Shown: in pieces, positions 1 through 64,000 of the stretch
How positions within the stretch are numbered: position 1 is the stretch's first letter
Layout: each line of letters starts with the position of its first letter
Origin: Solirubrobacterales bacterium
GTDB taxonomy: Bacteria > Actinomycetota > Thermoleophilia > Solirubrobacterales > 70-9
DNA: 64,000 bases
Direction: 5' to 3'
NCBI GenBank assembly: GCA_035997045.1
Contig: DASYIY010000071.1
Location: 6,358 to 70,357 of the forward strand
Made by a program: the position numbers and the translations under genes
Notes under the pieces: generated by a model
Told to the model about the DNA's origin: nothing
The model's input: the letters and a program-made list of their open reading frames with translations, nothing else
Databases searched by the model: none

Positions 1-77
1 TGTGGTGAGCGCACTTACCTTGAAGTGCCCGACAGCGGGGACGACGCGATCGGTGAAGGCTCGGAAGAGGCCAGGAG

Positions 78-3000
78 ATGTACTACCTGGAGAAGGTCGC
101 CGAAGGCGCCGAGGACTACTACTCCGGCGAGGGCGAGGAGGCCGGGCAGTGGCTTGGTGACGCCGCCGCCGAGCTAGGGCTGTCGGGCGAGATCGAGCCG
201 GACCAGCTCGTGGCGATGCTGACCGGCATGAACCCCGCGACGGGCGAGCCGCTTGGGCTGCGGGCCGTCGCCGGTAACGGCGCGGTCCCCGGCTTCGATC
301 TCACCTTCTCGGCTCCCAAGTCGGTCTCCCTGACCTGGGCGCTCGGCGGCCCGAAGGCTGCCGACGAGGTCAAGGCCGCGCACCAGCGCTCGGTTGAAGT
401 TGCGCTCGGCTACATGCAGCGGGAGGCTTGCTGGACGAGGCGAGGGACCGACAGCGCGGGCGAGAGGGTCTTCCTCCAGGGCAACGGCTTCCTCGCCGCC
501 GGCTACCTGCACCGCTCGTCGCGAAACGGAGATCCGCAGCTGCATACGCATGTGCTGATCGCCAACGCGACCAAGGGGCCGGACGGCAAGTGGACCCGCC
601 TCTACCACCCCGCGATCTACGACCACGCCAAGACGGCGGGCTACATCTACGAGGCGCACCTACGCCACGAACTGACCCGGATGCTCGGAGTCGAGTGGCA
701 GCCGGTTCGCAAGGGGATCGCTGAGATCAAGGGCTTCAAGGACGAGTGGCTGAAGGCGTTCTCGACCCGGCGCGCGGAAATACTCGAGGCGGCCGGGGAG
801 GGTGCCTCAGCCCGCGCTCGCCAGGTCGCCACGCTCGCCACCCGCAAGACGAAGGAGAAGGGGCTTGAGCCTGGGAGTCTGCGCGAGCGCTGGCTAGCCA
901 AAGCCGAGGAGATCGGCTTGGACCGCGACGCCATCGCGGCGACGATGGGCAAGGAGGTCGAGCTTGCCGCCAAGCTGACGCTGGCGCAGCTCGACCGCGA
1001 GGTGACGGCCCACGCCTCCCACTTCGACCGCCGCGACGCGATCCAGGCGGTTGCCAACCTGCTTCCCAACGGTGCCCCCGGCCATGAGGTCGAGAGCGCC
1101 GCCGATGCCTTCCTCGCTTCCGGGTCGGTGGTCACCGTGGCCGAGACCGTCAAAGGCACCCGCTACACGACCACGCGCATCTGGGAGCTTGAGCGCGAAG
1201 CGCTGAAGACGGCCGAACAGATGGCGAAGGAGGCCCGCGGCGAGGCCGGCGAGCTGGTCGCCGCCAGGGTGATCGCGGCCCGGCCGACCCTGAAGCCCGA
1301 CCAGCGCGAGATGGTCCGCCGCCTGCTCGCCGGTCGCGAGGGCATCGTCGTGGTGGTCGGAGAGGCGGGCACCGGCAAGAGCTTCGCCACCGTCGCCGCA
1401 GCCGAAGGCTGGGCGCAAGCAGGCTTCGAGCTACGAGCAGCGGCACCGACATGGCGGGCCGCCAACGTCCTTCGCGGCGATGGCCTTGAGGCGACGACCG
1501 TTGCCGGTCTGCTTCGCGACCTTGATCGCGGTGAGGTTGGCCTTTCCTCCCGCTCGATTCTCTTGGTCGATGAGGCCGGGATGGTCGGCTCGGAGGATCT
1601 GACCCGAGTGATCGGCCACGCCGATGAGGCCGGAGCGAAGCTGGTCCTGGTCGGAGACCCAGAGCAGCTTGGCCCGATCGAGGCGGGCGGGTTGTTCTCG
1701 GCGATCGCAGAGCGCACCGAGCCCGTCCACCTCCACGAAGTGATCCGCCACAACCACGAGCTCGACCGCGAGGCGGCGAAGCTCATCCGCGAGGGGGAGG
1801 GACGGGAGGCCCTGAGCCTCTACCGATCCGAGGAGCGGATCACGGTTGCCGGGAACGCCGAGGAGCGCCGTGTGGTGATGGTCGAGGACTGGTGGCGCTC
1901 TTACTCCCAGGGCGAGGACGCGCTGATGGTGGCGAAGCGAAACGTCGAGGTCGAGCGCTTGAACGCGACCGCGCGCGAGCTGGTCCGATCCGAAGGCAGG
2001 TTGGGCAGCGAGGAGATCGAAGTCGGCGGCGCTGCCTTCGCTGCCGGCGATCAAGTCATCACCCGCGTCAACGACCGCGCCGGCGCATCTACAACCGCGA
2101 GCGCTGGGAGATCGCCCAGGTGGACGCCGAGCACGGGCGGATCGTCCTTGAGGGCATCGACCAGGCCCGGCGCGTCGAGGTCGGCCGCGACTATCTGGAC
2201 CGCACCACCTTGGGCGGCGAGGCTCCGGCCCTGCAACACGCCTACGCCGTCACTACTTACTGCGCCCAGGGCACCACCGTCGACCGGGCCTACGTCATGG
2301 CCGATCCGAGCATGGACAAGCAGGAGTTCTACGTCGCCACGTCGCGCACACGCGAGCAGACCTACCTCTACGCCACGCCGGAGATCCAGGCCGAGCGCAG
2401 CGAGTACGCGCCTGCCGGGCCGGAGCGAGACGCCATCGCTCACGTTGGCGAAGCAGCAGAGCGCGACCGCGCCCAGACCGCCGCGCACGACGAGGCGCTA
2501 CGAGGAGAACTGGCGAAGCTGCCCACGGCGGAGATCGCGGCGAAGCGAAGCGAGCTTGGCACCCCGGCCCGCTTCGAGGCGCAACATGAGGAGAGCTACG
2601 CGCGTCAGCTCCGCGCGGTCGAGGAACGGCGCGGCCAGGTCGAGCAGGCGAGCGCCAACCGCGAAGCGGTTGAAGCGCTCGGCTGGCGCGAGCGCCGCCA
2701 CAAGCTGCCCCGCGCCAGCGAAAGCGAGCGGCTATTCAGCGAACGGCTGGCCGAGGAGAGGGCGCGGCTGGCGCAGATGGAGCCGCCGAGTAGTGCGGCT
2801 CGGCGCGAGCGCGAGATTGCCGGCCAGCTTCTCGACACCCGCTCGGCGCAAGCGCTCACAGCCGCGAGGATCGAGCCGCCCGCCTACATCGTCAAAGAGC
2901 TAGGGCAAAGGCCCGCCGATCCAGCGAAGGCCAAAGCCTGGGATAGCGGTGTCCAAAGCATCGAGGGATACCGGCTGGGACATGGCGTGAAGGACACCCG

Positions 3001-3163
3001 CAATGCCCTCGGCCGCGAGCCGCAAGACGCGGCAGCGCGAGCGGCTCGCGAGGCAGCCCGGCGAAGGCTTGCCGAGACTCAGCGCAGGCTCGGCCTTGAG
3101 CATCTAGTCAAGACCAGGCAGAGGACGAGGAGCATCGAGCGAGGCTTCAGCATTGGACGATGA
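78..3163 (+). pseudogene. MobF-family (TrwC/TraA-like) conjugative relaxase fused to a RecD-like helicase, split by an apparent 1-nt deletion near 2079-2086
   Basis: The frame starting at 78 carries the relaxase His motif (HRSSRNGDPQLHTHVLIAN), Walker A (VVVGEAGTGKSF) and Walker B (LLVDEAGMV). After ...VITRVNDR this frame turns into Arg/Pro/Ser-rich junk. The 1892..3163 frame continues sensibly (IYNRERWEIAQVD...AYAVTTYCAQGTTVD...FYVATSRTRE). Only 8 nt (gccggcgc) lie where 9 are needed to stay in frame. The AGGAG sits directly against the ATG at 78, so the N-terminus may also be damaged. Confidence 0.8.
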
Positions 3164-3288
3164 GCGCCCCGACCCGTTTGATCGAAGCACCGCGCTCGCG
3201 GCCGTCAACCCCTTCGGGGCCGGGCGCTTCGCGCCCTTGACTGCCGCTCTCGCGGCGCTGGTTGGCGGGTAGGTCGGAGCAGAAAGAT

Positions 3289-5928
3289 TCAGGTTTGATC
3301 GGGGGGAACACGGGTCATGAGCCAGTCGCGCTCTATCTCTTCGTAGAGCTGCCGAAGTTTGCGAGCATGTGGATGGGCTTGACGACCTTTATCCATCTGA
3401 TTCCTTGCAAACTCAAGCTCCTCGGCTCGCTCGTCTGGAGACAAGCTGGCCTTTCGGGTCCAGACAAGAATTTGACTACCGAAGACATGCCAGACATGAA
3501 CATCTCTGGTGCCGCGTCGGTCAATCTGATCAAGCAGGATCTGCTTAGCTTGCTCGACCTTGTCGCGGGCATCCACAGCATCTGGGTCCAGATACGCTGA
3601 CTTCAAGAGATAGTAGGCCCACTCTGTTTCTACTCGATAGTCATGCTCGCCACCAGCCTTTGCCTGCTGGAGAAAATTACCGGCATGGCGAATGTTGCCG
3701 TGCTGAACCTCGAAAGCCCCCCGCTGAAGCCAGTAGTGGTATGAACTACTGAGCGCCTCCTCCAGCGAGTCATAGATGGCGCGCGCGTCATCAACGCGAA
3801 ACGTCTTACCTATACGACCGTGCCCAATGAGGGCAGTTAGAAGCTTTGCATTGCGAGATTTTCGTTTTCCAGGCGTCGTCCGCATAGCCATCATGTGCGC
3901 GAGGCCCCTGTAGGGCTCAAGCATCTGACCCCGACGGCTCAATTCGTTGACTACAACTTCAGCCAACCTACGATGCCTAACCCGTATGTTATCTCCCCCC
4001 GGATTTGAAAGCAGACGTCTCGCAAGTAGGCGATCTAGTGCATATAGACCGGTGTTACTTATATCGCCAGCCGCAATAAGAATCTCATCCTTCGTTAGTC
4101 CGAAACGAAGTTCAGTAGAAATCGCTAGGACAGCGTAAATCAACTTTTGCTCAGGTTCAAGACTTTCGAACTCCTCAGTAACCTTTAGTTCAAAGCGCTC
4201 CCCCGAAGTCGCCTCAATCATCGCTACAAGTAGCTCCCTATTGCACTCATGGCGGATACGTTCTATCCGTGCGGCATGCGTGAGTTTCTTTAGAGCGCCA
4301 AGCTTGTTGTCTTTCTCTAGCGCAGAGACCAGTAACTCGATGTCACTATCTTCAAGGAGTGGAACGTTAATCTCCTTATAGAGTCCATCGTCAAGATTCT
4401 GGCCCAGAATATGATCCAGACGGGTTACTCGCATACCCAAAATAAGGGTCACATGTGGAAGTGAACTCTTTTGATCCTTCAGTAGATCTCTTAGCGATAG
4501 TCCGAATGTATCGGCGTCATCAATGACAACCGTCAGATCGTTTTGTTGCTCCACAAGTGCTCTCGACAGGTCGTGAGCGTCGAAATCGTGATCAGCCCCA
4601 ATCCAACGTACGTCTCTGCCATCGGCGACCATGCGTAGCGCTAGGCGTCGAAGGGCAGTGGAGGTTCCAGAGCCGGCGGTACCGGCAACGACAATGCAGC
4701 CCTCTAGCTGAACTGGATCGAGCTGGCGTTCAAAATCGCGTTCGATGGCTCGACCCGAGCGAATGTCCTCCCAACTAGGTTCAGCCCCCATCAGATAATC
4801 AGAGCGAGTGGTGTCAGGGAGGCTTGCCAGTTCAGAAACCAGTGGAAGGCTAACTTCTCCTGTTCGCGGCGCGGCAGTTCTTCGAACGAGGTGCCCTTTT
4901 CGGGCGGCATCATCGAGCTCGGCCAACACCTCTATTGCAAACTCGTCAACTGTCGCGCGTATCCACCGAATATTGAAGGTCGCGAGCATTAGCTGGCGAT
5001 CTTTAGGCAGCTGAGGGGTTACAAGGAAAGAGACTGGCCGCATCTCTCTCACGCCCCGAGTTCCTCGGGAGTCGCGCATCGCGATGTATTGCCAAAACAA
5101 TGACTCTCGAATCTCAGTGCCGACAAAGACGGCTGTGTATGAAAGGAGGTCAGCCGTTAGTTGTCGATACAGAGGGTTTTCCTGGAGATGTCGCTGGCCG
5201 TACTGAGGGTCAGCAAAGGTTACGTCGGGAACATCATCGAGGGTTCCATTGAGATGGGTATAAAGAAGCTTGCCTTCGGTGACGGTTGGCAGTTGACCGT
5301 GAAGTCCCGAGTGAGGCACTATCTTGTTTGGAAGATCAAAACGTCGGGAGGCGGCGATCTCTAGGTCGTCGATATTGAGCGTGTAAGCCCTGCGCCAGGG
5401 GAGCGAAAGCCAAAGCTTGTGAATCTCACCGAGACTGTCGGGTGCAACGCGGAGTCGCTTATTAAGGAGCTCGGTAAGTCGAGTTCGGCCTTGGGCCAAG
5501 GCTACGGCGTAGGTGTCTGCGAGGGTTGAACCTTCGTCGGGCTCCTCTCCGGGTTCGATCAGGTCCCAGATGGCTCGCTTAAGTTCGGTGCCTTGCGGGA
5601 CCTGTTCACCCTCAGCGTTGCTTGCACCTGCCGAGAAGCCGGCACCAGTAAAGAGCACCACCTCTCCACGGGCCATTTGGGCTCGAAGGCGCTCAATTGC
5701 GAGATCCCGATCCTCCACGTTGAAAAAGCTACTGGCGGAGTCGGCGGTTCTCTTCTCGGTTGCGCGCTGCCTGTGGGGGCCCATGACGTTGTCAAATGGA
5801 GGATTCACGGCTGGATGTACCGGGGCATGGTCGGTAAGCCCTAGGGGCCTCCCCGCAAAAGGCGCTATCGAGAGCCATGGCATCGAGCGTCCGGGCGTGG
5901 GTGCCTCGCCGTGCCACCGTCGTGCCAC
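3289..5928 (-). CDS. SIR2-like domain / P-loop NTPase (STAND-like) / winged-helix-like / TPR-like helical repeat protein; candidate single-gene antiphage defence protein (Avs5/SIR2-STAND-like)
   Basis: 879-aa ORF. SIR2_2-type motifs: VVLFTGAGFS, YTLNIDDL, YTHLNGTL, VFVGTEIRE. P-loop: IVVAGTAGSGTST. Walker B: LTVVIDDAD. The C-terminal region is helical with TPR-like repeats. A/T-ending codons are far more frequent than in neighbouring genes. The GTG start at 5928 is uncertain; alternative ATGs lie at 5883, 5784 and 5676. Confidence 0.8.
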   Translation of the reverse strand: MARRWHGEAPTPGRSMPWLSIAPFAGRPLGLTDHAPVHPAVNPPFDNVMGPHRQRATEKRTADSASSFFNVEDRDLAIERLRAQMARGEVVLFTGAGFSAGASNAEGEQVPQGTELKRAIWDLIEPGEEPDEGSTLADTYAVALAQGRTRLTELLNKRLRVAPDSLGEIHKLWLSLPWRRAYTLNIDDLEIAASRRFDLPNKIVPHSGLHGQLPTVTEGKLLYTHLNGTLDDVPDVTFADPQYGQRHLQENPLYRQLTADLLSYTAVFVGTEIRESLFWQYIAMRDSRGTRGVREMRPVSFLVTPQLPKDRQLMLATFNIRWIRATVDEFAIEVLAELDDAARKGHLVRRTAAPRTGEVSLPLVSELASLPDTTRSDYLMGAEPSWEDIRSGRAIERDFERQLDPVQLEGCIVVAGTAGSGTSTALRRLALRMVADGRDVRWIGADHDFDAHDLSRALVEQQNDLTVVIDDADTFGLSLRDLLKDQKSSLPHVTLILGMRVTRLDHILGQNLDDGLYKEINVPLLEDSDIELLVSALEKDNKLGALKKLTHAARIERIRHECNRELLVAMIEATSGERFELKVTEEFESLEPEQKLIYAVLAISTELRFGLTKDEILIAAGDISNTGLYALDRLLARRLLSNPGGDNIRVRHRRLAEVVVNELSRRGQMLEPYRGLAHMMAMRTTPGKRKSRNAKLLTALIGHGRIGKTFRVDDARAIYDSLEEALSSSYHYWLQRGAFEVQHGNIRHAGNFLQQAKAGGEHDYRVETEWAYYLLKSAYLDPDAVDARDKVEQAKQILLDQIDRRGTRDVHVWHVFGSQILVWTRKASLSPDERAEELEFARNQMDKGRQAHPHARKLRQLYEEIERDWLMTRVPPDQT

Positions 5929-6034
5929 CCTGTGCCACCGTCACAACCGGATTCAGCCGGAGTCAACCGGACTCGGATGCGGTCCCGCCAGGTCTCCGCA
6001 AACCGCTCTAGCAAGCCGAATTTGAGGCCATAAG

Positions 6035-6123
6035 CGGAGGGGGAGGGATTCGAACCCTCGAGACACCTTTCGATGTCTGCCGGTTTTCAAGACCGGTGCA
6101 TTCAACCGCTCTGCCACCCCTCC
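6035..6123 (-). tRNA. tRNA-Ser (anticodon UGA)
   Basis: Cloverleaf read by hand on the minus strand: GGAGGGG acceptor stem, anticodon loop CTTGAAA, long variable arm, T-arm GAGGGTTCGAATCCCTC, discriminator G. No CCA is encoded. Confidence 0.9.
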
Positions 6124-6181
6124 GGGGAGTAAGCGCACGCCCGATGCTAGACGCCATGGCCGAGGACTGCGATCGCTCTAG

Positions 6182-7354
6182 ATGATTGTATTGTCTGCAA
6201 TGCGTCGCTTGCTAATACTCGCCTCGGCGATGGTCTTCTTCGACGTCGTCTTCTTCTCGGCGATCGCGCCGTTGCTGCCGGATTACGTCGCTGAACTTGG
6301 GTTGAGCAAGGCTCAGGCCGGCGTGCTCTCCGCTTCCTATGCCGCCGGCACGCTGCTCTTCTCCCTGCCGGCCGGTTTGCTCGCTGCTCGCGCTGGCCCG
6401 CGCCGCACCGTGATCGGCGGCCTTCTGCTGCTCGGAGTCGCCAGCGTGGTCTTTGGCTTTGCCAACGAGTTCCTTCTGCTCGACGCCGCTCGCTTTACCC
6501 AGGGAGCCGCCGGCGCTCTGATCTGGTCGGGTGCTCTCACCTGGCTGGTTACGACGGCTCCGCCGGAGCGCCGCGGCTCGGTGATCGGCACCGCGCTCGG
6601 CACCGCCGTCGCCGGCGCCCTGTTCGGGCCGGCGCTGGGAGCGTTGGCGGCCGAGGTCGGCACCGAACTGATCTTCAGCGCTGTGCTCGGCGTGGCGGTG
6701 GTGCTCGCCCTCGTTGCGGCTCGCCTGCCGGAGGCGGAGGCGCCGGAGCGGCAGGACCTGCACGAGGTCGTCGAGGCGATGTTCAGCCGGCCGATCGTCT
6801 TGGCGACGGCCTTCGTCGCGATTCCTTCGGTGATGTTCGGTGCGGTCGAGGTACTGGTGCCGCTGCAGATTGCGGATCTGGGCGGTGGCCACGCGTTGAT
6901 CGCCGGCGGGTTCATCGCCGGCGCGGCCCTGGAGGCCGTGCTGGCCCCGGTTGCCGGTCGTTACTCCGATCGGGCCGGGCGGCGCATGCCCTTCATGGTC
7001 GGGCTCAGCATCTGCGCCGTGGCGATGGCCGCCGTCGCCCTCGGGCAGTCCATGGGCGTGGTGATGGCGGGCTTGATCCTCACCTCCCTGGGCGGTGGGA
7101 TCTGCTTCACCCCCGCGCTGACGATGCTTTCGGAGATGGCGGAGTCCTCCCGCCTGCATCAGGGTTTTGCCGCCGGTCTCTCCAACATGGCATGGGCGGC
7201 TGGCCAGGTCGTCGGAGGTCTTGCCGGGGGCGGTGTCGCCAGCGTCGCCGGTAACGCGGCGCCGAGCCTTGCGATCATCGTTCTCCTGCTCGCCACCGTC
7301 TTTTACTCGTTCCACGCACTGGCGCCGCCGGCTGTGCGGACCGTCGAGGGCTGA
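6182..7354 (+). CDS. MFS transporter
   Basis: 390-aa polytopic hydrophobic protein with a typical MFS N-terminal half (LPDYVAELGLSKAQAGVLSASYAAGTLLFSLPAGLLAAR.GPRR). Confidence 0.75.
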   Translation: MIVLSAMRRLLILASAMVFFDVVFFSAIAPLLPDYVAELGLSKAQAGVLSASYAAGTLLFSLPAGLLAARAGPRRTVIGGLLLLGVASVVFGFANEFLLLDAARFTQGAAGALIWSGALTWLVTTAPPERRGSVIGTALGTAVAGALFGPALGALAAEVGTELIFSAVLGVAVVLALVAARLPEAEAPERQDLHEVVEAMFSRPIVLATAFVAIPSVMFGAVEVLVPLQIADLGGGHALIAGGFIAGAALEAVLAPVAGRYSDRAGRRMPFMVGLSICAVAMAAVALGQSMGVVMAGLILTSLGGGICFTPALTMLSEMAESSRLHQGFAAGLSNMAWAAGQVVGGLAGGGVASVAGNAAPSLAIIVLLLATVFYSFHALAPPAVRTVEG

Positions 7355-7376
7355 CCGGGTTAGGCTCTTCGCTCGC

Positions 7377-8705
7377 ATGTCTTCGAGCGGTGCAGAGCAG
7401 GGGCGGTCTCGCCGGGCCTGGCGCAACTGGGCCGGCGACCAGGGCTGCACGCCGTTCGAGCAGCTGCGACCGCGCAACCGCGAGGAGCTGGCCGCGGAGA
7501 TCGTCGCGGCCGCCGCGGCCGGGCGCAAGATCAGCGTCGCCGGCAGCGGCCACTCCTTCACCGAGACGGCGATGACCGACGGCACGATGATCGACGCCGG
7601 CGCGCTCAGCGGCGTGATCGACGCCGATCGGTCTTCTGGCCTGGTCAAGGTCGGCGGCGGGACCGTTCTCGCCGCACTCAACGAGGAGCTGCACAGGCTT
7701 GGTCTGGCAATGGAGAACCTCGGCGATATCGATCGCCAAACGGTCGCCGGAGCGATCGCCACCGGCACCCACGGCACGGGGGCGAAGCTGCGCAATATCT
7801 CCTCCCAGGTCGAGGCGATGGAGTTCGTCCTCGCCGATGGCTCGCTGCGCGAGCTGGACGCTGCCGGAGATCCCGACCTGCTCAGGGCCGCTCGGGTAAG
7901 CATCGGTGCGCTTGGGGCTGTCTCGTCTGTGACGTTGCGCTGCGTTCCCGCCTTCACCCTGCACCGGGTCGATACGCCCTGCCCGCGCGAGGAGGTCTTC
8001 GACGCCTTCCAGCAGCGCGCCGACGAAAACGACCACTTCGAGCTGTTCACTTTTCCTTACGCCGACTCGGCCCTCGTTTTGGAGCGCAATCACAGCGACG
8101 GGCCGCCGCGCCCGCGCGGCCGGACCGCCGCCTTCCTCAACGACATCGTGCTGGAGAATTGGGCGCTGGAGGCGATCTCCGCCGCCGGCAAGCTCTTCCC
8201 GCGCGGCATCCCCTCGCTTTCGCGCCTCGCCGCCTGGCTCGCCTCCGGTAGCAAGTCGACCGATCGCAGCGACCGGATCTTTGCCAACGAGCGCCGCGTC
8301 CGCTTCACCGAGATGGAGTACGGAGTGCCGCGCGAGCACGGGCCCGAGGCGGCGCGGCGGGTGATCGAGTGGGTGCGCTTGAACCGCTACCCGGTCTTCT
8401 TCCCGATCGAGATGCGGGTGACCGCCGCCGACGATGCCCTGCTCAGTCCCTCGCACGAGCGTGACACCGCCTACATCGCCGTCCACCAGTACCGCGGCAT
8501 GGAGTGGCGCCCCTACTTCGAGGCGGTCGAGTCGATCATGAACGAGTACGGCGGCCGGCCCCACTGGGGCAAGCGCCACTTCCAGACCGCGGCGACCCTT
8601 GCCGAGCGCTACCCGCGTTGGGCCGATTTCCAGGCGGCGCGGGACGAGCTGGATCCGAACCGCGTATTCGCCAACGAGTACGCCGAGCGCGTCCTCGGCC
8701 CCTGA
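7377..8705 (+). CDS. FAD-linked oxidoreductase, D-arabinono-1,4-lactone / L-gulonolactone oxidase family
   Basis: N-terminus WRNWAGDQ...ISVAGSGHSFT (FAD_binding_4-like) and an ALO-like C-terminus (GGRPHWGK). The start is moved to ATG 7377; the 7167 extension overlaps the MFS gene and is Arg/Ser-rich. Confidence 0.7.
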   Translation: MSSSGAEQGRSRRAWRNWAGDQGCTPFEQLRPRNREELAAEIVAAAAAGRKISVAGSGHSFTETAMTDGTMIDAGALSGVIDADRSSGLVKVGGGTVLAALNEELHRLGLAMENLGDIDRQTVAGAIATGTHGTGAKLRNISSQVEAMEFVLADGSLRELDAAGDPDLLRAARVSIGALGAVSSVTLRCVPAFTLHRVDTPCPREEVFDAFQQRADENDHFELFTFPYADSALVLERNHSDGPPRPRGRTAAFLNDIVLENWALEAISAAGKLFPRGIPSLSRLAAWLASGSKSTDRSDRIFANERRVRFTEMEYGVPREHGPEAARRVIEWVRLNRYPVFFPIEMRVTAADDALLSPSHERDTAYIAVHQYRGMEWRPYFEAVESIMNEYGGRPHWGKRHFQTAATLAERYPRWADFQAARDELDPNRVFANEYAERVLGP

Positions 8706-8713
8706 TCCGGAGT

Positions 8714-8758
8714 GGTGCAACGTCTTGTCCACCTATTGCGTGGATAAAACGTTGCACC
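8714..8758 (+). repeat. Family-A nested palindromic repeat, copy A1 (GGTGCAACG...CGTTGCACC)
   Basis: GGTGCAACGTCTTGTCCACCTATTGCGTGGATAAAACGTTGCACC, between two convergent stop codons. Related copies lie at 20493, 47054 and 47126. Confidence 0.8.
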
Positions 8759-8762
8759 CGAT

Positions 8763-9971
8763 CTAGAGGAAGGTTTGGCCCTCGCCCCGGTAGGTCGGGA
8801 CGACATCGACGATCTCTCCCCCTTCGACCAGGTGGAGGGCGTCGAAGCGCTCGCAGAGCTCACCGGCCTTGGCGTGGCGCATGTAGACGCGATCGCCGAT
8901 CTGCAGGTCGCGGGCCGCGGCGCCGCTGAGCGGGGTCTGTACCTCACCGGCGCCCTCCTCTTCGTCGAGCTCGAGGCCGGCGGGCAGCCACGGAGACGGA
9001 AGCCGTGCAGTGTCGCCGTTGCCCGAGGCGAGGTAGCCGCCGCCGAGTGCCGTGGCAACGCCAGCCGTTGGCTTGCGCACGATCGGCAGGGCGAAGCCGG
9101 CGGCTGGCGTCAGCGTGAAGCGGCTGTAGCTGTCGAAGAGGGTCGGGGCGTAGAAGCCAGAGCCGGCGGCGATCTCCGTTACGGCGTCCTCGGCACCGGT
9201 CAGCTCGAGGCTGCCGGTGCCGCCGCCGTTGACGATCGGCAGCTCGGCGAACTCGCGGATCGCGGCAACCACCGCGCCGCGCCGCCCGGCTAGCTCGGCG
9301 GCTGAGCGGCGCTGCATCGTCCGGATCATGGCGCCGCGCAGGCGCCGGCCAGGAGGCTGGTCGCCGACGCCGGCGATCTGGCCCTCGTAGGACATCAGCG
9401 CCGCCAGCTCGATCTGGGGGCGGCGCTCGATCTCTTGGGCCAGGGCTACTGCCTGCTCGACCGTGTGCACGGGCGAGCGCTTCGGCCCGACCTTGATCCG
9501 CCCGCCCAGCGCCCACCAACCCGCGTCGAGGTCGATGCAGACCCGTACCGGTGCGGCGCCCGCTCCCAGCACCGACTCGATCGCGTCGAGGTGCCCGGTG
9601 CAGTCGACCATGACGATCGGCGCGCCCTCGGGGTTGGCGACGGAGCGCAGCGCCAGCTCGCCCAACGCCCCGGTGTCGGCCGTCGGGTAGGCGAGCAGGA
9701 GGTTCTCGAAGCCGCTCTCCGCAAGCCAGAGCGTCTCCGGCAGGGTGAACGTCATCAGACCGGCGAAGCGCTCGTCGCGGCGCAGGATCCGCTCGAGCAG
9801 GTCGCGGCAGCGCACCGACTTGCTGGCCACGCGGATCGGCTTCGCCCCCGCTCGCGCCAACATCGCGTCGCCGTTCGCCCACATCGCATCGAGGTCGACG
9901 AAGGCGAACGGCGCCTCGACCTGCTCGAAGATCTGCTCTAGCTGCAAGTGGGAGCGGTCCGGCACGACCAC
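8763..9971 (-). CDS. PLP-dependent enzyme with alanine-racemase-type N-terminal barrel (D-serine dehydratase / D-threonine aldolase-like)
   Basis: 402 aa. PIRVASKSVRC (probable PLP-Lys region) and overall resemblance to DSD1-type amino acid aldolase/deaminases. Confidence 0.55.
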   Translation of the reverse strand: MVVPDRSHLQLEQIFEQVEAPFAFVDLDAMWANGDAMLARAGAKPIRVASKSVRCRDLLERILRRDERFAGLMTFTLPETLWLAESGFENLLLAYPTADTGALGELALRSVANPEGAPIVMVDCTGHLDAIESVLGAGAAPVRVCIDLDAGWWALGGRIKVGPKRSPVHTVEQAVALAQEIERRPQIELAALMSYEGQIAGVGDQPPGRRLRGAMIRTMQRRSAAELAGRRGAVVAAIREFAELPIVNGGGTGSLELTGAEDAVTEIAAGSGFYAPTLFDSYSRFTLTPAAGFALPIVRKPTAGVATALGGGYLASGNGDTARLPSPWLPAGLELDEEEGAGEVQTPLSGAAARDLQIGDRVYMRHAKAGELCERFDALHLVEGGEIVDVVPTYRGEGQTFL

Positions 9972-10022
9972 GAGACTAACCGCGTCACCTCCCGTGACTT
10001 CCTACAATCGGGCGGAACGCCC

Positions 10023-10111
10023 GGAGAGGTGGCCGAGTGGCTGAAGGCACTCGCCTGCTAAGCGAGTAGGGGGCGCAAGCTCTCTCGAGGGTTCGAATCC
10101 CTCCCTCTCCG
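10023..10111 (+). tRNA. tRNA-Ser (anticodon GCU)
   Basis: GGAGAGG acceptor stem, anticodon loop CTGCTAA, long variable arm, T-arm GAGGGTTCGAATCCCTC, discriminator G. Confidence 0.9.
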
Positions 10112-10164
10112 CTTCAGCCTGGCCGCAACTTTGATCGCTCAGTGACCTTTTAGTAGTTGAGCGT

Positions 10165-10377
10165 ATGGAGTCTGGGGCGAAACAGGAGAGGAATCGAGTG
10201 CCGGCCGATAGCGTGCTCGAGAACCAGCTTCGGGCGCGGTTGGCGGCGGAGCTGAAGCCGCGCAGCACGAGCGCATCGGAGTTGGCCGTGGCCCTGGGAG
10301 AGCCGTTGGCGCTGGTCACCTACCACTGCCGCGTATTGGAGCAATTTGACGGCCCTGCGCCGTCTGGCAGCTCCTAG
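10165..10377 (+). pseudogene. Truncated ArsR-like winged-helix fragment (wing missing)
   Basis: 70-aa ORF. SELAVALGEPLALVTYHCRVLEQ resembles the recognition helix of ArsR-type HTH proteins. The ORF stops 1 nt before the convergent P450 stop, with no wing region. Confidence 0.35.
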
Positions 10378-11805
10378 TCAGGTGCGGGCGCGCAGGACGA
10401 CGCGGCCGCCGCGGGCGGGGATCATCGTCACGTTGCGGTGCAGCGCGCGCTCTGGCTCGGGCTCGGCCGCCTCGAGGTCGAGCCGGCGGGCCGTCGCCTC
10501 CAGCACGACGCGCATCTCGGCCATCGCCAAAGCGGCGCCGAGGCAGCGGCGAATGCCGCCGCCGAAGGGGATCCACTCGTAGGTGCCGGGTTTGCGGCCG
10601 AGCCAGCGCTCGGGGCGAAACTCGAAGGGCTCCGGATAGAGGTCCTCGCGGTGGTGGACGAGGAGGATGCTCATCCCGATCGGCGTGTTGGCGGAGACGC
10701 CGTAGGGGCCGAGTTGCCAGGGCACCGTTACGCGGCGGCCGATGAACGGAACGACGGGGCGGGAGCGCATGCTCTCGACGATCGTCGCCTCGACCTGCTC
10801 CTCGGCGTTACCGCCGTTGCGGGTCGCCTCGCGCAACGCCTCGTGGGCTTGCGGGTTGCGCACCAGGCGCTCCCAAGCCCAGGCGAGTGAGTTGGCCGTC
10901 GTCTCGTGGCCGGCGAGGACAAGGGTGAGGAGCTCGTCGCGGACTTCTTTGTCGTCCATCGCATCGCCGTCCTCGGTTCGCGCCTGCAGGAGCAGGGAGA
11001 GGATGTCGCGTCGCTCGGCCAGGTGCTCGTCGGCGCGGCGGGCGCGGATCACCGCGTAGGTGGGGCGGTCGAGCAAGGTGACGCCGAGCTTGATCAACCC
11101 GGAGGCGTCTTCGCGGCCGATGCTGAGCAGTTCGCCGGCCTGGCCGAGCGGCGAGGTCGAGATGTTGACCATGCGCTTGACCGTCGAGCGCATCCGATCC
11201 TCCGGAGTGCCGCGCTCGGGCCTGCCCTCGATGCCGAAGATCCCGGCCATGATCACGTCGAGGGTGATCGCCTGCATCCGCGGTGCGATGGCGAAGGGCT
11301 TGTTGAGCGGCCAGCGGTCGAGCTCGCGTTCGGTCGCCGTCGCGATCATTTCGGTGTAGCGCTCGATCGCCTCGCCATGGAAGGGCGGCAGCAGCAGCTT
11401 GCGCTGGCGCATGTGCCGCTCGCCGAGCGAGGTGAGGACGGAGCCGGTGCCGAGGATCGGCCGCAGCGGCGACTCGCCGGTAAGCGACGGCGCCAGCTCG
11501 GGTTTGGCGGTGAAGAGCGAACGGACGTGGTCGGGGTGGCTGGTGACGACCGGACCGCCCGGCATCGCTGTGCGCATGCGGAAGGTCTCGCCGATGCGCC
11601 GGTGGGCGCCGAAGACGTACTCGATCTGGCGCATGCTGAAGCGCAACATCTGCGCGGTGCGGGGGAGCGGCACGATGGGAGGTTTGCCGAGATCGGCTAG
11701 CTCGGCCGACTCGATCGGTCCAGCGGGAGAGGGAGGCGCCTCGCCGACGAGGTGCGGGAAGGCTGGCTCCTCGGCGCTGGCGGGACGCTCGGCGACGCTG
11801 CTCAC
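10378..11805 (-). CDS. Cytochrome P450
   Basis: Heme-binding signature FGGGIRRCLGAALA, I-helix AGHETTA, ExxR region. Confidence 0.9.
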   Translation of the reverse strand: MSSVAERPASAEEPAFPHLVGEAPPSPAGPIESAELADLGKPPIVPLPRTAQMLRFSMRQIEYVFGAHRRIGETFRMRTAMPGGPVVTSHPDHVRSLFTAKPELAPSLTGESPLRPILGTGSVLTSLGERHMRQRKLLLPPFHGEAIERYTEMIATATERELDRWPLNKPFAIAPRMQAITLDVIMAGIFGIEGRPERGTPEDRMRSTVKRMVNISTSPLGQAGELLSIGREDASGLIKLGVTLLDRPTYAVIRARRADEHLAERRDILSLLLQARTEDGDAMDDKEVRDELLTLVLAGHETTANSLAWAWERLVRNPQAHEALREATRNGGNAEEQVEATIVESMRSRPVVPFIGRRVTVPWQLGPYGVSANTPIGMSILLVHHREDLYPEPFEFRPERWLGRKPGTYEWIPFGGGIRRCLGAALAMAEMRVVLEATARRLDLEAAEPEPERALHRNVTMIPARGGRVVLRART

Positions 11806-11880
11806 CGGCCCATTGTCACAGAGATCGGTGTCAAGGTCGCATCTGCGAGGTGCGATGCGTCACGCACTACAGTCATAACG

Positions 11881-13296
11881 ATGCAGCCGAGCAGGCGGAC
11901 AAAGATCATCGCCACGGTGGGGCCGGCGAGCTGGGGCGCCGACGTCCTGCCGCGCTTGATCGAGGCCGGCGCCGACGTCCTCCGGCTCAACTTCTCCCAC
12001 GCTGACCGCGACCGTCACGCACGCACGGTTGAGGCGATCCGGGCCGCCGCCGAGCAGGCCGGGCGCGAGGTCGCGGTGCTCGGCGACCTGCCGGGCCCGA
12101 AGCTGCGGATCGGCGAGCTGCGCGACGACGTCGCCGAGCTGGAGACCGGGATGCACGTGAAATTGACCCCGCAGAAGGTCGAGGGCGACCGCGAGACGAT
12201 CCCGGTCACCTGGCAGGGAGTCACCTCACTGCGCGAGGACGAACCCGTCTACCTCGCCGATGGCTCGATTCGCCTGCGCGTGCGTGGGCCGGAAGACGGG
12301 GGCATCGACTGCGAGGTCGAGGTCGGTGGCACGCTCTCCTCGCACAAGGGGATGAACGTGCCCGGCATTGTCACCCCGGCCGCGACCGCCGGCGACCTCG
12401 GCTGGGTCGAGTTCGCGGTCGAACAGGGCATCGACCTGCTCGCTGTTTCGTTTGTCTCAACGGCCGCTGACCTCGAGCCGGTGAGCGAGCGGCTGCGCGC
12501 GCTCGGTTCCGACATCCCGCTGATCGCCAAGATCGAGAAGCAGACGGCGGCCGAGAACGCCGAGGAGATCGTTGCCGCTGCGACCGGCGGGATCATGGTC
12601 GCCCGCGGCGATCTCGGGATCGAGGTGCCGCTCGCCCAGGTGCCGGTTCTGCAGAAGCGCCTGATCCGCGCCGCCGGCAAGCGCTCCAAGCCGGTGATCA
12701 CGGCGACCCAGATGCTGGCCTCGATGGTGATCGCACGCCGCCCGACGCGAGCCGAGGTGACCGACGTTGCCAACGCGATCTACGACGGCACCGACGCGGT
12801 AATGCTCTCCGAGGAGACCGCCGTAGGCCAGCACCCGATCGAGTCGGTGCGGGTGATGGACCAGATCGCCCGTGCCACCGAGCCCGACCTCCCCTACGGC
12901 GAGTGGCTCTTCGGCCGCACCGACCAGGCGACCCAGGACGTCGCCGACTCGGTCGCCCAAGGCGCCGTCGGTGCGGTCTATCGCCTCGGCCTCTCGGCCC
13001 TGGTCGTGCCGACGACCAGCGGCCGCACCGCGCGATTGGTCTCCGCCCACCGCCCCAACGTGCCGGTGCTGGCGATCTCACCGCGGATCGACACCGTGCG
13101 TCGCCTCAACCTGCTCTTCGGTGTCAAGGCGGTGCTGCACGAGCAGGAGACCGACATTCGCACCCTGCTCCACGATTGCGCCGGGCTCGCCGGCGAACAG
13201 GGCATCGCCGCCTCCGGCGACCTGATCGCGATTACCGCGGGCCTGCCCGAGCAGGAGCTGGGCACGAATTTGTTCGAGGTCCATAGGGTTCCCTGA
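11881..13296 (+). CDS. pyk: Pyruvate kinase
   Basis: RRTKIIATVGPAS, LRLNFSHA, MVARGDLGIEVP and MLSEETAVG motifs. The start is set to ATG 11881; the upstream part of the 11752 ORF overlaps the P450 start. Confidence 0.9.
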   Translation: MQPSRRTKIIATVGPASWGADVLPRLIEAGADVLRLNFSHADRDRHARTVEAIRAAAEQAGREVAVLGDLPGPKLRIGELRDDVAELETGMHVKLTPQKVEGDRETIPVTWQGVTSLREDEPVYLADGSIRLRVRGPEDGGIDCEVEVGGTLSSHKGMNVPGIVTPAATAGDLGWVEFAVEQGIDLLAVSFVSTAADLEPVSERLRALGSDIPLIAKIEKQTAAENAEEIVAAATGGIMVARGDLGIEVPLAQVPVLQKRLIRAAGKRSKPVITATQMLASMVIARRPTRAEVTDVANAIYDGTDAVMLSEETAVGQHPIESVRVMDQIARATEPDLPYGEWLFGRTDQATQDVADSVAQGAVGAVYRLGLSALVVPTTSGRTARLVSAHRPNVPVLAISPRIDTVRRLNLLFGVKAVLHEQETDIRTLLHDCAGLAGEQGIAASGDLIAITAGLPEQELGTNLFEVHRVP

Positions 13297-13324
13297 GGTA
13301 TTCGAGAACGACGAGGAGGCGCGG

Positions 13325-14116
13325 GTGAGCGAGGGAGACGTAGTGGTTCGTGTGGAGCGCGACGAGGGTGGGCTCGCAGTGATGACCCTCGACAGCCCGC
13401 CGCTCAATCTCTTCGACAGGAGCATGTTCGACGGCCTGCTGGCTGCGGTCGACGACGTTGAGGGCGACCCACCGCGGGCGCTGCTAGTCCGTGCCGAGGG
13501 TCGCGCCGTCTCCGGTGGCGTCAACGTCGCCGAGTTCGACGGCCTTACCCCCGAGCGGGCGAGTGAGCTCTGGGACGAGCTGATCGGCGTCGTCGAGCGG
13601 GTCGAAGCGCTGCCGTTGCCGGTCGTCTTCGCCGCCCACGCGCTCACCCTGACCGCAGCCTTCGAGCTGGCGCTGGGCTGCGACCTGATTCTCGCCGCCC
13701 GCTCGGCCAAGTTCGGCCTGGTCGAGAAAGTGGTCGGCCTGACGCCGTCGATGGGCGGCACGCAGCGGCTCGCGGAGCGGGCCGGCAGCGGCCGCGCCCG
13801 TGAGTTCGTGATGACCGGCGAGCTGTACGGCGCGGAGGAGATGGAGCGCTGGAACGTCGTCAACCGTGTCTTCGACGACGAGGGCTTCGACGAGCGAGCG
13901 CGCGCCTTTGCCTCTGAGCTGGCCGCCGGTCCGACCAAGGCCCACGCGATGACGAAGCTGGTCTTGCGCCGCTTTCGCGAGGGCGGGATTCCGGCGGCCG
14001 ATGAGGCGATCCGCACCGAGGCCGGCGAGCTGTTCGCCACCGAGGATCTGCAGCGGGCGGTCAAGACCTTCCTCGAGCATGGCGGGCCAGGCCACGCCAG
14101 CTTCGAGGGTCGCTGA
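13325..14116 (+). CDS. Enoyl-CoA hydratase/isomerase (crotonase) family protein
   Basis: 263 aa, crotonase-like (LDSPPLNLF..., AVSGGVNV, AHALTLTAAFELALGCDL). Confidence 0.75.
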   Translation: MSEGDVVVRVERDEGGLAVMTLDSPPLNLFDRSMFDGLLAAVDDVEGDPPRALLVRAEGRAVSGGVNVAEFDGLTPERASELWDELIGVVERVEALPLPVVFAAHALTLTAAFELALGCDLILAARSAKFGLVEKVVGLTPSMGGTQRLAERAGSGRAREFVMTGELYGAEEMERWNVVNRVFDDEGFDERARAFASELAAGPTKAHAMTKLVLRRFREGGIPAADEAIRTEAGELFATEDLQRAVKTFLEHGGPGHASFEGR

Positions 14117-14136
14117 ACGGGGTAGGGTTCGCGCCG

Positions 14137-14607
14137 ATGACGGACTTCGACGCGATCGCCAAAGGGATGACTCTCGCCGTGCCTTTTGCCGGGCATTTGG
14201 GACTTGAGATCACCCACGTCGCCGAGGGCGAGGCGCTCGTCGTGCTCCCCGAGGGCCACGAGCTGACCAACCACGTCGGTTCCCAGCACGCCGGCGCCCT
14301 CTTCACCGTGGCCGAGACGGCATCCGGGGCCGCCTTCGTCGGCGCCTTCGCCGAGCGCATGGGCGACGTCACCCCGCTCGCCCGCAACGCCGAGATCTCC
14401 TACGAAAAGATCGCCAAGGGCCCGATCGAGGCAAGCGCCAAGCTGGGCGTCGATCCAGCCGCGGCCCTGGCCACCCTCGACGCCGAGGGCAAGGTCGTCT
14501 TCCCCTGCGAGGTAGAGCTGAACGACGCCGACGGCCAGCGCGTAGCGACGGCCGTAGTCCAGTGGCACGTGCGGCTGAACAAGCCCACCGAGCCCGAAGC
14601 CGCCTAA
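14137..14607 (+). CDS. Hotdog-fold thioesterase (PaaI/YiiD-like)
   Basis: 156 aa. NHVGSQHAGALFTVAETASG is typical of PaaI-type hotdog thioesterases. Confidence 0.6.
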   Translation: MTDFDAIAKGMTLAVPFAGHLGLEITHVAEGEALVVLPEGHELTNHVGSQHAGALFTVAETASGAAFVGAFAERMGDVTPLARNAEISYEKIAKGPIEASAKLGVDPAAALATLDAEGKVVFPCEVELNDADGQRVATAVVQWHVRLNKPTEPEAA

Positions 14608-14661
14608 CCAGGCCCCCAAGTCCCTAGAATCGCCGTCCGGGCATTCCAAGCCCACAATCCC

Positions 14662-14735
14662 GCGCCAGTAGCTCAGTTGGATAGAGCGTCGGTCTACGAA
14701 ACCGAAGGTCACAGGTTCGAATCCTGTCTGGCGCG
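14662..14735 (+). tRNA. tRNA-Arg (anticodon ACG)
   Basis: GCGCCAG acceptor stem, D-arm GCTCAGTTGGATAGAGC, anticodon loop CTACGAA, T-arm ACAGGTTCGAATCCTGT. Confidence 0.9.
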
Positions 14736-14779
14736 TTCGCGCAGGGGTCGCAGCGCCCGGGCCTTGCAAGGATTCGCGC

Positions 14780-14905
14780 GTGGTCGAGGGTTCCGCAGAG
14801 CAGAACGTCAACTTGGTCGCTGAGCTGCATCGGCGGCAGGGCGAGATGTATGCGGGTGGCTCTGGGCTGCGGGCGAGCCGCGTTAGCTCCCTCCGCCGCG
14901 TTTGA
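14780..14905 (+). pseudogene. Possible N-terminal fragment of an NTF2/SnoaL-like gene
   Basis: 41-codon ORF (VVEGSAEQNVNLVAELHRRQGEMYAGG...). It resembles the N-terminus of NTF2-like proteins, then terminates just before the convergent P450 stop. Confidence 0.25.
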
Positions 14906-14913
14906 ACTCGCCG

Positions 14914-16275
14914 CTAGGCGGCCACGGGCGCTTTTCGGCGCTTAGCCAGGATGGCTTGTGCCCCATGCGAGGGCCTGACCGTGATGTTGCGGCGGCGGGC
15001 AACCTCGGGGCCAGTGGCTTTGGGCATGAGCTCGAAGCTGGCGAGGGCGCTGCGGAGGACGATCTTCATCTCCAGCATCGCGAAGCTGGCGCCCAGACAA
15101 CGGCGGCGGCCGCCGCCGAAGGGGATCCAGGTGTAGGTGCCCGGTTGCTCGTCGAGGAAGCGCTCCGGGCGGAAGGTGTCGGGATCCGGATAGATCTCGG
15201 GGTCGTGGTGGATCAGGTAGCTGTTGAGGACGAGGCTGCAGCCCACCGGATAGGTCCAGCCGCCGATCTCGATCGGCTTGGCGACCAGGCGGGGGGCGAC
15301 GTTGGGCAGCACTGGCCGGATCCGCAGCGTCTCCTGGATCGTCGCCGTCAGGTAGGCGTCCTCGCCGGCGTCGATCTCCTCGACCAGCCGGTCCAGCACC
15401 CGCGGGTCGTGGCCGAGGCGCTCGAAGGCCCAGGCTAGGGTCGAGGCCGTCGTCTCGTGGCCGGCGATCAGCAGCGTCATCAGCTCGTCGCGGATCTCCT
15501 GCTCGCCCATCGGCGAACCGTCGTCGTGGCGCGCCTCGACCAGCATCGCCAGCACGTCGTCGCGCTCGGCGCTTTCTGTACGGCGCTCGACGATCAGCTC
15601 GAAGAGCAGCTCGTCGACCTCTTCCTGCATGCGGACGAAGTGGGCGAAGGGGCCGACTCGTTCGGCGATCCGCGCCGCAACGCTGTCCTTCGGCGGCGGC
15701 ATCAGGCTGACCGGCTTGTCGCCGAACTCGAGCATCGCCTGCAGCCGCTCGCGAAGGGTCTCGAAGCGCGCCCCGGGATCGAGCCCGAAGACGGCGCGGA
15801 GGATGATCCTCAGCGTCAGGTCCTGCATGCGCGGGTGCAGTTCGACCGGCACGTCTCGCGGCAGCTGCGCCAGCTCCTCGCTCGTCACTTCTTCCATCAG
15901 GCCGGTCAGGCGCTCCATGCGCTCGCCGTGGAAGGCCGGCAGCAGCAGCTTGCGCTGTCCCATGTGCGCCGATTCGTCGAGCAGCAGCACCGAGTTGCCG
16001 CCGACTATCGGCTCGAGGACGCGCGCTCCCTGGCCCGGGCGCAGGACGTCGGGCGGGGCGGTGAAGACTTCCTTCACCTCCGCCGGGTCGGTCAGCATCA
16101 CGAAGGACGGCGAGAGCGGCAGCTTGATCGTGAAGCGCTTGCCGTAGCGCTCGCGGCACTGCCGCAGGAAGGCGAAGGGGCGCGTCCAGAAGCCGATGCT
16201 CTGGATCGCGGAGGGGTAAGGGGGACCGGGCGGTAGGCCAGTTGGTCTCATCTTCTCGACCGTCGAGTATTCCAC
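14914..16275 (-). CDS. Cytochrome P450 (paralogue of 10378..11805)
   Basis: FGGGRRRCLGASFA heme signature and AGHETTA I-helix. Alignable along its length with the other P450. GTG start. Confidence 0.9.
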   Translation of the reverse strand: MEYSTVEKMRPTGLPPGPPYPSAIQSIGFWTRPFAFLRQCRERYGKRFTIKLPLSPSFVMLTDPAEVKEVFTAPPDVLRPGQGARVLEPIVGGNSVLLLDESAHMGQRKLLLPAFHGERMERLTGLMEEVTSEELAQLPRDVPVELHPRMQDLTLRIILRAVFGLDPGARFETLRERLQAMLEFGDKPVSLMPPPKDSVAARIAERVGPFAHFVRMQEEVDELLFELIVERRTESAERDDVLAMLVEARHDDGSPMGEQEIRDELMTLLIAGHETTASTLAWAFERLGHDPRVLDRLVEEIDAGEDAYLTATIQETLRIRPVLPNVAPRLVAKPIEIGGWTYPVGCSLVLNSYLIHHDPEIYPDPDTFRPERFLDEQPGTYTWIPFGGGRRRCLGASFAMLEMKIVLRSALASFELMPKATGPEVARRRNITVRPSHGAQAILAKRRKAPVAA

Positions 16276-16485
16276 GACTGAGAGATTTGCTTCAATCGGA
16301 TCACCAGAGAAAGGAGGTGGTCCTATTTTGAGTCACATGCTTCAGGGGACACTGGAGGTGCAGGGCCGCTAGGCGCCGCACTGTTTCGGCCGCCCGGCGG
16401 AATCCAACCCGGGCACCGGCGAGCAAAGGGAGACCGGGCGTTGTCCCACCCGGCCGTGGTTCCCGCGTTCGTTCCCAAGCACCTG

Positions 16486-16513
16486 GCAAGGGCCGCCTCC
16501 GGGCGGCCCTTGC
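16486..16513 (+). terminator. Orphan 12-bp GC-rich hairpin followed by TCTTTG
   Basis: GCAAGGGCCGCC-tccg-GGCGGCCCTTGC, then tctttg. No annotated plus-strand gene lies upstream. Confidence 0.4.
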
Positions 16514-16564
16514 TCTTTGATCGCGCCTTGCAATGCAAGTGCTCCGCAGGCTAGGGTGGGCGCA

Positions 16565-16852
16565 ATGGCGGTCAAGCTTCATCGCTGCTCGGCAATGTGG
16601 GTCAAGATCGACGCCCACCCCTGCTGGCGTGTGCAGAAGGCACTCGATGAGCAGGGGGTCGAGTACGAGGTCGTCAAGGGGCCGCTGCGCCCCGGCAAGC
16701 GCGAAGAGCTCGACCAGCTCTCGGGCCAGCGCAAGTACCCGGTGATCGAGTTCGAGGACGGCCGCTCCTACCGCGCCGAGTCCGCCGAGATGGCGGAGAA
16801 GATCCGCGCCGGAGAGCTTTTCGACGGGCCCGCGGCCGGCCCAGCCGCGTAG
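16565..16852 (+). CDS. Small thioredoxin-fold protein (glutaredoxin / GST N-terminal-like)
   Basis: 95 aa. MAVKLHRCS..HPCWRVQKALDEQGVEYEVV...KYPVIEFEDG resembles glutaredoxin-like thioredoxin-fold proteins. Confidence 0.5.
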   Translation: MAVKLHRCSAMWVKIDAHPCWRVQKALDEQGVEYEVVKGPLRPGKREELDQLSGQRKYPVIEFEDGRSYRAESAEMAEKIRAGELFDGPAAGPAA

Positions 16853-17496
16853 TGGCCAAGCTCAGGTTCCAGATCTCGGTCTCGCTCGACGGCTTCATCG
16901 CCGGACCGGACCCGAGTGAGGAGGACCCGCTCGGCAAGGGCGGGATGCAGCTGCACGAGTGGGCCTTCAAGCTCGCCGCCTGGCGCGAGCCGCACGGCCG
17001 CGAGGGCGGCGAGGTCAACGCCAGCACCGCGATCATGGAGGAAGCGCTCAGCAACGTCGGCGCGACCGTGATGGGCCGCAAGATGTTCGGCGGCGATCCG
17101 GGGCCCTGGGGCGAGGATCCGTGGGATGGCTGGTGGGGTGACGACCCGCCCTTCCACACCCCCGTCTTCGTCCTCACCCACCACGAGCGCGAGCCGCTGG
17201 AGAAGCAGGGCGGCACGAACTTCACCTTCGTCACCGACGGCATCGAGTCGGCGCTGGAGCAGGCCAAGCAGGCGGCCGGCGGCAAGGACGTCTCGCTCGG
17301 CGGCGGCGCCGACGTCGCCCAGCAGTACCTGGCGGCTGGCCTTATCGACGTGCTCGAACTCAACGTCGTGCCGGTCCTGCTCGGCAGCGGCACGCGGCTC
17401 TTCGACAACCTCGGCGGTGCCGACCTCGGCTTCGAGCAGGTGCGGGCGATCGAAGCCCCCGGCGTCACCCACCTCAAGTACAGCCTCTCCGCCTAG
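16852..17496 (+). CDS. Dihydrofolate reductase family protein (RibD C-terminal domain-like)
   Basis: FQISVSLDGFIAGPD...VMGRKMF...PVFVLTHH...VVPVLLGSGTRLF. GTG start overlaps the upstream stop. Confidence 0.75.
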   Translation: MAKLRFQISVSLDGFIAGPDPSEEDPLGKGGMQLHEWAFKLAAWREPHGREGGEVNASTAIMEEALSNVGATVMGRKMFGGDPGPWGEDPWDGWWGDDPPFHTPVFVLTHHEREPLEKQGGTNFTFVTDGIESALEQAKQAAGGKDVSLGGGADVAQQYLAAGLIDVLELNVVPVLLGSGTRLFDNLGGADLGFEQVRAIEAPGVTHLKYSLSA

Positions 17497-18089
17497 ACCT
17501 CGATCCAGGTGCCTTTCGGGCCGAGGTTGCGGACCGGCGTCTCGCCGATTCGGCTCTCGCATCCCCACGACTCGTGGATGTGGCCGCAGACCGCCAGGCG
17601 GGGACGCTTCTCTTCGATCGCCCTCAGCAGGGCGGGGCTGCCGAAGTTCATCCCGGAGCCGTTGCTGTCGCAGTGATCGCGCGGAGGGGAGTGGAGGACG
17701 AGGATCGCGTTTTCGGGACAGGGCGCCAGCATCGCTGCCGCCCTCTCGTCGTCGAGGTCGAAGCTCCACTCCCAGGGGGTGGCGGGGACGCCGGCGCCGA
17801 GCCCGTAGAAATCGGCCCCCTCGATCCTCGTGCCGCTGCCGTGCAGGACCGTGGCGGCGTTCCAGCCCGTCGCGTCCTCGCGCAGCGCGTCCTCGGTCTC
17901 GTTGTTGCCCGGGACCAGCACGGTCGGCGTCTTTATCGCCGCCAGGGCGTCGATGGTTTCCGCCAGTCCCTCGTGTACCGAGGCGAAGTCGCCGGCCCCG
18001 ATCACCACGTCGGCCTCGGCCGACATCGCGACCAGCTCGGCCGCCTGGCCGAGGTCCCGGTGCAGGTCGCTGAAGGCGAGCAGCTTCAC
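17493..18089 (-). CDS. Metallophosphoesterase (calcineurin-like)
   Basis: MKLLAFSDLH, GAGDF, VPGNNE, VLHSPP and CGHIHE motifs. Confidence 0.8.
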   Translation of the reverse strand: MKLLAFSDLHRDLGQAAELVAMSAEADVVIGAGDFASVHEGLAETIDALAAIKTPTVLVPGNNETEDALREDATGWNAATVLHGSGTRIEGADFYGLGAGVPATPWEWSFDLDDERAAAMLAPCPENAILVLHSPPRDHCDSNGSGMNFGSPALLRAIEEKRPRLAVCGHIHESWGCESRIGETPVRNLGPKGTWIEV

Positions 18090-18214
18090 GAGCCGAAATC
18101 TAGCTGGCGCCGCTCGGGGTCGCCCGCGCCTGTAACATCGACCGCAGACGAAAAGTTTCGAACCTGTGACATTCAGCGCGCAACGGTTGCGGCCGGCCGA
18201 GGCACGATGGAGGC

Positions 18215-18526
18215 ATGGAGGCGATGAGAGTGAACTGGACAGATGATCGTCTGGACGCGTTGAGCGACCGGATGGATGAACGCTTCAACCATGTCGACCA
18301 ACGCTTCGAGCAAGTCGACCAACGCTTCGAGCAGGTTGACCGACGTTTCGAGCAAGTCGACCAACGCTTTGACCGTGTCGAAGCCAACATGCGTGAGCTG
18401 CGCGGTGAAATGAACGGACGCTTCGATCGGCTCGATGCACGCTTCGATGCCATGCAGCGGACCCTTTTTCTGGCAGCGGCGGGCGTTGTTGCTTCTTTGA
18501 TCGGTCTGATCGCGACGCAGCTCTAG
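18215..18526 (+). CDS. Small coiled-coil protein with a C-terminal transmembrane anchor
   Basis: Heptad units MDERFNH/VDQRFEQ/VDQRFEQ/VDRRFEQ/VDQRFDR, then a hydrophobic tail LFLAAAGVVASLIGLIATQL. Confidence 0.6.
   Translation: MEAMRVNWTDDRLDALSDRMDERFNHVDQRFEQVDQRFEQVDRRFEQVDQRFDRVEANMRELRGEMNGRFDRLDARFDAMQRTLFLAAAGVVASLIGLIATQL
18272..18376 (+). repeat. In-frame 21-bp tandem repeat (about 5 units) encoding the heptads above
   Basis: gtcgaccaacgcttcgagcaa repeated with minor variation, starting at 18293, preceded by a degenerate unit at 18272. Confidence 0.85.
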
Positions 18527-20460
18527 GCCTCTCGGACCTCGGCGGCAGCCGCACGCCGGGGCAGCCGCTCGCGCCAGGGCTTCGCCGGTTCTTCCTCTGC
18601 GCGGGCGCCGAGGTCGAAGTAGAGCAGGGTGCGCCCGAGAGCCACGTAGGGAACGAGCAGGGCGAAGACGACCGAGCCGATCACGTTGATCCAAAGCAGC
18701 GAGAAGTTGGTGAAGATCAGGGTGAAGCCGAGCACCGGCCCGGCGGCGATGCTGAGCAGCCAGAAGAAGCCGAGGGCCCGTACGGCGTGCCACCAGCGGC
18801 CGCGCACCCGAGCGGAGCTGCCGCGGAAGGCATCGCGGATGCCCTTGTCCTCGACGAGGATCTCCTGCTGGACGAACTGCCAGCAGACGATCTTGTAGAC
18901 CGCGACGGGGATCCCGATGATCGTGATGGCAAGCCCCAGTGCCGCCAGTGGCGGCAGTAGCGAGCCCCCCGCCACTCGCCAGAAACGGCGCAGCATGCCC
19001 CGCCAGGAGTCGAGGAAGCTCATCCCGCCGCCTTCGAGCAGCAGGCGCACGGCAAAGATCGCCACCGCGGCGACGATCGCTTCGGCGATCGGCAGTCCGA
19101 GCGATTCGACCGTGTCGGCGAGGCCGAGGTGAGCGCCGGAACGACCGGTGGCGTTATCGATGCCACGTTGTCCAGCGATCAGGGCGGCGAGCCCGCGCAC
19201 CCCGCCGACAATCACCAGCGCGCTCAACCCGATCGGCACCATCGTTCGCCAGTGCCGCCCGTAGAGCTGCCGCGCCGCGCGCACGATCTGGCCGAAGGCG
19301 CGGCGCTGGCGCAGCTCGGTCAGGTCGACTGGGCCCCACTTGGTCACGCCGACGAAGAGGATCAGCAGCAGGGCCGGGATCGCGATCATCGCGAGCGCCG
19401 CCGGCCGCGAACGCGACTCGACGTTGATCACATCGGAGACGGTCGAGACCGCGCCGCAAAAGGCGCCGCTGACCGCGGGCCCGGCGAACGAGCCGCCCGG
19501 CACCCGCGGGCTCGTCGTTCGCTGGTCTTCCATCCAGGAGAACGGTTCGAGCCATTGCCTCTTCGTCAGCGGACCGGTCGGCCCGTTGTTGAAGCCCTTC
19601 TCCTGCTGGCCCCAGTGGCCGAAGTAGGTGAGCCACTTGAAGCGGCCGGTGGTGGTGGGAAACGTCGGGATCGCGACCGGGTGGACCCGCAGTTCGCGCA
19701 GCGGTTCGCTGGTGTTGTCGCAGCCGACGCCGGAGCCTTTCGCTCCGTTCTGGACGTAGACGGTCGAGTCGTAGAAGGTCGCGTGCGAACCGGCTGCGGG
19801 GTAGACGACCGGGTGGGTCCCTTCCTTCTCCACCTTCGGGTCTTCCCAGTCGGCACGCTCGCCGCCGGCGTGCTGGAAGAGGATCATTTCGCTCGGTCCT
19901 TCGGCGAGGGCCTGGCGCGCGGTGTTCGCTTCGAAGGCGATCTGCATGCCCTCCCAGTCGCCCTCGTGCAGGTCGTTGAACTGGTTGAAGTACCAGAAGA
20001 ACCAGTACTGGACGACCAGCCCCGGCCGGCCGACCTGGCGGGCGATGTGGGCGTAGGTCGTGGGGGGTGCCTTGCCTTCGCGCTCCAGCTGCAGGAAGTC
20101 GCGGGCGTAGACGCACGTGTCCCCAAGTGGATCGCCGGGAAGTTCGAGATGGTAGGGGTCTTCGAGCCCCGCGATGTCAGCGGCCGTTGGTGCCCGCTTT
20201 ACCAATACTTCTTTGCCGTCTTCTTCAACTCGCTTGAGGCGGACCGAGGGGTTGCCGAGCACCGTCGAGACGCTCGTCGGCTCGTACTGCTCGGCCGAGG
20301 TTTCACACGGTGGGTCCTGCTCTTCGCGCAGCATCGCGATCGGCGTGTAGGCCTGGATCAAGCGCTGGGCGGGGGAAGGGGCCGCCTCGGCCGCGGCCGG
20401 CTGGAGCAGCAGCGCAAGCGTCGCGATCGTCAGTGCGAGGCGACGCGGCCGGACGGTCAC
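18523..20460 (-). CDS. Secreted Vps62/DUF946-like domain fused to a polytopic membrane domain (hypothetical)
   Basis: Signal peptide (LALTIATLALLLQPAAAEA). VVQYWFFWYFNQFNDLHEGDWEGMQI resembles the Vps62 signature. The C-terminal third has several hydrophobic helices. Confidence 0.55.
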   Translation of the reverse strand: MTVRPRRLALTIATLALLLQPAAAEAAPSPAQRLIQAYTPIAMLREEQDPPCETSAEQYEPTSVSTVLGNPSVRLKRVEEDGKEVLVKRAPTAADIAGLEDPYHLELPGDPLGDTCVYARDFLQLEREGKAPPTTYAHIARQVGRPGLVVQYWFFWYFNQFNDLHEGDWEGMQIAFEANTARQALAEGPSEMILFQHAGGERADWEDPKVEKEGTHPVVYPAAGSHATFYDSTVYVQNGAKGSGVGCDNTSEPLRELRVHPVAIPTFPTTTGRFKWLTYFGHWGQQEKGFNNGPTGPLTKRQWLEPFSWMEDQRTTSPRVPGGSFAGPAVSGAFCGAVSTVSDVINVESRSRPAALAMIAIPALLLILFVGVTKWGPVDLTELRQRRAFGQIVRAARQLYGRHWRTMVPIGLSALVIVGGVRGLAALIAGQRGIDNATGRSGAHLGLADTVESLGLPIAEAIVAAVAIFAVRLLLEGGGMSFLDSWRGMLRRFWRVAGGSLLPPLAALGLAITIIGIPVAVYKIVCWQFVQQEILVEDKGIRDAFRGSSARVRGRWWHAVRALGFFWLLSIAAGPVLGFTLIFTNFSLLWINVIGSVVFALLVPYVALGRTLLYFDLGARAEEEPAKPWRERLPRRAAAAEVREA

Positions 20461-20492
20461 CCGGCCAACGTACCAGCGTCACTCGTGGGCGT

Positions 20493-20536
20493 GGTGCAAC
20501 GCGCTATCCGTCTATTCACGGAGAAAGCGCTGCACC
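20493..20536 (+). repeat. Family-A nested palindromic repeat, copy A2
   Basis: GGTGCAACGCGCTATCCGTCTATTCACGGAGAAAGCGCTGCACC. Overlaps the last codons and stop of the MFS gene at 20516..22114. Confidence 0.8.
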
Positions 20537-22114
20537 CGCCGGGCTCGCGCCGGGCTCCTCCTCGACCGCTTCCTCGACCTTGCCGGCGGGCATCGCGGCC
20601 AGGGCGATGACGAAGGCGAGCGCCATCACGCCGGCCATCGCGTAGAAGACGGTGCGCGAGGCGAGGGCGAAGTCGTGCTGGACGGCGGCGAAGAGCTGCT
20701 GCGCGTGCTTGCCCGCCGCTTCGGCGAAGCCGGCGCTGCTGCTCGAGCTGCCTTGGCTGATCGAGTCGGCGATCTGGTCGGCTTTCGCCTTCGGCACTCC
20801 CTGGGCGCCGAGGGTCGACTCCAGGTTCGCCTTGTTCTCCAGGATCAGGATCGTTCCGAGCACGGCGAGCCCGAGGCTGGAGCCGAAATTGCGCACGGTC
20901 TGGGTGATCCCGGTCGCCTCGCCGTAGTGGCTCGCCGGCAGGCGGTTGAGCGCGTCGGTGTTGGCCGGTCCGAGGACGAGGCCGACGCCCGCCCCGGCGA
21001 GGACGATCCAGTACCACTGCGAGCTGACCGAGAGGTCCGGGAGCGAGTGGGCCCAGAGGGCGAAGCCGACCGCCGCGACCGCGCAGCCGAGCACCACCGA
21101 CGGCCGCGCCCCGACCCGGTCGAGGATCCTGCCTCCCCATTGCGAGGCGGTGGCGAAGCCCGCGAAGAAGATCAACAGGTAGAGGCCCGTTTCCGAGGCG
21201 CTTTCGCCGAGCGAGATCTGCGCGTACATGCTGGCGAAGAAGAAGAGTGGGACGAAAGGGATCATCAGCAGGAAGAGGATCGCGTTGTCGACCGCAAAGG
21301 CGCGGTTTTCGAAGATCCGCACCCGGATCAGCGGGTTGGCGACGCGCAGCTCGAAGGCGACGAAGGCGGCGATCAGTGCCAGCCCGGCGGCGATGCAGCC
21401 CCAGGTGAGCACGCTGCCCCAACCCCAGACGCTCGACTGCTGCAGGCCGAGGATGGCAAGGCCCATGCCTCCCGAGATCAGCACCGTGCCGCGGTAGTCG
21501 AGTGGCGCCGGGTGCTTGTGGTCGTCGGGTTTGGCGATCGCGGTCAGGATCAGGGCGATGATCGCGACCGGGATGTTGACCCAGAAGATCGTCCGCCAGC
21601 TGATCTCGACCAGGTAGCCGCCGGCGAGCGGGCCGATCGAGGTCAGGCCGCCGGTGATCGCGAAGAAGATCGCCATCGCGCGGCCGCGCTCGCGCACCGG
21701 GAAGGCGCCGAGGACGATCGCAAGCGCGGCCGGGAACATGATCGCCGCGCCGGCGCCCTGGATGATGCGGAAGGTGATCAGCCAGACCTCGTCGAGGTTG
21801 CCGGTCGGCGTCGCCCCGCAGAGGCCGGAGGCGGTGGCGAAGACGATCACGCCGAGCACGACCATGCGACGGTGCCCGGCGATGTCGGCCAGTCGCCCGC
21901 CGAAGGCGAAGAGCGCCGAGAGCGAGAGCAGGTAGCCGTTGATGATCCACTGCACCCCGGTCGCGGAGAGCGAGAGGTCGTCCTGCAGGCTGGGAACCGC
22001 GATCGCGACGATCGTCATGTCGATGAAGGTCATCGAGACGGCGAAGATCATCGCCGCGAGGATCAGCTTCTTGTTGGCACTGCCACTGTCGTTCATGCTC
22101 GACCGGTTTGCCAA
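20516..22114 (-). CDS. MFS transporter, DHA2 (EmrB/QacA-like, 14-TMS type)
   Basis: 532 aa. FIDMTIVAIAVPSLQDDLSLS..VQWIINGYLLSLSALFAFGGRLADIAGHRR. Confidence 0.8.
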   Translation of the reverse strand: MANRSSMNDSGSANKKLILAAMIFAVSMTFIDMTIVAIAVPSLQDDLSLSATGVQWIINGYLLSLSALFAFGGRLADIAGHRRMVVLGVIVFATASGLCGATPTGNLDEVWLITFRIIQGAGAAIMFPAALAIVLGAFPVRERGRAMAIFFAITGGLTSIGPLAGGYLVEISWRTIFWVNIPVAIIALILTAIAKPDDHKHPAPLDYRGTVLISGGMGLAILGLQQSSVWGWGSVLTWGCIAAGLALIAAFVAFELRVANPLIRVRIFENRAFAVDNAILFLLMIPFVPLFFFASMYAQISLGESASETGLYLLIFFAGFATASQWGGRILDRVGARPSVVLGCAVAAVGFALWAHSLPDLSVSSQWYWIVLAGAGVGLVLGPANTDALNRLPASHYGEATGITQTVRNFGSSLGLAVLGTILILENKANLESTLGAQGVPKAKADQIADSISQGSSSSSAGFAEAAGKHAQQLFAAVQHDFALASRTVFYAMAGVMALAFVIALAAMPAGKVEEAVEEEPGASPAGAALSP

Positions 22115-22155
22115 GAGCCCGTCGAATCCTCCTCGTTCGATAATCTCGCCCGCGC

Positions 22156-22329
22156 ATGCCCGACGTCTTCTGGATCGGCCTCACTCTCGCCGTCGCGATC
22201 TTTCTGATCGGCGTCATCTCCGGCGCCCGCTCGCGCACGACCAGTCTCCGCACCGGTGCCGCTATGGGCGCCTACCTCGGCATCATGCTGGCCTTCCCGC
22301 TGCTGGCCATCGGCATCGCCACCAGCTGA
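22156..22329 (+). CDS. Unlisted small membrane protein (57 aa, two predicted TM helices)
   Basis: MPDVFWIGLTLAVAIFLIGVISGARSRTTSLRTGAAMGAYLGIMLAFPLLAIGIATS. Third-position G+C is strongly host-like. It falls below the ORF-track length cutoff. Confidence 0.45.
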   Translation: MPDVFWIGLTLAVAIFLIGVISGARSRTTSLRTGAAMGAYLGIMLAFPLLAIGIATS

Positions 22330-22399
22330 GCGTCGCGGCCTGCGCCGGCAAGGCGAGAGGTCTTTTTGCATTAATAGAGTTTCGTAGAGGAAACTCTGG

Positions 22400-23590
22400 A
22401 TGCCTCGATACGCAAAGCCGCTTTTCATCCCTCTGGTATTCGCGCTGGCCGTCCTGGCCGGTTGCGGTGGCAGCGCCGACTCGGCCGAGGCGCCTGCTGC
22501 CGGCCTTCCGAAAGAGATAGTGATCGGGGCCGCGATTGCCAAGACCGGCTACCTCGTCCCCTACGACGGCAACATCGCGGCGATCGAACAGCTGGTCGAC
22601 GAAACCAACGCCAAGGGCGGCATCGATGGGCACAAGCTGGCGATAGTGCAGGCCGATAACCGTTCCGATCCCCAGCAGGCCCCGGTGGCCGCCCAGCAGG
22701 TGGTCGAAGAGGGGGCGGACGTTCTCCTCTTCAGTTGCGAGGCGCTGACGGCGGCCGCCGCGGCGCCGGTGGCCGAAGAACACGACGAGCTCAACTTCAC
22801 CATGTGCGCCAGCGAACCTGGCTTTGGGCCGCCATATACGGGCCACCTCTCCTTCAGCGGCAATCCGAACTTTCTCAGCGAGGTGAGTGCGGGAGCTTCC
22901 TTCTTGCACCAGCGGGGGATCGAACGGCCCTTCCTAATGTGCGACACGGCAATCGTCATGGGCAAGGTCCAGTGCTCTGCCTTCAAGCAGGCGTGGGAGA
23001 AGCTCGGCGGGTCGATCGCCGGCTCCGCCGATTTCGCCAACGGCGACGAGTCGATCGCCGCTCAGATCAGCGAGCTGAAGAGCTCCAACGCCGATGCCGT
23101 CGTAATGGCCTCCTATCCGCCCGGCGGTGCGGCGGCGATCAAGCAGATCCAGGCCGCCGGCGTTGACGTGCCGATCCTCGGCGGGAGTTCGTTCGACGGC
23201 ACCTTCTGGCTCAAGGGCATCCCGGATCCAGGGAAGATCTACGCCACCTCCAACGGCTCGGCCTACGATCCCCCCGACCGTGCCTCGGCACGCCTGTTCA
23301 GGGTTCTCCAGCGCAACGGGGTCAATACCGATGTGTCCGGGACGCTGCTGGCCTCCTACGCCGCTGGCCAGCTGATCATTGAGGCAATCGGGGAAACCGG
23401 CAGCGTCGACGGGAACGCCCTCGCCGATGCGCTCGAAGCCAAGCCACACCGGACGATCGTCGGCAGGATGACGTTCAGCAGGGACGACCATCTAGCGACC
23501 CGAACCTGGCCGGTCTACCGGTACTCGAATGGCAAGCCGAAGCTGGTGGCGAAGGTAAAGCCGCGGTTCATCCCCGAATACGGAGGCTGA
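22400..23590 (+). CDS. ABC transporter substrate-binding lipoprotein (Leu/Ile/Val-binding LivJ/K-like family)
   Basis: Lipobox LAGCGG and type-I periplasmic binding fold features (IVIGAAIAKTGYL...). Confidence 0.75.
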   Translation: MPRYAKPLFIPLVFALAVLAGCGGSADSAEAPAAGLPKEIVIGAAIAKTGYLVPYDGNIAAIEQLVDETNAKGGIDGHKLAIVQADNRSDPQQAPVAAQQVVEEGADVLLFSCEALTAAAAAPVAEEHDELNFTMCASEPGFGPPYTGHLSFSGNPNFLSEVSAGASFLHQRGIERPFLMCDTAIVMGKVQCSAFKQAWEKLGGSIAGSADFANGDESIAAQISELKSSNADAVVMASYPPGGAAAIKQIQAAGVDVPILGGSSFDGTFWLKGIPDPGKIYATSNGSAYDPPDRASARLFRVLQRNGVNTDVSGTLLASYAAGQLIIEAIGETGSVDGNALADALEAKPHRTIVGRMTFSRDDHLATRTWPVYRYSNGKPKLVAKVKPRFIPEYGG

Positions 23591-24590
23591 GCGCGCGATC
23601 GACGAACTCCGCGAAGGCGGGCCGGTAGGCAAGGGTGAACCGGTCGGCGAGTGTGCTTGTGTCGGAGTTGGGGTCCAGCGACAGCTCGCGTGGCTCGACT
23701 GCCGAGACAATCGGCAGGTCCTCGCAGTAGACGCGCCACTCGTACTCGATCGCCTCCTCGAGGGCCGCATCGTCAAAGCCCTCGGCCAGCCCTCCCTCGA
23801 TCCAGTAGTGCGCCGACTCGGTGGCGCCGATTGCGCGGGCAGCGTGGAGCAGGCAGCGTTCGCCCGCCTCGGTGAACATCCGAAACGAGATGAAGTTGGG
23901 TGCGATCACGTGGTAGCAGGCTTCGCCCGCTGAGCTCCAGAACTTGGCTGCTCCGGGGCCGAACCGCATCTCTCGCCGCAGCGTCACCTCGATGCCGTCG
24001 CGCTCGACCTGCAGCGGCTCGACCACCTCTGGGACTGGGCCGAGGGTCGTCGCGTGGACGAAGGCGAAATGGGCGACGTCGCGGAAGTTCTCGATCATCA
24101 CTCCCAGCCCGACCGGCAGCTCATACGGCGTGCCGTGCCCCCATGTCCATGTGTCGGCGTCGAACCAGGGCAGGTCGGGTGGCTCGCCCAGGGGCTCCTC
24201 CAGGACGGTCCAGACCAGCCCCCACTGCACCCGTGCCGGGAAGGCCGCGACGCGGGCGCGGGCAGGGATCTGACCCTGGTCGGGCAGCGACGGGATCCGG
24301 GCGCAGGCGCCATCCTGGCCGGCCCACTGCCAGCCGTGGTAGGGGCACTGGATCGACTCGCCCGTGACCTTGCCCATCGAAAGCGAGGCCCCGCGGTGCG
24401 CGCAGCGGTCCGCCACCACGGCCGGCTCGCCGCTCTCGGTGAGGAAGACGGCAAGCGCTTCGCCGAGGAGGACGGCTCGTTGTGGGCCACGCTCCAGGTC
24501 CTGGAGCCTTGCGACCGGCTGCCAGCAGTGGCGCAGCGCGAGGAAGATGTCCTCGCTGGTCGGTGCTGCGCGTGGCTGGTCGTCAAACAT
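23568..24590 (-). CDS. Rieske [2Fe-2S] oxygenase, VanA/phthalate-dioxygenase-like alpha subunit
   Basis: Rieske motif CAHRGASLSMG...CPYHGWQW. About 340 aa, class IA-like size. Confidence 0.8.
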   Translation of the reverse strand: MFDDQPRAAPTSEDIFLALRHCWQPVARLQDLERGPQRAVLLGEALAVFLTESGEPAVVADRCAHRGASLSMGKVTGESIQCPYHGWQWAGQDGACARIPSLPDQGQIPARARVAAFPARVQWGLVWTVLEEPLGEPPDLPWFDADTWTWGHGTPYELPVGLGVMIENFRDVAHFAFVHATTLGPVPEVVEPLQVERDGIEVTLRREMRFGPGAAKFWSSAGEACYHVIAPNFISFRMFTEAGERCLLHAARAIGATESAHYWIEGGLAEGFDDAALEEAIEYEWRVYCEDLPIVSAVEPRELSLDPNSDTSTLADRFTLAYRPAFAEFVDRALSLRIRG

Positions 24591-24627
24591 CGCCGCTCCT
24601 CGTGATTACTTTGGGATCCCATTCTAT

Positions 24628-25329
24628 TCACGGCTGCCTGCCCAGGTAGGCGCGTAGGACATCGGGGTTGCGCTGCAGCTCACCGCGGGAGCCCTGGGCG
24701 CGGACCTTGCCGGTGCCGAGCACGACGCAACGATCGGAGAAGTCGATCGTCCGGGCGGCGTTCTGCTCGACCAGCAGCATTGTCACCCCTTCATCGCGCA
24801 GGCCCTGGAGCAGCTCGTAGATTACGTCGATCGTTTTCGGTGCGAGGCCGAGCGAAGGCTCGTCGAGAATCAGCAGCTTTGGCCTGCCGAGCAGGGCGCG
24901 GGCGATCGCCAGCTGCTGTTGCTCCCCGCCCGAGAGTCGATCGGCGCGCTGGTGCGCCCGCTCGCGCAGGATCGGGAAACGTTCGAGCGTCCGCTCCATC
25001 CAGGCGCCGCCATCGCCGTCGTTGCGGGCGCCGAGCCGGAGGTTCTCCGCCACCGTCAGGGTCTTGAAGATGTGCCGGCCCTCGGGCACCAGTGCGATCC
25101 CGAGCCGCGCGATCTGCTCCGGCGCCATCCCGTTCAAGGCGCGGCCCTCGAACACGGTCTCGCCGGCCGTCGGGCGCACCAAGCCGCAGATCGATCGCAG
25201 GATCGAGCTCTTGCCGGCGCCGTTCGGCCCGATCATCCCGATCGCTTCGCCCTGGCCGACGCTCAGGTCGACTCCGTGGACCACCTCGATGCGCCCGTAG
25301 CTGACTCGGACCCCGTGCAGCTCAAGCAT
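24628..25329 (-). CDS. Branched-chain-amino-acid-type ABC transporter ATP-binding protein (LivF-like)
   Basis: GPNGAGKSS, LSGGEQQQLAIARAL, LLILDEPSLGLAP. The start is set to ATG 25329, overlapping the upstream stop by 8 nt. Confidence 0.85.
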   Translation of the reverse strand: MLELHGVRVSYGRIEVVHGVDLSVGQGEAIGMIGPNGAGKSSILRSICGLVRPTAGETVFEGRALNGMAPEQIARLGIALVPEGRHIFKTLTVAENLRLGARNDGDGGAWMERTLERFPILRERAHQRADRLSGGEQQQLAIARALLGRPKLLILDEPSLGLAPKTIDVIYELLQGLRDEGVTMLLVEQNAARTIDFSDRCVVLGTGKVRAQGSRGELQRNPDVLRAYLGRQP

Positions 25330-27166
25330 CGACGGCCGCCAGGAAAGAAGTTCCGAGGTAAGCCTGGACCACAGCGGGATCGGCCTGGACCTCCTCCGGA
25401 GTCCCGATCCGCAGGGTCGTCCCGTCATCGAGCACCTGTATCCGGGAGCAAAGCTCCATGACGATGTTCATGTCGTGCTCGATCAAGAGGATCCCGCAGC
25501 CGAAGTCATCGAGCACGCCGCGAAGGACCGCGACCAGGGCCCCGCACTCGGCCTCGTTCAGCCCGGCCGCCGGCTCGTCGAGCAGCAGGTAGCGAGGCCG
25601 GACCGCGAGCGCGCGAGCGATCCCGAGCAGACGTTGTCTCCCCGGAGGCAGGGAGCCGGCCGCCAGCGCGGCCTGCTCGAGCAGGTTGAGGCGGCCGAGC
25701 ACGTCGGTCGCCACCGCGATCGCCTGCCGCCTTCCGGCTCCCATGCCCATCGCGCCGACGGCGACGCTTTCGAGGCAGCTCAGCTGAGCGAAGGGGAGGG
25801 CGGCCTGAAAGGTGCGGCCCAATCCGTCGTGGGCGAGGCGCACCGGAGAGCGCCCGGTGACGTCAATCCCGTCAAGCGAGACAGTGCCCGAGTCGGGCGC
25901 CTGAAACCCGCTGAGGACATTGACGAGGGTCGTCTTGCCGGCCCCGTTCGGGCCGATCAGCCCAAGCGCCTCGCCGGGCCCAAACGCGAGATCGACCTGC
26001 TTGAGGACCTGCAGGCCGGCGAAAGCGAGCGATATGCCCTCGGCTCGTAGGGCGCTTTCAACGGAGCGTTCGATCTGCCGCCCGCTGGCGACGGAACCCT
26101 TCGGCTTGAGCGGCGGCACCGAGGCTTTCGGGTTCAGCCGGCGCAGCCAGGGCAGCTCACCTGCCTCCCTGCCGCCGCTCAGCCCGTTCGGCATCGCGAT
26201 CATCGTCGCCAGCAGGATCAGGCCGAGCCCGATCGCGGCAAGGCCTGGCGCTTCGCCGATCGAGATCGCGCCGAACAGGCTGGCGCCGTTCTCGACGCCC
26301 CACAGCAGCTCGTTCACGGTTGCGATCGCGATCGCCCCGACAACCGCCCCGAAGACGCTGCGGGCGCCGCCGACGACCAGCATCGTCATCGTCGTCACGG
26401 TGGTGCCGAAATAGAAGGTGGCGGGGTTGAGGACGCCGGATTGGTGCACGGCCAGTGCGCCGCCGATTCCACACAGGACCCCGCTGATGCCGAAGGCGAT
26501 CAGTCGCTCACTCATCACCGCGATCCCGATCGAGCGCGCCGCCACCTCGTCCTCGCGCGTCGCCCGCAGGCGATAGCCGCTCGCCGACCACTTGAACGCC
26601 AGCGCGAGGATCGCGGCCGTGCCCGCCCAGAGCCCCGCCGACTCGACGCTGGTCGTGGTCGGGATGCTGACCAAGCCGCTGCTGCCCCCGGTGACGCGAT
26701 CCCAATTGGCGACGACGTTGTAGACGACGATCAGGAAGGCAAAGGTGGAGATCGGGATCGCGAGGGTGGAGGTGCGCATCAGCGGCAGTCCGACCACGAT
26801 CGCCAGGAGGCCGGAGATTGCTGCGGCGATCAGCGTCGAGAGGAGCGCGCCGAGGTGCGCGTCGGCGATGAAATCCGGCAGCCCGGGTGTCTGCAGCAGG
26901 GCGAAGGCCGCGGGCAAAGTGAGAAACGCGGCGACGTAGGCGCCGGCCGTCGCGAAGCCGAGCTGCCCGAATGAGTAGACGCCGCTGTTGCCGACGAAGA
27001 CCTGCAGCCCGAGGACGACGATCAGATTGCAGAGAATCAGGGTTACGGTGCCTCGGAAGGAGGGCGTGCCGTTCGCACCGGCCAAGGCGACGGTCGCGAT
27101 CAGGGCCAGTGGCACCAGCAGCGAAGTGGCCGTAGACCGGCGAGAGCGAAATCGCACGGCGCTCAT
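25322..27166 (-). CDS. Fused Liv-type ABC permease (LivM-like) and ATPase (LivG-like)
   Basis: The N-terminal part (about 330 aa) is polytopic. The C-terminal part has GPNGAGKTT, a signature-like motif (LPPGRQRLLGIARAL) and LLLDEPAAGL. Confidence 0.8.
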   Translation of the reverse strand: MSAVRFRSRRSTATSLLVPLALIATVALAGANGTPSFRGTVTLILCNLIVVLGLQVFVGNSGVYSFGQLGFATAGAYVAAFLTLPAAFALLQTPGLPDFIADAHLGALLSTLIAAAISGLLAIVVGLPLMRTSTLAIPISTFAFLIVVYNVVANWDRVTGGSSGLVSIPTTTSVESAGLWAGTAAILALAFKWSASGYRLRATREDEVAARSIGIAVMSERLIAFGISGVLCGIGGALAVHQSGVLNPATFYFGTTVTTMTMLVVGGARSVFGAVVGAIAIATVNELLWGVENGASLFGAISIGEAPGLAAIGLGLILLATMIAMPNGLSGGREAGELPWLRRLNPKASVPPLKPKGSVASGRQIERSVESALRAEGISLAFAGLQVLKQVDLAFGPGEALGLIGPNGAGKTTLVNVLSGFQAPDSGTVSLDGIDVTGRSPVRLAHDGLGRTFQAALPFAQLSCLESVAVGAMGMGAGRRQAIAVATDVLGRLNLLEQAALAAGSLPPGRQRLLGIARALAVRPRYLLLDEPAAGLNEAECGALVAVLRGVLDDFGCGILLIEHDMNIVMELCSRIQVLDDGTTLRIGTPEEVQADPAVVQAYLGTSFLAAVDA

Positions 27167-28056
27167 ACCCGGGCCCTGCCGATCTCTCCGCCCAGTAGGC
27201 CGTGTGGCCTGAAGATCAGGATCAGCACCGGGAAGGTGAAGACGATCGCTTCGCGAAACGGCGCCAGCCCGTCCGGGAGGTAGACCCCCAGCAGGGACGA
27301 GAGGGCACCCAGCAAGAGGCCTCCAACCACGGCACCGAACATCCTGCCGAAGCCGCCGATCACCACGGCAACGAATCCGACCAGAACCGGCGTGAGGCCC
27401 ATCGTCGGCGAGACCTGGCCGGTCTGCATCACGATCAGCACGCCGACTGCGGCGGCGAGCGCTCCGCTGATCGCGAAGGCGATCGCGATCACCCGGTCGG
27501 CTCGCACGCCGAGCAGGCGGGCCATGTCGAAGTTCTCCGCCGCCGCTCGCATCGCGAGGCCGGTGCGGGTGCGGTAGAGCAGCCAGCCGAGACCGCCGAG
27601 GACGATCGCCGTCAGCCCGAGCGTGACGAACTCCAGGTTTGGCACCGAGATGCTGCCGATGCTGGTCGATTCGCCGATCGCGGCCGGCGTCTCGACCGAT
27701 TGCGCCCTGGTGCCGACCGTCACCGCTACGACGTTCTGCAGAATCGCCGCGACCGCCAGCGAGGTGACCAGCTGTGCCGAGAGATCGGCGTTACGTACTG
27801 GCCGGAAGGCCACGCGCTCGGCGATCAGCGCGATCGCCACCCCGGCCAGCAGGGCGCACGCCACCGCCGTCGCGAAGGGCAGTCCGGCGAAGACGAAGAG
27901 AGCGTAGGCGGCGAGCATGATGAACTCGCCGTGGGCGAAGTTCATCATCCCCATCACCGTGTAGACGAGGGTGATGCCGAGGGCGATCAGCGCGTAGAGG
28001 CTGCCAAGGGCGAGGCCATCGATCAGGTTCTGACCCAGCTCGGTCATCGCGAGCAA
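27163..28056 (-). CDS. Liv-type ABC transporter permease (LivH-like)
   Basis: 297-aa polytopic protein (LINGLALGSLYALIALGITLVY...). ATGA overlap with the downstream gene. Confidence 0.85.
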   Translation of the reverse strand: MLAMTELGQNLIDGLALGSLYALIALGITLVYTVMGMMNFAHGEFIMLAAYALFVFAGLPFATAVACALLAGVAIALIAERVAFRPVRNADLSAQLVTSLAVAAILQNVVAVTVGTRAQSVETPAAIGESTSIGSISVPNLEFVTLGLTAIVLGGLGWLLYRTRTGLAMRAAAENFDMARLLGVRADRVIAIAFAISGALAAAVGVLIVMQTGQVSPTMGLTPVLVGFVAVVIGGFGRMFGAVVGGLLLGALSSLLGVYLPDGLAPFREAIVFTFPVLILIFRPHGLLGGEIGRARV

Positions 28057-28089
28057 TTGATCTTTCCATAGCGCTTGGAAAAGCCTGAG

Positions 28090-28890
28090 CTAGCTGAGCT
28101 CGAAGGACAGCTGAGCGCTGTCGGCACGGTAGATAAGGCGGGCAAACTCGAGCGGACGCTCGTGCGTCGACCCCCGCGCTCGGCCAAACTGGATGAAGCG
28201 CCCCATCAGGGCCGGCTCGCCGGCCGTGGCGCCGACCTGGGAAGACCCCCACTCGCCGAAGAAGGTGTGCTCGACCGAGACGGTGGCGCGGGTGAGGTGG
28301 AGCCCGCCGGGCATCGGTAGCTTCGCGCCGGTGGCCAGGGCCCGGGCGGTGGGAAGGAACCAGGGCACGTGCGCGACCGTGGAGTAGGAGTCGAGGAGGC
28401 AGACCGAGGGCTCGTCGACGTCGACTACCGCGGTCACGTGCGCGACCGGGGTGTCTTGCTCCTCGATCGCCAGGAAGTGCGAAACCGTGGGATCGGGCAA
28501 GAGTTCGCGCGCGCTGCGAACGGCGATCGGTCGATCGTCATGACGCTCCAGCCATAGCCTGACCAGCCCGGCCACCTCGACTTCGCGCCGCGGTGGGGCG
28601 ACGAAGGCGCCCGATCCCTTGATGCGAAAAATGGCCCCATCGCCGACGAGGAGATCGAGCGCCGGCCGGATCACCGCACGTGAGACGCCGAACTCTTCTT
28701 CGATCTCGCGCTCGGAGGCAAAGCGAGCGCCGGACTCCCAGCCCCCAGCCTCCAGCATCACCTTTATCGCCGCCGCGAGCTGGAAGTAGAGCGGTACGTC
28801 GCTGTTGCGATCAAGCCCACGGCTGCCGGCGAGGGAGATATCCGAGGACTGTTTGGGCCGGCCCCTTACCGGTTGGGTGGGCTTGGCCAT
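28090..28890 (-). CDS. GntR-family transcriptional regulator with UTRA effector domain (HutC subfamily-like)
   Basis: SEREIEEEFGVSRAVIRPALDLLVGDGAIFRIKGSGAFV winged HTH, followed by a domain of about 150 aa. Confidence 0.8.
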   Translation of the reverse strand: MAKPTQPVRGRPKQSSDISLAGSRGLDRNSDVPLYFQLAAAIKVMLEAGGWESGARFASEREIEEEFGVSRAVIRPALDLLVGDGAIFRIKGSGAFVAPPRREVEVAGLVRLWLERHDDRPIAVRSARELLPDPTVSHFLAIEEQDTPVAHVTAVVDVDEPSVCLLDSYSTVAHVPWFLPTARALATGAKLPMPGGLHLTRATVSVEHTFFGEWGSSQVGATAGEPALMGRFIQFGRARGSTHERPLEFARLIYRADSAQLSFELS

Positions 28891-29039
28891 TTGAACGCTA
28901 AGGATACCTTTTGCATTTGAGGGAGCGCCATATCTGAATTAATCGCCGCCGCTGCAGGCATAAACGCCGGCCAGGCGGGTACAGCCATCTGAACCGCTCA
29001 TGACAGTAATAGAGCTACCATGACAACAAAGGCAAGCAG

Positions 29040-29876
29040 ATGGCTCAATTGACGATTCCAAGTGTCGTTCTCCACGACGACATCGAAATACCCCAGCTGG
29101 GGTTCGGGGTCTTCCAGGTCCCCCCCGAGGGCGTTCAGAGCGCCGTCGAGCAGGCGCTGGAGGCCGGCTATCGCCACATCGATACGGCTGCTGCTTACCG
29201 CAACGAGCCTGGGGTCGGCGCGGCGCTCGTCGCCTCGGGCTTGCCCCGCGAGGACGTCTTCGTCACCACAAAGCTCTGGAATACCGAGCAGGGTCACGAT
29301 TCGACCCTGGCCGCTTTCGAGGCGAGCCTCGAGCGGCTTGGGCTCGACCACGTCGACCTCTACCTGATCCACTGGCCCGTTCCGAGCGGGAATCGCTTCA
29401 TCGATACGTGGCGAGCATTCGAGCGCATCTATGAGGAGGAGGCCGCCCGCGCGATCGGTGTCTCCAACTTCCGCGTCGAGGACCTCGAACGGCTGATGGC
29501 GGAGACCGACACCCGGCCGACGGTAAATCAGATCGAGCTGCACCCGCGCTTCCAGCAGGCGAAGCTGCGCACCTTCCACGCCGCACACAAGATCGCCACC
29601 GAGGCCTGGAGTCCGCTGGCTCAGGGCGCCCTGCTCGATGACGCGACGATCGCTGGGATCGCTGAGAACTACGGCAAGACCCCGGCTCAGGCGATCCTGC
29701 GCTGGCACCTGCAACTGGGCAACGTCGTCATTCCCAAGTCGGTGACGCCGGAACGGATCCGCGAGAACATCGAGATCTTCGACTTCGAGCTGAGCGACGA
29801 GGAGATGGCCGAATTCGCGAGACTCGACAGCGGTGAGCGCATCGGCCCAGACCCGGAGACGTTCGTCGCGCCGTAG
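29040..29876 (+). CDS. Aldo/keto reductase (2,5-diketo-D-gluconate reductase-like)
   Basis: GFGVFQVP, GYRHIDTAAAYRNE, LWNT, DLYLIHWP, IPKSVTPERIRENI. Confidence 0.9.
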   Translation: MAQLTIPSVVLHDDIEIPQLGFGVFQVPPEGVQSAVEQALEAGYRHIDTAAAYRNEPGVGAALVASGLPREDVFVTTKLWNTEQGHDSTLAAFEASLERLGLDHVDLYLIHWPVPSGNRFIDTWRAFERIYEEEAARAIGVSNFRVEDLERLMAETDTRPTVNQIELHPRFQQAKLRTFHAAHKIATEAWSPLAQGALLDDATIAGIAENYGKTPAQAILRWHLQLGNVVIPKSVTPERIRENIEIFDFELSDEEMAEFARLDSGERIGPDPETFVAP

Positions 29877-30534
29877 CTCGCTGCTCAACGCGGTCGCCGC
29901 GACCGCGTTCCTGATCGGGGGATCGCTGTTCGCCATCGGCGCGGCCCTGGCGCAGTCCGGCGTATCGACGACCGCCTGCGCGTCGGTCTACCTGGTCGGC
30001 GGCGTCTTCTTCAGCACCGGTGGCTACAGCTCGGTCCTGCAGGTGGTCAACGAGCCCAGTGACCCGGACGCCGAGCCGCCTCGCTGGCGCTGGTGGTCAC
30101 GCGAACCGAGTCGCCTGCAGTGGCTGAGCGCCGTCGTCCTCTTCGCCGGCACCCTGATCTTCGCGATCAATCTGGTCGACTCGTTCATTGCCGAACTCAG
30201 CCCGACCGCCGAGGATCGCCTGGTCTGGTCGCCGGACCTGGTCGGCTGTTCGCTCTTCCTCATCTCCGGCCATCTGGCCCTGGTCGAGATCGGCGGCGGC
30301 GGCCGCTTCTGGCGCCATCGCGACCTCGGCTGGTGGATCGTCGGCGTCAACCAGATCGGCTCGGTCCTCTTCATGGTCTCCGCCGTCGCCTCATTCGTGG
30401 AGCCCGCGAGCGCCGAAGCGGTCAATATCGGCGTGGCGAACTGGGGTACGCTGACCGGCGCCCTCTGCTTCGCCGTCGCCGGGCTGATGCAGGAGTTCGA
30501 GCACCCGCTCGGCCCGCGCCGGCGCCGCGCTTAA
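29833..30534 (+). CDS. Hypothetical integral membrane protein (internally duplicated, YrhK-like?)
   Basis: Host-like codon usage and several hydrophobic helices. The GTG start overlaps the AKR gene by 44 nt and is uncertain. Confidence 0.5.
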   Translation: MSASAQTRRRSSRRSSLLNAVAATAFLIGGSLFAIGAALAQSGVSTTACASVYLVGGVFFSTGGYSSVLQVVNEPSDPDAEPPRWRWWSREPSRLQWLSAVVLFAGTLIFAINLVDSFIAELSPTAEDRLVWSPDLVGCSLFLISGHLALVEIGGGGRFWRHRDLGWWIVGVNQIGSVLFMVSAVASFVEPASAEAVNIGVANWGTLTGALCFAVAGLMQEFEHPLGPRRRRA

Positions 30535-31724
30535 GCCTCGGCGGTCTGGGGGCGGCGCACCTCGTGCCGACCCTCGCCGTAGAGGCGCGTCTCGTAGGCG
30601 ATCATCGCCCAGATCAGCAGGTTGGCGATCGCGATCGGGACCAAGGCGGGTACCTCCGTCGCAACCGGGACCAGGGCCAGCAGGACGATTCCGAGCAAGA
30701 GGCGCTGCCGGTTGACCGTGTGGACGTGGCGGTAGCGAAAGGCGACGTGGCCGAACAGGTAGACGGCGAGGCCGCCGAACAGGGCAAAGGCCGGCACGGC
30801 GTGCAGGTGATCGCCGGTATGGCCGATCGTCGTCTTCAGGCCGAGGGCGACGAGGACAATCCCGGCCACCATCACCAGGTGCATGTAGGAGTAAGAGTCG
30901 CGAGCCATCTCGTTCTGCACCTTGCCGACCTCGGCCTCGGCGAGCCGGCGGCCGGCGACGATCGCGACGATGTCGAAGTAGATCCACCACATCGCCGCCG
31001 TCAGCGCGACGCCGAGGACGGCCGCGGTCCCGATGCTGAGCGTGAGGGAGTGGGAGGCGCCGACGCCGATCGCGACGATCGACTCGCCGAGGGCGATGAT
31101 CACGATCAGCCCGTGGCGCTCGGCGAAATGCCCGGGGACCAGTTTCCAGCCCTCGGAGCCGAAGAAGTAGGGCCCGGCCATGTCGAGGAAGAGGGCGAGC
31201 GCCCAGAGCGCGCCCTGGGCGAGGCCGTCGAAAAGAGACGCCGTGGCCAGCAGGACAACGGCAACCGCCGTGCTCGCGGCCAGACCCAGGACCGAGTGGC
31301 GCAGCGCGTCGTCCTCGGGGCTGGCGAGCATGAACAGGACGATTTGGGCTGAGCGGACCACCCCGTAGATCAGTGCGAAGGCCAGCGCCAAGCCGCCGAA
31401 CGCTTCCGGCACGCAGAGCGAGACCAGCAGCAGCGCCGCCATCGCCCCGAACATGACCAGCCGCACCGCGCCCTCCTCGGGGTCGATCACGCTGGTCAGC
31501 CAGGAGTAGCCGGTCCAGGCCCACCACAGCATTCCCAGTACCAGCAGGCCCTGCGCCATCCCCGACCAGGTCGGGTGGTGCGACATCAGCGCCGTGCACT
31601 GGGTGATCGCCAGCACGAAGACGAGGTCGAAGAAGAGCTCCAGCGGCGTCACCCGCTCGCCTTCGCGCAGGGTCGTGCCGAGCCGATTCCCTCCTGTTTC
31701 GTCGCCGGCGGCCATCGCCGCCAT
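30531..31724 (-). CDS. Low-temperature-requirement A (LtrA)-family membrane protein
   Basis: VTPLELFFDLVFVLAITQ N-terminal signature, polytopic. Confidence 0.75.
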   Translation of the reverse strand: MAAMAAGDETGGNRLGTTLREGERVTPLELFFDLVFVLAITQCTALMSHHPTWSGMAQGLLVLGMLWWAWTGYSWLTSVIDPEEGAVRLVMFGAMAALLLVSLCVPEAFGGLALAFALIYGVVRSAQIVLFMLASPEDDALRHSVLGLAASTAVAVVLLATASLFDGLAQGALWALALFLDMAGPYFFGSEGWKLVPGHFAERHGLIVIIALGESIVAIGVGASHSLTLSIGTAAVLGVALTAAMWWIYFDIVAIVAGRRLAEAEVGKVQNEMARDSYSYMHLVMVAGIVLVALGLKTTIGHTGDHLHAVPAFALFGGLAVYLFGHVAFRYRHVHTVNRQRLLLGIVLLALVPVATEVPALVPIAIANLLIWAMIAYETRLYGEGRHEVRRPQTAEA

Positions 31725-31728
31725 CTTC

Positions 31729-33300
31729 TCAAGCAGTGACTGCGGGCTTGGTGTCTTCGGCGTTGTAGCGCTCTAGCAGCGCCTCCTCCTCGTCCCGCTT
31801 GGGGAAGAAGAAGAAGACGAGGGCGGCGCCGAGCAGGACGGCGGCGATGCCGGCGCTGTAGGCCCAGGCGTCACCCTGCAGGAAGGAGACCTTGGCGGCT
31901 TCGATGATCTGTTCGCTGTGGCGCGGGTACTGCGAGGCGAGGTCGGCGGCGCTGGAGAAGGACTTGGTCAGCTCGCCTTCGATGTTCTCGGTGACCTTGG
32001 CCGATTCTCCGGAGGAGGCGATCGCGGCGCTGGCGGCCGCTGCGTAACCGGCGGTGAGCAGGGCACCGAAGATCGACTGCATAATCGCGCCGCCGAGGTC
32101 GCGCTGCAGGTCGGCGGTTCCCGAGGCCATGCCGGCGCGGGTGACCGGCACCGAGCCGGTCAGCGAGTGCGAAGCTGGGGTACCGGCAAAGCCGACGCCG
32201 ATCCCGATGAAGGCGTAGCCGAGGCCCACCTTCCAGTATTCGATGTTGTCCTTCCAGAGCAGCAGCATCGTGAGGAAGCCGAGCAGGCAGAAGACGTAGC
32301 CGATCAGCAGGGTGAAGCGGGCGCCGCGCGCCTCGACCAGCTTCGCCGAGCGCGGCGCGACGATCACCATCAGCACCGCCGCCGGCAGGATCGCCAGGCC
32401 GGAGTCGAGGGTCGAGTAGTCGAGCACGTTCTGCAGGAACTGCTGGCCGATGAACATCGCCCCCATCAGCGAGCCGAAGACAATGATCCCGGCGCAGGCC
32501 GCGACCCAGAAGATCCGCCTCGCCGCAACGTCGAGGTCATAGAGCGGCGAGCGCGCCCGCCGCTGGCGGATCACGAAGGCCGCGGTCGCGGCGATCGCCA
32601 CGATGCCGAGCCCGATCGCCAGCGCTCCCTTGCCGGGGACCGGCGCCAGGTTGATCCCCAGCACGAGCGCTGCGATCAGCAGGATCGAGAGGACGCCGCC
32701 GAGGTTGTCGACCGGCTCGGTTGCCTCGTTGACGTGGGCGGGGACGTAGCGCCAGGCCATGAAGAGGGCGAGGGCCGCCAGCGGCAGAGTGATGAGGAAG
32801 ACCGAGCCCCAGTCGAACTGCTCGAGCAGGGCCCCGGAGAGCAGTGGCCCGAGCGAGGCGATCGCGCCGCCGATCGCCGACCAGAGCGCGATCGAGCGGG
32901 TCCGCGCCGCGCCCGACCACAGCGCCGTGATCAGGGCCAGGGTGGTGGGGAAGGCCATGCCCGCGGCGACGCCGCCGAGCAGCCGGGCGAGGAAGAGGAC
33001 GCCGTCGGAGGGAGCAAAGCCGGCGAGCAGCGAGGCGGGGATCGAGAGCCCCATGCCGAGCAGCAGCATCATCTTGCGCCCGTAGCGGTCGCCGAGCGCG
33101 CCCAGGTAGAGGACCGAGGTCGCCAGGCCCAGCGAGTAGCCGACGGCGATCAGATTGAGCGTCGTCTGGCCGGAGCCGAAGGCCTTGCCGATGTCGGGCA
33201 GGGCGACGTTGGCAACGGCCAGGTTGAGGTTGGCGACCGCCGCGACCAGGATCAGCGCCGCGAGGACGAGACCGGCGCGCTTGGGGCTGCTCGACTCCAT
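31729..33300 (-). CDS. MFS transporter, DHA2 (EmrB/QacA-like)
   Basis: 523 aa. NLNLAVANVALPDIGKAFGSGQTTLNLIAVGYSLGLATSVLYLGALGDRYGRK. Confidence 0.8.
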   Translation of the reverse strand: MESSSPKRAGLVLAALILVAAVANLNLAVANVALPDIGKAFGSGQTTLNLIAVGYSLGLATSVLYLGALGDRYGRKMMLLLGMGLSIPASLLAGFAPSDGVLFLARLLGGVAAGMAFPTTLALITALWSGAARTRSIALWSAIGGAIASLGPLLSGALLEQFDWGSVFLITLPLAALALFMAWRYVPAHVNEATEPVDNLGGVLSILLIAALVLGINLAPVPGKGALAIGLGIVAIAATAAFVIRQRRARSPLYDLDVAARRIFWVAACAGIIVFGSLMGAMFIGQQFLQNVLDYSTLDSGLAILPAAVLMVIVAPRSAKLVEARGARFTLLIGYVFCLLGFLTMLLLWKDNIEYWKVGLGYAFIGIGVGFAGTPASHSLTGSVPVTRAGMASGTADLQRDLGGAIMQSIFGALLTAGYAAAASAAIASSGESAKVTENIEGELTKSFSSAADLASQYPRHSEQIIEAAKVSFLQGDAWAYSAGIAAVLLGAALVFFFFPKRDEEEALLERYNAEDTKPAVTA

Positions 33301-33372
33301 GCAGAGCCCAACCTATCCCAGCATGACCGCGGTCACGCGGCGCGGCGGCGGCGCCTGAGAGGATTCGCCTCG

Positions 33373-34377
33373 ATGGCGGACGACCGCAAGCGGCCCGAGG
33401 CTCCTCGCGCCGAGAAGGTGTTGCCGGGAATCTGGAGGCTGAGGCTGGCGCTACCCTGGCCCGGGGTCCCACACGGCAACGCCTGGGCGCTCGCCGCCGA
33501 CGGCGGCATCGTCCTCTTCGATACCGGCATCGGTGGCAAGGGGCGGCTGCGCCAGTTCGACCTCGCCCTCGCCCAGGCCGGCTTCGACCTCGGCGACGTG
33601 AAGCTGCTCGTCTGCACCCACTCCCACACCGATCACTACGGGCTGGCTGCGCCGATCGTCGAGAACGCCGGCTGCGAGCTCTGGATGCATCCGAAGTGGG
33701 AGCACGTGCGCCTGCTCGCCGACGACCCGGCAGCGGCGCTCGAGCAGCGGCTCGAGGTGGCGCGCCAGAGCGGCGTTCCGGTCGCGGGGCTCGAACGCTA
33801 CCGCGAGTCCCGCAGCGAGGACGACGACAACGGGATCGAGGCGATCGTCGAGCCCGACCGCGACCTGCTGCCGGGGGTCGAGGTCGAGACCGACCTTGGT
33901 ACCTGGCAGGTCCACGAGACCCCGGGGCACGCCCCTTCGCACGTCGTCCTGCACCAGCCCGAGAGCAAACTGATGATCTCCGGCGATCACCTGCTCGGCC
34001 GCACCGTGCTCTTCTTCGATCACGGCCACAGTCCCGACCCGGTCGGCGAATTTCTCGCCAGCCTCGACGAGGTCGAGCCGCTTGACGTCAACCTCTGCCT
34101 GCCCGGTCACGGGCGGCCCTTCCGCGACCCCGAGGCCAAGATCGCCGAGGCGCGGCGCCAGGTGGGCGAGCTGCTGGGCAAGACCCGCGACGCGCTGGGC
34201 GAGGGAGAGAAGACCGCGTTCGAAATAGTCGCCGAGATCGTCGGCGCCGACAACGTCAACACGCCGGTCAGCGCCTGGGTTCTTCAGATCGTCCTTTCTT
34301 GTCTCGACCATCTTGTGATCGTGGACGAGGTGGTGAAGGTCGAAGGGACTGATCCTCAGAGATGGAGACTGGCGTGA
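33373..34377 (+). CDS. MBL-fold metallo-hydrolase
   Basis: CTHSHTDHYG (HxHxDH) motif. The start is set to ATG 33373; the 31918 extension is antisense to the MFS gene. Confidence 0.8.
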   Translation: MADDRKRPEAPRAEKVLPGIWRLRLALPWPGVPHGNAWALAADGGIVLFDTGIGGKGRLRQFDLALAQAGFDLGDVKLLVCTHSHTDHYGLAAPIVENAGCELWMHPKWEHVRLLADDPAAALEQRLEVARQSGVPVAGLERYRESRSEDDDNGIEAIVEPDRDLLPGVEVETDLGTWQVHETPGHAPSHVVLHQPESKLMISGDHLLGRTVLFFDHGHSPDPVGEFLASLDEVEPLDVNLCLPGHGRPFRDPEAKIAEARRQVGELLGKTRDALGEGEKTAFEIVAEIVGADNVNTPVSAWVLQIVLSCLDHLVIVDEVVKVEGTDPQRWRLA

Positions 34378-34486
34378 GGAGGACCGGGTACCCCTCCCGG
34401 CTCAACTTTTTCGGTGGAGAGGTGCGGCTGACCGAGATTGGATCGCCGAAAAAGTACAAGCCGCCGGGAGGGGCACCCGGTCCTCC
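34378..34486. repeat. Family-B hairpin-embedded MITE-like element, copy B1 (inverted relative to B2)
   Basis: 24-nt outer arms pair with one mismatch (GGAGGACCGGGTACCCCTCCCGGC ... GCCGGGAGGGGCACCCGGTCCTCC). They enclose a 60-nt core shared with the element at 50820..50934. Confidence 0.8.
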
Positions 34487-34950
34487 CTATAGCCTTCGGC
34501 GCCGTGGCTAGCTTTACTTTCACGCGCGAGATAGCGGCACCGGCCGAGACTGTGTTCGAAGTGCTTACGGATCACGCTAAGTACTCGGAGCTGACGCCGT
34601 TGCGGAAGTCTGTGCTTGAGAGGGAAGGCGAGGACACCCCGAATGGGGTGGGGGCTATTCGGAAGCTGACCGCCGTTGGGCCGGCCCTGCGGGAGGAAGT
34701 GATCGCCTACGAGGAGCCCAGCCGGTTCTCCTACACGTTGCTCTCGGGGTTGCCGGTGCGGGATCACGTTGGGACCGTGGAGCTGACTCCGAATGGCAGT
34801 GGCACCAGGATGGTCTACGCCGTTAAGACGCAGCCGACCGTGCCCGTTGTCGGCGCCGTCGTTGTCGCCGCGGTCAAGCAGGGAGTCAAGGGCTTGATCG
34901 GCGGAGTCGTCGCCGAGTCCGAGCGTCGCGCGTCCGCAGCGGATGGCTGA
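34438..34950 (+). CDS. SRPBCC-family (polyketide cyclase/dehydrase-like) protein
   Basis: FTFTREIAAPAETVFEVLTDHAKYSEL... is typical of SRPBCC. The TTG start at 34438 lies inside repeat B1; GTG 34504 is an alternative start. Confidence 0.65.
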   Translation: MDRRKSTSRREGHPVLPIAFGAVASFTFTREIAAPAETVFEVLTDHAKYSELTPLRKSVLEREGEDTPNGVGAIRKLTAVGPALREEVIAYEEPSRFSYTLLSGLPVRDHVGTVELTPNGSGTRMVYAVKTQPTVPVVGAVVVAAVKQGVKGLIGGVVAESERRASAADG

Positions 34951-36319
34951 GGGCGGGCTCAAGGCCCGCCTCCGGCGCGACGCGAAAGAGCTGCTGCGCC
35001 GGATCAATAGGTTCTGGCACGACAAGCGCCACATCGCCGTCGGCCTGATCGTCGCCGGCGTGCTCGTACTCGCCGGCGCCGGCGTACTCGCCTACGAGTT
35101 GCTCAAGCGCCCCGCCGACGTCCACAACTCGAACGCCGCCTTCGTGCCGCAGAAGCCGCAGAAGCCGGAGGCCAAGACCGTCAACTGGCCGATGTTCGGG
35201 CTCAACCCGGCCCGCACCCGCTACCTGCCCGCGAAGGGGATCAAGCCACCGTTTCGCAAGCTCTGGCGCTACACCGAGCGCCCGCTGCTCGAGTTCCCGC
35301 CGATCTACGTCGGCGGCAAGCTCTACGCGGTCAACAACAACGGCACCGCCTTCGCCCTCGACGCGAAAACCGGCAAGGTTCTCTGGGAACGCAGCCTCGG
35401 CCGCCTCAACGCCTCCTCGCCGGCTTACTCCAAGCACCGCCTCTACATCGTCAACCTCGTTCCCGGCCACATCGTCAAGCTCGACGCGAAAACCGGCAAG
35501 GTGGTCTGGAAACACTCACTGCCGGGCCGGGCCGAGTCCTCGCCGGTGGTGATCGGCCGCACCGTCTACTTTGGCTGCGAGGACGGCAACCTCTACGCGC
35601 TGAGCACGATCAGCGGCAACGTGCGCTGGGCGACCCCCCTCGGCGGCCCGATCAAGTCGGCCCCGGCCTACTACCACGGCACCCTCTATGTCGGCGACTA
35701 CGGTGGCTACATGAACGCGGTCGATGCTAAGACCGGCAAGCTGAAGTGGCAGAGCGGCTCCCTGGGCCAGGGTTTCGGCACCTCGGGCCAGTTCTACTCG
35801 ACCCCAGCCGTCGCTTTCGGCCGCGTCTACGCCGGCAACAACGACGACCGCGTCTACAGCTTCGACATCAAGGACGGCACGCTCGCCTGGAGCTACTCGA
35901 CCGGTGGCTACGCTTACTCGGGCCCGACCGTCTCCACCACCCGCCACAGCCCGCCCACCGTTTACATCGGCTCCTTCGACGGCAACGTCTACGCGCTCGA
36001 CGCCAAGGACGGCAGCGTGCGCTGGAGTCGCTCGGCCGGCGGGCAGGTGGTCGGCTCGCTCTCGGCGATCGGCGACATCGTCTACGTCGCCGAGTTCACC
36101 CACAACAGCACCAGCGGCTTCATGATGAAGAGCGGCCGCAAGGTCTTCCACTACGGTCGCGGCACCTACTCGCCGGTGATTTCAGACGGTCACCAGATCT
36201 ACCTCAGCGGCTACTCCAGCATCACCGCGCTGCAGCCCTACAAGTTCAAACGCGGCGTGGCCCCGGCGATCGTCGCCCCGAAGGGCAAGCCGCACCCGAA
36301 GAAGAAGCAAAACAAGTGA
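34943..36319 (+). CDS. Membrane-anchored PQQ-like beta-propeller repeat protein
   Basis: N-terminal TM helix, then repeated blades (GKLYAVNNNGTAFALDAKTGKVLW, VYFGCEDGNLYALS..GNVRW, LYVGDYGGYMNAVDAKTGKLKW ...). Confidence 0.75.
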   Translation: MAEGGLKARLRRDAKELLRRINRFWHDKRHIAVGLIVAGVLVLAGAGVLAYELLKRPADVHNSNAAFVPQKPQKPEAKTVNWPMFGLNPARTRYLPAKGIKPPFRKLWRYTERPLLEFPPIYVGGKLYAVNNNGTAFALDAKTGKVLWERSLGRLNASSPAYSKHRLYIVNLVPGHIVKLDAKTGKVVWKHSLPGRAESSPVVIGRTVYFGCEDGNLYALSTISGNVRWATPLGGPIKSAPAYYHGTLYVGDYGGYMNAVDAKTGKLKWQSGSLGQGFGTSGQFYSTPAVAFGRVYAGNNDDRVYSFDIKDGTLAWSYSTGGYAYSGPTVSTTRHSPPTVYIGSFDGNVYALDAKDGSVRWSRSAGGQVVGSLSAIGDIVYVAEFTHNSTSGFMMKSGRKVFHYGRGTYSPVISDGHQIYLSGYSSITALQPYKFKRGVAPAIVAPKGKPHPKKKQNK

Positions 36320-36366
36320 ACTGCATCAAATTCCCGGCCTGGCGGCCCGGAAATTTGATGCAGTTC
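36318..36366. terminator. Bidirectional hairpin terminator between convergent genes
   Basis: GAACTGCATCAAATTCCCGGCC-tggc-GGCCCGGAAATTTGATGCAGTTC, a stem of about 21 bp with one bulge. Confidence 0.6.
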
Positions 36367-36374
36367 GCGGAGGG

Positions 36375-37445
36375 CTAGGGGGCTGGGGCCAGGCCACCCG
36401 GCGGAGGCGGTGGCGCCAGCGGCGGGTTGGGCGCGAAGGCGGGGAAGACCGGGTGGTGGAGGGCGTCACTGAGCGCCGCCAGGCTGGCTGGGTAGTTCTG
36501 GATCCGGTAGGCGCTGGTCGAGCCGAAGTCCTGGTAGTAGACGAGCATCTTGCAGCGCGGGTGGCGCCGCACCCAGATCATCAGGCGTTCTATGTATGCG
36601 GGGTCGTCGCCGACCGAGACGCCGAACTCGGGGATCGAGAACGGCTTGGTGGAGAAGCGGTTGTAGAGGCCGGTCAGCGCTTTCCAGTCCTGGTTGTCGG
36701 CGTAGAAGTCGGTGCCGACCCAGTCGACGTATTCGTCGCCGGGGTAGAAGTGCTTGGGACGGTTCTGCGGGACCGTCGGCGAGCCTGCCGGGAGCGTGCT
36801 CCAGATCACCGCGACCGGGGCCTTCGGCAGCCCGCCGATTTCGCTTTTCAGCGGCGGCAGCCCGGCTTCGCCGAGTCGGGCATCGATCTGCGTCCGCTTA
36901 CCGCCTCCGTGCAGGACGAGGTAAATCCGGCGGAAGGCCTGCCGGTACCAGCGCGGCTTGTGGGCGGCGTCGCGGAGGTTGCCGTCGCAGTCGTAGGAGG
37001 CGTAGACGTTGAGACAGCGGTTCGGCTCACCCAGGGGCCGGATGTAGGCGGGCATTTTCTTCGACCAGAAGAGCGCGTTGAGGCGGATCAGGTAGTCGTC
37101 GCCGTAGCCCTGGGCGATCGCCCGCGGGTCGATCAGCTCGTGCCCGTCGGTCGGGTCGGCGGTGGTGATGTGCAGCACCGGGCGGGCCCGCGCCGCCTGC
37201 CAGCGTTCGATCGACTCGGGAAAGTCCGAGCCCCAGGTGCGGAAGCTCTCGATCAGCGCTGGGTGCTTGTTCAGCGCTGCGCTGAAGTGGCCGAAGTCGG
37301 CCGAATCGCCGGTGTCGCTGACGCCGAAGAAGACCTTTTTGCCGCGCGGCAGCAGCGCGCCGGCTTCGGCGCAGGGGGCCACGGCCAGGCCGAGCAGGGC
37401 CACGGCGAGGACGATCGGGGCGGTTCGCTTTGCGATCGGGCGCAT
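36375..37445 (-). CDS. Secreted glycoside hydrolase family 26-like protein
   Basis: Signal peptide. YPGDEYVDWVGTDFY and FSIPEFGV resemble GH26 motifs. Confidence 0.5.
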   Translation of the reverse strand: MRPIAKRTAPIVLAVALLGLAVAPCAEAGALLPRGKKVFFGVSDTGDSADFGHFSAALNKHPALIESFRTWGSDFPESIERWQAARARPVLHITTADPTDGHELIDPRAIAQGYGDDYLIRLNALFWSKKMPAYIRPLGEPNRCLNVYASYDCDGNLRDAAHKPRWYRQAFRRIYLVLHGGGKRTQIDARLGEAGLPPLKSEIGGLPKAPVAVIWSTLPAGSPTVPQNRPKHFYPGDEYVDWVGTDFYADNQDWKALTGLYNRFSTKPFSIPEFGVSVGDDPAYIERLMIWVRRHPRCKMLVYYQDFGSTSAYRIQNYPASLAALSDALHHPVFPAFAPNPPLAPPPPPGGLAPAP

Positions 37446-37557
37446 CCGAGCTCATTCGACCGGGTGGGGACCTGTCCCTCCCCGCTGGCGGGCCTGGAGT
37501 CGGAGGTGTTAGTTGACATCCGGCCCGTCAGCGGGGGAGAACGTGTGGCTGTAACAC

Positions 37558-38535
37558 TTGCCGCCGGTGATCGATCCGGTCAAACGCTGGCGCCAGCATG
37601 GAGAGAAGCCCGACTTCGCCGGGCTACTCAGCTTTGCCGGCGTGCCCTACACCGAGGACGCCGCCGAGCTGGCCGGAGCCGACGTGGCGATCGTCGGCGC
37701 CCCGACCGACGACCTGGTCTCGGACCGCCCCGGCGCGCGCTTCGGGCCGCGGGCGATCCGCGCCGCAAGCTGTCCGCCGGGCCGCCACCTCGAGGTCGGG
37801 GCGGACGGCTTTGCCGAGCTGCGCGTTCTCGACTACGGCGACGCGCCGGTGCTGCCCGCCGACCCGGCAGCGACTCACGCGGCGATCGAGCGCACGGTCG
37901 GCGAGGCGCTCGAGGCCGGCGCGATCCCGATCGTCCTCGGCGGCGACCACGGCATCGCCGAGCCCGACATCCGCGCCTGCGCAGGGCGCCACGGCCCGCT
38001 CGGCCTGATCCACTTCGACGCCCACACCGATACCGGCAGCGAGGTCTTCGGCGTCGAGGTATCGCACGGCACGCCGATGCGCCGCCTGGTCGAGCAGGGG
38101 CACGTCGACCCCCGCCGTTACGTGCAGCTGGGCCTGCGTGGCTACTGGCCGGGCGAGGCCGAGTTCGCCTGGCAGGCCGAGCACGGCATCGTCAGCCTCT
38201 TCATGCACGAGCTTCGCGACTTCGGCATCGAGGAGGGGGTGGACCGTGCGGTGGCGGCGGTGGGCGAGGGGCCGGTTTTCCTCTCGGTCGACATCGACGT
38301 CCTCGACCCGGCCTTCGCCCCCGGCACCGGCACTCCCGAGCCGGGCGGGATGACGAGCGCCGACCTGCTCTGGGCCTGCCGTGAGCTGGCCAACCGGCTC
38401 GACCTGGTCGGTGCCGAGCTGGTCGAGGTAATCCCGACCGCGGTCGGCTCAGCCGACGTCACCGCGCTCGTCGCCGATCGCGTCGTGCGCGAGATCGTCA
38501 CCGGCATCGCTCTGCGGCGCCGTTCAGGCGGCTGA
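37558..38535 (+). CDS. speB: Agmatinase / arginase-family ureohydrolase
   Basis: GGDHGIA, HFDAHTDT, SVDIDVLDPAFAPGTGTPEPGG. TTG start. Confidence 0.8.
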   Translation: MPPVIDPVKRWRQHGEKPDFAGLLSFAGVPYTEDAAELAGADVAIVGAPTDDLVSDRPGARFGPRAIRAASCPPGRHLEVGADGFAELRVLDYGDAPVLPADPAATHAAIERTVGEALEAGAIPIVLGGDHGIAEPDIRACAGRHGPLGLIHFDAHTDTGSEVFGVEVSHGTPMRRLVEQGHVDPRRYVQLGLRGYWPGEAEFAWQAEHGIVSLFMHELRDFGIEEGVDRAVAAVGEGPVFLSVDIDVLDPAFAPGTGTPEPGGMTSADLLWACRELANRLDLVGAELVEVIPTAVGSADVTALVADRVVREIVTGIALRRRSGG

Positions 38536-40089
38536 CTCGAGCGCCGCGCCGTCGCGCGGGTGCGCGGCGATCAGGGCGAGGACCTCGGGCGCGAATTTGG
38601 CGATGAAGCTGGGCCCGATGCCGCGGATCGCGCCGAGGCTCGCCTCGTCGCGCGGGCGCGTTGCGGCAATTGCTGCCAGCGTCGTGTTGTGGGCGATCGT
38701 GTAGGCGGGCTTGCCGTCGGCCGCGCGCAGGCGCCACGCCTTCAACTGGTCGAAGAGCACGCCGTCGGCCTCCGAGAGCTCGGCCGGCGGAGACGCCGCG
38801 GCCTTGGCCCGTTTCGGCGCCCGCACGACGATCGCCTCCGGATCCGGCAGCCAGCTCTGTGCGTCGCAGACGTCGCAGCAGCGGCCCAGCGGCCGGCCCG
38901 CCTCGCGGTCGCCGAAGTGGTCGAGGATGCTGCGGCGCCGGCAGCGATCCCCGTAGATGAAGGACTTGATCGTGCGGTAGTCGCGCCAGCCGCGCTCGCG
39001 GGCGATCGCCAGTTCGGGATCGCGCTGTTCGATGAAGCGGACCAGGCGCCCGAGGTCAGCCTTCATCGCCAGCATCACGGCCTTCGCCGGCAACCCGTCG
39101 CGCCCGCCTCTACCGGCCTCCTGGTAATAGGCCTCGAGGCTGGTCGGGATCGCCATGTGCCAGACCGAGCGCACGTTGGCCTTGTCTACGCCCATGCCGA
39201 AAGCGTTGGTGGCGACGATCACTTCCGCCTCCTCGGCCATGAAGCGGCGCTGGGTCGCGGTGCGCTCCTCGGCCTCCTTGCCGGCGTGGTAGCCGAGCGC
39301 GCGCAGGCCGGAGTCGCGCAGCGACTGCGCCACCTCGTCGGTGTCGCGCCGGGTGCCGCAATAGACGATCGCCGGCCGGTTCTCCGGGTCGGCGAGCCCC
39401 GCTTCGAGCAGCGCCAGCCGCCGCGCCTTCGAGCCCTTGCCCTCGAGCTGGACGACGTCGAAGGAGAGGTTGGGGCGGTCGAAGCCGGAGCGCACCTGCA
39501 GCGGTTTGCGCAGGCCGAAGCGCGAGACGATCTCCGCCGCTACGGCCTTGGTTGCCGTCGCCGTGCAGGCCATCACCGGCGGCCGTCCCAGTCGCTCGGC
39601 GATTTCGGGCAGGCGCAGGTAGTCGGGGCGGAAGTCGTGACCCCACTCCGAGACGCAGTGCGCCTCGTCGACCGCCATCAGGTCGATTCGCCGCTGCGCC
39701 AGTGCATCGAGGAAGACGTTCGAGGCGAAGCGCTCCGGCGAGCAGTAGACGATTCGCGCCGCGCCGCTGCGGACCTGGTCGAGCGCGGCTCGCGCCGCTT
39801 CGGGGCTCATCCCCGAAGAGATCATCGCCACCGGGTGCCCGGCGGCGATCAGCCGCCGCCACTGATCGTTCATCAGCGCGATCAGCGGCGAGACCACGAT
39901 CGTCAAATCCTCGCTCGCCAGCCCCGGCAGCTGGTAGCAGAGGCTCTTCCCGCCGCCGGTCGGCATCACGATCAGCGAGTCCCGGCCCTCGAGCCCAGCC
40001 TCGACCGCCTCCTTCTGCCCGGGCCGCCAGCTCTCGAAGCCAAGCTCTCCGAGAAGCTGGTCGGCCCTGTCTGCTGCGACGACGGTCAT
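38524..40089 (-). CDS. recQ: ATP-dependent DNA helicase RecQ
   Basis: FRPGQKEAV, MPTGGGKSLCYQLP, AVDEAHCVSEWGHDFRPDY, ATNAFGMGVDK, QEAGRGGRDG, C-terminal HRDC-like region. The start is set to ATG 40089. Confidence 0.9.
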   Translation of the reverse strand: MTVVAADRADQLLGELGFESWRPGQKEAVEAGLEGRDSLIVMPTGGGKSLCYQLPGLASEDLTIVVSPLIALMNDQWRRLIAAGHPVAMISSGMSPEAARAALDQVRSGAARIVYCSPERFASNVFLDALAQRRIDLMAVDEAHCVSEWGHDFRPDYLRLPEIAERLGRPPVMACTATATKAVAAEIVSRFGLRKPLQVRSGFDRPNLSFDVVQLEGKGSKARRLALLEAGLADPENRPAIVYCGTRRDTDEVAQSLRDSGLRALGYHAGKEAEERTATQRRFMAEEAEVIVATNAFGMGVDKANVRSVWHMAIPTSLEAYYQEAGRGGRDGLPAKAVMLAMKADLGRLVRFIEQRDPELAIARERGWRDYRTIKSFIYGDRCRRRSILDHFGDREAGRPLGRCCDVCDAQSWLPDPEAIVVRAPKRAKAAASPPAELSEADGVLFDQLKAWRLRAADGKPAYTIAHNTTLAAIAATRPRDEASLGAIRGIGPSFIAKFAPEVLALIAAHPRDGAALESAA

Positions 40090-40108
40090 CGCGGTCAGGC
40101 TATGGGGT

Positions 40109-40860
40109 TCATCCGACGATCTGGGCCGGCACCTGTGACAACTCTTCCGCAAGAGCGTCAATTTCCTGCGCCAGCTTGCGGGTGTCGGCCTTGCTCAGTT
40201 CGGTGTAGGAGACGAAGCCGTCGCCGCGCCGGTAGGGCTTGAGCGAGGCGTAGACGTCTTCGAAGCCCGCTTCGATTTCCTTCGCCCGCTTCGGGTCCTT
40301 TTCGCTGAGCAGCGGCTCGACCGCTCGAATGCCGCCTCGACCCCTTCGAGGTTGGCCTCGAAGCCGACCAGGTCGATGTGCGAGTAGCGCTCCTCCTCGC
40401 CGACCTTCTCCTGCAGTTCTTCGACGTCGGCAAGGAGCTGTTCGGCAATCGGCTTCCCATCGGTTGTGTTTTCCACCCAAAGAGCTTTTCTCAATCCTGT
40501 GAAATCCGCCGAATTTATTCGGCGGAATGTCATTGGTGCGAGCGTCGAGCGGGGGTCGAGGTCGCCGAAGGACTCCGCCACCGGTTCGATTCGCTCGTAG
40601 GGAATGCGAGCGGCCGCGTAGAGGGATTTAGCCTCGTCGACTTCTCCGATTCGACCGCGGTCACGAACGGCTCGGTCGCTGCGGTCAGCTCAGCCGTCTT
40701 CTTCTGAGCCGCCATTGCAGCGCGGGGTGTATTCGCCCTCCTCCAGGGTCAGCGAGAAACTGCCGGAGAGGCCGTCGGAGAGGTTCTCGACCTCACCCAG
40801 GATCGTTTCCCGATTAGGGGCCCCAAAAATAGCACCGGCCTCGGGATTGCGATTCTCAGC
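40109..40860 (-). pseudogene. efeO: Decayed efeO (cupredoxin plus imelysin/M75-like iron-uptake component): 5'-truncated with at least 5 frameshifts
   Basis: Pieces lie in three frames: ...ILGEVENLSDGLSGSFSLTLEEGEYTPRC (cupredoxin), KKTAELTAATEPFVTAVE, GEVDEAKSLYAAARIPYERIEPVAESFGDLDP, LDARTNDIPPNKFGGFHRIEK, ALWVENTTDG...EANLEGVEAAFE, AVEPLLSEKDPKRAKEIEAGFEDVYASLKPYR... Confidence 0.75.
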
Positions 40861-40866
40861 GCCGGG

Positions 40867-42270
40867 CTATGGCAGCCAGGGCTCGTGCCACTGGGTGATA
40901 CCGCGAGTCAGCTCCTCCGCCTCGGGCGGGCCCCAGGTTCCGGGCTCATAGGGACGCACCTGCCCTGGTTCTTCGAGCAGCGGCTCGACGACTCGCCAGG
41001 TCTCCTCGACCGTGTCCTGGCGGGTGAAGAGCGTGTGGCGACCGGCGATCGCGTCGCCGAGCAGCCGCTCGTATGGCTCCGGCTCCTCGCCGGGGACCTT
41101 TTCGAAGAGGACTTCCATGTCGGCCGGCTCGAAAGCCTCCTCCCCCGCCCGCTTGGCGAAGAGGCGCATGCGAGCGCCAGGCTCAGGCTCGATCCGCACC
41201 GTCATCCGGTTCGGATCCGGCCGCTTGCCGCCGCCGACGCCGAGCGGCGGCGGTCGCTTGAAGACGACGCTGACCTCGCTCGACTTGGCCGGCATGCACT
41301 TGCCGGCGCGGATGAAGAAGGGCACGCCGTGCCAGCGCCAGTTGTCGACGGCCAGCTCGACCGCGGCGAAGGTCTCGGTGGTCGAATCGGGCGCCACGTC
41401 CTTGACGTCGAGGAAGCCCTTGTACTGGCCGCGTACGTATTTCTTTGGGTCGGCGGTGCGCATCGCCTTGAAGAATTCGAGCTTCTTGTCGCGGATCGAG
41501 TCGTGGTGGTTGCCGGTCGGAGGCCCCATCCCGACCAGCGCCAGCACCTGCAGGGCGTGGTTCTGGATCACGTCGCGCATCGCCCCGACCGCGTCGTAAA
41601 AGCGGCCGCGATCGTCGACGCCGAAGTCCTCGGCGATCGTCATCTGCACGTGGGAGACGTGCTGGCGGTTCCAGACCGGCTCCAGCACCGCGTTGGCGAA
41701 GCGCAGATAGGTGATGTCCATCACCGGCTCCTTGCCGAGGTAATGGTCGATGCGCAGGATCTGCTTCTCGTCGAGCACTTCGCAGAGTTCGGCATTGAGC
41801 GCCCGCGCCGACTCGAGGTCGTGGCCGAACGGCTTCTCGATCACGACGTGTGCGTTCTCGGTCAAGCCCGCGTCGCCGAGTCCGTGGACCACGGTGGCGA
41901 ACAGCGAAGGGGGGATCTCAAGGTAGAAGACCGGTCGCTTGGCGTCGCCGATCGCTTCGGCGACGCGCTTGAAGGTCTCGGCGTCGGCATAGTCGCCCTG
42001 GACGTAGGAGAGACGGGCCGCGAGGCGGCTGAAGACGTCTTCGTCGGGGCTGCTGACGCTCCCCGCGATCGAGTCGTGGGCGTGCTTGCGCAGCTGCTCG
42101 CTGTCCCAGTCGTCGATCGCCACGCCGACGATCGGGCAGTCGAGCTTGCCGGCGGCCTCCAACCGGTAGAGCGCCCGGAAGGTCATCTTCTTCGCCAAGT
42201 CGCCGCTGATCCCGAAGATCGTCAGCACGTCGGCGGGCGCGTCGGAGTGTTTGGCGTCGGCCTTGGCCAT
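40867..42270 (-). CDS. zwf: Glucose-6-phosphate dehydrogenase
   Basis: FGISGDLAKKMTF, EKPFGHDL and RIDHYLGKE motifs. Confidence 0.92.
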   Translation of the reverse strand: MAKADAKHSDAPADVLTIFGISGDLAKKMTFRALYRLEAAGKLDCPIVGVAIDDWDSEQLRKHAHDSIAGSVSSPDEDVFSRLAARLSYVQGDYADAETFKRVAEAIGDAKRPVFYLEIPPSLFATVVHGLGDAGLTENAHVVIEKPFGHDLESARALNAELCEVLDEKQILRIDHYLGKEPVMDITYLRFANAVLEPVWNRQHVSHVQMTIAEDFGVDDRGRFYDAVGAMRDVIQNHALQVLALVGMGPPTGNHHDSIRDKKLEFFKAMRTADPKKYVRGQYKGFLDVKDVAPDSTTETFAAVELAVDNWRWHGVPFFIRAGKCMPAKSSEVSVVFKRPPPLGVGGGKRPDPNRMTVRIEPEPGARMRLFAKRAGEEAFEPADMEVLFEKVPGEEPEPYERLLGDAIAGRHTLFTRQDTVEETWRVVEPLLEEPGQVRPYEPGTWGPPEAEELTRGITQWHEPWLP

Positions 42271-42339
42271 TCGTCCGCCAGGCTACCCGTTGGCCGTGCG
42301 GCGGCCACATCGGCGGTCCTCCTCGCATAGGGTTAGGCA

Positions 42340-43356
42340 ATGGAGCTGGGAATGGTCGGGCTCGGTCGAATGGGCGCCAACATGGCGCGGAGGTTGATGC
42401 GCGACGGCCACCGCTGCGTTGTCTACGACGTCAACGCGGACGCGGTCTCGGCCCTAGCTGCCGAGGGCGCAGAGGGAGCCTCCTCGCTGCAGGACCTGGC
42501 CTCGAAGCTGAGCGCGCCGCGCTCGGTCTGGGTGATGGTCCCGGCGGGTGAGATCACCGAGAAGACGGTCGAGGACGTCGCCGCCGTGCTCGACTCCGGC
42601 GACGCGATCGTCGATGGCGGCAACTCCTATTACCGCGATGACATCCGCCGCGCCGCCAAGGTCGGCGAGCAGGGGATCGACTACGTCGACTGCGGCACCA
42701 GCGGCGGCGTCTTCGGTCTCGACCGCGGCTACTGCCTGATGATCGGTGGGCCGGATGGGGCCGTCGAGCGACTCGACCCGGTCTTCGCTTCGCTGGCGCC
42801 GGGGGTCGAGTCGGCGGAGCGCACCCCGGGCCGCTCGGGCGAGGCCTCGCCCTCGGAGAACGGCTACCTGCACTGCGGCCCCAACGGCGCCGGGCACTTC
42901 GTGAAGATGGTCCACAACGGGATCGAGTACGGGATCATGGCCGCCTACGCCGAGGGCCTCAACATCCTCAAGAACGCCAACGCCGGCAAGGTGCAGCGCG
43001 AGGCCGATGCCGAGACCGCGCCGCTCGAGCAGCCCGAGTACTACCAGTACGACCTCGACCTTCCCGAGGTGACCGAGGTCTGGCGCCGCGGCAGCGTGGT
43101 CGGTTCCTGGCTGCTCGACCTGACCGCCGCCTCGATGCAGGAATCCCCCGACCTCTCCGACTTCGCCGGGCGCGTCTCGGATTCCGGCGAGGGACGCTGG
43201 ACTTCGATTGCGGCGATCGACGAGGGCGTGCCCGCGCCGGTCCTCACCACCGCGCTCTACGAGCGCTTTTCCTCGCGCGGCCTCGACGACTTCGCCGACA
43301 AGGTGCTCTCGGCGATGCGCAAGCAGTTCGGCGGCCACGACGAGAAGCCGTCCTAG
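42340..43356 (+). CDS. gnd: 6-phosphogluconate dehydrogenase, decarboxylating (short GntZ/YqeC-like form)
   Basis: MVGLGRMGANMARRL, GGNSYY, GTSGG, GAGHFVKMVHNGIEYG. Confidence 0.88.
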   Translation: MELGMVGLGRMGANMARRLMRDGHRCVVYDVNADAVSALAAEGAEGASSLQDLASKLSAPRSVWVMVPAGEITEKTVEDVAAVLDSGDAIVDGGNSYYRDDIRRAAKVGEQGIDYVDCGTSGGVFGLDRGYCLMIGGPDGAVERLDPVFASLAPGVESAERTPGRSGEASPSENGYLHCGPNGAGHFVKMVHNGIEYGIMAAYAEGLNILKNANAGKVQREADAETAPLEQPEYYQYDLDLPEVTEVWRRGSVVGSWLLDLTAASMQESPDLSDFAGRVSDSGEGRWTSIAAIDEGVPAPVLTTALYERFSSRGLDDFADKVLSAMRKQFGGHDEKPS

Positions 43357-43368
43357 GGGGACGCAGCC

Positions 43369-44037
43369 ATGGCGCTCGATCTCGAGGTCGTCGGCGACGA
43401 AAAGGCGGCGGCGCGGCGCGCTGCCGAGCTGATCGCCGCGTCGGGCAAGGCCGCCGTGGCCGAGCACAACACCTTCTCGCTGGCGATGAGCGGCGGACGC
43501 AGCCCCTGGGCGATGCTGGCGATCCTCGGCGAATTAGAGGAGATGCCCTGGGCCGAGACCGAGCTCTTCCAGGTCGACGAGCGGATCGCTTCGCCCGGCA
43601 GCGAGGACCGCAACCTCACCCACATGGTTCTAGGCCTCTCGATGGACCACCAGGCGATGCTGCGCCCGATGCCGGTCACCCAGCGCGACCTCGAGGGCGC
43701 CGCCCGCGACTACGAAAACACCCTCCCGGATCCGCTCGACTGCGTCCACCTCGGCCTCGGCCCCGACGGCCACACGGCGTCGCTGGTCCCCGGCGACCCG
43801 GTCCTGGAGGCGACCGATCGCCGCGTCGCCCTCACCGAGACCGCCTACCAGGGCCATCCGCGCATGACTCTCACCTACCCGGCCCTCGCCACGGCCGGCA
43901 AAATCGTCTGGCTGATCACCGGCCCCGACAAGGTCGAGGCGCTGGCAAAGCTCCAGGCTGGGGATACCTCGATTCCAGCCGGCCGGGTCAAGAACGACGA
44001 CATGATCATCGTCGCCGACGAAGCAGCCGCGCCGTAG
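43369..44037 (+). CDS. pgl: 6-phosphogluconolactonase
   Basis: FSLAMSGGRSP, LFQVDER, LGLGPDGHTASL. Confidence 0.85.
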   Translation: MALDLEVVGDEKAAARRAAELIAASGKAAVAEHNTFSLAMSGGRSPWAMLAILGELEEMPWAETELFQVDERIASPGSEDRNLTHMVLGLSMDHQAMLRPMPVTQRDLEGAARDYENTLPDPLDCVHLGLGPDGHTASLVPGDPVLEATDRRVALTETAYQGHPRMTLTYPALATAGKIVWLITGPDKVEALAKLQAGDTSIPAGRVKNDDMIIVADEAAAP

Positions 44038-44111
44038 GCCAAAAGGATTTGCCGCGCCGCGGCAGATGCGGCGCGAGACGGTTTGTTAGCGGATTCGCTA
44101 ACATCAGCTAC

Positions 44112-44435
44112 ATGTCGGTAGCAAGAACCCCACTTGCAGAGCAAATCCGGGTGCAGAGTGGACTGAGCCAGGCTGAGTTGGCGCGCCGGGCAGGCCTGCC
44201 TCGTTCCGTGGTCAATGCCTACGTCAAAGGCACGCGCGAGCCGGGGGTGGAGACGTTTTCCCGGCTTGCGGCGGCGGGCGGGTTGGAGCTGAGGCTCGAT
44301 CGCCGAAAGCCACCGGTTGACGCCGATCGCGCCGGTCGGCTGCTGGTGCAGGTGCTCGAGCTGGCGGAGGCTCTGCCCTTCAGGCCACGGGCCGACCTTG
44401 ACTATCCGCACCTCGCCGATCGCTTGGCAGCTTGA
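44112..44435 (+). CDS. XRE-type helix-turn-helix protein (candidate antitoxin)
   Basis: LAEQIRVQSGLSQAELARRAGLPRSVVNAYVKGTREP. The stop overlaps the next start (TTGA). Confidence 0.6.
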   Translation: MSVARTPLAEQIRVQSGLSQAELARRAGLPRSVVNAYVKGTREPGVETFSRLAAAGGLELRLDRRKPPVDADRAGRLLVQVLELAEALPFRPRADLDYPHLADRLAA

Positions 44436-44992
44436 GCGAGCTGGTCGACAAGCTCCTCGCCATTCACGACTCGCTGAACGAGGCCAGCATTCCCCATGCG
44501 TTCGGCGGCGCGATCGCCTTCGCCTACTGTGTTGAGGAGCCTCGCGGCACACGGGATCTGGACGTGAACATCTTCGTCGACTCCACCAAGGCTGGGCCAA
44601 CGCTTGCCTGTCTGCCCTCCGGCGTCAAGGTGACTGACAATGATGTTGCCAAGGTTGAGCGCGACGGCCAGGCCAGGCTCGATTGGGATGACACGCCCGT
44701 CGACGTCTTTCTCAACAACGTCCCGCTACATCAAGCGGTTGCCTCGGCAATCGTCTGGGTGCCACTCACCGGCCGCGAGATTCCGGTGCTGGACTGCGCC
44801 TCGCTGGCGATCTTCAAGGCATTCTTCGATCGCACCAAGGACTGGGCCGACATGGAGGCGATCGCTCAGGCGACGCCGGAGGACATCGCCGCCGCCGCCG
44901 CGACGATCTCCGAGCTGGTCGGCCCCGATGACCCGGCGGTAAAGCGCCTCGAGAGCCTGATCCCTCTCGATATCGGATCCTCGCGCCAGTAG
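44432..44992 (+). CDS. Minimal nucleotidyltransferase-fold protein (candidate toxin, AbiEii/MNT-like)
   Basis: FGGAIAFAYCVEEPRGTRDLDVNIF matches the pol-beta-type NTase G[GS]...D.D signature. TTG start coupled to the HTH gene. Confidence 0.55.
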   Translation: MSELVDKLLAIHDSLNEASIPHAFGGAIAFAYCVEEPRGTRDLDVNIFVDSTKAGPTLACLPSGVKVTDNDVAKVERDGQARLDWDDTPVDVFLNNVPLHQAVASAIVWVPLTGREIPVLDCASLAIFKAFFDRTKDWADMEAIAQATPEDIAAAAATISELVGPDDPAVKRLESLIPLDIGSSRQ

Positions 44993-44999
44993 CCGCGCG

Positions 45000-46367
45000 C
45001 TAAGCGGTTTCCAGCGATACCGAGTGGTTGGCGACGATCATGCCGTTGGGGTCCCATTTGCGCTTGACCTCGGCGAGGCGGGCGCAGACGTCGGCGGGGA
45101 GGATCGCGTCTGCATCGCAGGGACGCTCGGTGAAGTTGTAGTACGAGCCCTCGCCGGCCCAGGGCTGCATCGTCTGCTCGATCTTCTCCAGGTGCTGGGG
45201 GATCGCCTCGCCCAACTCGGGCGTCATCGGCATGCCGACGCTGTACATGACGAACTCTGTCTCGAGGTGGGTGAGGGCGCCGCCGTCTGGGTCTGGGCGG
45301 CCGAGGGCGCCGCCGAGGTGGCGCAACTCGCTGAGCAGCATTGGGGATCCTGAGCCCGGGCCGGCAACGCTGGCAAAGGCGTCGATCGCCTCGTCGGGCA
45401 GCTCGCGGATCGTCATTCCCTCGCCGATTCCAGGCACCGGGTTCTCGGGGTCCATGTGGATGCGGCAGAGCCCCTCGGCTGGGATCTGGCCCCAGGTGTC
45501 CATAATCGTCTCGCCCAGCTCGCGCAGCGGCGCGACGATCGCCTCGCCCTCGGCCTGGCTGCCGATGCAGGCCCCGTCGATCGTCAGCAGCGGCCGGCCG
45601 CGGATCGGCTCCGGCACATCCGGGATCGGGGGAGGGGTGACGAAGCGGACCACCGAGGTGACGTCGTCGGAGACGCCCGCGGCCCAATCGCGGTAGGCGC
45701 GCACCGCCTCGGCGCCAAGCTCGGCGGGGAAGACGAGGGCGCCGGCGTAGATCTCGGAGATCGGCACCAGGTTGAGATGTAGGGCGACGACGATCGCGTA
45801 GCCGCCGCCACCGCCGCGCAGCGCCCAGAAGAGGTCGGGCTCGTTCTCGGCGTCGACCGTGCGCCGGTCGCCATCCGCGGTGACCAGCTCGATCGCCCGC
45901 ACACGGTTGCAGGCGAAGCCGTAGCGGCGGCCGAGCCAGCTGAGGCCGCCGCCGAGCGTGTAGCCGGTCACGCCGACGTCGGGGGAGGAGCCCGGCATCG
46001 AGCTCAGCCCGTGTGCCTGCGCGGCGCTGCTCAGCTCAGCGACCAGCACGCCGGCCTCGACCCGGGCGCTCTGCGCCTCGGGGTCGACCTCGATCCCACG
46101 CATTCGCTCGGTCTTGACCAGGATCGCCCCCTCGAGCGAGCTCGCCAGCCCGAAGGCTCCGTGCCCGGTTCCTTGGCCGGCCACCCTGAGCCCGTTCTCG
46201 GCGGCGAAGCGAATCGTCTTGGCGATGTCGTCGCCGCTCTCTACGAAGGCGACCGCCTCGGGCCTTTGATCGGCGGCGAGGTTCCAGGCGAGGCGCGCCT
46301 CGTCCCAGTCGGCGTCGGTCGGGGTGGCGAGGCGGCCGGCGATCGCCAGCCCGGTGAAGTCGCTCAT
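45000..46367 (-). CDS. FAD-binding oxidoreductase (FAD_binding_4 plus BBE-like C-terminus)
   Basis: RVAGQGTGHG, PDVGVTGYTLGGGLSWLGRRYG, and a C-terminal KRKWDPNGMIVANHSV (BBE-like). Confidence 0.75.
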   Translation of the reverse strand: MSDFTGLAIAGRLATPTDADWDEARLAWNLAADQRPEAVAFVESGDDIAKTIRFAAENGLRVAGQGTGHGAFGLASSLEGAILVKTERMRGIEVDPEAQSARVEAGVLVAELSSAAQAHGLSSMPGSSPDVGVTGYTLGGGLSWLGRRYGFACNRVRAIELVTADGDRRTVDAENEPDLFWALRGGGGGYAIVVALHLNLVPISEIYAGALVFPAELGAEAVRAYRDWAAGVSDDVTSVVRFVTPPPIPDVPEPIRGRPLLTIDGACIGSQAEGEAIVAPLRELGETIMDTWGQIPAEGLCRIHMDPENPVPGIGEGMTIRELPDEAIDAFASVAGPGSGSPMLLSELRHLGGALGRPDPDGGALTHLETEFVMYSVGMPMTPELGEAIPQHLEKIEQTMQPWAGEGSYYNFTERPCDADAILPADVCARLAEVKRKWDPNGMIVANHSVSLETA

Positions 46368-46381
46368 CTGGTCTCCTTGGG

Positions 46382-47050
46382 TCAGCTCAACGTCAAGCGT
46401 TCGACGGTGCCATCGGCCCCCACCAGCACCGCGCTCACCATATCCGGCGGGAAGAGGCCATGGGCGGCGATGCCGGGATCGGCCTCGAGCCGGGCCGCGA
46501 GCTCGGCTGGGTCGCCGATCTCCCCGCCGTAGTCGGCAATGAGGCCGGCGTCGGGGCTGCGCGGAACGTCGCGCAACTCGACCTTCGCACCGAGGCGAGC
46601 AAGGGTCGAGGAAACACCGAAGGCAAATAGCTCGAGCGGCACCGGCGCGGTCAGGGCCTCGACCGGCTTGCTCGAGTCGGCGATGACGACGAAGCGCTCG
46701 GCCGCTGCGGCGACGATCTTCTCGCGCAGGTGGGCGCCGCCACCGCCCTTGATCAGCCAGCCGTCGGGCGTCACCTGGTCGGTGCCGTCGATCGCGATAT
46801 CGAGTCGCTCCAGCTGGCTGAACTCCTCAACCGGGACCCCCAGCTCACGCGCCTGCTGTTCGGTCGCGACCGAGGTCGCCACGCAGCGGATATCGCTCAG
46901 ACCGCGGGCGGCGATCGCCGGCAGCAGGAAGGCGACGGTCGATCCCGTCCCCAGTCCCACCGTCATCCCGTCCTCGACCAGCTCCGCGGCGGCTTCAGCC
47001 GCGATCCGCTTCTCGTCGTCCGCTCCGCTCACGGCCGCCACTCTACCCAC
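46382..47050 (-). CDS. rpiA: Ribose-5-phosphate isomerase A
   Basis: GLGTGSTVAF, DIAIDGTDQV, IKGGGGAHLREK. Confidence 0.88.
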   Translation of the reverse strand: MGRVAAVSGADDEKRIAAEAAAELVEDGMTVGLGTGSTVAFLLPAIAARGLSDIRCVATSVATEQQARELGVPVEEFSQLERLDIAIDGTDQVTPDGWLIKGGGGAHLREKIVAAAAERFVVIADSSKPVEALTAPVPLELFAFGVSSTLARLGAKVELRDVPRSPDAGLIADYGGEIGDPAELAARLEADPGIAAHGLFPPDMVSAVLVGADGTVERLTLS

Positions 47051-47053
47051 GAC

Positions 47054-47098
47054 GGTGCAACGTTTTCTCCGGCCATTCCACGGATAAGGCGTTACACC
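47054..47098 (+). repeat. Family-A nested palindromic repeat, copy A3
   Basis: GGTGCAACGTTTTCTCCGGCCATTCCACGGATAAGGCGTTACACC. Confidence 0.8.
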
Positions 47099-47125
47099 GG
47101 GGTCGAGTTCACTCCGCCCCCAAGC

Positions 47126-47170
47126 GGTGCAACGCCTAGTCCGTTCATTGCACGGAAAAAGCGTTACATC
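47126..47170 (+). repeat. Family-A nested palindromic repeat, copy A4
   Basis: GGTGCAACGCCTAGTCCGTTCATTGCACGGAAAAAGCGTTACATC. Confidence 0.8.
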
Positions 47171-47181
47171 ACAGTGGATCT

Positions 47182-47775
47182 ATGCTCGCCGCGATGGATT
47201 CGCGGATCTGGATTACAGGCGAAGGCGGGCAGCCACGCTCGGTGGCGCTCGCGGGGGAGCGGACCGTGGTCGGCCGCGACCCCGAGGCCGACCTCCACAT
47301 CGACGACGAGGCGGTCTCCTGGAACCACCTCGAGATCGAGCGCCGCGGCGAGGTGCTGATGGCAACCGACCTCGACAGCCGCAACGGCACTGCCCTCAAC
47401 GGCGAGCCACTCGACCGCCCCCGCCGCCTGCGCAACGGCGACACCCTGATCGTCGGCGGCCACCGGCTCGAAGTCTCGGTCGGGCCGGCGACGCCGGTCG
47501 GGGCCACCGTGCCCAGCAGCCAGCCGTCGGTGGCGCTCACGGGAGAGGAGCGGGCGACCGCCGCGGCCCTTGTCGCGCCCTATCGCAGCGAGGGCGCCTT
47601 CGCCGGGCGTCCCGCCACCCGCGCCGAGATCGCCGCCGCGCTGCAGGTCAGCGAGCGCACCGCGCAGCGGCGACTCGACGCCCTCGCGGCCAAGCTCGAC
47701 ATCTCCGGCGATGCCGGCCGCGAGCGCCCGCGCCTGATCGCCGCCCGCGTGATCGAGCTCGGCCTCGACCGCTGA
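47182..47775 (+). CDS. FHA-domain protein with C-terminal HTH-like segment
   Basis: RTVVGRDPEADLHIDDEAVSWNHLEIERRG...DLDSRNGTALNG (FHA). C-terminal TRAEIAAALQVSERTAQRRLDAL. Confidence 0.75.
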   Translation: MLAAMDSRIWITGEGGQPRSVALAGERTVVGRDPEADLHIDDEAVSWNHLEIERRGEVLMATDLDSRNGTALNGEPLDRPRRLRNGDTLIVGGHRLEVSVGPATPVGATVPSSQPSVALTGEERATAAALVAPYRSEGAFAGRPATRAEIAAALQVSERTAQRRLDALAAKLDISGDAGRERPRLIAARVIELGLDR

Positions 47776-47780
47776 CCCGG

Positions 47781-47802
47781 ACCGGGCCAAAGCCGGCCCG
47801 GT
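47781..47802 (+). terminator. Hairpin downstream of the FHA gene
   Basis: ACCGGGCC-aaagcc-GGCCCGGT. No U-tract. Confidence 0.3.
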
Positions 47803-47888
47803 AGGGGACGCGGGCGTCGTTTGCGGGCACGCCCCGCCGCCCGAGCATTGGTTGACCGAGTTCAACCACCCGAGAAAAGGGGATTCCA

Positions 47889-48944
47889 ATGCTCAACCGT
47901 TCGATCTTCGCCGCACTGCTCGCACTGCTCTCGCTCGCCATCCCGGCCTTCGCCTCGGCGGCGCCGGCGCACGACGGTGCGGTCGTCTACTCGCGGGTCA
48001 GCAACGAAGGCGCCGTCGCCAAAGGCGGTCTCTTTGCCGCCAAAGACGGTCACCTCAATCAGCTGACCGAAAACCCCGCCGACAGCCAGCCTGCCTTCTC
48101 CCCGGACGGCAGGACGATCGCCTTCGCCCGCGGCGGCGACGTCTACTCGGTGCGAGCCGACGGCTCCGGCGAGCGGGTCCTGAGCAGCGGTCCGGCGATC
48201 GACGGACGACCGGTCTTCTCGCCCAACGGCAGGATCGTCGTCTTCGAGCGCCGCGCCTCGGAAGCGGCGCCGCGCGACCTCTACACGGTAGGCGCCGGGG
48301 GCGGCACGCCGCACCAGCTGACCTCCGGTCCCGCCGACGACCACGAAGCGGCGATCTCCGACGATGGCTGCACGATCGCCTTCGTCCGCAGCGTCGCCCT
48401 GACCGGCGGCGGCACGGCCGATGACGTCTACTCGATTCGCCCGGCCGGAATCCGGCTGCGTCGCCTCACCCACACGCCCGGGCTGGACGAGTTCGCGCCG
48501 CACTTCTTCGGCGACGAGAACGTCGTCTTCAGCCGCGGTCAGAGCGGCGAAGGGCCGGACGCCTACGCCGACGTCTACACGATGCGCGAGAACGGCACCC
48601 ACGTCACCCCGCTCGTCCATGGCGCCGGCTCGGCCTTCGTCGAAGACGTCGCCGCTGGCCGCACGCTGCTCTTCCGTCGCGACCAGGGCCTCTGGGTGAA
48701 GCGGATCGGACCCGGCCGCGCCCACAAGCTGAGCGAACTGCCCGACGGCTCGAAGACCAATGCGGTCTTCTCTGCCGACGGTCGCAGCGTTGCCGCCTTC
48801 ATCGCCTCCGAAGAATCGGAGTCGCTCTCGGCGATCGACGTCGCCAGCCGCCGCCGCACCGATCTCGCCGAAGGCTTCGATTTCTCCGGTGAAGGTGCGG
48901 GGACGACGATCGGCCCCGTGATCGCCTGGCAGCCGCTGCGCTAA
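47889..48944 (+). CDS. Secreted TolB-like (PD40/WD40-like) beta-propeller protein
   Basis: Signal peptide, then repeated PAFSPDGRTIAF / PVFSPNGRIVVF / AAISDDGCTIAF / FSADGRSVAAF blades. Confidence 0.75.
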   Translation: MLNRSIFAALLALLSLAIPAFASAAPAHDGAVVYSRVSNEGAVAKGGLFAAKDGHLNQLTENPADSQPAFSPDGRTIAFARGGDVYSVRADGSGERVLSSGPAIDGRPVFSPNGRIVVFERRASEAAPRDLYTVGAGGGTPHQLTSGPADDHEAAISDDGCTIAFVRSVALTGGGTADDVYSIRPAGIRLRRLTHTPGLDEFAPHFFGDENVVFSRGQSGEGPDAYADVYTMRENGTHVTPLVHGAGSAFVEDVAAGRTLLFRRDQGLWVKRIGPGRAHKLSELPDGSKTNAVFSADGRSVAAFIASEESESLSAIDVASRRRTDLAEGFDFSGEGAGTTIGPVIAWQPLR

Positions 48945-48972
48945 AAGCGCTGCAGCTTTCTCGCGGCTTCGA

Positions 48973-49000
48973 AAGGGACCCTCCGCTCGGAGGGTCCCTT
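48973..49000 (+). terminator. GC-rich hairpin after the TolB-like gene
   Basis: AAGGGACCCTCC-gctc-GGAGGGTCCCTT. Confidence 0.5.
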
Positions 49001-49020
49001 CGTCGCTGTATAACCGCCGC

Positions 49021-50820
49021 GTGGGAGAACCTGCGATCGGCTCGACGCTCGGCGGCTACCGGATCGAGTCCCTGATCGCCCGCGGTGGCATGGGCGTCGT
49101 CTACCGGGCGACGCAGCTCGCTCTGGAGCGTCCTGTCGCGCTCAAGGTAATCGCCGCCGAGCTGGCCGGCAAGGAGGGCTTCCGCGAGCGTTTCCTGCGC
49201 GAGTCGCGCCTCGCCGCCGGCCTCGACCACCCCAGCGTCGTGCCGGTCTATGACGCCCGCGAAGAGGACGGCGAGCTGATCGTCGCGATGCGCCTGGTCG
49301 AGGGCGGCGACCTGCGCAAGCTGATCGACCGCGAGGGGCCGCTGCCGCCGTCCCGCGCCGTGGCGCTGCTGAGCCAAATTGCCGATGCCCTCGACGCCGC
49401 CCACGCCGCCGGCATCGTCCATCGCGACGTCAAGCCCCACAACATCCTGGTCGAGGGAGAGCGTGCCTACCTCTCGGACTTCGGCCTCGCCAAGGCCTTC
49501 GAGGGGGCCGGCGCCGGCAGCGGCGCCTCGATCGTCGGCACGGTCGAGTACATGGCGCCCGAGCAGTGGCGGGGGGAAAGCGCGGGCCCGGCCGCCGACA
49601 TCTACTCGCTCGGCTGCGTCCTCTACGAGTCGCTGACCGGGATCGTGCCCTACGCCCGCAAGGCTGCCGACACCGAGCCGGAAATCCCGGATGGGGTCGG
49701 TGCCGTGATCGAGCGGGCGGTCTCAAAGGATCCCGGGGACCGCTACCCCACGGCCGGCGAGCTGATCGCCGCCGCCGAAGAACGGGAGGACGCGAGCCTT
49801 GCTGCGACCGCCGTGCTCTCCGAGGGTGACGGCCGGCCGACGGTCCCGATCGGGCGCTCAGCCGGCTCGCGGTCGCGATTCGGGTCACGCAGGGCGCAGT
49901 GGCTGGGGGCGGCGGTTGCGGTTTGCGTCGGAGCCCTCGTCCTGGCTCTGACGTTGCTGGGTGGCGATGGCGTATCGGTCTCGGACCCGATCCCGATCGG
50001 CAGGGGCCCGCTGCGAGTCGCCGCGGGGGATGGTGAAGTCTGGGCGACCAGCGTCCCCGACGGCACGCTCTCGAAGATCGACCCCAAGACCCTGGATGTC
50101 GCCGGCGCACCGCTGCGGGTCGGCGCCGGCATCGCCGGCCTGGCCGTGGGCGAGGGCGCGGTCTGGGTCTCGAGTCCGCGCGATGGCCGGGTCCTGCGCG
50201 TCGATCCCGGCAGCGGCCGGGTGCTGGCAAGGATCGAGGTCGGCGGCAGCCCCGGCGCGATCGCTGTTGGCGATGGCAGGGTCTGGGTGGCCGACGAGGC
50301 CGGAGCCGGCGTCACCGCCATCGACGCGCTCAACGGCGAGGTCTACAGGCGCGGCATCGTGCCGCACGCGGCGCCGCTGCGGCTCGCGGTCGGCGCCGGC
50401 GGGCTCTGGGTCAGCAGCGCCTCGACCAGCGCCGTCCGCCGCATCGACCTCGGCAGCGCTGCCGCCGGCGTGCCGATCCTCGCCGGCCGCGGTCCGGCCG
50501 GCGTAACCGTGGCCGGCGGTCTGGTCTGGGTCGCCAACAGCCGCTCCGGCACTGTCACGCGGGTCGACCCGTCCCTGCACTCGACCCTCGGCGACCCGAT
50601 CCCGGTCGGCGGCTCCCCCGGTGGAATCGACGCCGGCCCCGAAACCGTCTGGGTAGCCAACTCGGCCGACGACACAGTTACCCGCATCGACCTCTCCGAT
50701 GCCGAACCAACCGGCAACCCAATCGACGTCGGTCCCGACCCCGGCGCAGTCGCCGTAGGCGCCGACGCCGTCTGGGTAGCAAATAACGGCAACGGCACTC
50801 TGACCCGAATCGAACCCTAG
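49021..50820 (+). CDS. Ser/Thr protein kinase with TM segment and extracellular YVTN/NHL-like beta-propeller
   Basis: GGMGVVYRA, VALKV, HRDVKPHNIL, DFGLAK, GTVEYMAPEQ, then about 7 repeats of the VWV..(x)..G.V.RID type. GTG start. Confidence 0.88.
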   Translation: MGEPAIGSTLGGYRIESLIARGGMGVVYRATQLALERPVALKVIAAELAGKEGFRERFLRESRLAAGLDHPSVVPVYDAREEDGELIVAMRLVEGGDLRKLIDREGPLPPSRAVALLSQIADALDAAHAAGIVHRDVKPHNILVEGERAYLSDFGLAKAFEGAGAGSGASIVGTVEYMAPEQWRGESAGPAADIYSLGCVLYESLTGIVPYARKAADTEPEIPDGVGAVIERAVSKDPGDRYPTAGELIAAAEEREDASLAATAVLSEGDGRPTVPIGRSAGSRSRFGSRRAQWLGAAVAVCVGALVLALTLLGGDGVSVSDPIPIGRGPLRVAAGDGEVWATSVPDGTLSKIDPKTLDVAGAPLRVGAGIAGLAVGEGAVWVSSPRDGRVLRVDPGSGRVLARIEVGGSPGAIAVGDGRVWVADEAGAGVTAIDALNGEVYRRGIVPHAAPLRLAVGAGGLWVSSASTSAVRRIDLGSAAAGVPILAGRGPAGVTVAGGLVWVANSRSGTVTRVDPSLHSTLGDPIPVGGSPGGIDAGPETVWVANSADDTVTRIDLSDAEPTGNPIDVGPDPGAVAVGADAVWVANNGNGTLTRIEP

Positions 50821-50934
50821 AGGCCGATCCCGGTAGGGGTGAAACGTCTTGTACTTTTTCGGCAATTCCTTGAGGCGCCAGCCAGCGACTCTCCACCGAA
50901 AAAGTTAAGTGGAACCCCTACCGGGATCGGCCTC
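50820..50934. repeat. Family-B hairpin-embedded MITE-like element, copy B2
   Basis: Perfect 21-bp outer stem (GAGGCCGATCCCGGTAGGGGT ... ACCCCTACCGGGATCGGCCTC) around a 62-nt core shared with B1. Confidence 0.8.
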
Positions 50935-50951
50935 CCAATAGGATCGAGTCA

Positions 50952-53006
50952 GTGAGCCGGGACCTCGACCAGATCTGCATCGACACGATCCGGACGCTCT
51001 CGATCGACGCGATCCAGAAGGCCAACTCGGGCCATCCGGGGACGCCGATGGCTCTAGCCCCCGTCGCCTACACGCTCTGGCAGCGCTTCCTGCGCTTCGA
51101 TCCGGCCGATCCGATCTGGCCCGGCCGCGATCGCTTCGTGCTCTCCGCCGGCCACGCCTCGATGTTGCTCTACTCGCTGCTTCACCTGGCGGGTGTCAGG
51201 GCGGTCGATCCGGACTACGAGATCGTCGGCGACCCCGCCGTCTCGCTTAAAGACATCGAGAGCTTCCGCCAGCTCGACTCGCGTGCCCCAGGGCACCCCG
51301 AGTACCGCTGGACCTCGGGCGTGGAGACGACCACCGGCCCGCTCGGCCAGGGCGTCGCCACCTCGGTCGGGATGGCGATCGCCTCCAAGTGGCAGGGCGC
51401 GCGCTATGGCGCCGAGCTCTTCGACTTCGACGTCTACGCGATCGCCGGCGATGGCTGCCTGATGGAGGGCGTCTCCAACGAAGCGGCTTCGATCGCCGGT
51501 CACCTCAAGCTCGACAACCTCTGTTGGGTCTACGACAACAACCAGATCACGATCGACGGCAAAACCCACCTTGCCTACGACGACGACGTCGCCGCTCGCT
51601 TCATGGGCTACGGCTGGAACGTCACCCGGGTCGGCGATGCCAACGACACCGACCTGATCGCCACTGCCTTCGAGGAGTTCAAGGGCGAGGAGGGCCGTCC
51701 GACGCTGCTCATCGTCGACAGCCACATCGGCTACGGCTCACCGCACAAGGTCGACACCTCCGCCGCCCACGGCGAACCGCTCGGCGAGGAGGAGGTGCGC
51801 GAGACCAAGCGCGCCTACGGCTGGCCCGAGGACGCCCAGTTCCTCGTCCCCGACGGGGTCCGCGAGCACTTCGCAGAGGGGGTCGGCAAGCGCGGCGCCG
51901 AGCTGCGCGCCGAGTGGGAAGGAAAGCTGGAGGAGTACGCGGGCAACAACGCCGACCTTGCCGCCGAGATTGAGGCCCAGCAGAAGCGTGAGCTGCCGGT
52001 GGGCTGGGACGCCGGCATTCCGTCCTTCGATCCCGATGAGAAGGGGATCGCCACCCGCAAGGCCTCGCAGCAGGTCGAGAACGCGATCGGCGAGCGCCTG
52101 CCCTGGCTGCTCGCCGGCTCCGCCGACCTCACCGACTCGACCTCGGTCCGGCTCAAGTTCGACGGCGCGGTCGACTTCGAGCCCGGCGCCTACGACGGCC
52201 GCCAGCTCCACTTCGGCATCCGCGAGCACGAGTCGGCGGCGATCTCCAACGGGCTCTCGCTCTCCAAGCTGCGGCCACTCTGGTCGACCTACCTCACCTT
52301 CTCCGACTACGCCCGGCCGGCGATCCGGCTCTCGGCGCTGATGGAGCTGCCGGTGATCCACGTCTTCACCCACGACTCGATCGGACTCGGCGAGGACGGC
52401 CCGACCCACCAGCCGGTAGAGCAGCTCGCCTCTCTGCGGGCGATCCCCGGCCTCGACGTGATCAGGCCGGCCGACGCCAACGAGGTCGCCGAGGCCTGGC
52501 GCGCGGCGATCGACCGCAAGCATCAGCCCGTCGCCCTCATCCTCACCCGCCAAAACGTGCCGGTCTTCGACCGTTCCAAATACGGGTCCGCCGAGGGACT
52601 TCGCCGCGGCGCCTACGTGCTTGCCGACGCCGAGGGCGGCGATCCCGAGCTGATCCTGATCGCCACTGGCAGCGAGGTCGCGCTGGCGCTTGCGGCATAT
52701 GAGGAGCTGAAGGGTGAGAGCGTTCGCGCGCGTGTTGTGAGCATGCCCTGCTGCGAGCTCTTCGATCGCCAGGATCAGGCCTATCGCGACGAGGTGCTGC
52801 CGCCAGGGGTGCGGGCGAGGGTCTCGATCGAGGAGGCGTCGACCCTGGGCTGGGATCGCTATGTCGGCCCGGAGGGCGCCAAGGTCGGCATGCACACCTT
52901 TGGCAGCTCGGCGCCGCTCAAGGATTTGCAGACCAAGTTCGGCTTCACCCCGGACAAGGTCGCCGAGGCGGCACGCGCGCTGCTCGACAGTGCAAAAGTG
53001 AACTGA
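50952..53006 (+). CDS. tkt: Transketolase
   Basis: [36 protein letters not shown] start. Confidence 0.92.
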
Positions 53007-53038
53007 CCAGACCGAGAAGAACCTACGAAGGGAGAGCC

Positions 53039-54115
53039 GTGAAGGCCACCGCGAAACTGCACGAGCTGGGCCAGAGCCTTTGGCTCGACAACATCACCCG
53101 CACGATGCTCGACGACGGCACGCTTGCCGGCTACATCGAGGAGCTCTCGGTCACCGGGCTGACCTCGAACCCGACGATCTTCGACAAGGCGATCTCCGGC
53201 GGCGATACCTACGACGAGCAGATCGCCGAGCTGGTCCCGCGTGGCCTCTCGACCGAGGAGATCTTCTTCGAGCTGGCGATCGCCGATCTGCGCCGCGCCA
53301 CCGACCTCTTCGCCGGCGTTCACGAGCGCACCGACCACGTCGACGGCTGGTGCTCGCTGGAGGTTTCCCCGAAGCTCGCCGACGACACGGGGGCGACGAT
53401 CGAGCAGGCGGCGAGGCTGCACGCCGAGGCCGAGCGCGACAACCTCTACATCAAGATCCCTGGCACCAAAGCCGGCCTCGGGGCGATCGAGGAGTCGATC
53501 TTCGCCGGCATTCCGGTCAACGTCACCCTGCTTTTCGACCGCGAGCAGTACCTTGTCGCCGCCGACGCGTACATGAAGGGGATCGAGCGTCGGATCGAGG
53601 CCGGGCTCGACCCCAACGTTGCCTCGGTCGCCTCGCTCTTCATCAGCCGCTGGGACGTCGCCGTCTCCGACGAAGCGCCGGACGAGCTGCGCAACCGGCT
53701 CGGCGTGGCGGTCGGCGGCCGCGCCTTCAAGGCCTACCACGAGCTGCTCGATTCCGAGCGCTGGCAGCGACTGCTCAACGAGGGCGCCCGCGCCCAGCGC
53801 CTGCTCTGGGCCAGCACCGGGACCAAGGACCCCGATGCCTCCGACGTCCTCTACATCGAGGCTTTTGCCTCGCCCTTCACGGTCAACACGATGCCCGAGC
53901 CGACCCTGCTCGCCTTCGCCGACCACGGCGAGGTGGGCGAGCCGCTGCCGCCCGACGGCGGCGACGCCGAGGAGGTCCTGGCCAAGTTCGGCGAAGCGGG
54001 GATCGACGTCGATGCGCTGGCAACGCGCCTCCAGGACGAGGGGGCGGAGGCCTTCGTCAAGTCCTGGAACGAGCTGCTGAAATCGATCGAGTCCCAGGTC
54101 GGGGCGCGCGCGTGA
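53039..54115 (+). CDS. tal: Transaldolase (actinobacterial long type)
   Basis: [35 protein letters not shown]. Confidence 0.9.
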
Positions 54116-55752
54116 GCGACGGGCCGGCGTTGCGCCGCCAGCCCGCCTGGCAGTCGCTGCAGAAGCATTACGAGGAGATCAAAGGCACGCACCTGCGCGA
54201 TCTCTTTGACGCCGACCCCCAGCGCGGCGAGCGCCTGATCGCCGACGGGGCCGGCCTCCACCTCGACTTCTCCAAGAACCGGATCACCGACGAGACGCTG
54301 ATGCTGCTCGGCGCGCTGGCCAAGGAGTGCGGGGTCGAGGAGCGTCGCGAAGCGATGTTCGCCGGCGAGCACATCAACGTCTCCGAGGACCGCGCCGTGC
54401 TGCACGTGGCGCTGCGAATGCCGCGCGAGCGCTCGCTGATCGTCGACGGCGTCGACGTGGTCAAGGAGGTGCACGAGACGCTCGACCGCATGGCCGCCTT
54501 CGCCGAGCGCGTCCGCTCGGGCGAGTGGAAGGGTCACACCGGCAAGCCGATCCGCAACGTGGTCAACGTCGGCATCGGCGGCTCCGACCTCGGCCCGGTG
54601 ATGGCCTACGAGGCGCTGCGCCACTACTCGCGCCGCGAGATGATCTTCCGCTTCGTCTCCAACGTCGACGGCACCGATTTCGCCGAGTCGACCCGCGACC
54701 TCGATCCAGAGGAGACGCTCTTCGTCATCTCCTCGAAGACCTTCACCACGCTGGAGACGATGACCAACGCCCGCAGCGCCCGCGAGTGGTCGCTGGCGGG
54801 GCTCGGCGGCGACGAGGCGGCGGTCGCCAAGCACTTCGTCGCCGTCTCGACCAACGCCGACGAGGTCGCCAAGTTCGGTATCGACACCGAGAACATGTTC
54901 GGCTTCTGGGAGTGGGTGGGTGGCCGCTACTCGATGGACGCGGCGATCGGCCTCTCGACCATGCTGGCGATCGGCCCGGCCCGCTTCGAGGAGATGCTGG
55001 CCGGCTTCCACGCAATGGATGAGCACTTCCGCGAGGCGCCGCTGGCAGAGAACCTGCCGGCCCTGATGGGCCTGCTCTCGGTTTGGTACAGCGATTTCTT
55101 CGGTGCCCAGACCTGCGGCGTCTTCCCCTACGACCAGTACCTGCACCGCTTCCCCGCCTACCTGCAGCAGCTGACGATGGAGTCCAACGGCAAGCACGTC
55201 ACATTGGATGGAGCCCACGTCGACTACGACACCGGGGCGATCTTCTGGGGCGAGCCGGGGACCAATGGCCAGCACTCCTTCTACCAGCTGATCCACCAGG
55301 GCACGCGCCTGATTCCCTGCGACTTCATTGGCTTCTTCCACTCCAACAACCCGCTCGGCAACCACCACGATCTGCTGATGTCGAACGTGTTCGCCCAGAG
55401 CGAGGCGCTCGCCTTCGGCAAGACGCCCGAGCAGGTGCGGGCCGAGGGCACCCCGGAGGAGGTCGTGCCGCACCGCGTGATGGAGGGCAACCGCCCCTCC
55501 AACACGATCCTCACCGAGCGCCTCGATCCGCATACGCTGGGCACCCTGGTCGCGCTCTACGAGCACAGCGTCTTCACCCAGGGCGCGATTTGGGGGATCG
55601 ATTCCTTCGATCAATGGGGAGTCGAGCTGGGCAAGGCCCTTGCGGTCGCGATCATCCCCGAGTTGCAGGCCGGCGAGGAGCCGAAGCTCCGCCACGACAG
55701 CTCGACCAACGCGCTGATCCGTCGCTACCGCAGCGCCCGCCGCGGGGAGTAG
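54112..55752 (+). CDS. pgi: Glucose-6-phosphate isomerase
   Basis: [58 protein letters not shown] start in a GTGA overlap with tal. The 53080 ORF start is an out-of-frame artefact over tal. Confidence 0.92.
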
Positions 55753-55762
55753 GCTCGCCGAC

Positions 55763-57160
55763 ATGCCCTCGCTCGACGCGCTCCCGTTGGCAGCGTCGGC
55801 ATCGAACCTGCTCGCCGCCCGCGAGCAGATGGCCTTCACCCTCGCCTTCCACATCGTCCTCTCCTGCCTCGGCGTCGCCCTGCCGGCGATGATCCTGATC
55901 GCCAACTACATCGGGCTGAAGCGCGGCGACGACGCGGCGATGGAACTTGCCCGCCGCTGGTCCAAGGCGATGGCGGTGACCTTCGCCGTCGGCGCCGTCA
56001 CCGGCACCGTGCTGAGCTTCGAGTTCGGTCTGCTCTGGCCCCACTTCATGGACCGCTTCGGCTCCGCCTTTGGCATCGCCTTCGCGGTCGAGGGGCTCTT
56101 TTTCTTCACCGAGGCGATCTTCCTGGCGATCTACATCTACGGCTGGAAGCGGCTCGGTGGCTGGGCGCACTTCTGGTCCGGGGTGCCGATGGTGGTAACG
56201 GGGATCGGCGGCGCCTTCTCCGTGGTCGCCGCCAATGCCTGGATGAACCAGCCGCAGGGCTTCACCCTCGACGCCGCGGGAAAGGTCGTCGACACCGCCC
56301 CGCTCAAGATCCTCTTCAACCCGGCCACCGGCTACGAGGTGCCGCACATGATCCTCGCCGCCTACATGGTGGTCGGCTTCCTCGTCGCCTCGATCTACGC
56401 CGCCGGGATGCTGAAGGGACGGCGCGACCGGCTGCACCGGCTCGGCCTGCTGATCCCGCTGACGATCGCCTGCATCGCGACGCCGGTCCAGCTCTTCGTA
56501 GGCGACACCGCGGCCCGCGAAGTAGCCGATCACCAGCCGGCCAAGTTCGCCGGCATGGAGTGCATCCAGAAGACCGGTACGCACCAGACCGAGTACGTCG
56601 GCGGCGTCTGCACCGGCGACGGGGTGAAGGGAGCGATCCCGATCCCCGACCTCGACTCTTTCCTGGTCGGCTTCAGCAGCGACACCAAGGTCACCGGCCT
56701 CGCCGACATCTCGGCCGACGAACGGCCGCCCGCCAACACCCTGCTGCACCTCGCCTTCGATGGCATGGTCGGCATCGGCACCGCCCTGCTCGCGCTCGGC
56801 GCCTGGCTCGCCTTTGTCTGGTGGCGTCGCCGCGACATCCCGCAGACGCCCTGGTTCCTGCGCGCCGTGGCGATCTCCGGCGCCGGCGCGATCCTCGCCC
56901 TCTGGGCCGGCTGGATCGTCACCGAGGTCGGTCGCCAGCCCTGGATCGTCCAGGGCTACATGCGCACCACCGAAGCGGTGACCGACGCCAAGGGGATCTG
57001 GTTCAGCTTTGCCCTCGTCCTCCTGCTCTACGCGGCGATCGGAACGATCGCGATCGTCGTCCTGCGCGGCATGTCGCGACGCTGGCGCGAGGGTGGCGTG
57101 GAGCCGGACGGCGGCACTCCCTACGCGCCGCCGGCGGCTAGCGGGGAGGCGGGAGCGTGA
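55763..57160 (+). CDS. cydA: Cytochrome bd ubiquinol oxidase subunit I
   Basis: LAREQMAFTLAFHI, AFAVEGLFFFTEAIFL, GWIVTEVGRQPW. Confidence 0.9.
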   Translation: MPSLDALPLAASASNLLAAREQMAFTLAFHIVLSCLGVALPAMILIANYIGLKRGDDAAMELARRWSKAMAVTFAVGAVTGTVLSFEFGLLWPHFMDRFGSAFGIAFAVEGLFFFTEAIFLAIYIYGWKRLGGWAHFWSGVPMVVTGIGGAFSVVAANAWMNQPQGFTLDAAGKVVDTAPLKILFNPATGYEVPHMILAAYMVVGFLVASIYAAGMLKGRRDRLHRLGLLIPLTIACIATPVQLFVGDTAAREVADHQPAKFAGMECIQKTGTHQTEYVGGVCTGDGVKGAIPIPDLDSFLVGFSSDTKVTGLADISADERPPANTLLHLAFDGMVGIGTALLALGAWLAFVWWRRRDIPQTPWFLRAVAISGAGAILALWAGWIVTEVGRQPWIVQGYMRTTEAVTDAKGIWFSFALVLLLYAAIGTIAIVVLRGMSRRWREGGVEPDGGTPYAPPAASGEAGA

Positions 57161-58176
57161 CCCGCGCCGACGTCTGCGCCGCGATCCTCTGGGTTGGCGC
57201 GACCTTCTACGCGCTCTTCGGCGGCGCCGACTTCGGCGCCGGTTTCTGGGACCTCCTCGCCGGCGATGCCGAGCGCGGCGAGCGGCCGCGCGCCATGATC
57301 CAGCGCTCGCTGACCCCCGTCTGGGAGGCCAACCACGTCTGGCTGATCTTCATCCTCGTCGTCCTCTGGACCGCCTTCCCGCCCGCCTTCAGCGCCGTGA
57401 TGACGACCCTCTACGTGCCGATCGCCCTGGCCGCGGTCGGGATCGTCCTGCGCGGCTCGGGCTTCGCTTTCCGCAAGTCGATCGAGAGCCTCGCCGGTCG
57501 CCGCGCCGCCGGCGCCACCTTTGCCGTCTCCTCGTTGCTGACGCCGTTCTTCATGGGCGCCACGGTCGGGGCGATCGCCGCCGGCAACGTGCCGGGGGAC
57601 GGCAACGGCGCGCCCTTCTCGAGCTGGCTGGCACCGCTGCCGCTGCTGACCGGGGCGATGTTCGTCGCCAGCGGCGCCTATCTCTCCGCGGTCTTCCTGA
57701 TCGGCGACGCTCGCCGCGCGGGGGACGGGGAGCTGCAGCGCTATTTCGCCCGCCGGGCTCTCGCTGCCGCGGCAGTTGCCGGCGTAGCGGCCGCCTTCGG
57801 TCTGGTCGAGCTCCACTCCGAAGCCCGCTACATCTTCGACCGCCTCACCGACGAGGGCCTGCCGCTGGTGATCCTCTCGGTCCTCTGCGGACTCGGCGTC
57901 CTCGCCCTTCTGCTCTCGGCGGCCCGCCGTCCCGCCGCCGCTTCGCCGCGACTGCTGCGCCCGCTCGCCGCCGGGGCCGTGATCGCCGTGATCTGGGGCT
58001 GGGGCGTCGCCCAGTTCCCCTACCTGATCCCGACTTCGCTGAAGATCGCCCAGTCGGCGGCGCCGCCGGACACGCTCGCGAGCGTGATCGTCGTCTTCAT
58101 CGTTGCCGCGATCCTCGTCCTGCCCGCTCTCGGTCTGCTCTACTGGCTCTCGCAGAAGGAGCTGCTGAGTGAGTGA
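57157..58176 (+). CDS. cydB: Cytochrome bd ubiquinol oxidase subunit II
   Basis: Polytopic, FGGADFGAGFWDL, WEANHVWLI. Overlaps the cydA stop. Confidence 0.88.
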   Translation: MTRADVCAAILWVGATFYALFGGADFGAGFWDLLAGDAERGERPRAMIQRSLTPVWEANHVWLIFILVVLWTAFPPAFSAVMTTLYVPIALAAVGIVLRGSGFAFRKSIESLAGRRAAGATFAVSSLLTPFFMGATVGAIAAGNVPGDGNGAPFSSWLAPLPLLTGAMFVASGAYLSAVFLIGDARRAGDGELQRYFARRALAAAAVAGVAAAFGLVELHSEARYIFDRLTDEGLPLVILSVLCGLGVLALLLSAARRPAAASPRLLRPLAAGAVIAVIWGWGVAQFPYLIPTSLKIAQSAAPPDTLASVIVVFIVAAILVLPALGLLYWLSQKELLSE

Positions 58177-58867
58177 GCCGAGCGCGATCCGCGCCGTTCT
58201 CTTCGATATCGACGGCACCTTGCTCGTCACGGGCGGCGCCGGCGGCGTCGCCTGGCAACGCGCCTTCGAGGAGCTGCACGGGGTCGAGGCGGACATCGCC
58301 GAGCACACCGACGCCGGCATGACCGATCCCGAGATCGCGGCGATCGTCTTCCGCGAGGTGATCGGCCGCGAGGGCAGCCCCGAAGAGCGCTCGAAAGCGA
58401 TCGGCTGCTACCTCAAGCACCTGCCCGATGCGGTCGCCGAATCGGCTGGATACCGGGTCATGCCTGGCATCGAAGGTCTGCTGCCGCGCTTGATCGAGGA
58501 CGGGATCCTGCTCGGTCTCGTCACCGGCAACATCGAGGCAGCCGCCCACATCAAGCTCGCCCGCGCTCGCCTCAACCGCTTCTTCAGCTTCGGCGGCTAC
58601 GGCTCCGACTCAGCCGACCGCACCGCGGTCACCGAAGCGGCCCTTGGGCGCGGCGCCCTGGTCTCGGGTGGCACCCTCGCCGACGGCAACTGCATCGCCG
58701 TCGGCGACACGCCCCGCGATGTCAAGGCCGGCCACGGCGCCGGGATCGCGGTTGCCGGCGTCGCGACCGGCAGCTACAGCGTCACCGCCTTGAGCGAGGC
58801 CGGCGCCGACTGGGCCCTGGAGACGGTTGAGCGAGGCTTTCCGCTTCAGCCGCAGAGTGCCGTCTGA
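58169..58867 (+). CDS. HAD-superfamily hydrolase (phosphoglycolate phosphatase-like)
   Basis: VLFDIDGTL motif I, VTGN, VGDTPRDVKAG motif III/IV. Confidence 0.75.
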   Translation: MSEPSAIRAVLFDIDGTLLVTGGAGGVAWQRAFEELHGVEADIAEHTDAGMTDPEIAAIVFREVIGREGSPEERSKAIGCYLKHLPDAVAESAGYRVMPGIEGLLPRLIEDGILLGLVTGNIEAAAHIKLARARLNRFFSFGGYGSDSADRTAVTEAALGRGALVSGGTLADGNCIAVGDTPRDVKAGHGAGIAVAGVATGSYSVTALSEAGADWALETVERGFPLQPQSAV

Positions 58868-58988
58868 GCCTTCCCGGCCTTATTCACATCTTTGGCAATA
58901 ACTCTTGCCGGTGGCATCGGGGCTGCATAGCCTGATCGGACGCGCCGCGACGGGCGACTGGATTCTCGGGACTAGGGCAGGGGAAGTT

Positions 58989-61640
58989 GTGGCACCTCAT
59001 CGGCTTGACAGGCGGTTACTGCAAGGGCTGCTTGCCTTCGCGGCCTTGCTCGCCGTCTTCGGCTCACCCGCCAGGGCGGCCGCTGCGGAATACGGAATCG
59101 TCCCCGGCAGCTTCGCGGTCAGGGCGATCGACGCCGAAGGCCATCCCGAGACCCGTGCCGGCTCGCACCCCGATCGCCTGCAGATGGACTTTGCCCTCAA
59201 CGTCGAAGGCACCGGCACTACCCCGCGCGATCTCGCCTTCGAACTGCCGGCCGGTCTGGGCGGGGACCCGAGTGCCGTCCCCGCCTGCGACAGGGCGGCC
59301 TTCGAAGCAGGCCAGCAGTGCCCGGCGGAAAGTCAGATCGGGCGGATCGAACTCAAAATCGTGGGGGGGACGGAAGCGGAACTGCCGATGTTCAAGCTCG
59401 AACCCCGGCCGGGAGAACTCGTCTCGTTCGGCTCGAGTCCGCAAGTCGGCGGCGAACTCTCGATGAGTCTTCGTCCCAGCGACTATGGAGTCACCTTCGA
59501 AGCGCGCGATCTCAGCGAAATTCCGATCAGCGAAGCGCGGATCGAAATGTGGGGGGTCCCGGCAGACCACCAGAGCGCACCGGCGAGCCCGCGTCGCCCG
59601 TTCCTCACCCTGCCCTCGCGCTGCGGTCCGCTCTCCTTCACCTTTCGCACGCGCTCGCACCAGGCCGACGCCCAGTGGCAGAGCGCGACGACCGACACCG
59701 GTGCGCCCCTCACCGAGTGCGAAAGCCTGAGCTTTCACCCCGAGCTCGCGGTGCACCTCAGCAACCCAGTCGCCGATTCGCCGACCGGTCTGCAAATCGA
59801 CCTCAACATGCCCGAAGAAAACGACCCGGACGGCCGCGCCGGCGCCGAGATCAAGAACGCGACGATCGAGATGCCGGCCGGGATCACGGTCTCGCCGGGC
59901 GGGGTCGGGGCGCTCGCCGTCTGCACGGACGCCCAGCTCGGCCTGGCGAGCAGCGACGAAGCCCGCTGCCCGGCCGCCTCGAAGGTGGGCACGGTGGAAC
60001 TCTCCTCGGCCGCTCTGGACAGGCCGCTGACCGGAACGTTGTACCTGGGCGAGGAACACCCGGGAGAACGATTCCGCACCTTCATCGTCGCCTCGGGGCC
60101 GGGGATAACGCTCAAGTTCGCCTCGGCGCTGAGCATCGATCCCAAGACCGGCCGCTTCTCCGCCGTCCTGCGGAATATGCCCGAAGTCCCGATCGGTCAC
60201 CTGCGCCTCAACCTGGATGGCGGCTCCAAGCCGATGCTGGCGTCGCCGTTGACCTGCGGTCCCTCGACGGCTGTGGCCAGCTTCGAACCGTCCGGTGGCG
60301 GAGCCGCTCTGCAGTCCTCCTCGACGGTGGCGATCGCGGCCAGGATCCCTGGCTCTTCGTGCTCGGGTGCCGCACCGTTTTCCCCCGAAATAGTTGCCGG
60401 GCCCCGCAGGCCGAGGGCGGCCCGGCCGGGCCGCTTCTCGATGACGCTCCGGCGCCGCGACGGAGAACAGCTGCCGAGGCGATTCAGCGTGACCCTGCCG
60501 GCCGGCCTGAGCATCGGCCTCGGAACCGTCCAGGCCTGCTCGGACGAACGGGCGCAGGCAGGGACGTGCGGTGCCGAGAGCAAGGTCGGCACTGTGCTCA
60601 CCCGGGTCGGGTCCGGCTCGGACTCCGTCGAACTGCCCGGTGCCGCCTACCTCACCGGTCCCTACCGTGGCGCGCCGTTTGGCCTGCTGATGGCGTTTCA
60701 CGCGACGATCGGGTCCTTCGACCTCGGCACGATGACGGTTCGGGCATCGACGCGGATCGACGAACGCAGCGGACGGGTGACGGTCAGCGCCGACGGCATG
60801 CCCGACGTGATCGAAGGCGTGGGGGTCCGCCTCCAGGCGATGGAACTGAACATGGACCGGCCGGGACTGGTGCGCAATCCGACCAGGTGCACCCCGCGCA
60901 GCCTCGATGCGACGATCGAAGCGCAGAGCGGTCAGACCGCAACCGCGACAAGCCCGATCTTGCCCTGGGGCTGCAGCAAGCTGAAATTCAAGCCGCGGAT
61001 CAAGATCGCGCTCGACGGTCCCGGCAGGCTGCGCCGCAACGGCAGGCCGGGGCTGCGGATCTCCGCCCGGCTGCGCTCGGGCGACGCCGGTCTGCGAGCG
61101 ATGAAGGTGTCGCTGCCCAAGGCGCTGAAATTCGGCATCGGGGGCCTGCAGGAGCTCTGCTCGCGATCCGACGCGCTCGGCGGCTTCTGCCCGAGCGACT
61201 CGCAGGTCGGAACCGTTCGCGCCAAGACATCGCTGCTGAGCAAGCCCATGACCGGGCGGATCTACGTAGTCCAACCGGCCGGCGACGGCCTGCCCGAGAT
61301 GTGGTTGCGCATGGCGACCATGGGAGTGCAGGTGAACGGGCAGAGCACCACCACGATGCAGGACGGGCACCTGGTCACAAACTTCGTCGGCCTGCCGGAC
61401 ATGCCCCTGTCCTCGCTTGCGATGCGACTCAAGGGAGGCAAGGGCGGGCTTCTGTCGCTCGGCGCGGCGCCGTGCAGCCATGGCCATGCTCGCCCGTTCG
61501 TGGTAAGCGCCGCGATCAGTGCGCAGAACGGGGCCCGGCGCGCCCTGCGGCTACCGATCGAGACGAGCGCGGGTTGCGGGGCATCGCCGGGCTCCCGCGC
61601 CCCGGGGCGCGGAGCGCGGACGCCGGCTGACGCGCGATGA
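58989..61640 (+). CDS. Large secreted hypothetical protein built of four Cys-loop modules of about 190 aa each
   Basis: The GTG at 58989 gives a signal peptide (RRLLQGLLAFAALLAVFGSPARAAAA); the ORF-track TTG start is at 58905. A recurring motif appears four times: C-x(7-11)-C(P)-x2-S-x-(I/V)G-(T/R)-(V/I). Confidence 0.7.
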   Translation: MAPHRLDRRLLQGLLAFAALLAVFGSPARAAAAEYGIVPGSFAVRAIDAEGHPETRAGSHPDRLQMDFALNVEGTGTTPRDLAFELPAGLGGDPSAVPACDRAAFEAGQQCPAESQIGRIELKIVGGTEAELPMFKLEPRPGELVSFGSSPQVGGELSMSLRPSDYGVTFEARDLSEIPISEARIEMWGVPADHQSAPASPRRPFLTLPSRCGPLSFTFRTRSHQADAQWQSATTDTGAPLTECESLSFHPELAVHLSNPVADSPTGLQIDLNMPEENDPDGRAGAEIKNATIEMPAGITVSPGGVGALAVCTDAQLGLASSDEARCPAASKVGTVELSSAALDRPLTGTLYLGEEHPGERFRTFIVASGPGITLKFASALSIDPKTGRFSAVLRNMPEVPIGHLRLNLDGGSKPMLASPLTCGPSTAVASFEPSGGGAALQSSSTVAIAARIPGSSCSGAAPFSPEIVAGPRRPRAARPGRFSMTLRRRDGEQLPRRFSVTLPAGLSIGLGTVQACSDERAQAGTCGAESKVGTVLTRVGSGSDSVELPGAAYLTGPYRGAPFGLLMAFHATIGSFDLGTMTVRASTRIDERSGRVTVSADGMPDVIEGVGVRLQAMELNMDRPGLVRNPTRCTPRSLDATIEAQSGQTATATSPILPWGCSKLKFKPRIKIALDGPGRLRRNGRPGLRISARLRSGDAGLRAMKVSLPKALKFGIGGLQELCSRSDALGGFCPSDSQVGTVRAKTSLLSKPMTGRIYVVQPAGDGLPEMWLRMATMGVQVNGQSTTTMQDGHLVTNFVGLPDMPLSSLAMRLKGGKGGLLSLGAAPCSHGHARPFVVSAAISAQNGARRALRLPIETSAGCGASPGSRAPGRGARTPADAR

Positions 61641-64000
61641 GTCGCGGCCGAAGCCGATCGGTCGTTTCCCGGCTGCTGGACAAGATTGCCGACCTCGCAA
61701 CGAGGCGGGCCCGCCTCGTTGTCGTGGTTTGGGCGCTCCTAGTTGTCGCCCTGGCCGGCCTCGGCAGCAATATCGAGCGGAAGGTCTTCATCCACCCGGC
61801 GTACATCGACGGCACGCCCTCCAAGCGGGCCCACGAAATCGCCGTGCAGGAGTTCGGCGGCGGCGACACGATGATCGTGATGCTGCGCGGCCCCCGGGCG
61901 GACGTCGAACAGCAGGGGCAGCAATTGGCGAGGCGGCTGGGAACGGTGCCCCGCATGCGGGTCGTTTCGCCATGGGCTCGGGGTGCCGAAATCGAAGGCC
62001 TGCGACCGGCTCCGGGGGTCGCTGCGCTGCTCGTGCACGTTGCCGCCGCTCCCGGCGGAGGAGAGGATGCCGTCGACGTCTTGCCCCCGGTCCAGCGCCA
62101 GGTCGACGAGAACGTGACGAGTCCGGTTCACGCCAGCATCGCTGGATTTCCGGTAGTGGTGAACTCGGTTCGCACCGCAGGCGAACACGCCAGCGTGCTC
62201 GGCGAGCTGATCGCGGTGCCGATTCTTTTGCTCGTGCTGCTGTTTGTCTTCAGGTCGGTTCTGGCCGCGCTGCTCCCGGTCGTCGTCGGCGGTGCCGTTG
62301 TGGTGGCGACCCGAGGCATCCTCGACCTCATGCTCGGCTTCGTCGAAATCGATCTGTTCGCGGTCAGTGTCGTCGTCATGATGGGCCTCGCCCTCGGTGT
62401 CGATTACTCGCTCCTGGCGATCTCGCGATTTCGGGAGGAGCGTGAGAAGGCCGACCTGACCGAGGCCATGCAGGTAACGGTGAGCGCTACCGCCCGCTCG
62501 ATCGTTCCCGCCGGCAGCGCGCTCGTGCTCGCAATGGTCGCGTCGACCCTGTTGATCCCGGGCACGATCATCCGCTCCGTCTCGCTTGCCGTAATCGTGA
62601 CGGCGCTGCTCAGCGTGCTGTGGGCGATATGCGTCGTGCCGGCGATGCTGACGCTGCTTGGCGACAACCTGGATCGCTGGTCGCTGCCGAGGAGAGAGAC
62701 CTCGCAGGTTGCGCCCTTGCGCTGGTCGCGGCGCATAAACCGGCACCCGCGCGCGGTGGTCGGGATCATGTGCGTCCTGCTGTTGCTGGCGGGACTGGCC
62801 TTCAACCTCGACTCGGGCACGTCCAGCATCGCCCTGCTGCCCTCCGCTGACCCCGGTCGCCTTCAGCAGGAAGAAATTCAGCGGTACCTTGGCCCAGGCT
62901 GGGTCTCGCCGATGGAAGTGGTCATGGACACGGGAGGTACTCCGGTTACCTCTCCGTCGCGGTTGCGGGCGCTGGCGGCGTTTCAGCGCAAGGTCGAACG
63001 AGACCCCGGAGTCGAAAGCATGGCGGGCTTTTCCAAGGTCTCGAAGGCGGTAAAGCCGCTGGAAGGCATCAACCGGACGCTTGCCGATCAGGAACGTGGC
63101 CTGGATCGCCTCGAAACTGGCATCGGCAAGATCTACGACGGGACGAAGGGCGGTGTGAGCAGCTTGCTCGAGGCCGAGGCGGGGTCCAAGCAGCTCGAAT
63201 CCGGTCTCGGTGCGGCGCATGACGGCGCCGGGGTTCTGGCCGGTGCCCTGCAGCTGACCAGCACCGGTTCGGGGAAGCTGAGCGAGGGGCTCGGTCGCGT
63301 CGACGAAGGCAGCGGCAAGCTCGCGCAGGGCACGACCCAGGCAAGCACCGGCGCCGGGAAGCTCGCGGACGGTCTCGAAAAGGCGCAGGAACAGAGCGGA
63401 GAACTGCAGGGCAGCGCCCGGCTGTTCAAGAACGCGATGCTCTCCGGCGAAGATCGGCTGAGCGAAGTTCGCGCCCGGCTTCAATCCACCGAAGCCCAGC
63501 TCGCCGAAGCCCGGCAGGCCCTGCAGCGGATGACGGCGGGACGGAGCGACCCCGAATTCGCCGCGACGCTGCGGGCGGTCGAAGTGGCGAGCCGGGAACT
63601 CACCGGCACCGACCCCGGAACCGGGGAACCGCTGCCTTCCGGTGGGGCCGGCCGGGGCGTCGATCGCGCCGAAGGCCAGTTCGGCGTCGGCCTCTACCTC
63701 GCCTCCCGCCTGGACGCGACCGGCCGCCAGGCGTCCAGGGGCATCGGCAAGCTCGCCCGCGGCGCCGTCCAACTCGACGATGGCCTCGGTCGCCTTGCCG
63801 CCGGAGGCCGCCGGCTTTCCGATGGGGTTTCGAGGCTCGCCCAGGGGGGGCAGCAGTTGAGTCCGGCGCTGCAACGCCTCAGCGACGGGGCCGATCGCCT
63901 CGTCAACGGGCTGGGGCAGCTCCACGCTGGGGCCGGCCAGTTCTCGCACGGCCTGGAAGAGGGCGGTGCGAAATCCACGCTGCTCGTCCGCGCCCTGCAG
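61637..64000 (+). CDS. MMPL-family transporter with YhgE/Pip-like xxxLxxG heptad-repeat insertion (3'-partial; runs off the window)
   Basis: Translated by hand, since this open frame is absent from the ORF track. ATGA overlap with the upstream stop. MMPL-like TM block (LGELIAVPILLLVLLFVFRSVLAALLPVVVGG...GLALGVDYSLLAISRFREE), then repeats of the GSGKLSEGLGRVDEGSGKLAQG...AGKLADGL type. Confidence 0.75.
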   Translation, partial: MSRGRSRSVVSRLLDKIADLATRRARLVVVVWALLVVALAGLGSNIERKVFIHPAYIDGTPSKRAHEIAVQEFGGGDTMIVMLRGPRADVEQQGQQLARRLGTVPRMRVVSPWARGAEIEGLRPAPGVAALLVHVAAAPGGGEDAVDVLPPVQRQVDENVTSPVHASIAGFPVVVNSVRTAGEHASVLGELIAVPILLLVLLFVFRSVLAALLPVVVGGAVVVATRGILDLMLGFVEIDLFAVSVVVMMGLALGVDYSLLAISRFREEREKADLTEAMQVTVSATARSIVPAGSALVLAMVASTLLIPGTIIRSVSLAVIVTALLSVLWAICVVPAMLTLLGDNLDRWSLPRRETSQVAPLRWSRRINRHPRAVVGIMCVLLLLAGLAFNLDSGTSSIALLPSADPGRLQQEEIQRYLGPGWVSPMEVVMDTGGTPVTSPSRLRALAAFQRKVERDPGVESMAGFSKVSKAVKPLEGINRTLADQERGLDRLETGIGKIYDGTKGGVSSLLEAEAGSKQLESGLGAAHDGAGVLAGALQLTSTGSGKLSEGLGRVDEGSGKLAQGTTQASTGAGKLADGLEKAQEQSGELQGSARLFKNAMLSGEDRLSEVRARLQSTEAQLAEARQALQRMTAGRSDPEFAATLRAVEVASRELTGTDPGTGEPLPSGGAGRGVDRAEGQFGVGLYLASRLDATGRQASRGIGKLARGAVQLDDGLGRLAAGGRRLSDGVSRLAQGGQQLSPALQRLSDGADRLVNGLGQLHAGAGQFSHGLEEGGAKSTLLVRALQ

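Follow-up and report, generated by a model that had tools for sequence, protein, structure and literature searches.

A candidate SIR2-nSTAND5 immune sensor carried as mobile-element cargo, distantly related to Avs5 and lacking the Walker A lysine

Introduction

To our knowledge, SIR2-STAND (Avs5) immunity has so far been characterised solely in Pseudomonadota and solely in proteins with an nSTAND3 NOD. The NOD of Avs5 was described as nSTAND3 in two studies (PMC11897194, PMC12931631). In EfAvs5 (PDB 9jap) and PaAvs5 (PDB 9nc9), filaments form, and the SIR2 domain then depletes NAD+ (PMC11897194, PMC12931631). ATP is bound by EfAvs5 without hydrolysis. Replacement of the Walker A lysine by alanine abolished defence in both cases, as seen for EfAvs5 K379A and PaAvs5-1 K363A (PMC11897194, PMC12931631). 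In the characterised structural relatives, phage proteins act as the triggers (PMC11897194, PMC12931631). Other proteins with a SIR2_2 effector are controlled differently. ThsA of Thoeris binds gcADPR with a SLOG domain, DSR2 binds the tail-tube protein with a long helical domain, and KomC of Kongming is controlled by KomB and dITP.

In this study, we analysed a SIR2-STAND gene in a 64-kb stretch of DNA from a Solirubrobacterales bacterium (hereafter the window). A sequence-only reading had put the gene forward as a candidate Avs/STAND-type defence gene, had likened its layout to the Avs5 type and had found its context to fit horizontal delivery. We compared the gene product with Avs5 and with the other systems, and we examined its P-loop, its relatives and its genomic surroundings.

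Results

Start codon and domain layout

The maximal ORF on the minus strand has 879 codons, from GTG 5928 to the stop codon at 3289-3291. The 879-aa ORF of the sequence-only reading was real, but the protein is almost certainly 809 aa long, with translation starting at GTG 5718 on the same strand. This start was indicated by the exact 809-aa length of six close homologues, by the start codons of the L081, L002 and L003 orthologues, which aligned with GTG 5718, and by blastn, in which the DNA similarity to five orthologous loci (L081, L002, L001 and L003 among them) ended at 5719. The extension between 5718 and 5928 is probably not translated. The quoted motifs VVLFTGAGFS, YTLNIDDL, YTHLNGTL, VFVGTEIRE, IVVAGTAGSGTST and LTVVIDDAD and the winged-helix stretch were all found in the translation.

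The proposed layout of four parts, consisting of SIR2, STAND NTPase, winged helix and helical C-terminus, was upheld by Pfam matches above threshold and by a confident AF2 model with pLDDT 89.3 and pTM 0.87 (Table 1). The N-terminal domain scored 28.6 bits with Pfam SIR2_2 (cut-off 24.5). In 66 homologues, the Asn and Asp of the SIR2 site were invariant and the His was at least 90% conserved. Asn115 was aligned with the catalytic Asn141 of EfAvs5 in the family profile. Inspection of the protein sequence revealed no Cys4 zinc ribbon in the SIR2 domain. The features of defence-type SIR2_2 NADases (ThsA, DSR, KomC and SIR2-HerA class) were all present, namely the SIR2_2 fold, the GAG(F)S loop, the Asn and His, and the absence of the ribbon. 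The linker that follows had the lowest conservation of all segments.

The nucleotide-binding domain (NBD) matched Pfam nSTAND_NTPase5 (PF25199) with 76 bits against a gathering threshold of 34 (E=3.5e-21, profile positions 1-139 of 145). The STAND core, in which the NBD, helical domain and winged helix are followed by the sensor, was seen in AF2 models with pLDDT 89-93, and Foldseek gave a probability of 1.0 against EfAvs5, MalT, Apaf-1, NLRC4 and CED-4. The RHR motif of the winged helix was kept in 178 of 179 sequences. Judged by position and not by coordinates, it likely equals the MHD/LHD histidine of other STANDs.

The C-terminal region is presumed to be the sensor. It had been called TPR-like, a term that is only loosely apt because the region is all-helical and repeat-like in the model, but no Pfam TPR model matched it at E<=1. 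Relatives gave weak TPR matches that stayed below threshold. Per-domain identity showed no hypervariability of the C-terminal domain, and its YHYWLQRG...E motif paired with 'DPHFWVQYA' of EfAvs5 in the family profile.

Table 1. Positions of the gene, its encoded domains and motifs, and the neighbouring features in the window
Feature	Position	Strand	Basis
TrwC-type relaxase/helicase	72-3163	+	Pfam TrwC 7.8e-82, AAA_30 9e-52; convergent with SIR2-STAND gene
SIR2-nSTAND5 gene, 809 codons + stop, almost certain start GTG 5718	3289-5718	-	ORF scan, homologue lengths, DNA similarity limit
C-terminal all-helical repeat region, aa 599-809, ~10 helices	3292-3924	-	AF2 pLDDT >90
YHYWLQRG...E motif, invariant, C-terminal region	3718-3741	-	alignment
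Helical domain and winged-helix domain, aa 454-598	3925-4359	-	AF2 model; Foldseek matches
R581-H582-R583 motif in winged helix	3967-3981	-	alignment
STAND nucleotide-binding domain, aa 339-453	4360-4704	-	Pfam nSTAND_NTPase5, alignments
Sensor-1 Arg (Arg430)	4420-4440	-	alignments
Walker B VVIDDAD, aa 397-403	4510-4530	-	alignments
Walker A GTAGSGTST, aa 346-354, Thr352 replacing Lys	4657-4683	-	alignments; family profile
Linker / pre-NBD region, aa 284-338	4705-4869	-	AF2 secondary structure; per-domain identity
SIR2_2-type domain, aa 1-283	4870-5718	-	Pfam SIR2_2, conservation, profile, KomC match
HLNG, with His155	5245-5256	-	
TLNIDD, with Asn115 and Asp117	5365-5382	-	
GAGFS NAD-binding loop, aa 25-29	5632-5646	-	
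Non-coding stretch between gene start and tRNA	5719-6033	.	sequence, repeats, blastn
tRNA-Ser(tga)	6034-6123	-	ARAGORN; 3' end towards SIR2-STAND gene

Comparison with Avs5 and other known systems

EfAvs5 and PaAvs5 were the best Foldseek matches in the PDB, followed on the SIR2 side by DSR2, KomC and ThsA and on the NOD side by MalT, Apaf-1, NLRC4 and CED-4. Avs5 and the window protein are both encoded by a single gene and run in the same order from an N-terminal SIR2 domain through a STAND NOD that includes a winged helix to a C-terminal helical sensor, whose size is similar in the two. For EfAvs5, the Foldseek E value was 6e-26 over the whole protein and 2.9e-13 with the NOD and sensor alone; for PaAvs5 it was ~1e-16. 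The family profile matched EfAvs5 with E=8.7e-21 in two stretches, one covering SIR2 and the other running from the NOD into the beginning of the sensor. The catalytic Asn, Walker B Asp and sensor-1 Arg all aligned. However, identity to Avs5 was only 12-16%, and the NOD belonged to another Pfam family, with 19.1 bits for nSTAND3 (cut-off 27.2) against the score for nSTAND5 given above. The Walker A Lys of Avs5 is a Thr in the window protein, and the hosts are soil Actinomycetota, Acidobacteriota and Chloroflexota instead of Pseudomonadota. The NCBIfam Avs5 equivalog NF041814 gave 13.5 bits over 29 residues against a cut-off of 1000, and PADLOC listed no AVAST model at E<=1. With both sets of models failing and the NTPase family differing, membership in Avs5 was rejected, and the earlier assignment to the Avs5 type was given up. 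The SIR2-nSTAND5 protein is best read as a distant sister of Avs5.

DSR2, ThsA and KomC share the SIR2_2 effector fold and the active-site residues with the window protein. KomC gave a TMt of 0.72-0.79 on the SIR2 domain, DSR2 matched the SIR2 part with E~1e-9, and the PADLOC model of ThsA matched the SIR2 part with E=2e-4. However, the STAND NTPase is missing from all three. Membership in DSR2 and ThsA was also rejected, as the match was confined to the SIR2 part, neither a SLOG domain nor the long helical domain of DSR2 was present, and the scores were far below the cut-offs (12.1 bits against 1400 for the NCBIfam Dsr2 model). MalT, Apaf-1, CED-4 and NLRC4 have the same NBD-HD-WHD fold followed by a repeat sensor, with a TMt of 0.53 for MalT and a TMq of 0.40 for Apaf-1 in Foldseek. 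They differ by another effector and by the canonical Walker A lysine, and sequence similarity was limited to the P-loop. The lysine-containing SIR2-nSTAND5 proteins (PF13289+PF25199) share length, domain order and all motifs at 36-41% full-length identity. They carry the canonical GTAGSGKS[T/A], whereas the clade of the window protein has Thr or Val and changes of Arg in the NBD. In the literature searched, we found no mention of nSTAND5 or PF25199 and no experiment for any nSTAND5 protein.

Loss of the Walker A lysine

The P-loop had been taken as ordinary. This view was corrected by the alignment, in which the window protein reads GTAGSGTST against the family consensus GTAGSGKST, without the Lys that both characterised Avs5 proteins need. 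Thr352 stands at the Lys position of the canonical GxxxxGK[ST] and was aligned with Lys379 of EfAvs5 in the family profile. Since the lysine is essential in both Avs5 proteins, a Thr at this position could mean that the canonical switch is lost. Sampling of 220 family clusters gave Thr or Val at this position in 50. The K-less proteins might be dead or decaying copies, with an inactivated switch and a gene that hitch-hikes on a degenerating element. The frameshift of the adjacent relaxase, described below, would fit this explanation, and dead alleles of this kind could also account for two isolated K-less singletons at other places in the tree.

However, the pattern of conservation argued against decay. 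Forty-one Thr/Val sequence clusters formed one clade with identity down to ~43%, in which all ORFs were intact and full-length. Within this K-less clade, Asp400/Asp403 of Walker B and R581-H582-R583 were present in all 43 sequences; Arg430 was present in 42 of them. Walker B, the sensor-1 Arg and the RHR of the winged helix were conserved in the K-less and K clades alike. Purifying selection was strong in every domain including the NBD, with dN of 0.10-0.36 and saturated dS; because the saturation makes a dN/dS ratio not computable, the statement is limited to dN being far below dS. Conservation of the NBD relative to SIR2 was equal in both clades. In addition, the K-less clade has spread horizontally into Solirubrobacterales and Chloracidobacterium. 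We consider it quite improbable that these proteins are dead.

A compensating Lys or Arg was sought in the alignment. In the NBD of the K-less clade, Arg371 was gained and Arg was lost at 375 and 385 (809-aa numbering), and these changes were not shared by the two independent K-less singletons. What chiefly sets this subfamily apart is that all of it has naturally lost the ATP-binding lysine on which the function of related proteins depends. We tentatively suggest that the 41-cluster clade may be a functional antiviral STAND lineage in which the Walker A lysine is permanently lost, and that switching may occur without canonical ATP binding or through a re-wired pocket or ligand.

Locus and mobile element

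The composition of the gene was foreign to its surroundings. Its G+C was 0.539 and its GC3 0.526, against a G+C of 0.687 across the remaining window sequence and a GC3 of 0.83 for the adjacent relaxase. Only at 3101-5800 did 600-nt windows of the 64 kb fall below 0.60 G+C, so the gene is the sole low-G+C stretch, in agreement with the earlier claim on its composition. The claimed neighbours were also found, with the TrwC relaxase on the left and tRNA-Ser(tga) on the right, the 3' end of the latter lying 316 bp from the gene start. To the right of the tRNA, G+C was back to ~0.70 and housekeeping-type genes followed (MFS transporter, ALO oxidase). This tRNA likely marks both the point of integration and the edge of the island, whose far end and att repeat fall outside the 64-kb window.

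The promoter and the island end presumably lie in the non-coding stretch that separates the gene from the tRNA. GTGCCWCC occurred there four times at 5901-5942 with a spacing of ~10.5 bp. No homology of this stretch was detected by blastn against the fetched loci, and scans for promoter and terminator consensus sequences gave nothing exceeding the shuffle expectation. The relaxase appeared to be frameshifted near nt 2085, with frame 3 used until 2084 and frame 2 from 2087, as located by tblastn with the intact TrwC proteins from L081 and L002. The relaxase element of the window was 77% identical in DNA to the L081 element. We read the gene as the low-G+C cargo of a TrwC-type integrative mobilisable or conjugative element, lying at its end closest to the tRNA.

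Family distribution and neighbourhoods of relatives

The SIR2-nSTAND5 family comprised ~350 clusters (50% identity, E<1e-30) from soil phyla, and its distribution over many phyla was patchy. Related genomes carried different paralogues at different tRNA sites, and occurrence was sporadic. In 23 of 25 loci, the G+C of the gene fell below that of the flanking DNA, and in 6 of 56 loci a tRNA or tmRNA lay within 2 kb with its 3' end towards the gene. Among nine annotated contexts, a small sample that includes the window and has no formal background control, six had mobile-element or defence genes (integrases, TrwC relaxase, PIN/Phd, HEPN-MNT, RES, AbiEii, TIR, BrxR and transposases) and three had none. 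No partner gene was conserved across the inspected loci. The horizontally delivered context without a partner, as proposed from the sequence alone, was supported by the neighbourhoods of relatives.

Many Avs families typically exchange their effectors. When aa 370-879 (879-aa numbering) alone was searched against 1.84 billion representatives, no alternative effector in place of SIR2 was found. Longer relatives retained SIR2 and had an additional N-terminal DUF7226. Relatives of ~570-600 aa were without SIR2 and may be split systems or fragments.

The system might instead serve the mobile element. It would then sense rival plasmids or ICEs, or the loss of its own element, and act in exclusion or post-segregational stabilisation rather than primarily against phage. 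The three closest orthologues (the window, L081 at 81% and L002 at 71%) were all convergent to a TrwC relaxase in a variable cargo slot of related elements, toxin-antitoxin addiction modules often adjoined, and a search of 2.9 million viral contigs yielded no close relative; the plasmid and viral collections held distant relatives only (<=25-39%). These data would fit a service to the element. However, many family members lie away from conjugation genes, one K-clade member is found among TIR and BrxR genes in a classical defence island, and the structural relatives characterised so far respond to phage proteins. On balance, such a role seems unlikely.

A housekeeping role was also considered, in which the protein would be a sirtuin-type protein deacylase or a regulator that carries an ATPase module and has nothing to do with conflict. 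Homologues are named simply 'SIR2 family protein' in the databases, and some loci are in metabolic neighbourhoods, as for L003 and L085, which lie amid ordinary metabolic genes. However, the domain is SIR2_2 (PF13289) and not canonical SIR2, the Cys4 zinc module is absent, and the best structural relatives are NADase defence effectors throughout. The foreign composition, the location on a mobile element, the sporadic occurrence and the different paralogues at different tRNA sites in related genomes also spoke against housekeeping, which we regard as highly improbable.

Discussion

We favour, as a reasonably probable reading, that the gene encodes a single-protein immune sensor of the abortive-infection type, a SIR2-STAND protein that is an nSTAND5-based distant sister of Avs5 and is carried as mobile-element cargo. 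NADase and antiphage activity are predicted by homology. Several points count against this reading. The protein goes unrecognised by the defence models of PADLOC and NCBIfam, Lys-to-Ala at the aligned Walker A position abolished defence in both Avs5 proteins, L003 and L085 lie amid metabolic genes, the C-terminal domain shows no hypervariability, and the viral contigs searched contained no close relative.

A mechanism may be outlined from the motifs and from Avs5. The resting monomer would be auto-inhibited, with the nucleotide pocket shut between the NBD and the winged helix, as the invariant RHR suggests. A phage protein or another invader protein might dock onto the conserved C-terminal helical domain. 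The NOD would then open and allow self-association into an oligomer or filament, by analogy with the filaments of EfAvs5 and PaAvs5. Assembly would juxtapose the SIR2 domains, the Asn115/Asp117/His155 site would hydrolyse NAD+, and the infected cell would be arrested. In the K-less clade, the oligomerisation step would proceed with Thr or Val replacing the Walker A lysine. Since the other pocket residues are all conserved, the nucleotide is most likely still held, by the backbone amides of the P-loop, Ser353/Thr354 with Mg2+, Walker B, Arg430 and His582. Its role may be that of a structural cofactor, bound with altered affinity and probably not hydrolysed.

The gene represents a large uncharacterised sister family of Avs5. 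The locus also shows that elements of the Solirubrobacterales type have cargo slots near the relaxase and near the tRNA, through which different paralogues of one candidate defence gene are exchanged. If the proposal for the K-less clade is true, its members would be natural 'P-loop-lysine-independent' bacterial NLR-like receptors, and the clade would reveal which element of the nucleotide cycle STAND activation cannot do without. If the clade is active, it would provide a natural experiment on what bacterial NLR-like receptors need of the ATP/ADP switch.

Gene extent and domain architecture

The 879-codon open reading frame proposed by the sequence-only reading was present, and all the motifs quoted for it were found in its translation. 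We took the gene as the shorter 809-aa frame because six close homologues had exactly this length, DNA similarity to five orthologous loci stopped at nt 5719, and the start codons of three orthologues from other genomes (L081, L002, and L003) aligned with GTG 5718. Pfam matched nSTAND_NTPase5 (PF25199) with 76 bits against a cut-off of 34 (E = 3.5e-21) and SIR2_2 (PF13289) with 28.6 bits against 24.5. The nSTAND3, NACHT, and AAA models were all sub-threshold on the protein. The AlphaFold2 model of the full protein, built from 66 homologues, was confident (pLDDT 89.3, pTM 0.87), and a second model of the C-terminus and the NOD (NBD, helical, and winged-helix module) reached pLDDT 93.0. Pfam and the models thus bore out the SIR2 domain, NTPase, winged helix, and helical C-terminus of the layout first read from the sequence; its TPR-like label for the C-terminus fitted only loosely, as no Pfam TPR model matched the protein. 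In the SIR2 domain, Asn115, Asp117, Asn157, and Gly158 were invariant among the 66 homologues, and the GAGFS loop and His155 were at least 90% conserved. No Cys4 zinc module occurs in the protein. A housekeeping sirtuin was a weaker explanation of the protein.

Features of the SIR2-nSTAND5 gene, its protein, and its flanks
Feature	Position	Strand or basis	Remarks
TrwC relaxase/helicase	72-3163	plus strand	break near 2085; left side, convergent with the SIR2-nSTAND5 gene
Maximal ORF	3289-5928	minus strand	879 codons from GTG
SIR2-nSTAND5 gene as translated	3289-5718	minus strand	start GTG 5718, 809 aa
tRNA-Ser(tga)	316 bp upstream of gene start		right side, 3' end toward the SIR2-nSTAND5 gene
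Rossmann-type SIR2 domain	aa 1-283	models	
Linker	between SIR2 domain and NBD	models	
NBD	aa 339-453	models	
Helical and winged-helix module	aa 454-598	models	
C-terminal helices	aa 599-809	models	about ten

Relationship to Avs5

Foldseek was performed with the full model, and the top match was EfAvs5, annotated as SIR2-STAND (PDB 9jap; E = 6e-26, 895 columns), followed by the PaAvs5 filament (PDB 9nc9, about 1e-16). After the Avs5 structures, the SIR2 part matched DSR2, KomC (TMt 0.72-0.79), and ThsA, and the NOD matched MalT, Apaf-1, NLRC4, and CED-4. When the SIR2 domain was removed, EfAvs5 was again the top match (2.9e-13), followed by PaAvs5, MalT (TMt 0.53), and Apaf-1. Global TM-scores to solved structures were low, about 0.27-0.41, which was expected because a monomer model was set against activated filament subunits. 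The family profile aligned with EfAvs5 (E = 8.7e-21) in two stretches, one covering SIR2 and the other the NOD through the first sensor helices. In this alignment, Asn115 corresponded to the catalytic Asn, the P-loop to the P-loop, Arg430 to the 'TTR' arginine, and YHYWLQRG to DPHFWVQYA. The Foldseek ranks and the profile alignment therefore meant that homology to Avs5 is real, though distant, and runs through the whole protein.

It was not an Avs5 protein in the strict sense, the type to which the first reading had pointed. The NCBIfam Avs5 equivalog has a cut-off of 1000 bits, and the protein scored 13.5. PADLOC gave no AVAST model match, only weak matches at the SIR2 level (ThsA 2e-4, Dsr2 4e-3). 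The NTPase was nSTAND5, whereas the NOD of Avs5 is assigned to nSTAND3 in both experimental papers (PMC11897194, PMC12931631). No mention of nSTAND5 or PF25199 was found in the searchable paper library, and the text of the 2021 paper introducing the nSTAND clades treats only nSTAND1 and nSTAND2.

Family size and distribution

A word-indexed search gave 145 clusters, nearly all of them about 800-830 aa long and carrying both Pfam domains. When aa 370-879 (numbering of the 879-codon frame) were searched exhaustively with phmmer, 1,194 representatives passed E<=1e-3, and 350 passed E<=1e-30. No alternative effector in place of SIR2 was found among these relatives. Longer relatives retained SIR2 and added an N-terminal DUF7226, as in P0167 and P0180 (about 1,010-1,030 aa). 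Relatives of about 570-600 aa were without SIR2; P0124, P0125, P0132, P0143, P0146, and P0166 consisted of the nSTAND5 NOD and helical C-terminus with only about 60 residues before them. Each of these may belong to a split system in which another gene supplies the effector, or its gene call may be truncated.

Among species-level genomes, actinobacterial carriers included Solirubrobacterales, Gaiellaceae, Acidimicrobiia, Microbacteriaceae, and Nocardia, joined by many Acidobacteriota, Chloroflexota, Nitrospira, Myxococcota, Gemmatimonadota, and Verrucomicrobiota. A Solirubrobacterales MAG gave the best match, at 76% identity. Plasmid and viral collections held remote relatives only. In OY969774.1 (loci L001, L004, and L006), a 76%-identical gene formed a three-gene unit with genes for 1367-aa and 913-aa proteins, neither of which matched Pfam. 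This unit was tandem-repeated and present at both ends of the 2.58-Mb 'chromosome' record; probable explanations are an artefact of circularisation or assembly, or else a real tandem duplication.

Loss of the Walker A lysine

The Walker A motif of the protein is GTAGSGTST. In one alignment (A1), Thr or Val occupied the lysine position in all 27 sequences at least 43% identical to the window protein, and Lys in all 39 more distant ones. Of all 220 retrieved proteins whose motif could be recognised, 168 had K at this position, 38 had T, 12 had V, and 2 had R. A neighbour-joining tree of 179 full-length members placed 41 of the 43 sequences with Lys replaced (K-less) in one pure clade and the two singletons elsewhere; its inferred root state was K.

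The aligned lysine is essential in the characterised Avs5 proteins, where K379A in EfAvs5 abolished defence and K363A in PaAvs5-1 abolished immunity (PMC11897194, PMC12931631). EfAvs5 binds ATP without hydrolysing it, through contacts of Lys379 and Ser380 with the phosphates. The K-less sequences kept Asp400, Asp403, and R581-H582-R583 in 43/43 and Arg430 in 42/43. Conservation of the NBD relative to SIR2 was equal in the K-less clade (0.52/0.60) and the clade keeping Lys (K clade; 0.39/0.46). Between the window gene and its orthologues, dN was 0.10-0.36 in every domain, with synonymous sites saturated. By these sequence measures the K-less clade is not decaying, and an inactive relic was the weaker reading. 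We favoured a pocket that still binds nucleotide without lysine, as a structural cofactor, because all the other pocket residues stay invariant; nucleotide-independent activation was the alternative. The K-less clade gained Arg at aa 371 and lost Arg at aa 375 and 385, changes that the two singletons did not share. These are candidate, unproven compensations for the lost Lys.

Mobile context

The conjugative relaxase and tRNA-Ser first read as flanks were both found. The relaxase had 77% DNA identity to that of L081, whose element carries an 81%-identical SIR2-STAND orthologue. It was split by a frameshift: the intact orthologues of L081 and L002 aligned in frame 3 as far as nt 2084 and in frame 2 over nt 2087-3163. 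The 941-aa ORF 78-2903 thus has a wrong-frame tail, and the true C-terminus lies in ORF 1892-3163. Either the assembly has an indel here or the relaxase is a pseudogene, in which case the element would be immobilised. Between relaxase and SIR2-STAND gene, one of L081 and L002 carried Ymh and HTH genes and the other an RHS toxin; RES, PIN/FitA, DUF4238 or HEPN/MNT genes and an integrase were nearby. From this differing cargo, the gene sits in a variable cargo slot of a TrwC element family. A function in mobile-element competition or element stabilisation was a weaker reading than defence. The far end of the element lies beyond the window, and host-type genes of normal G+C follow tRNA-Ser(tga). 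Four GTGCCWCC copies at about 10.5-bp spacing (one helical turn) were observed at 5901-5942, in the stretch separating the tRNA-Ser 3' end from the start of the gene; they resemble iterons, arm-type sites of an integrase, or sites bound by a regulator. The tRNA itself lies between the two arms of an imperfect 21-nt inverted repeat (5874-5894 / 6140-6160).

Two related Solirubrobacterales genomes (loci L007 and L082) were syntenic with the window at positions 10-20 kb, where they shared tRNA-Ser(gct), identical at 100%, as well as P450, pyruvate kinase, and tRNA-Arg(acg). At tRNA-Arg(acg) they carried a defence/TA island of about 12.7 kb (L007 3461-16171, L082 367-13496) with an integrase, PIN/Phd, AbiEii, an AAA_15/21 ATPase, and a 51-52%-identical K-less SIR2-nSTAND5 paralogue; the window had only 2.75 kb there (14739-17489), including a probable second P450. 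The tRNA-Ser/tRNA-Ser/tRNA-Arg neighbourhood is a multi-site integration hotspot. In 6/56 loci, a tRNA or tmRNA lay within 2 kb of the start of the gene with its 3' end toward it. By a rough estimate from typical bacterial tRNA gene density, fewer than one such locus is expected by chance. One K-clade member was flanked by two TIR proteins, BrxR, nucleases, and HicB, and another K-less member lay among transposases and a Gp49/HTH pair. Three contexts examined had no defence-like neighbours. The system is a single gene, as first proposed, because no neighbour was conserved across loci.

The gene had G+C 0.539 and GC3 0.526; G+C was 0.687 in the remainder of the window, and GC3 was 0.83 in the adjacent relaxase. 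Nowhere else in the 64 kb did a 600-nt segment fall below 0.60, which confirmed the gene as the sole low-G+C stretch. Family genes were lower in G+C than their flanks in 23/25 loci. The window gene and its orthologues had a low GC3 (0.53-0.59) despite mutually saturated synonymous sites, so the gene stayed AT-rich, without amelioration, in hosts of about 0.65-0.70 G+C. Only L001 (GC3 0.94) and L038 (GC3 0.89) carried ameliorated family genes. The gene may have been imported repeatedly from a reservoir of lower G+C, or selection may have favoured rare codons or silencing.

Proposed function

A stand-alone Avs5-like sensor was the best-supported reading of the protein. The analysis itself established the architecture, fold, conserved residues, selection, and mobile setting. 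By analogy with EfAvs5 and PaAvs5, an invader protein would be sensed by the C-terminal helical domain and the NOD would form oligomers; the SIR2 domains, now clustered, would break down NAD+, and infection would be aborted. SIR2-STAND architecture and logic are already known, and this domain combination is catalogued in Pfam. What is new is an uncharacterised nSTAND5 sister family of Avs5, dominant in soil phyla, and within it a well-supported clade without the Walker A lysine.

Follow-up and report, generated by a model that had tools for sequence, protein, structure and literature searches.

An Avs5-like SIR2-STAND protein from a clade without the Walker A lysine

We examined a 64,000-nucleotide stretch of contig DASYIY010000071.1 from a Solirubrobacterales bacterium, referred to here as the window. 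It holds a gene for a SIR2-STAND protein in which both catalytic signatures look unusual, with a threonine in the column of the Walker A lysine and H-L-N-G at the SIR2 active site. Does such a protein retain its function, and if so, how? The initial annotation offered three explanations: a shifted alignment, an unusual nucleotide-binding or NADase mechanism, or an inactive or decaying copy.

The gene, its predicted domains and the closest known systems

The gene lies on the minus strand at positions 3289..5718 and would encode 809 amino acids from a GTG at 5718. The open frame as a whole (3289..5928, minus strand) translates without internal stops and reaches a further GTG at 5928, which would give 879 amino acids. 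This longer start is probably overlong, and the start at 5718 is favoured because homologues, at about 809 residues, begin at the equivalent position. Two Pfam families score above threshold: SIR2_2 (PF13289; 28.6 bits against a gathering threshold of 24.5, E 1.8e-6) and nSTAND_NTPase5 (PF25199; a score of 76 bits for a gathering threshold of 34, E 3.5e-21, aligned over positions 1-139 of the 145 in the profile). An AF2 model of the protein has a pLDDT of 90 and a pTM of 0.89. The predicted SIR2 NADase effector domain (approximately residues 1-282; 4873..5718, minus strand) is delimited by Pfam SIR2_2 together with profile and Foldseek matches. It is followed by a STAND NTPase module with NBD, helical and winged-helix parts (approximately residues 331-600; 3919..4728, minus strand), recognised by Pfam nSTAND_NTPase5. 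The AF2 model and the family profile place an all-helical repeat domain of the sensor type at the C-terminus (residues 601-809; 3292..3918, minus strand). Helices extend over 600-801 with pLDDT above 90, and the profile aligns this domain with the C-terminal region of EfAvs5 as far as chain residue 745.

The order of SIR2 domain, STAND NOD and helical sensor is that of Avs5, or AVAST type 5 (EfAvs5, PDB 9jap; PaAvs5-1; AVAST5 filament, PDB 9nc9), also a single-gene, stand-alone system. By sequence profile, EfAvs5 (9jap_A) is the closest match (E 7.7e-20, in two stretches covering the SIR2 domain, NOD and C-terminus). It also heads the Foldseek matches of the AF2 model (E 2e-25), together with the AVAST5 filament 9nc9 (E 2e-16). 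The resemblance extends to the SIR2 motifs (GAGFS, N-x-D, and H-x-N-G with NG instead of HG) and, in the NOD, to the Walker B acidic residues, the sensor-1 arginine and a basic WHD residue; motif positions track those of PaAvs5-1 closely. Several differences stand against this likeness. The window protein is only about 15% identical to EfAvs5, and its ATPase falls in Pfam nSTAND_NTPase5, whereas PaAvs5 is reported as nSTAND3. The named hosts of window-type proteins are Solirubrobacterales (Actinomycetota), as opposed to Proteobacteria for Avs5. The protein scores 13.5 bits against the cut-off of 1000 for the NCBIfam Avs5 equivalog NF041814, and PADLOC gave no Avs5 match for it, only weak matches to ThsA, Dsr2 and PtuA.

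The family profile also finds EfAvs5, KomC and ThsA through their SIR2 domains, and Foldseek aligns the SIR2 of KomC/KomBC at a TM of 0.7-0.8 over the target. With ThsA, DSR2 and KomC, which are defence SIR2 NADases of the HG type, the window protein shares the SIR2_2 fold, GAGxS and N-x-D. In those enzymes, by contrast, the catalytic histidine immediately precedes the glycine and a STAND module is absent.

The SIR2 site

Three motifs define the predicted SIR2 site, and all the SIR2 catalytic motifs are intact in the lysine-less clade described below. The NAD-binding motif G-A-G-F-S (5632..5646, minus strand; residues 25-29) is invariant or nearly so in this clade and in its lysine-type relatives, and aligns with G-A-G-F-S of EfAvs5, including the NAD-contact residue A41. 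The second motif, T-L-N-I-D (5368..5382, minus strand; residues 113-117), contains N115 and D117, both invariant in the homologue alignment. N115 corresponds to N141 of EfAvs5 and N110 of PaAvs5-1, and mutation of either abolishes defence (for EfAvs5, PMC11897194).

The third motif, H-L-N-G (5245..5256, minus strand; residues 155-158), sits in a strand that reads Y-T-H-L-N-G-T, with the histidine encoded at 5256-5254 and the asparagine at 5250-5248. In the AF2 model H155 ends a beta-strand spanning residues 151-155. The initial annotation had placed asparagine in the histidine column and the histidine two residues earlier, and gap-free alignments bear this out: N157 aligns with the catalytic histidine of the HG-type NADases KomC and KomBC SIR2, and H155 stands opposite a lysine of the same proteins. 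This arrangement is the family norm: 211 of 246 homologues have H-x-N-G (here HLNG). The same motif occurs as H178-I-N180-G in EfAvs5, whose NADase activity is proven, and in the structure determined by its authors N180 takes the position of the usual histidine. The NG-for-HG variant is likewise functional in PaAvs5-1, which depends on N153 and is weakened by the change N153H. We assign the SIR2 site of the window protein to this NG variant of the HG motif, with N157 corresponding to EfAvs5 N180 and PaAvs5-1 N153. The suggestion of an unusual NADase site thus holds in part: the substitution is functional, but it is a published Avs5 feature, and for that reason little new comes from the SIR2 site. 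By alignment, the histidine two residues before N157 is nearly invariant across the family and is also present in EfAvs5; the studies of EfAvs5 and PaAvs5-1 drawn on here do not take it up. KomC H146N is labelled by its depositors as a mutant that traps NAD fragments, whereas in the window protein the asparagine is native and conserved.

The nucleotide pocket and the lysine-less clade

The P-loop reads G-T-A-G-S-G-T-S-T (4657..4683, minus strand; residues 346-354). Its codon at 4665-4663 is ACC, as initially annotated, and T352 replaces the Walker A lysine (GxxxxGK[ST]) in a loop that is otherwise canonical. The AF2 secondary structure has a beta1-loop-helix topology here, with T352 capping the N-terminus of the P-loop helix. 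Walker B, V-V-I-D-D-A-D (4510..4530, minus strand; residues 397-403), is intact, in agreement with the first reading; D401 aligns to EfAvs5 D426, and the lysine-less clade shows no variation at D400, D401 or D403. The sensor-1 arginine R430 (4429..4431, minus strand) is, by alignment to 9jap_A, the equivalent of EfAvs5 R453, a residue whose role is described in PMC11897194. Arginine fills this column in 42 of 43 lysine-less and 166 of 177 lysine-type sequences. The winged-helix lysine K512 (4183..4185, minus strand) aligns to EfAvs5 R537, a residue that contacts an ATP phosphate (PMC11897194), and its column is lysine in 41 and arginine in 2 of the 43 lysine-less sequences. Across the clade G346, T347, G349, G351, [ST]353, T354, D400, D401, D403, R430, K512 and R327 are almost invariant. 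These motif calls are direct sequence reads, to which a chance test is not applicable.

The column of T352, which aligns without gaps to the lysine-type relatives, divides the homologues. Lysine occupies it in all 177 lysine-type relatives and in none of 43 lysine-less sequences, which have threonine (33) or valine (10). FastTree gathers all 43 full-length lysine-less sequences into a single clade with support of 99 and no lysine within it, nested among the 177 GK[ST] relatives. An IQ-TREE mixture-model tree has four changes between lysine and non-lysine, one for the clade and three for singletons. In named genomes the clade occurs in Solirubrobacterales/Patulibacter, and its members diverge to about 40% identity with the loss of lysine fixed. 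Compared with lysine-type proteins, their linker ahead of beta1 is shorter, and they carry about 45 substitutions specific to the clade, including R204, R371, R635 and R695; none of these substitutions is common to the three independent lysine-less singletons. From this list and the NBD alignment, no lysine or arginine could be assigned to the pocket as a stand-in for the missing one. We read the change from lysine to threonine as a derived trait of one clade, not as damage. The alignment further indicates that the clade permits only the isosteric, beta-branched residues threonine and valine at this position, with the other pocket elements kept. The survey of homologues proposed in the initial annotation shows that neither oddity is unique to this copy, and the unusual nucleotide-binding site it considered is upheld as a clade trait in a pocket that is otherwise intact.

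The lysine-type nSTAND5 SIR2-STAND members (e.g. P0046, P0074) are 36-41% identical to the window protein, of equal length and alignable end to end. They share HLNG, Walker B, the sensor-1 arginine and the WHD lysine, differ in retaining GxxxxGK[ST], and come from Acidobacteriota, Chloroflexota, Myxococcota and Solirubrobacterales. The literature on nSTAND5 yielded nothing specific to this SIR2-STAND family, and a non-exhaustive literature search found no paper describing a lysine-less Avs5 clade. Avs5 (SIR2-STAND) as a kind and its NG variant are already known, and the conserved trait that sequence comparison adds here is the clade with a lysine-less Walker A.

Possible roles of a pocket without the lysine

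The explanation that we consider probable, if by a modest measure, is that the window protein is an intact Avs5-type SIR2-STAND single-protein antiphage sensor whose lysine-less NOD still holds nucleotide as a cofactor, without hydrolysis. The nucleotide would be a structural or allosteric cofactor, held by the backbone amides of the P-loop, by S353/T354 with Mg2+, by Walker B D400/D401, by sensor-1 R430 and by WHD K512, and it would stay unhydrolysed. The C-terminal domain would sense a phage cue, leading to oligomerisation and then to NAD+ depletion. For the window protein itself we infer nucleotide binding without the lysine, NADase activity and a role in defence from sequence. EfAvs5 offers a precedent: it binds ATP yet shows no ATPase activity, and its NADase is inhibited by ATP (PMC11897194). 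The mutations K379A in EfAvs5 (PMC11897194) and K363A in PaAvs5-1, which change the Walker A lysine to alanine, abolish defence; loss of the lysine is thus expected to cripple nucleotide binding, and this counts against the explanation.

The strongest alternative, unlikely in our view but to be taken seriously, is a switch that works independently of nucleotide. The NOD would bind none, the pocket would be kept for folding or NOD-NOD contacts, and the C-terminal sensor alone would drive oligomerisation and NADase activity. The lysine is essential to nucleotide-dependent function in both EfAvs5 and PaAvs5-1, and threonine or valine cannot supply its charge. Plant sensor NLRs, moreover, tolerate a mutated P-loop (PMC9528088), and the inhibition of the EfAvs5 NADase by ATP means that losing ATP binding could be advantageous. 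This alternative leaves the conservation of the pocket poorly explained. In the clade the three glycines of the P-loop hardly vary, and neither do [ST]353, T354, D400, D401, R430 and K512, residues that contact Mg2+ or phosphate and for which no structural purpose is evident. The NBD, measured against the other domains, is conserved about as strongly as it is in the lysine-type clade at matched divergence.

A broader and rather doubtful proposal is that the lysine-less clade represents an NLR-like receptor with its switch uncoupled from ATP, the pocket either being empty, with activation coming from the sensor alone, or binding another ligand, such as a different nucleotide or a small molecule derived from phage or infection. 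If this were true, the ATP inhibition of NADase seen in EfAvs5 would be removed. The class concerned is that of bacterial NLR-like sensors, and here a clade survives under purifying selection without the lysine that two studied Avs5 proteins need for immunity. Lysine-bearing sister proteins of equal length provide controls, making this a natural experiment on whether ATP is a cofactor, a brake or dispensable.

It is improbable that the protein is the sensor half of a pair, relying on a helper STAND that has the lysine, or on a distinct ATPase, encoded nearby or elsewhere. The model for such an arrangement is the paired plant NLRs, in which sensors such as RRS1 and RGA5 are STAND immune receptors with degenerate P-loops or P-loops unneeded for function (PMC9528088). 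These rely on a P-loop-dependent helper NLR, whereas the window protein has no detectable helper and carries its own, intact SIR2 effector domain. Five homologous loci have unrelated contexts and share no conserved neighbour gene. A search for lysine-type paralogues returned none in the window's own genome, a MAG that is 89% complete (E<=1e-3), or in five other lysine-less genomes (E<=1e-10). On these two grounds we rejected a partner gene.

An inactive or decaying copy, whether pseudo-enzyme or pseudogene, is strongly disfavoured and very improbable. It had been proposed in the initial annotation as consistent with the frameshifted relaxase next door. That relaxase, part of the same element, is indeed frameshifted, a frameshift also breaks one lysine-less homologue (L011/G043) in two, and a Walker A lysine is normally indispensable. 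The window gene itself runs to full length with its SIR2 motifs unbroken, and the substitution is fixed over a deeply diverged clade. Comparisons gave dN of 0.10-0.27 with dS saturated, corresponding to omega of approximately 0.04-0.16. The window copy matches all 134 family-conserved columns and departs from 1 of 201 clade-conserved columns. The dN/dS values, the column conservation and the domain-wise comparison with lysine-type pairs led us to reject decay. The SIR2-STAND gene reads as intact and under purifying selection, and the state of the relaxase does not carry over to it.

Least probable is an alignment artefact with the true catalytic lysine and histidine elsewhere: alignments over hundreds of homologues and against solved structures are free of indels around both motifs, H-x-N-G recurs in the solved structure of EfAvs5 with N180 in the histidine position, T352 caps the P-loop helix in the AF2 secondary structure, and nothing was found in favour of an artefact.

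The neighbouring sequence identifies the SIR2-STAND gene as low-G+C cargo of an integrative, mobilisable element of about 9.6 kb at tRNA-Ser(UGA). The tRNA gene, detected by ARAGORN at 6034..6123 on the minus strand, is intact and forms the attachment site that bounds the element. Its 3' half recurs as a 52-nt copy about 9.6 kb away, beyond the window, at contig coordinates C71:2757-2812, and an open reading frame matching Phage_integrase is located at C71:5554-6240. The element also encodes the TrwC-type relaxase-helicase (78..3163, plus strand; Pfam TrwC and AAA_30). Its frameshift, near 2078-2087, may be real or an error of the MAG assembly, and the two reading frames of the gene correspond to residues 14-678 and 680-1038 in an intact homologue of 1038 amino acids.

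The gene and its surroundings

The minus-strand reading frame at 3289..5928 translates without any stops, and its product matches the Pfam families SIR2_2 (E 1.8e-6) and nSTAND_NTPase5 (E 3.5e-21). Since homologues are approximately 809 aa long and begin at the equivalent of a GTG at 5718, the 879-aa version starting from the GTG at 5928 is probably too long. Short tandem GTGCCACC-like units at 5911-5942, in the stretch that separates the 3' end of tRNA-Ser from the SIR2-STAND gene, overlap the GTG at 5928 and are consistent with this codon not being the real start. Residue numbers refer to the 809-aa protein (T352, H155, and N157). The motifs read as the initial annotation described them: codon 4665-4663 (minus strand) is ACC, placing threonine at the Walker A lysine position of the P-loop G-T-A-G-S-G-T-S-T, and Walker B (V-V-I-D-D-A-D, 4510-4530, minus strand) is intact.

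A profile built from 34 family members matches EfAvs5 (PDB 9jap_A), a characterized antiphage protein, with an E-value of 7.7e-20 in two stretches: the SIR2 domain, and the STAND NTPase module (NOD) with the C-terminal region. In a Foldseek search of the PDB, an AlphaFold2 model (68-sequence input; pLDDT 90, pTM 0.89) gives its strongest matches to EfAvs5 (E 2e-25) and to the AVAST5 filament 9nc9 (E 2e-16); DSR2, KomC, and ThsA come next, via the SIR2 domain. The narrow NCBIfam Avs5 equivalog model is not passed (13.5 bits against a cut-off of 1000) and a PADLOC search gives no Avs5 match for the window protein, which we therefore term distant: by profile and predicted fold it is Avs5-like, a SIR2-STAND protein whose ATPase is of the nSTAND5 type.

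The gene has a G+C content of 47-57%, against 68-72% in its flanks, and sits between an intact tRNA-Ser(UGA) (6034-6123) and a TrwC relaxase. Left of the window, the contig carries a 52-nt copy of the tRNA-Ser 3' half (C71:2757-2812) and a minus-strand Phage_integrase ORF (C71:5554-6240) of only 228 aa, possibly truncated. To the right, immediately past the tRNA, lie housekeeping genes for an MFS transporter, ALO-type oxidase, P450, and pyruvate kinase. Bounded by the intact tRNA at one end and the 52-nt copy at the other, an integrative, mobilizable element of ~9.6 kb (window 1-6123 plus C71:2757-6357; L095:2757-12480) contains the integrase ORF, the relaxase, and the SIR2-STAND gene. The TrwC relaxase-helicase is indeed frameshifted, as first reported, near 2078-2087 at a GC run (gccggcgc). 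Compared with an intact, 78% identical 1038-aa homologue at locus L002, one frame covers residues 14-678 and the other 680-1038; the shift may be real or a MAG assembly error.

Distribution of the Walker A lysine loss

Across 259 aligned proteins pooled from two database searches, the lysine column contains K in 197, T in 42, V in 13, R in 2, and Q in 1. In a FastTree phylogeny of 225 full-length sequences, with P-loop columns left out, all 43 close lysine-less sequences (33 T, 10 V) form one clade with a support of 99 and zero lysines within. The clade is nested inside lysine-type lineages, and the same four changes, one for the clade and three for single sequences, are required both here and on a 67-sequence IQ-TREE phylogeny built with a mixture model, which indicates that the loss is derived. 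Divergence within the clade reaches ~40% identity, so the loss is old, and it has been maintained. Only Thr or Val, both isosteric and beta-branched, occupies the site, with at least three Thr/Val switches on the tree, each of two nucleotide changes. Isolated, independent losses occur elsewhere in the family in database proteins P0179 (T), P0222 (V), and P0223 (Q). The lysine-less P-loop is thus clade-wide and no private defect of the window copy. We found no description of such a clade within a canonical-lysine family, and as far as the literature searched goes it is undescribed.

Among species-representative genomes, lysine-less genes occur in Solirubrobacterales and Patulibacter MAGs, and lysine-type relatives in Acidobacteriota, Chloroflexota, Myxococcota, and also Solirubrobacterales. 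A search of 24 congeneric genomes revealed a relative in only one, and that relative is of the lysine type (L004, G009:C1:2563494-2565911; GAGKST, 39% identity); within that genus the family occurs sporadically and moves horizontally. The linker from the GRAIxR segment to NBD beta1 (window 4684-4760, residues ~320-345) is ~5-15 residues shorter in the lysine-less clade than in lysine-type relatives.

The nucleotide pocket

The rest of the pocket is near-invariant in the lysine-less clade: P-loop residues G346, T347, G349, G351, [ST]353, and T354; Walker B residues D400, D401, and D403; sensor-1 R430, aligned with EfAvs5 R453; WHD residue K512, aligned with EfAvs5 R537, which touches an ATP phosphate (PMC11897194); and R327, whose GRAIxR segment aligns with the I351 region of EfAvs5. 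NBD identity at equal overall divergence is similar in the two groups, for example 0.51 for lysine-less against 0.54 for lysine-type pairs, or 0.44 against 0.45, a descriptive comparison only since the pairs are non-independent. Comparing six genes in pairs gives dN values of 0.10-0.27 with saturated dS, and whole-gene omega, where computable, is 0.04-0.16. The window copy carries the consensus at 134 of 134 columns whose conservation in the family is 90% or higher. By the same cut-off within its own clade, it agrees at 200 of 201 columns, the exception being S594 (R in the clade). Pocket conservation, low omega, and consensus match together argue that the lysine-less pocket still serves a function.

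EfAvs5 holds ATP between NBD and WHD without hydrolysis, ATP is a non-competitive inhibitor of its NADase, and its defence depends on K379 and D426 (PMC11897194). PaAvs5-1, also characterized, requires G362, K363, and R438 (PaAvs5 preprint). We lean towards a reading in which the lysine-less NOD would still bind nucleotide by means of the other, conserved pocket residues and keep it as a cofactor without hydrolysing it, probably with altered affinity. Action would then be Avs5-like, with sensor-triggered assembly and then NAD+ depletion; for the window protein we infer nucleotide binding, NADase activity, and defence.

The main rival, a switch that is now nucleotide-independent, we regard as unlikely but a serious contender. 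An undetected helper is improbable, as neighbours differ across all five homologous loci (toxin-antitoxin modules, RHS, RES, Abi-like, and metabolic genes, with TrwC relaxases near the gene in two). A same-family helper in particular seems unlikely because the window's genome, a 2.6-Mb MAG 89% complete, has a single family copy, and no lysine-type paralogue was detected at E<=1e-10 in five further genomes that carry a lysine-less gene. Decay, one of the options raised initially, is not borne out and is very improbable given the low omega and intact family-conserved columns.

Two loci are irregular. In Solirubrobacterales MAG OY969774.1 (L008/L010/L086/L091/L093) the lysine-less gene appears 2-3 times, ~10.5 kb apart, with copies straddling the ends of the 2.58-Mb chromosome record and 1367-aa and 913-aa genes without a Pfam match upstream of each; this could be tandem duplication or an assembly artefact. 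A lysine-less homologue (GSGVST; L011/L088/L092, G043:C2:1344024-1346434) is broken into two frames at residue 198/199, either as a pseudogene or through a long-read indel error.

The HxNG motif of the SIR2 domain

The SIR2 strand reads Y-T-H-L-N-G-T (5245-5262, minus strand). In gap-free alignments to the KomC and KomBC SIR2 domains, N157 pairs with the catalytic histidine and H155 with lysine, so that Asn does occupy the His column with a His two residues earlier. These alignments and the same motif type in EfAvs5, H178-I-N180-G (chain numbering offset by +20, verified on the published N141, K379, R453, and R537), make the shifted alignment once proposed the least credible reading of all.

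The motif, first called non-canonical, is usual in this family: HLNG is present in 211 of 246 aligned homologues and HLHG in 10, with a few KLHG or xLNG. The EfAvs5 authors describe N180 as an NAD-contact residue standing in for the usual His. PaAvs5-1 carries NG (153-154) instead of HG, and both versions are found at roughly equal frequency in homologues of Avs5; PaAvs5-1 defence is lost with N153A or N153Q and weakened with N153H (PaAvs5 preprint). On these data the HLNG signature is a published, functional Avs5 variant and adds little. The unusual mechanism first suggested holds in so far as the NG variant works and the lysine-less P-loop is a clade trait; binding of a non-hydrolysed nucleotide would be its conjectural part. 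The upstream His, which neither the EfAvs5 paper nor the PaAvs5 preprint discusses, is present at -2 of the Asn in 43 of 43 lysine-less and 160 of 177 lysine-type sequences, and H155 ends the same beta-strand (151-155) in the AlphaFold2 model.
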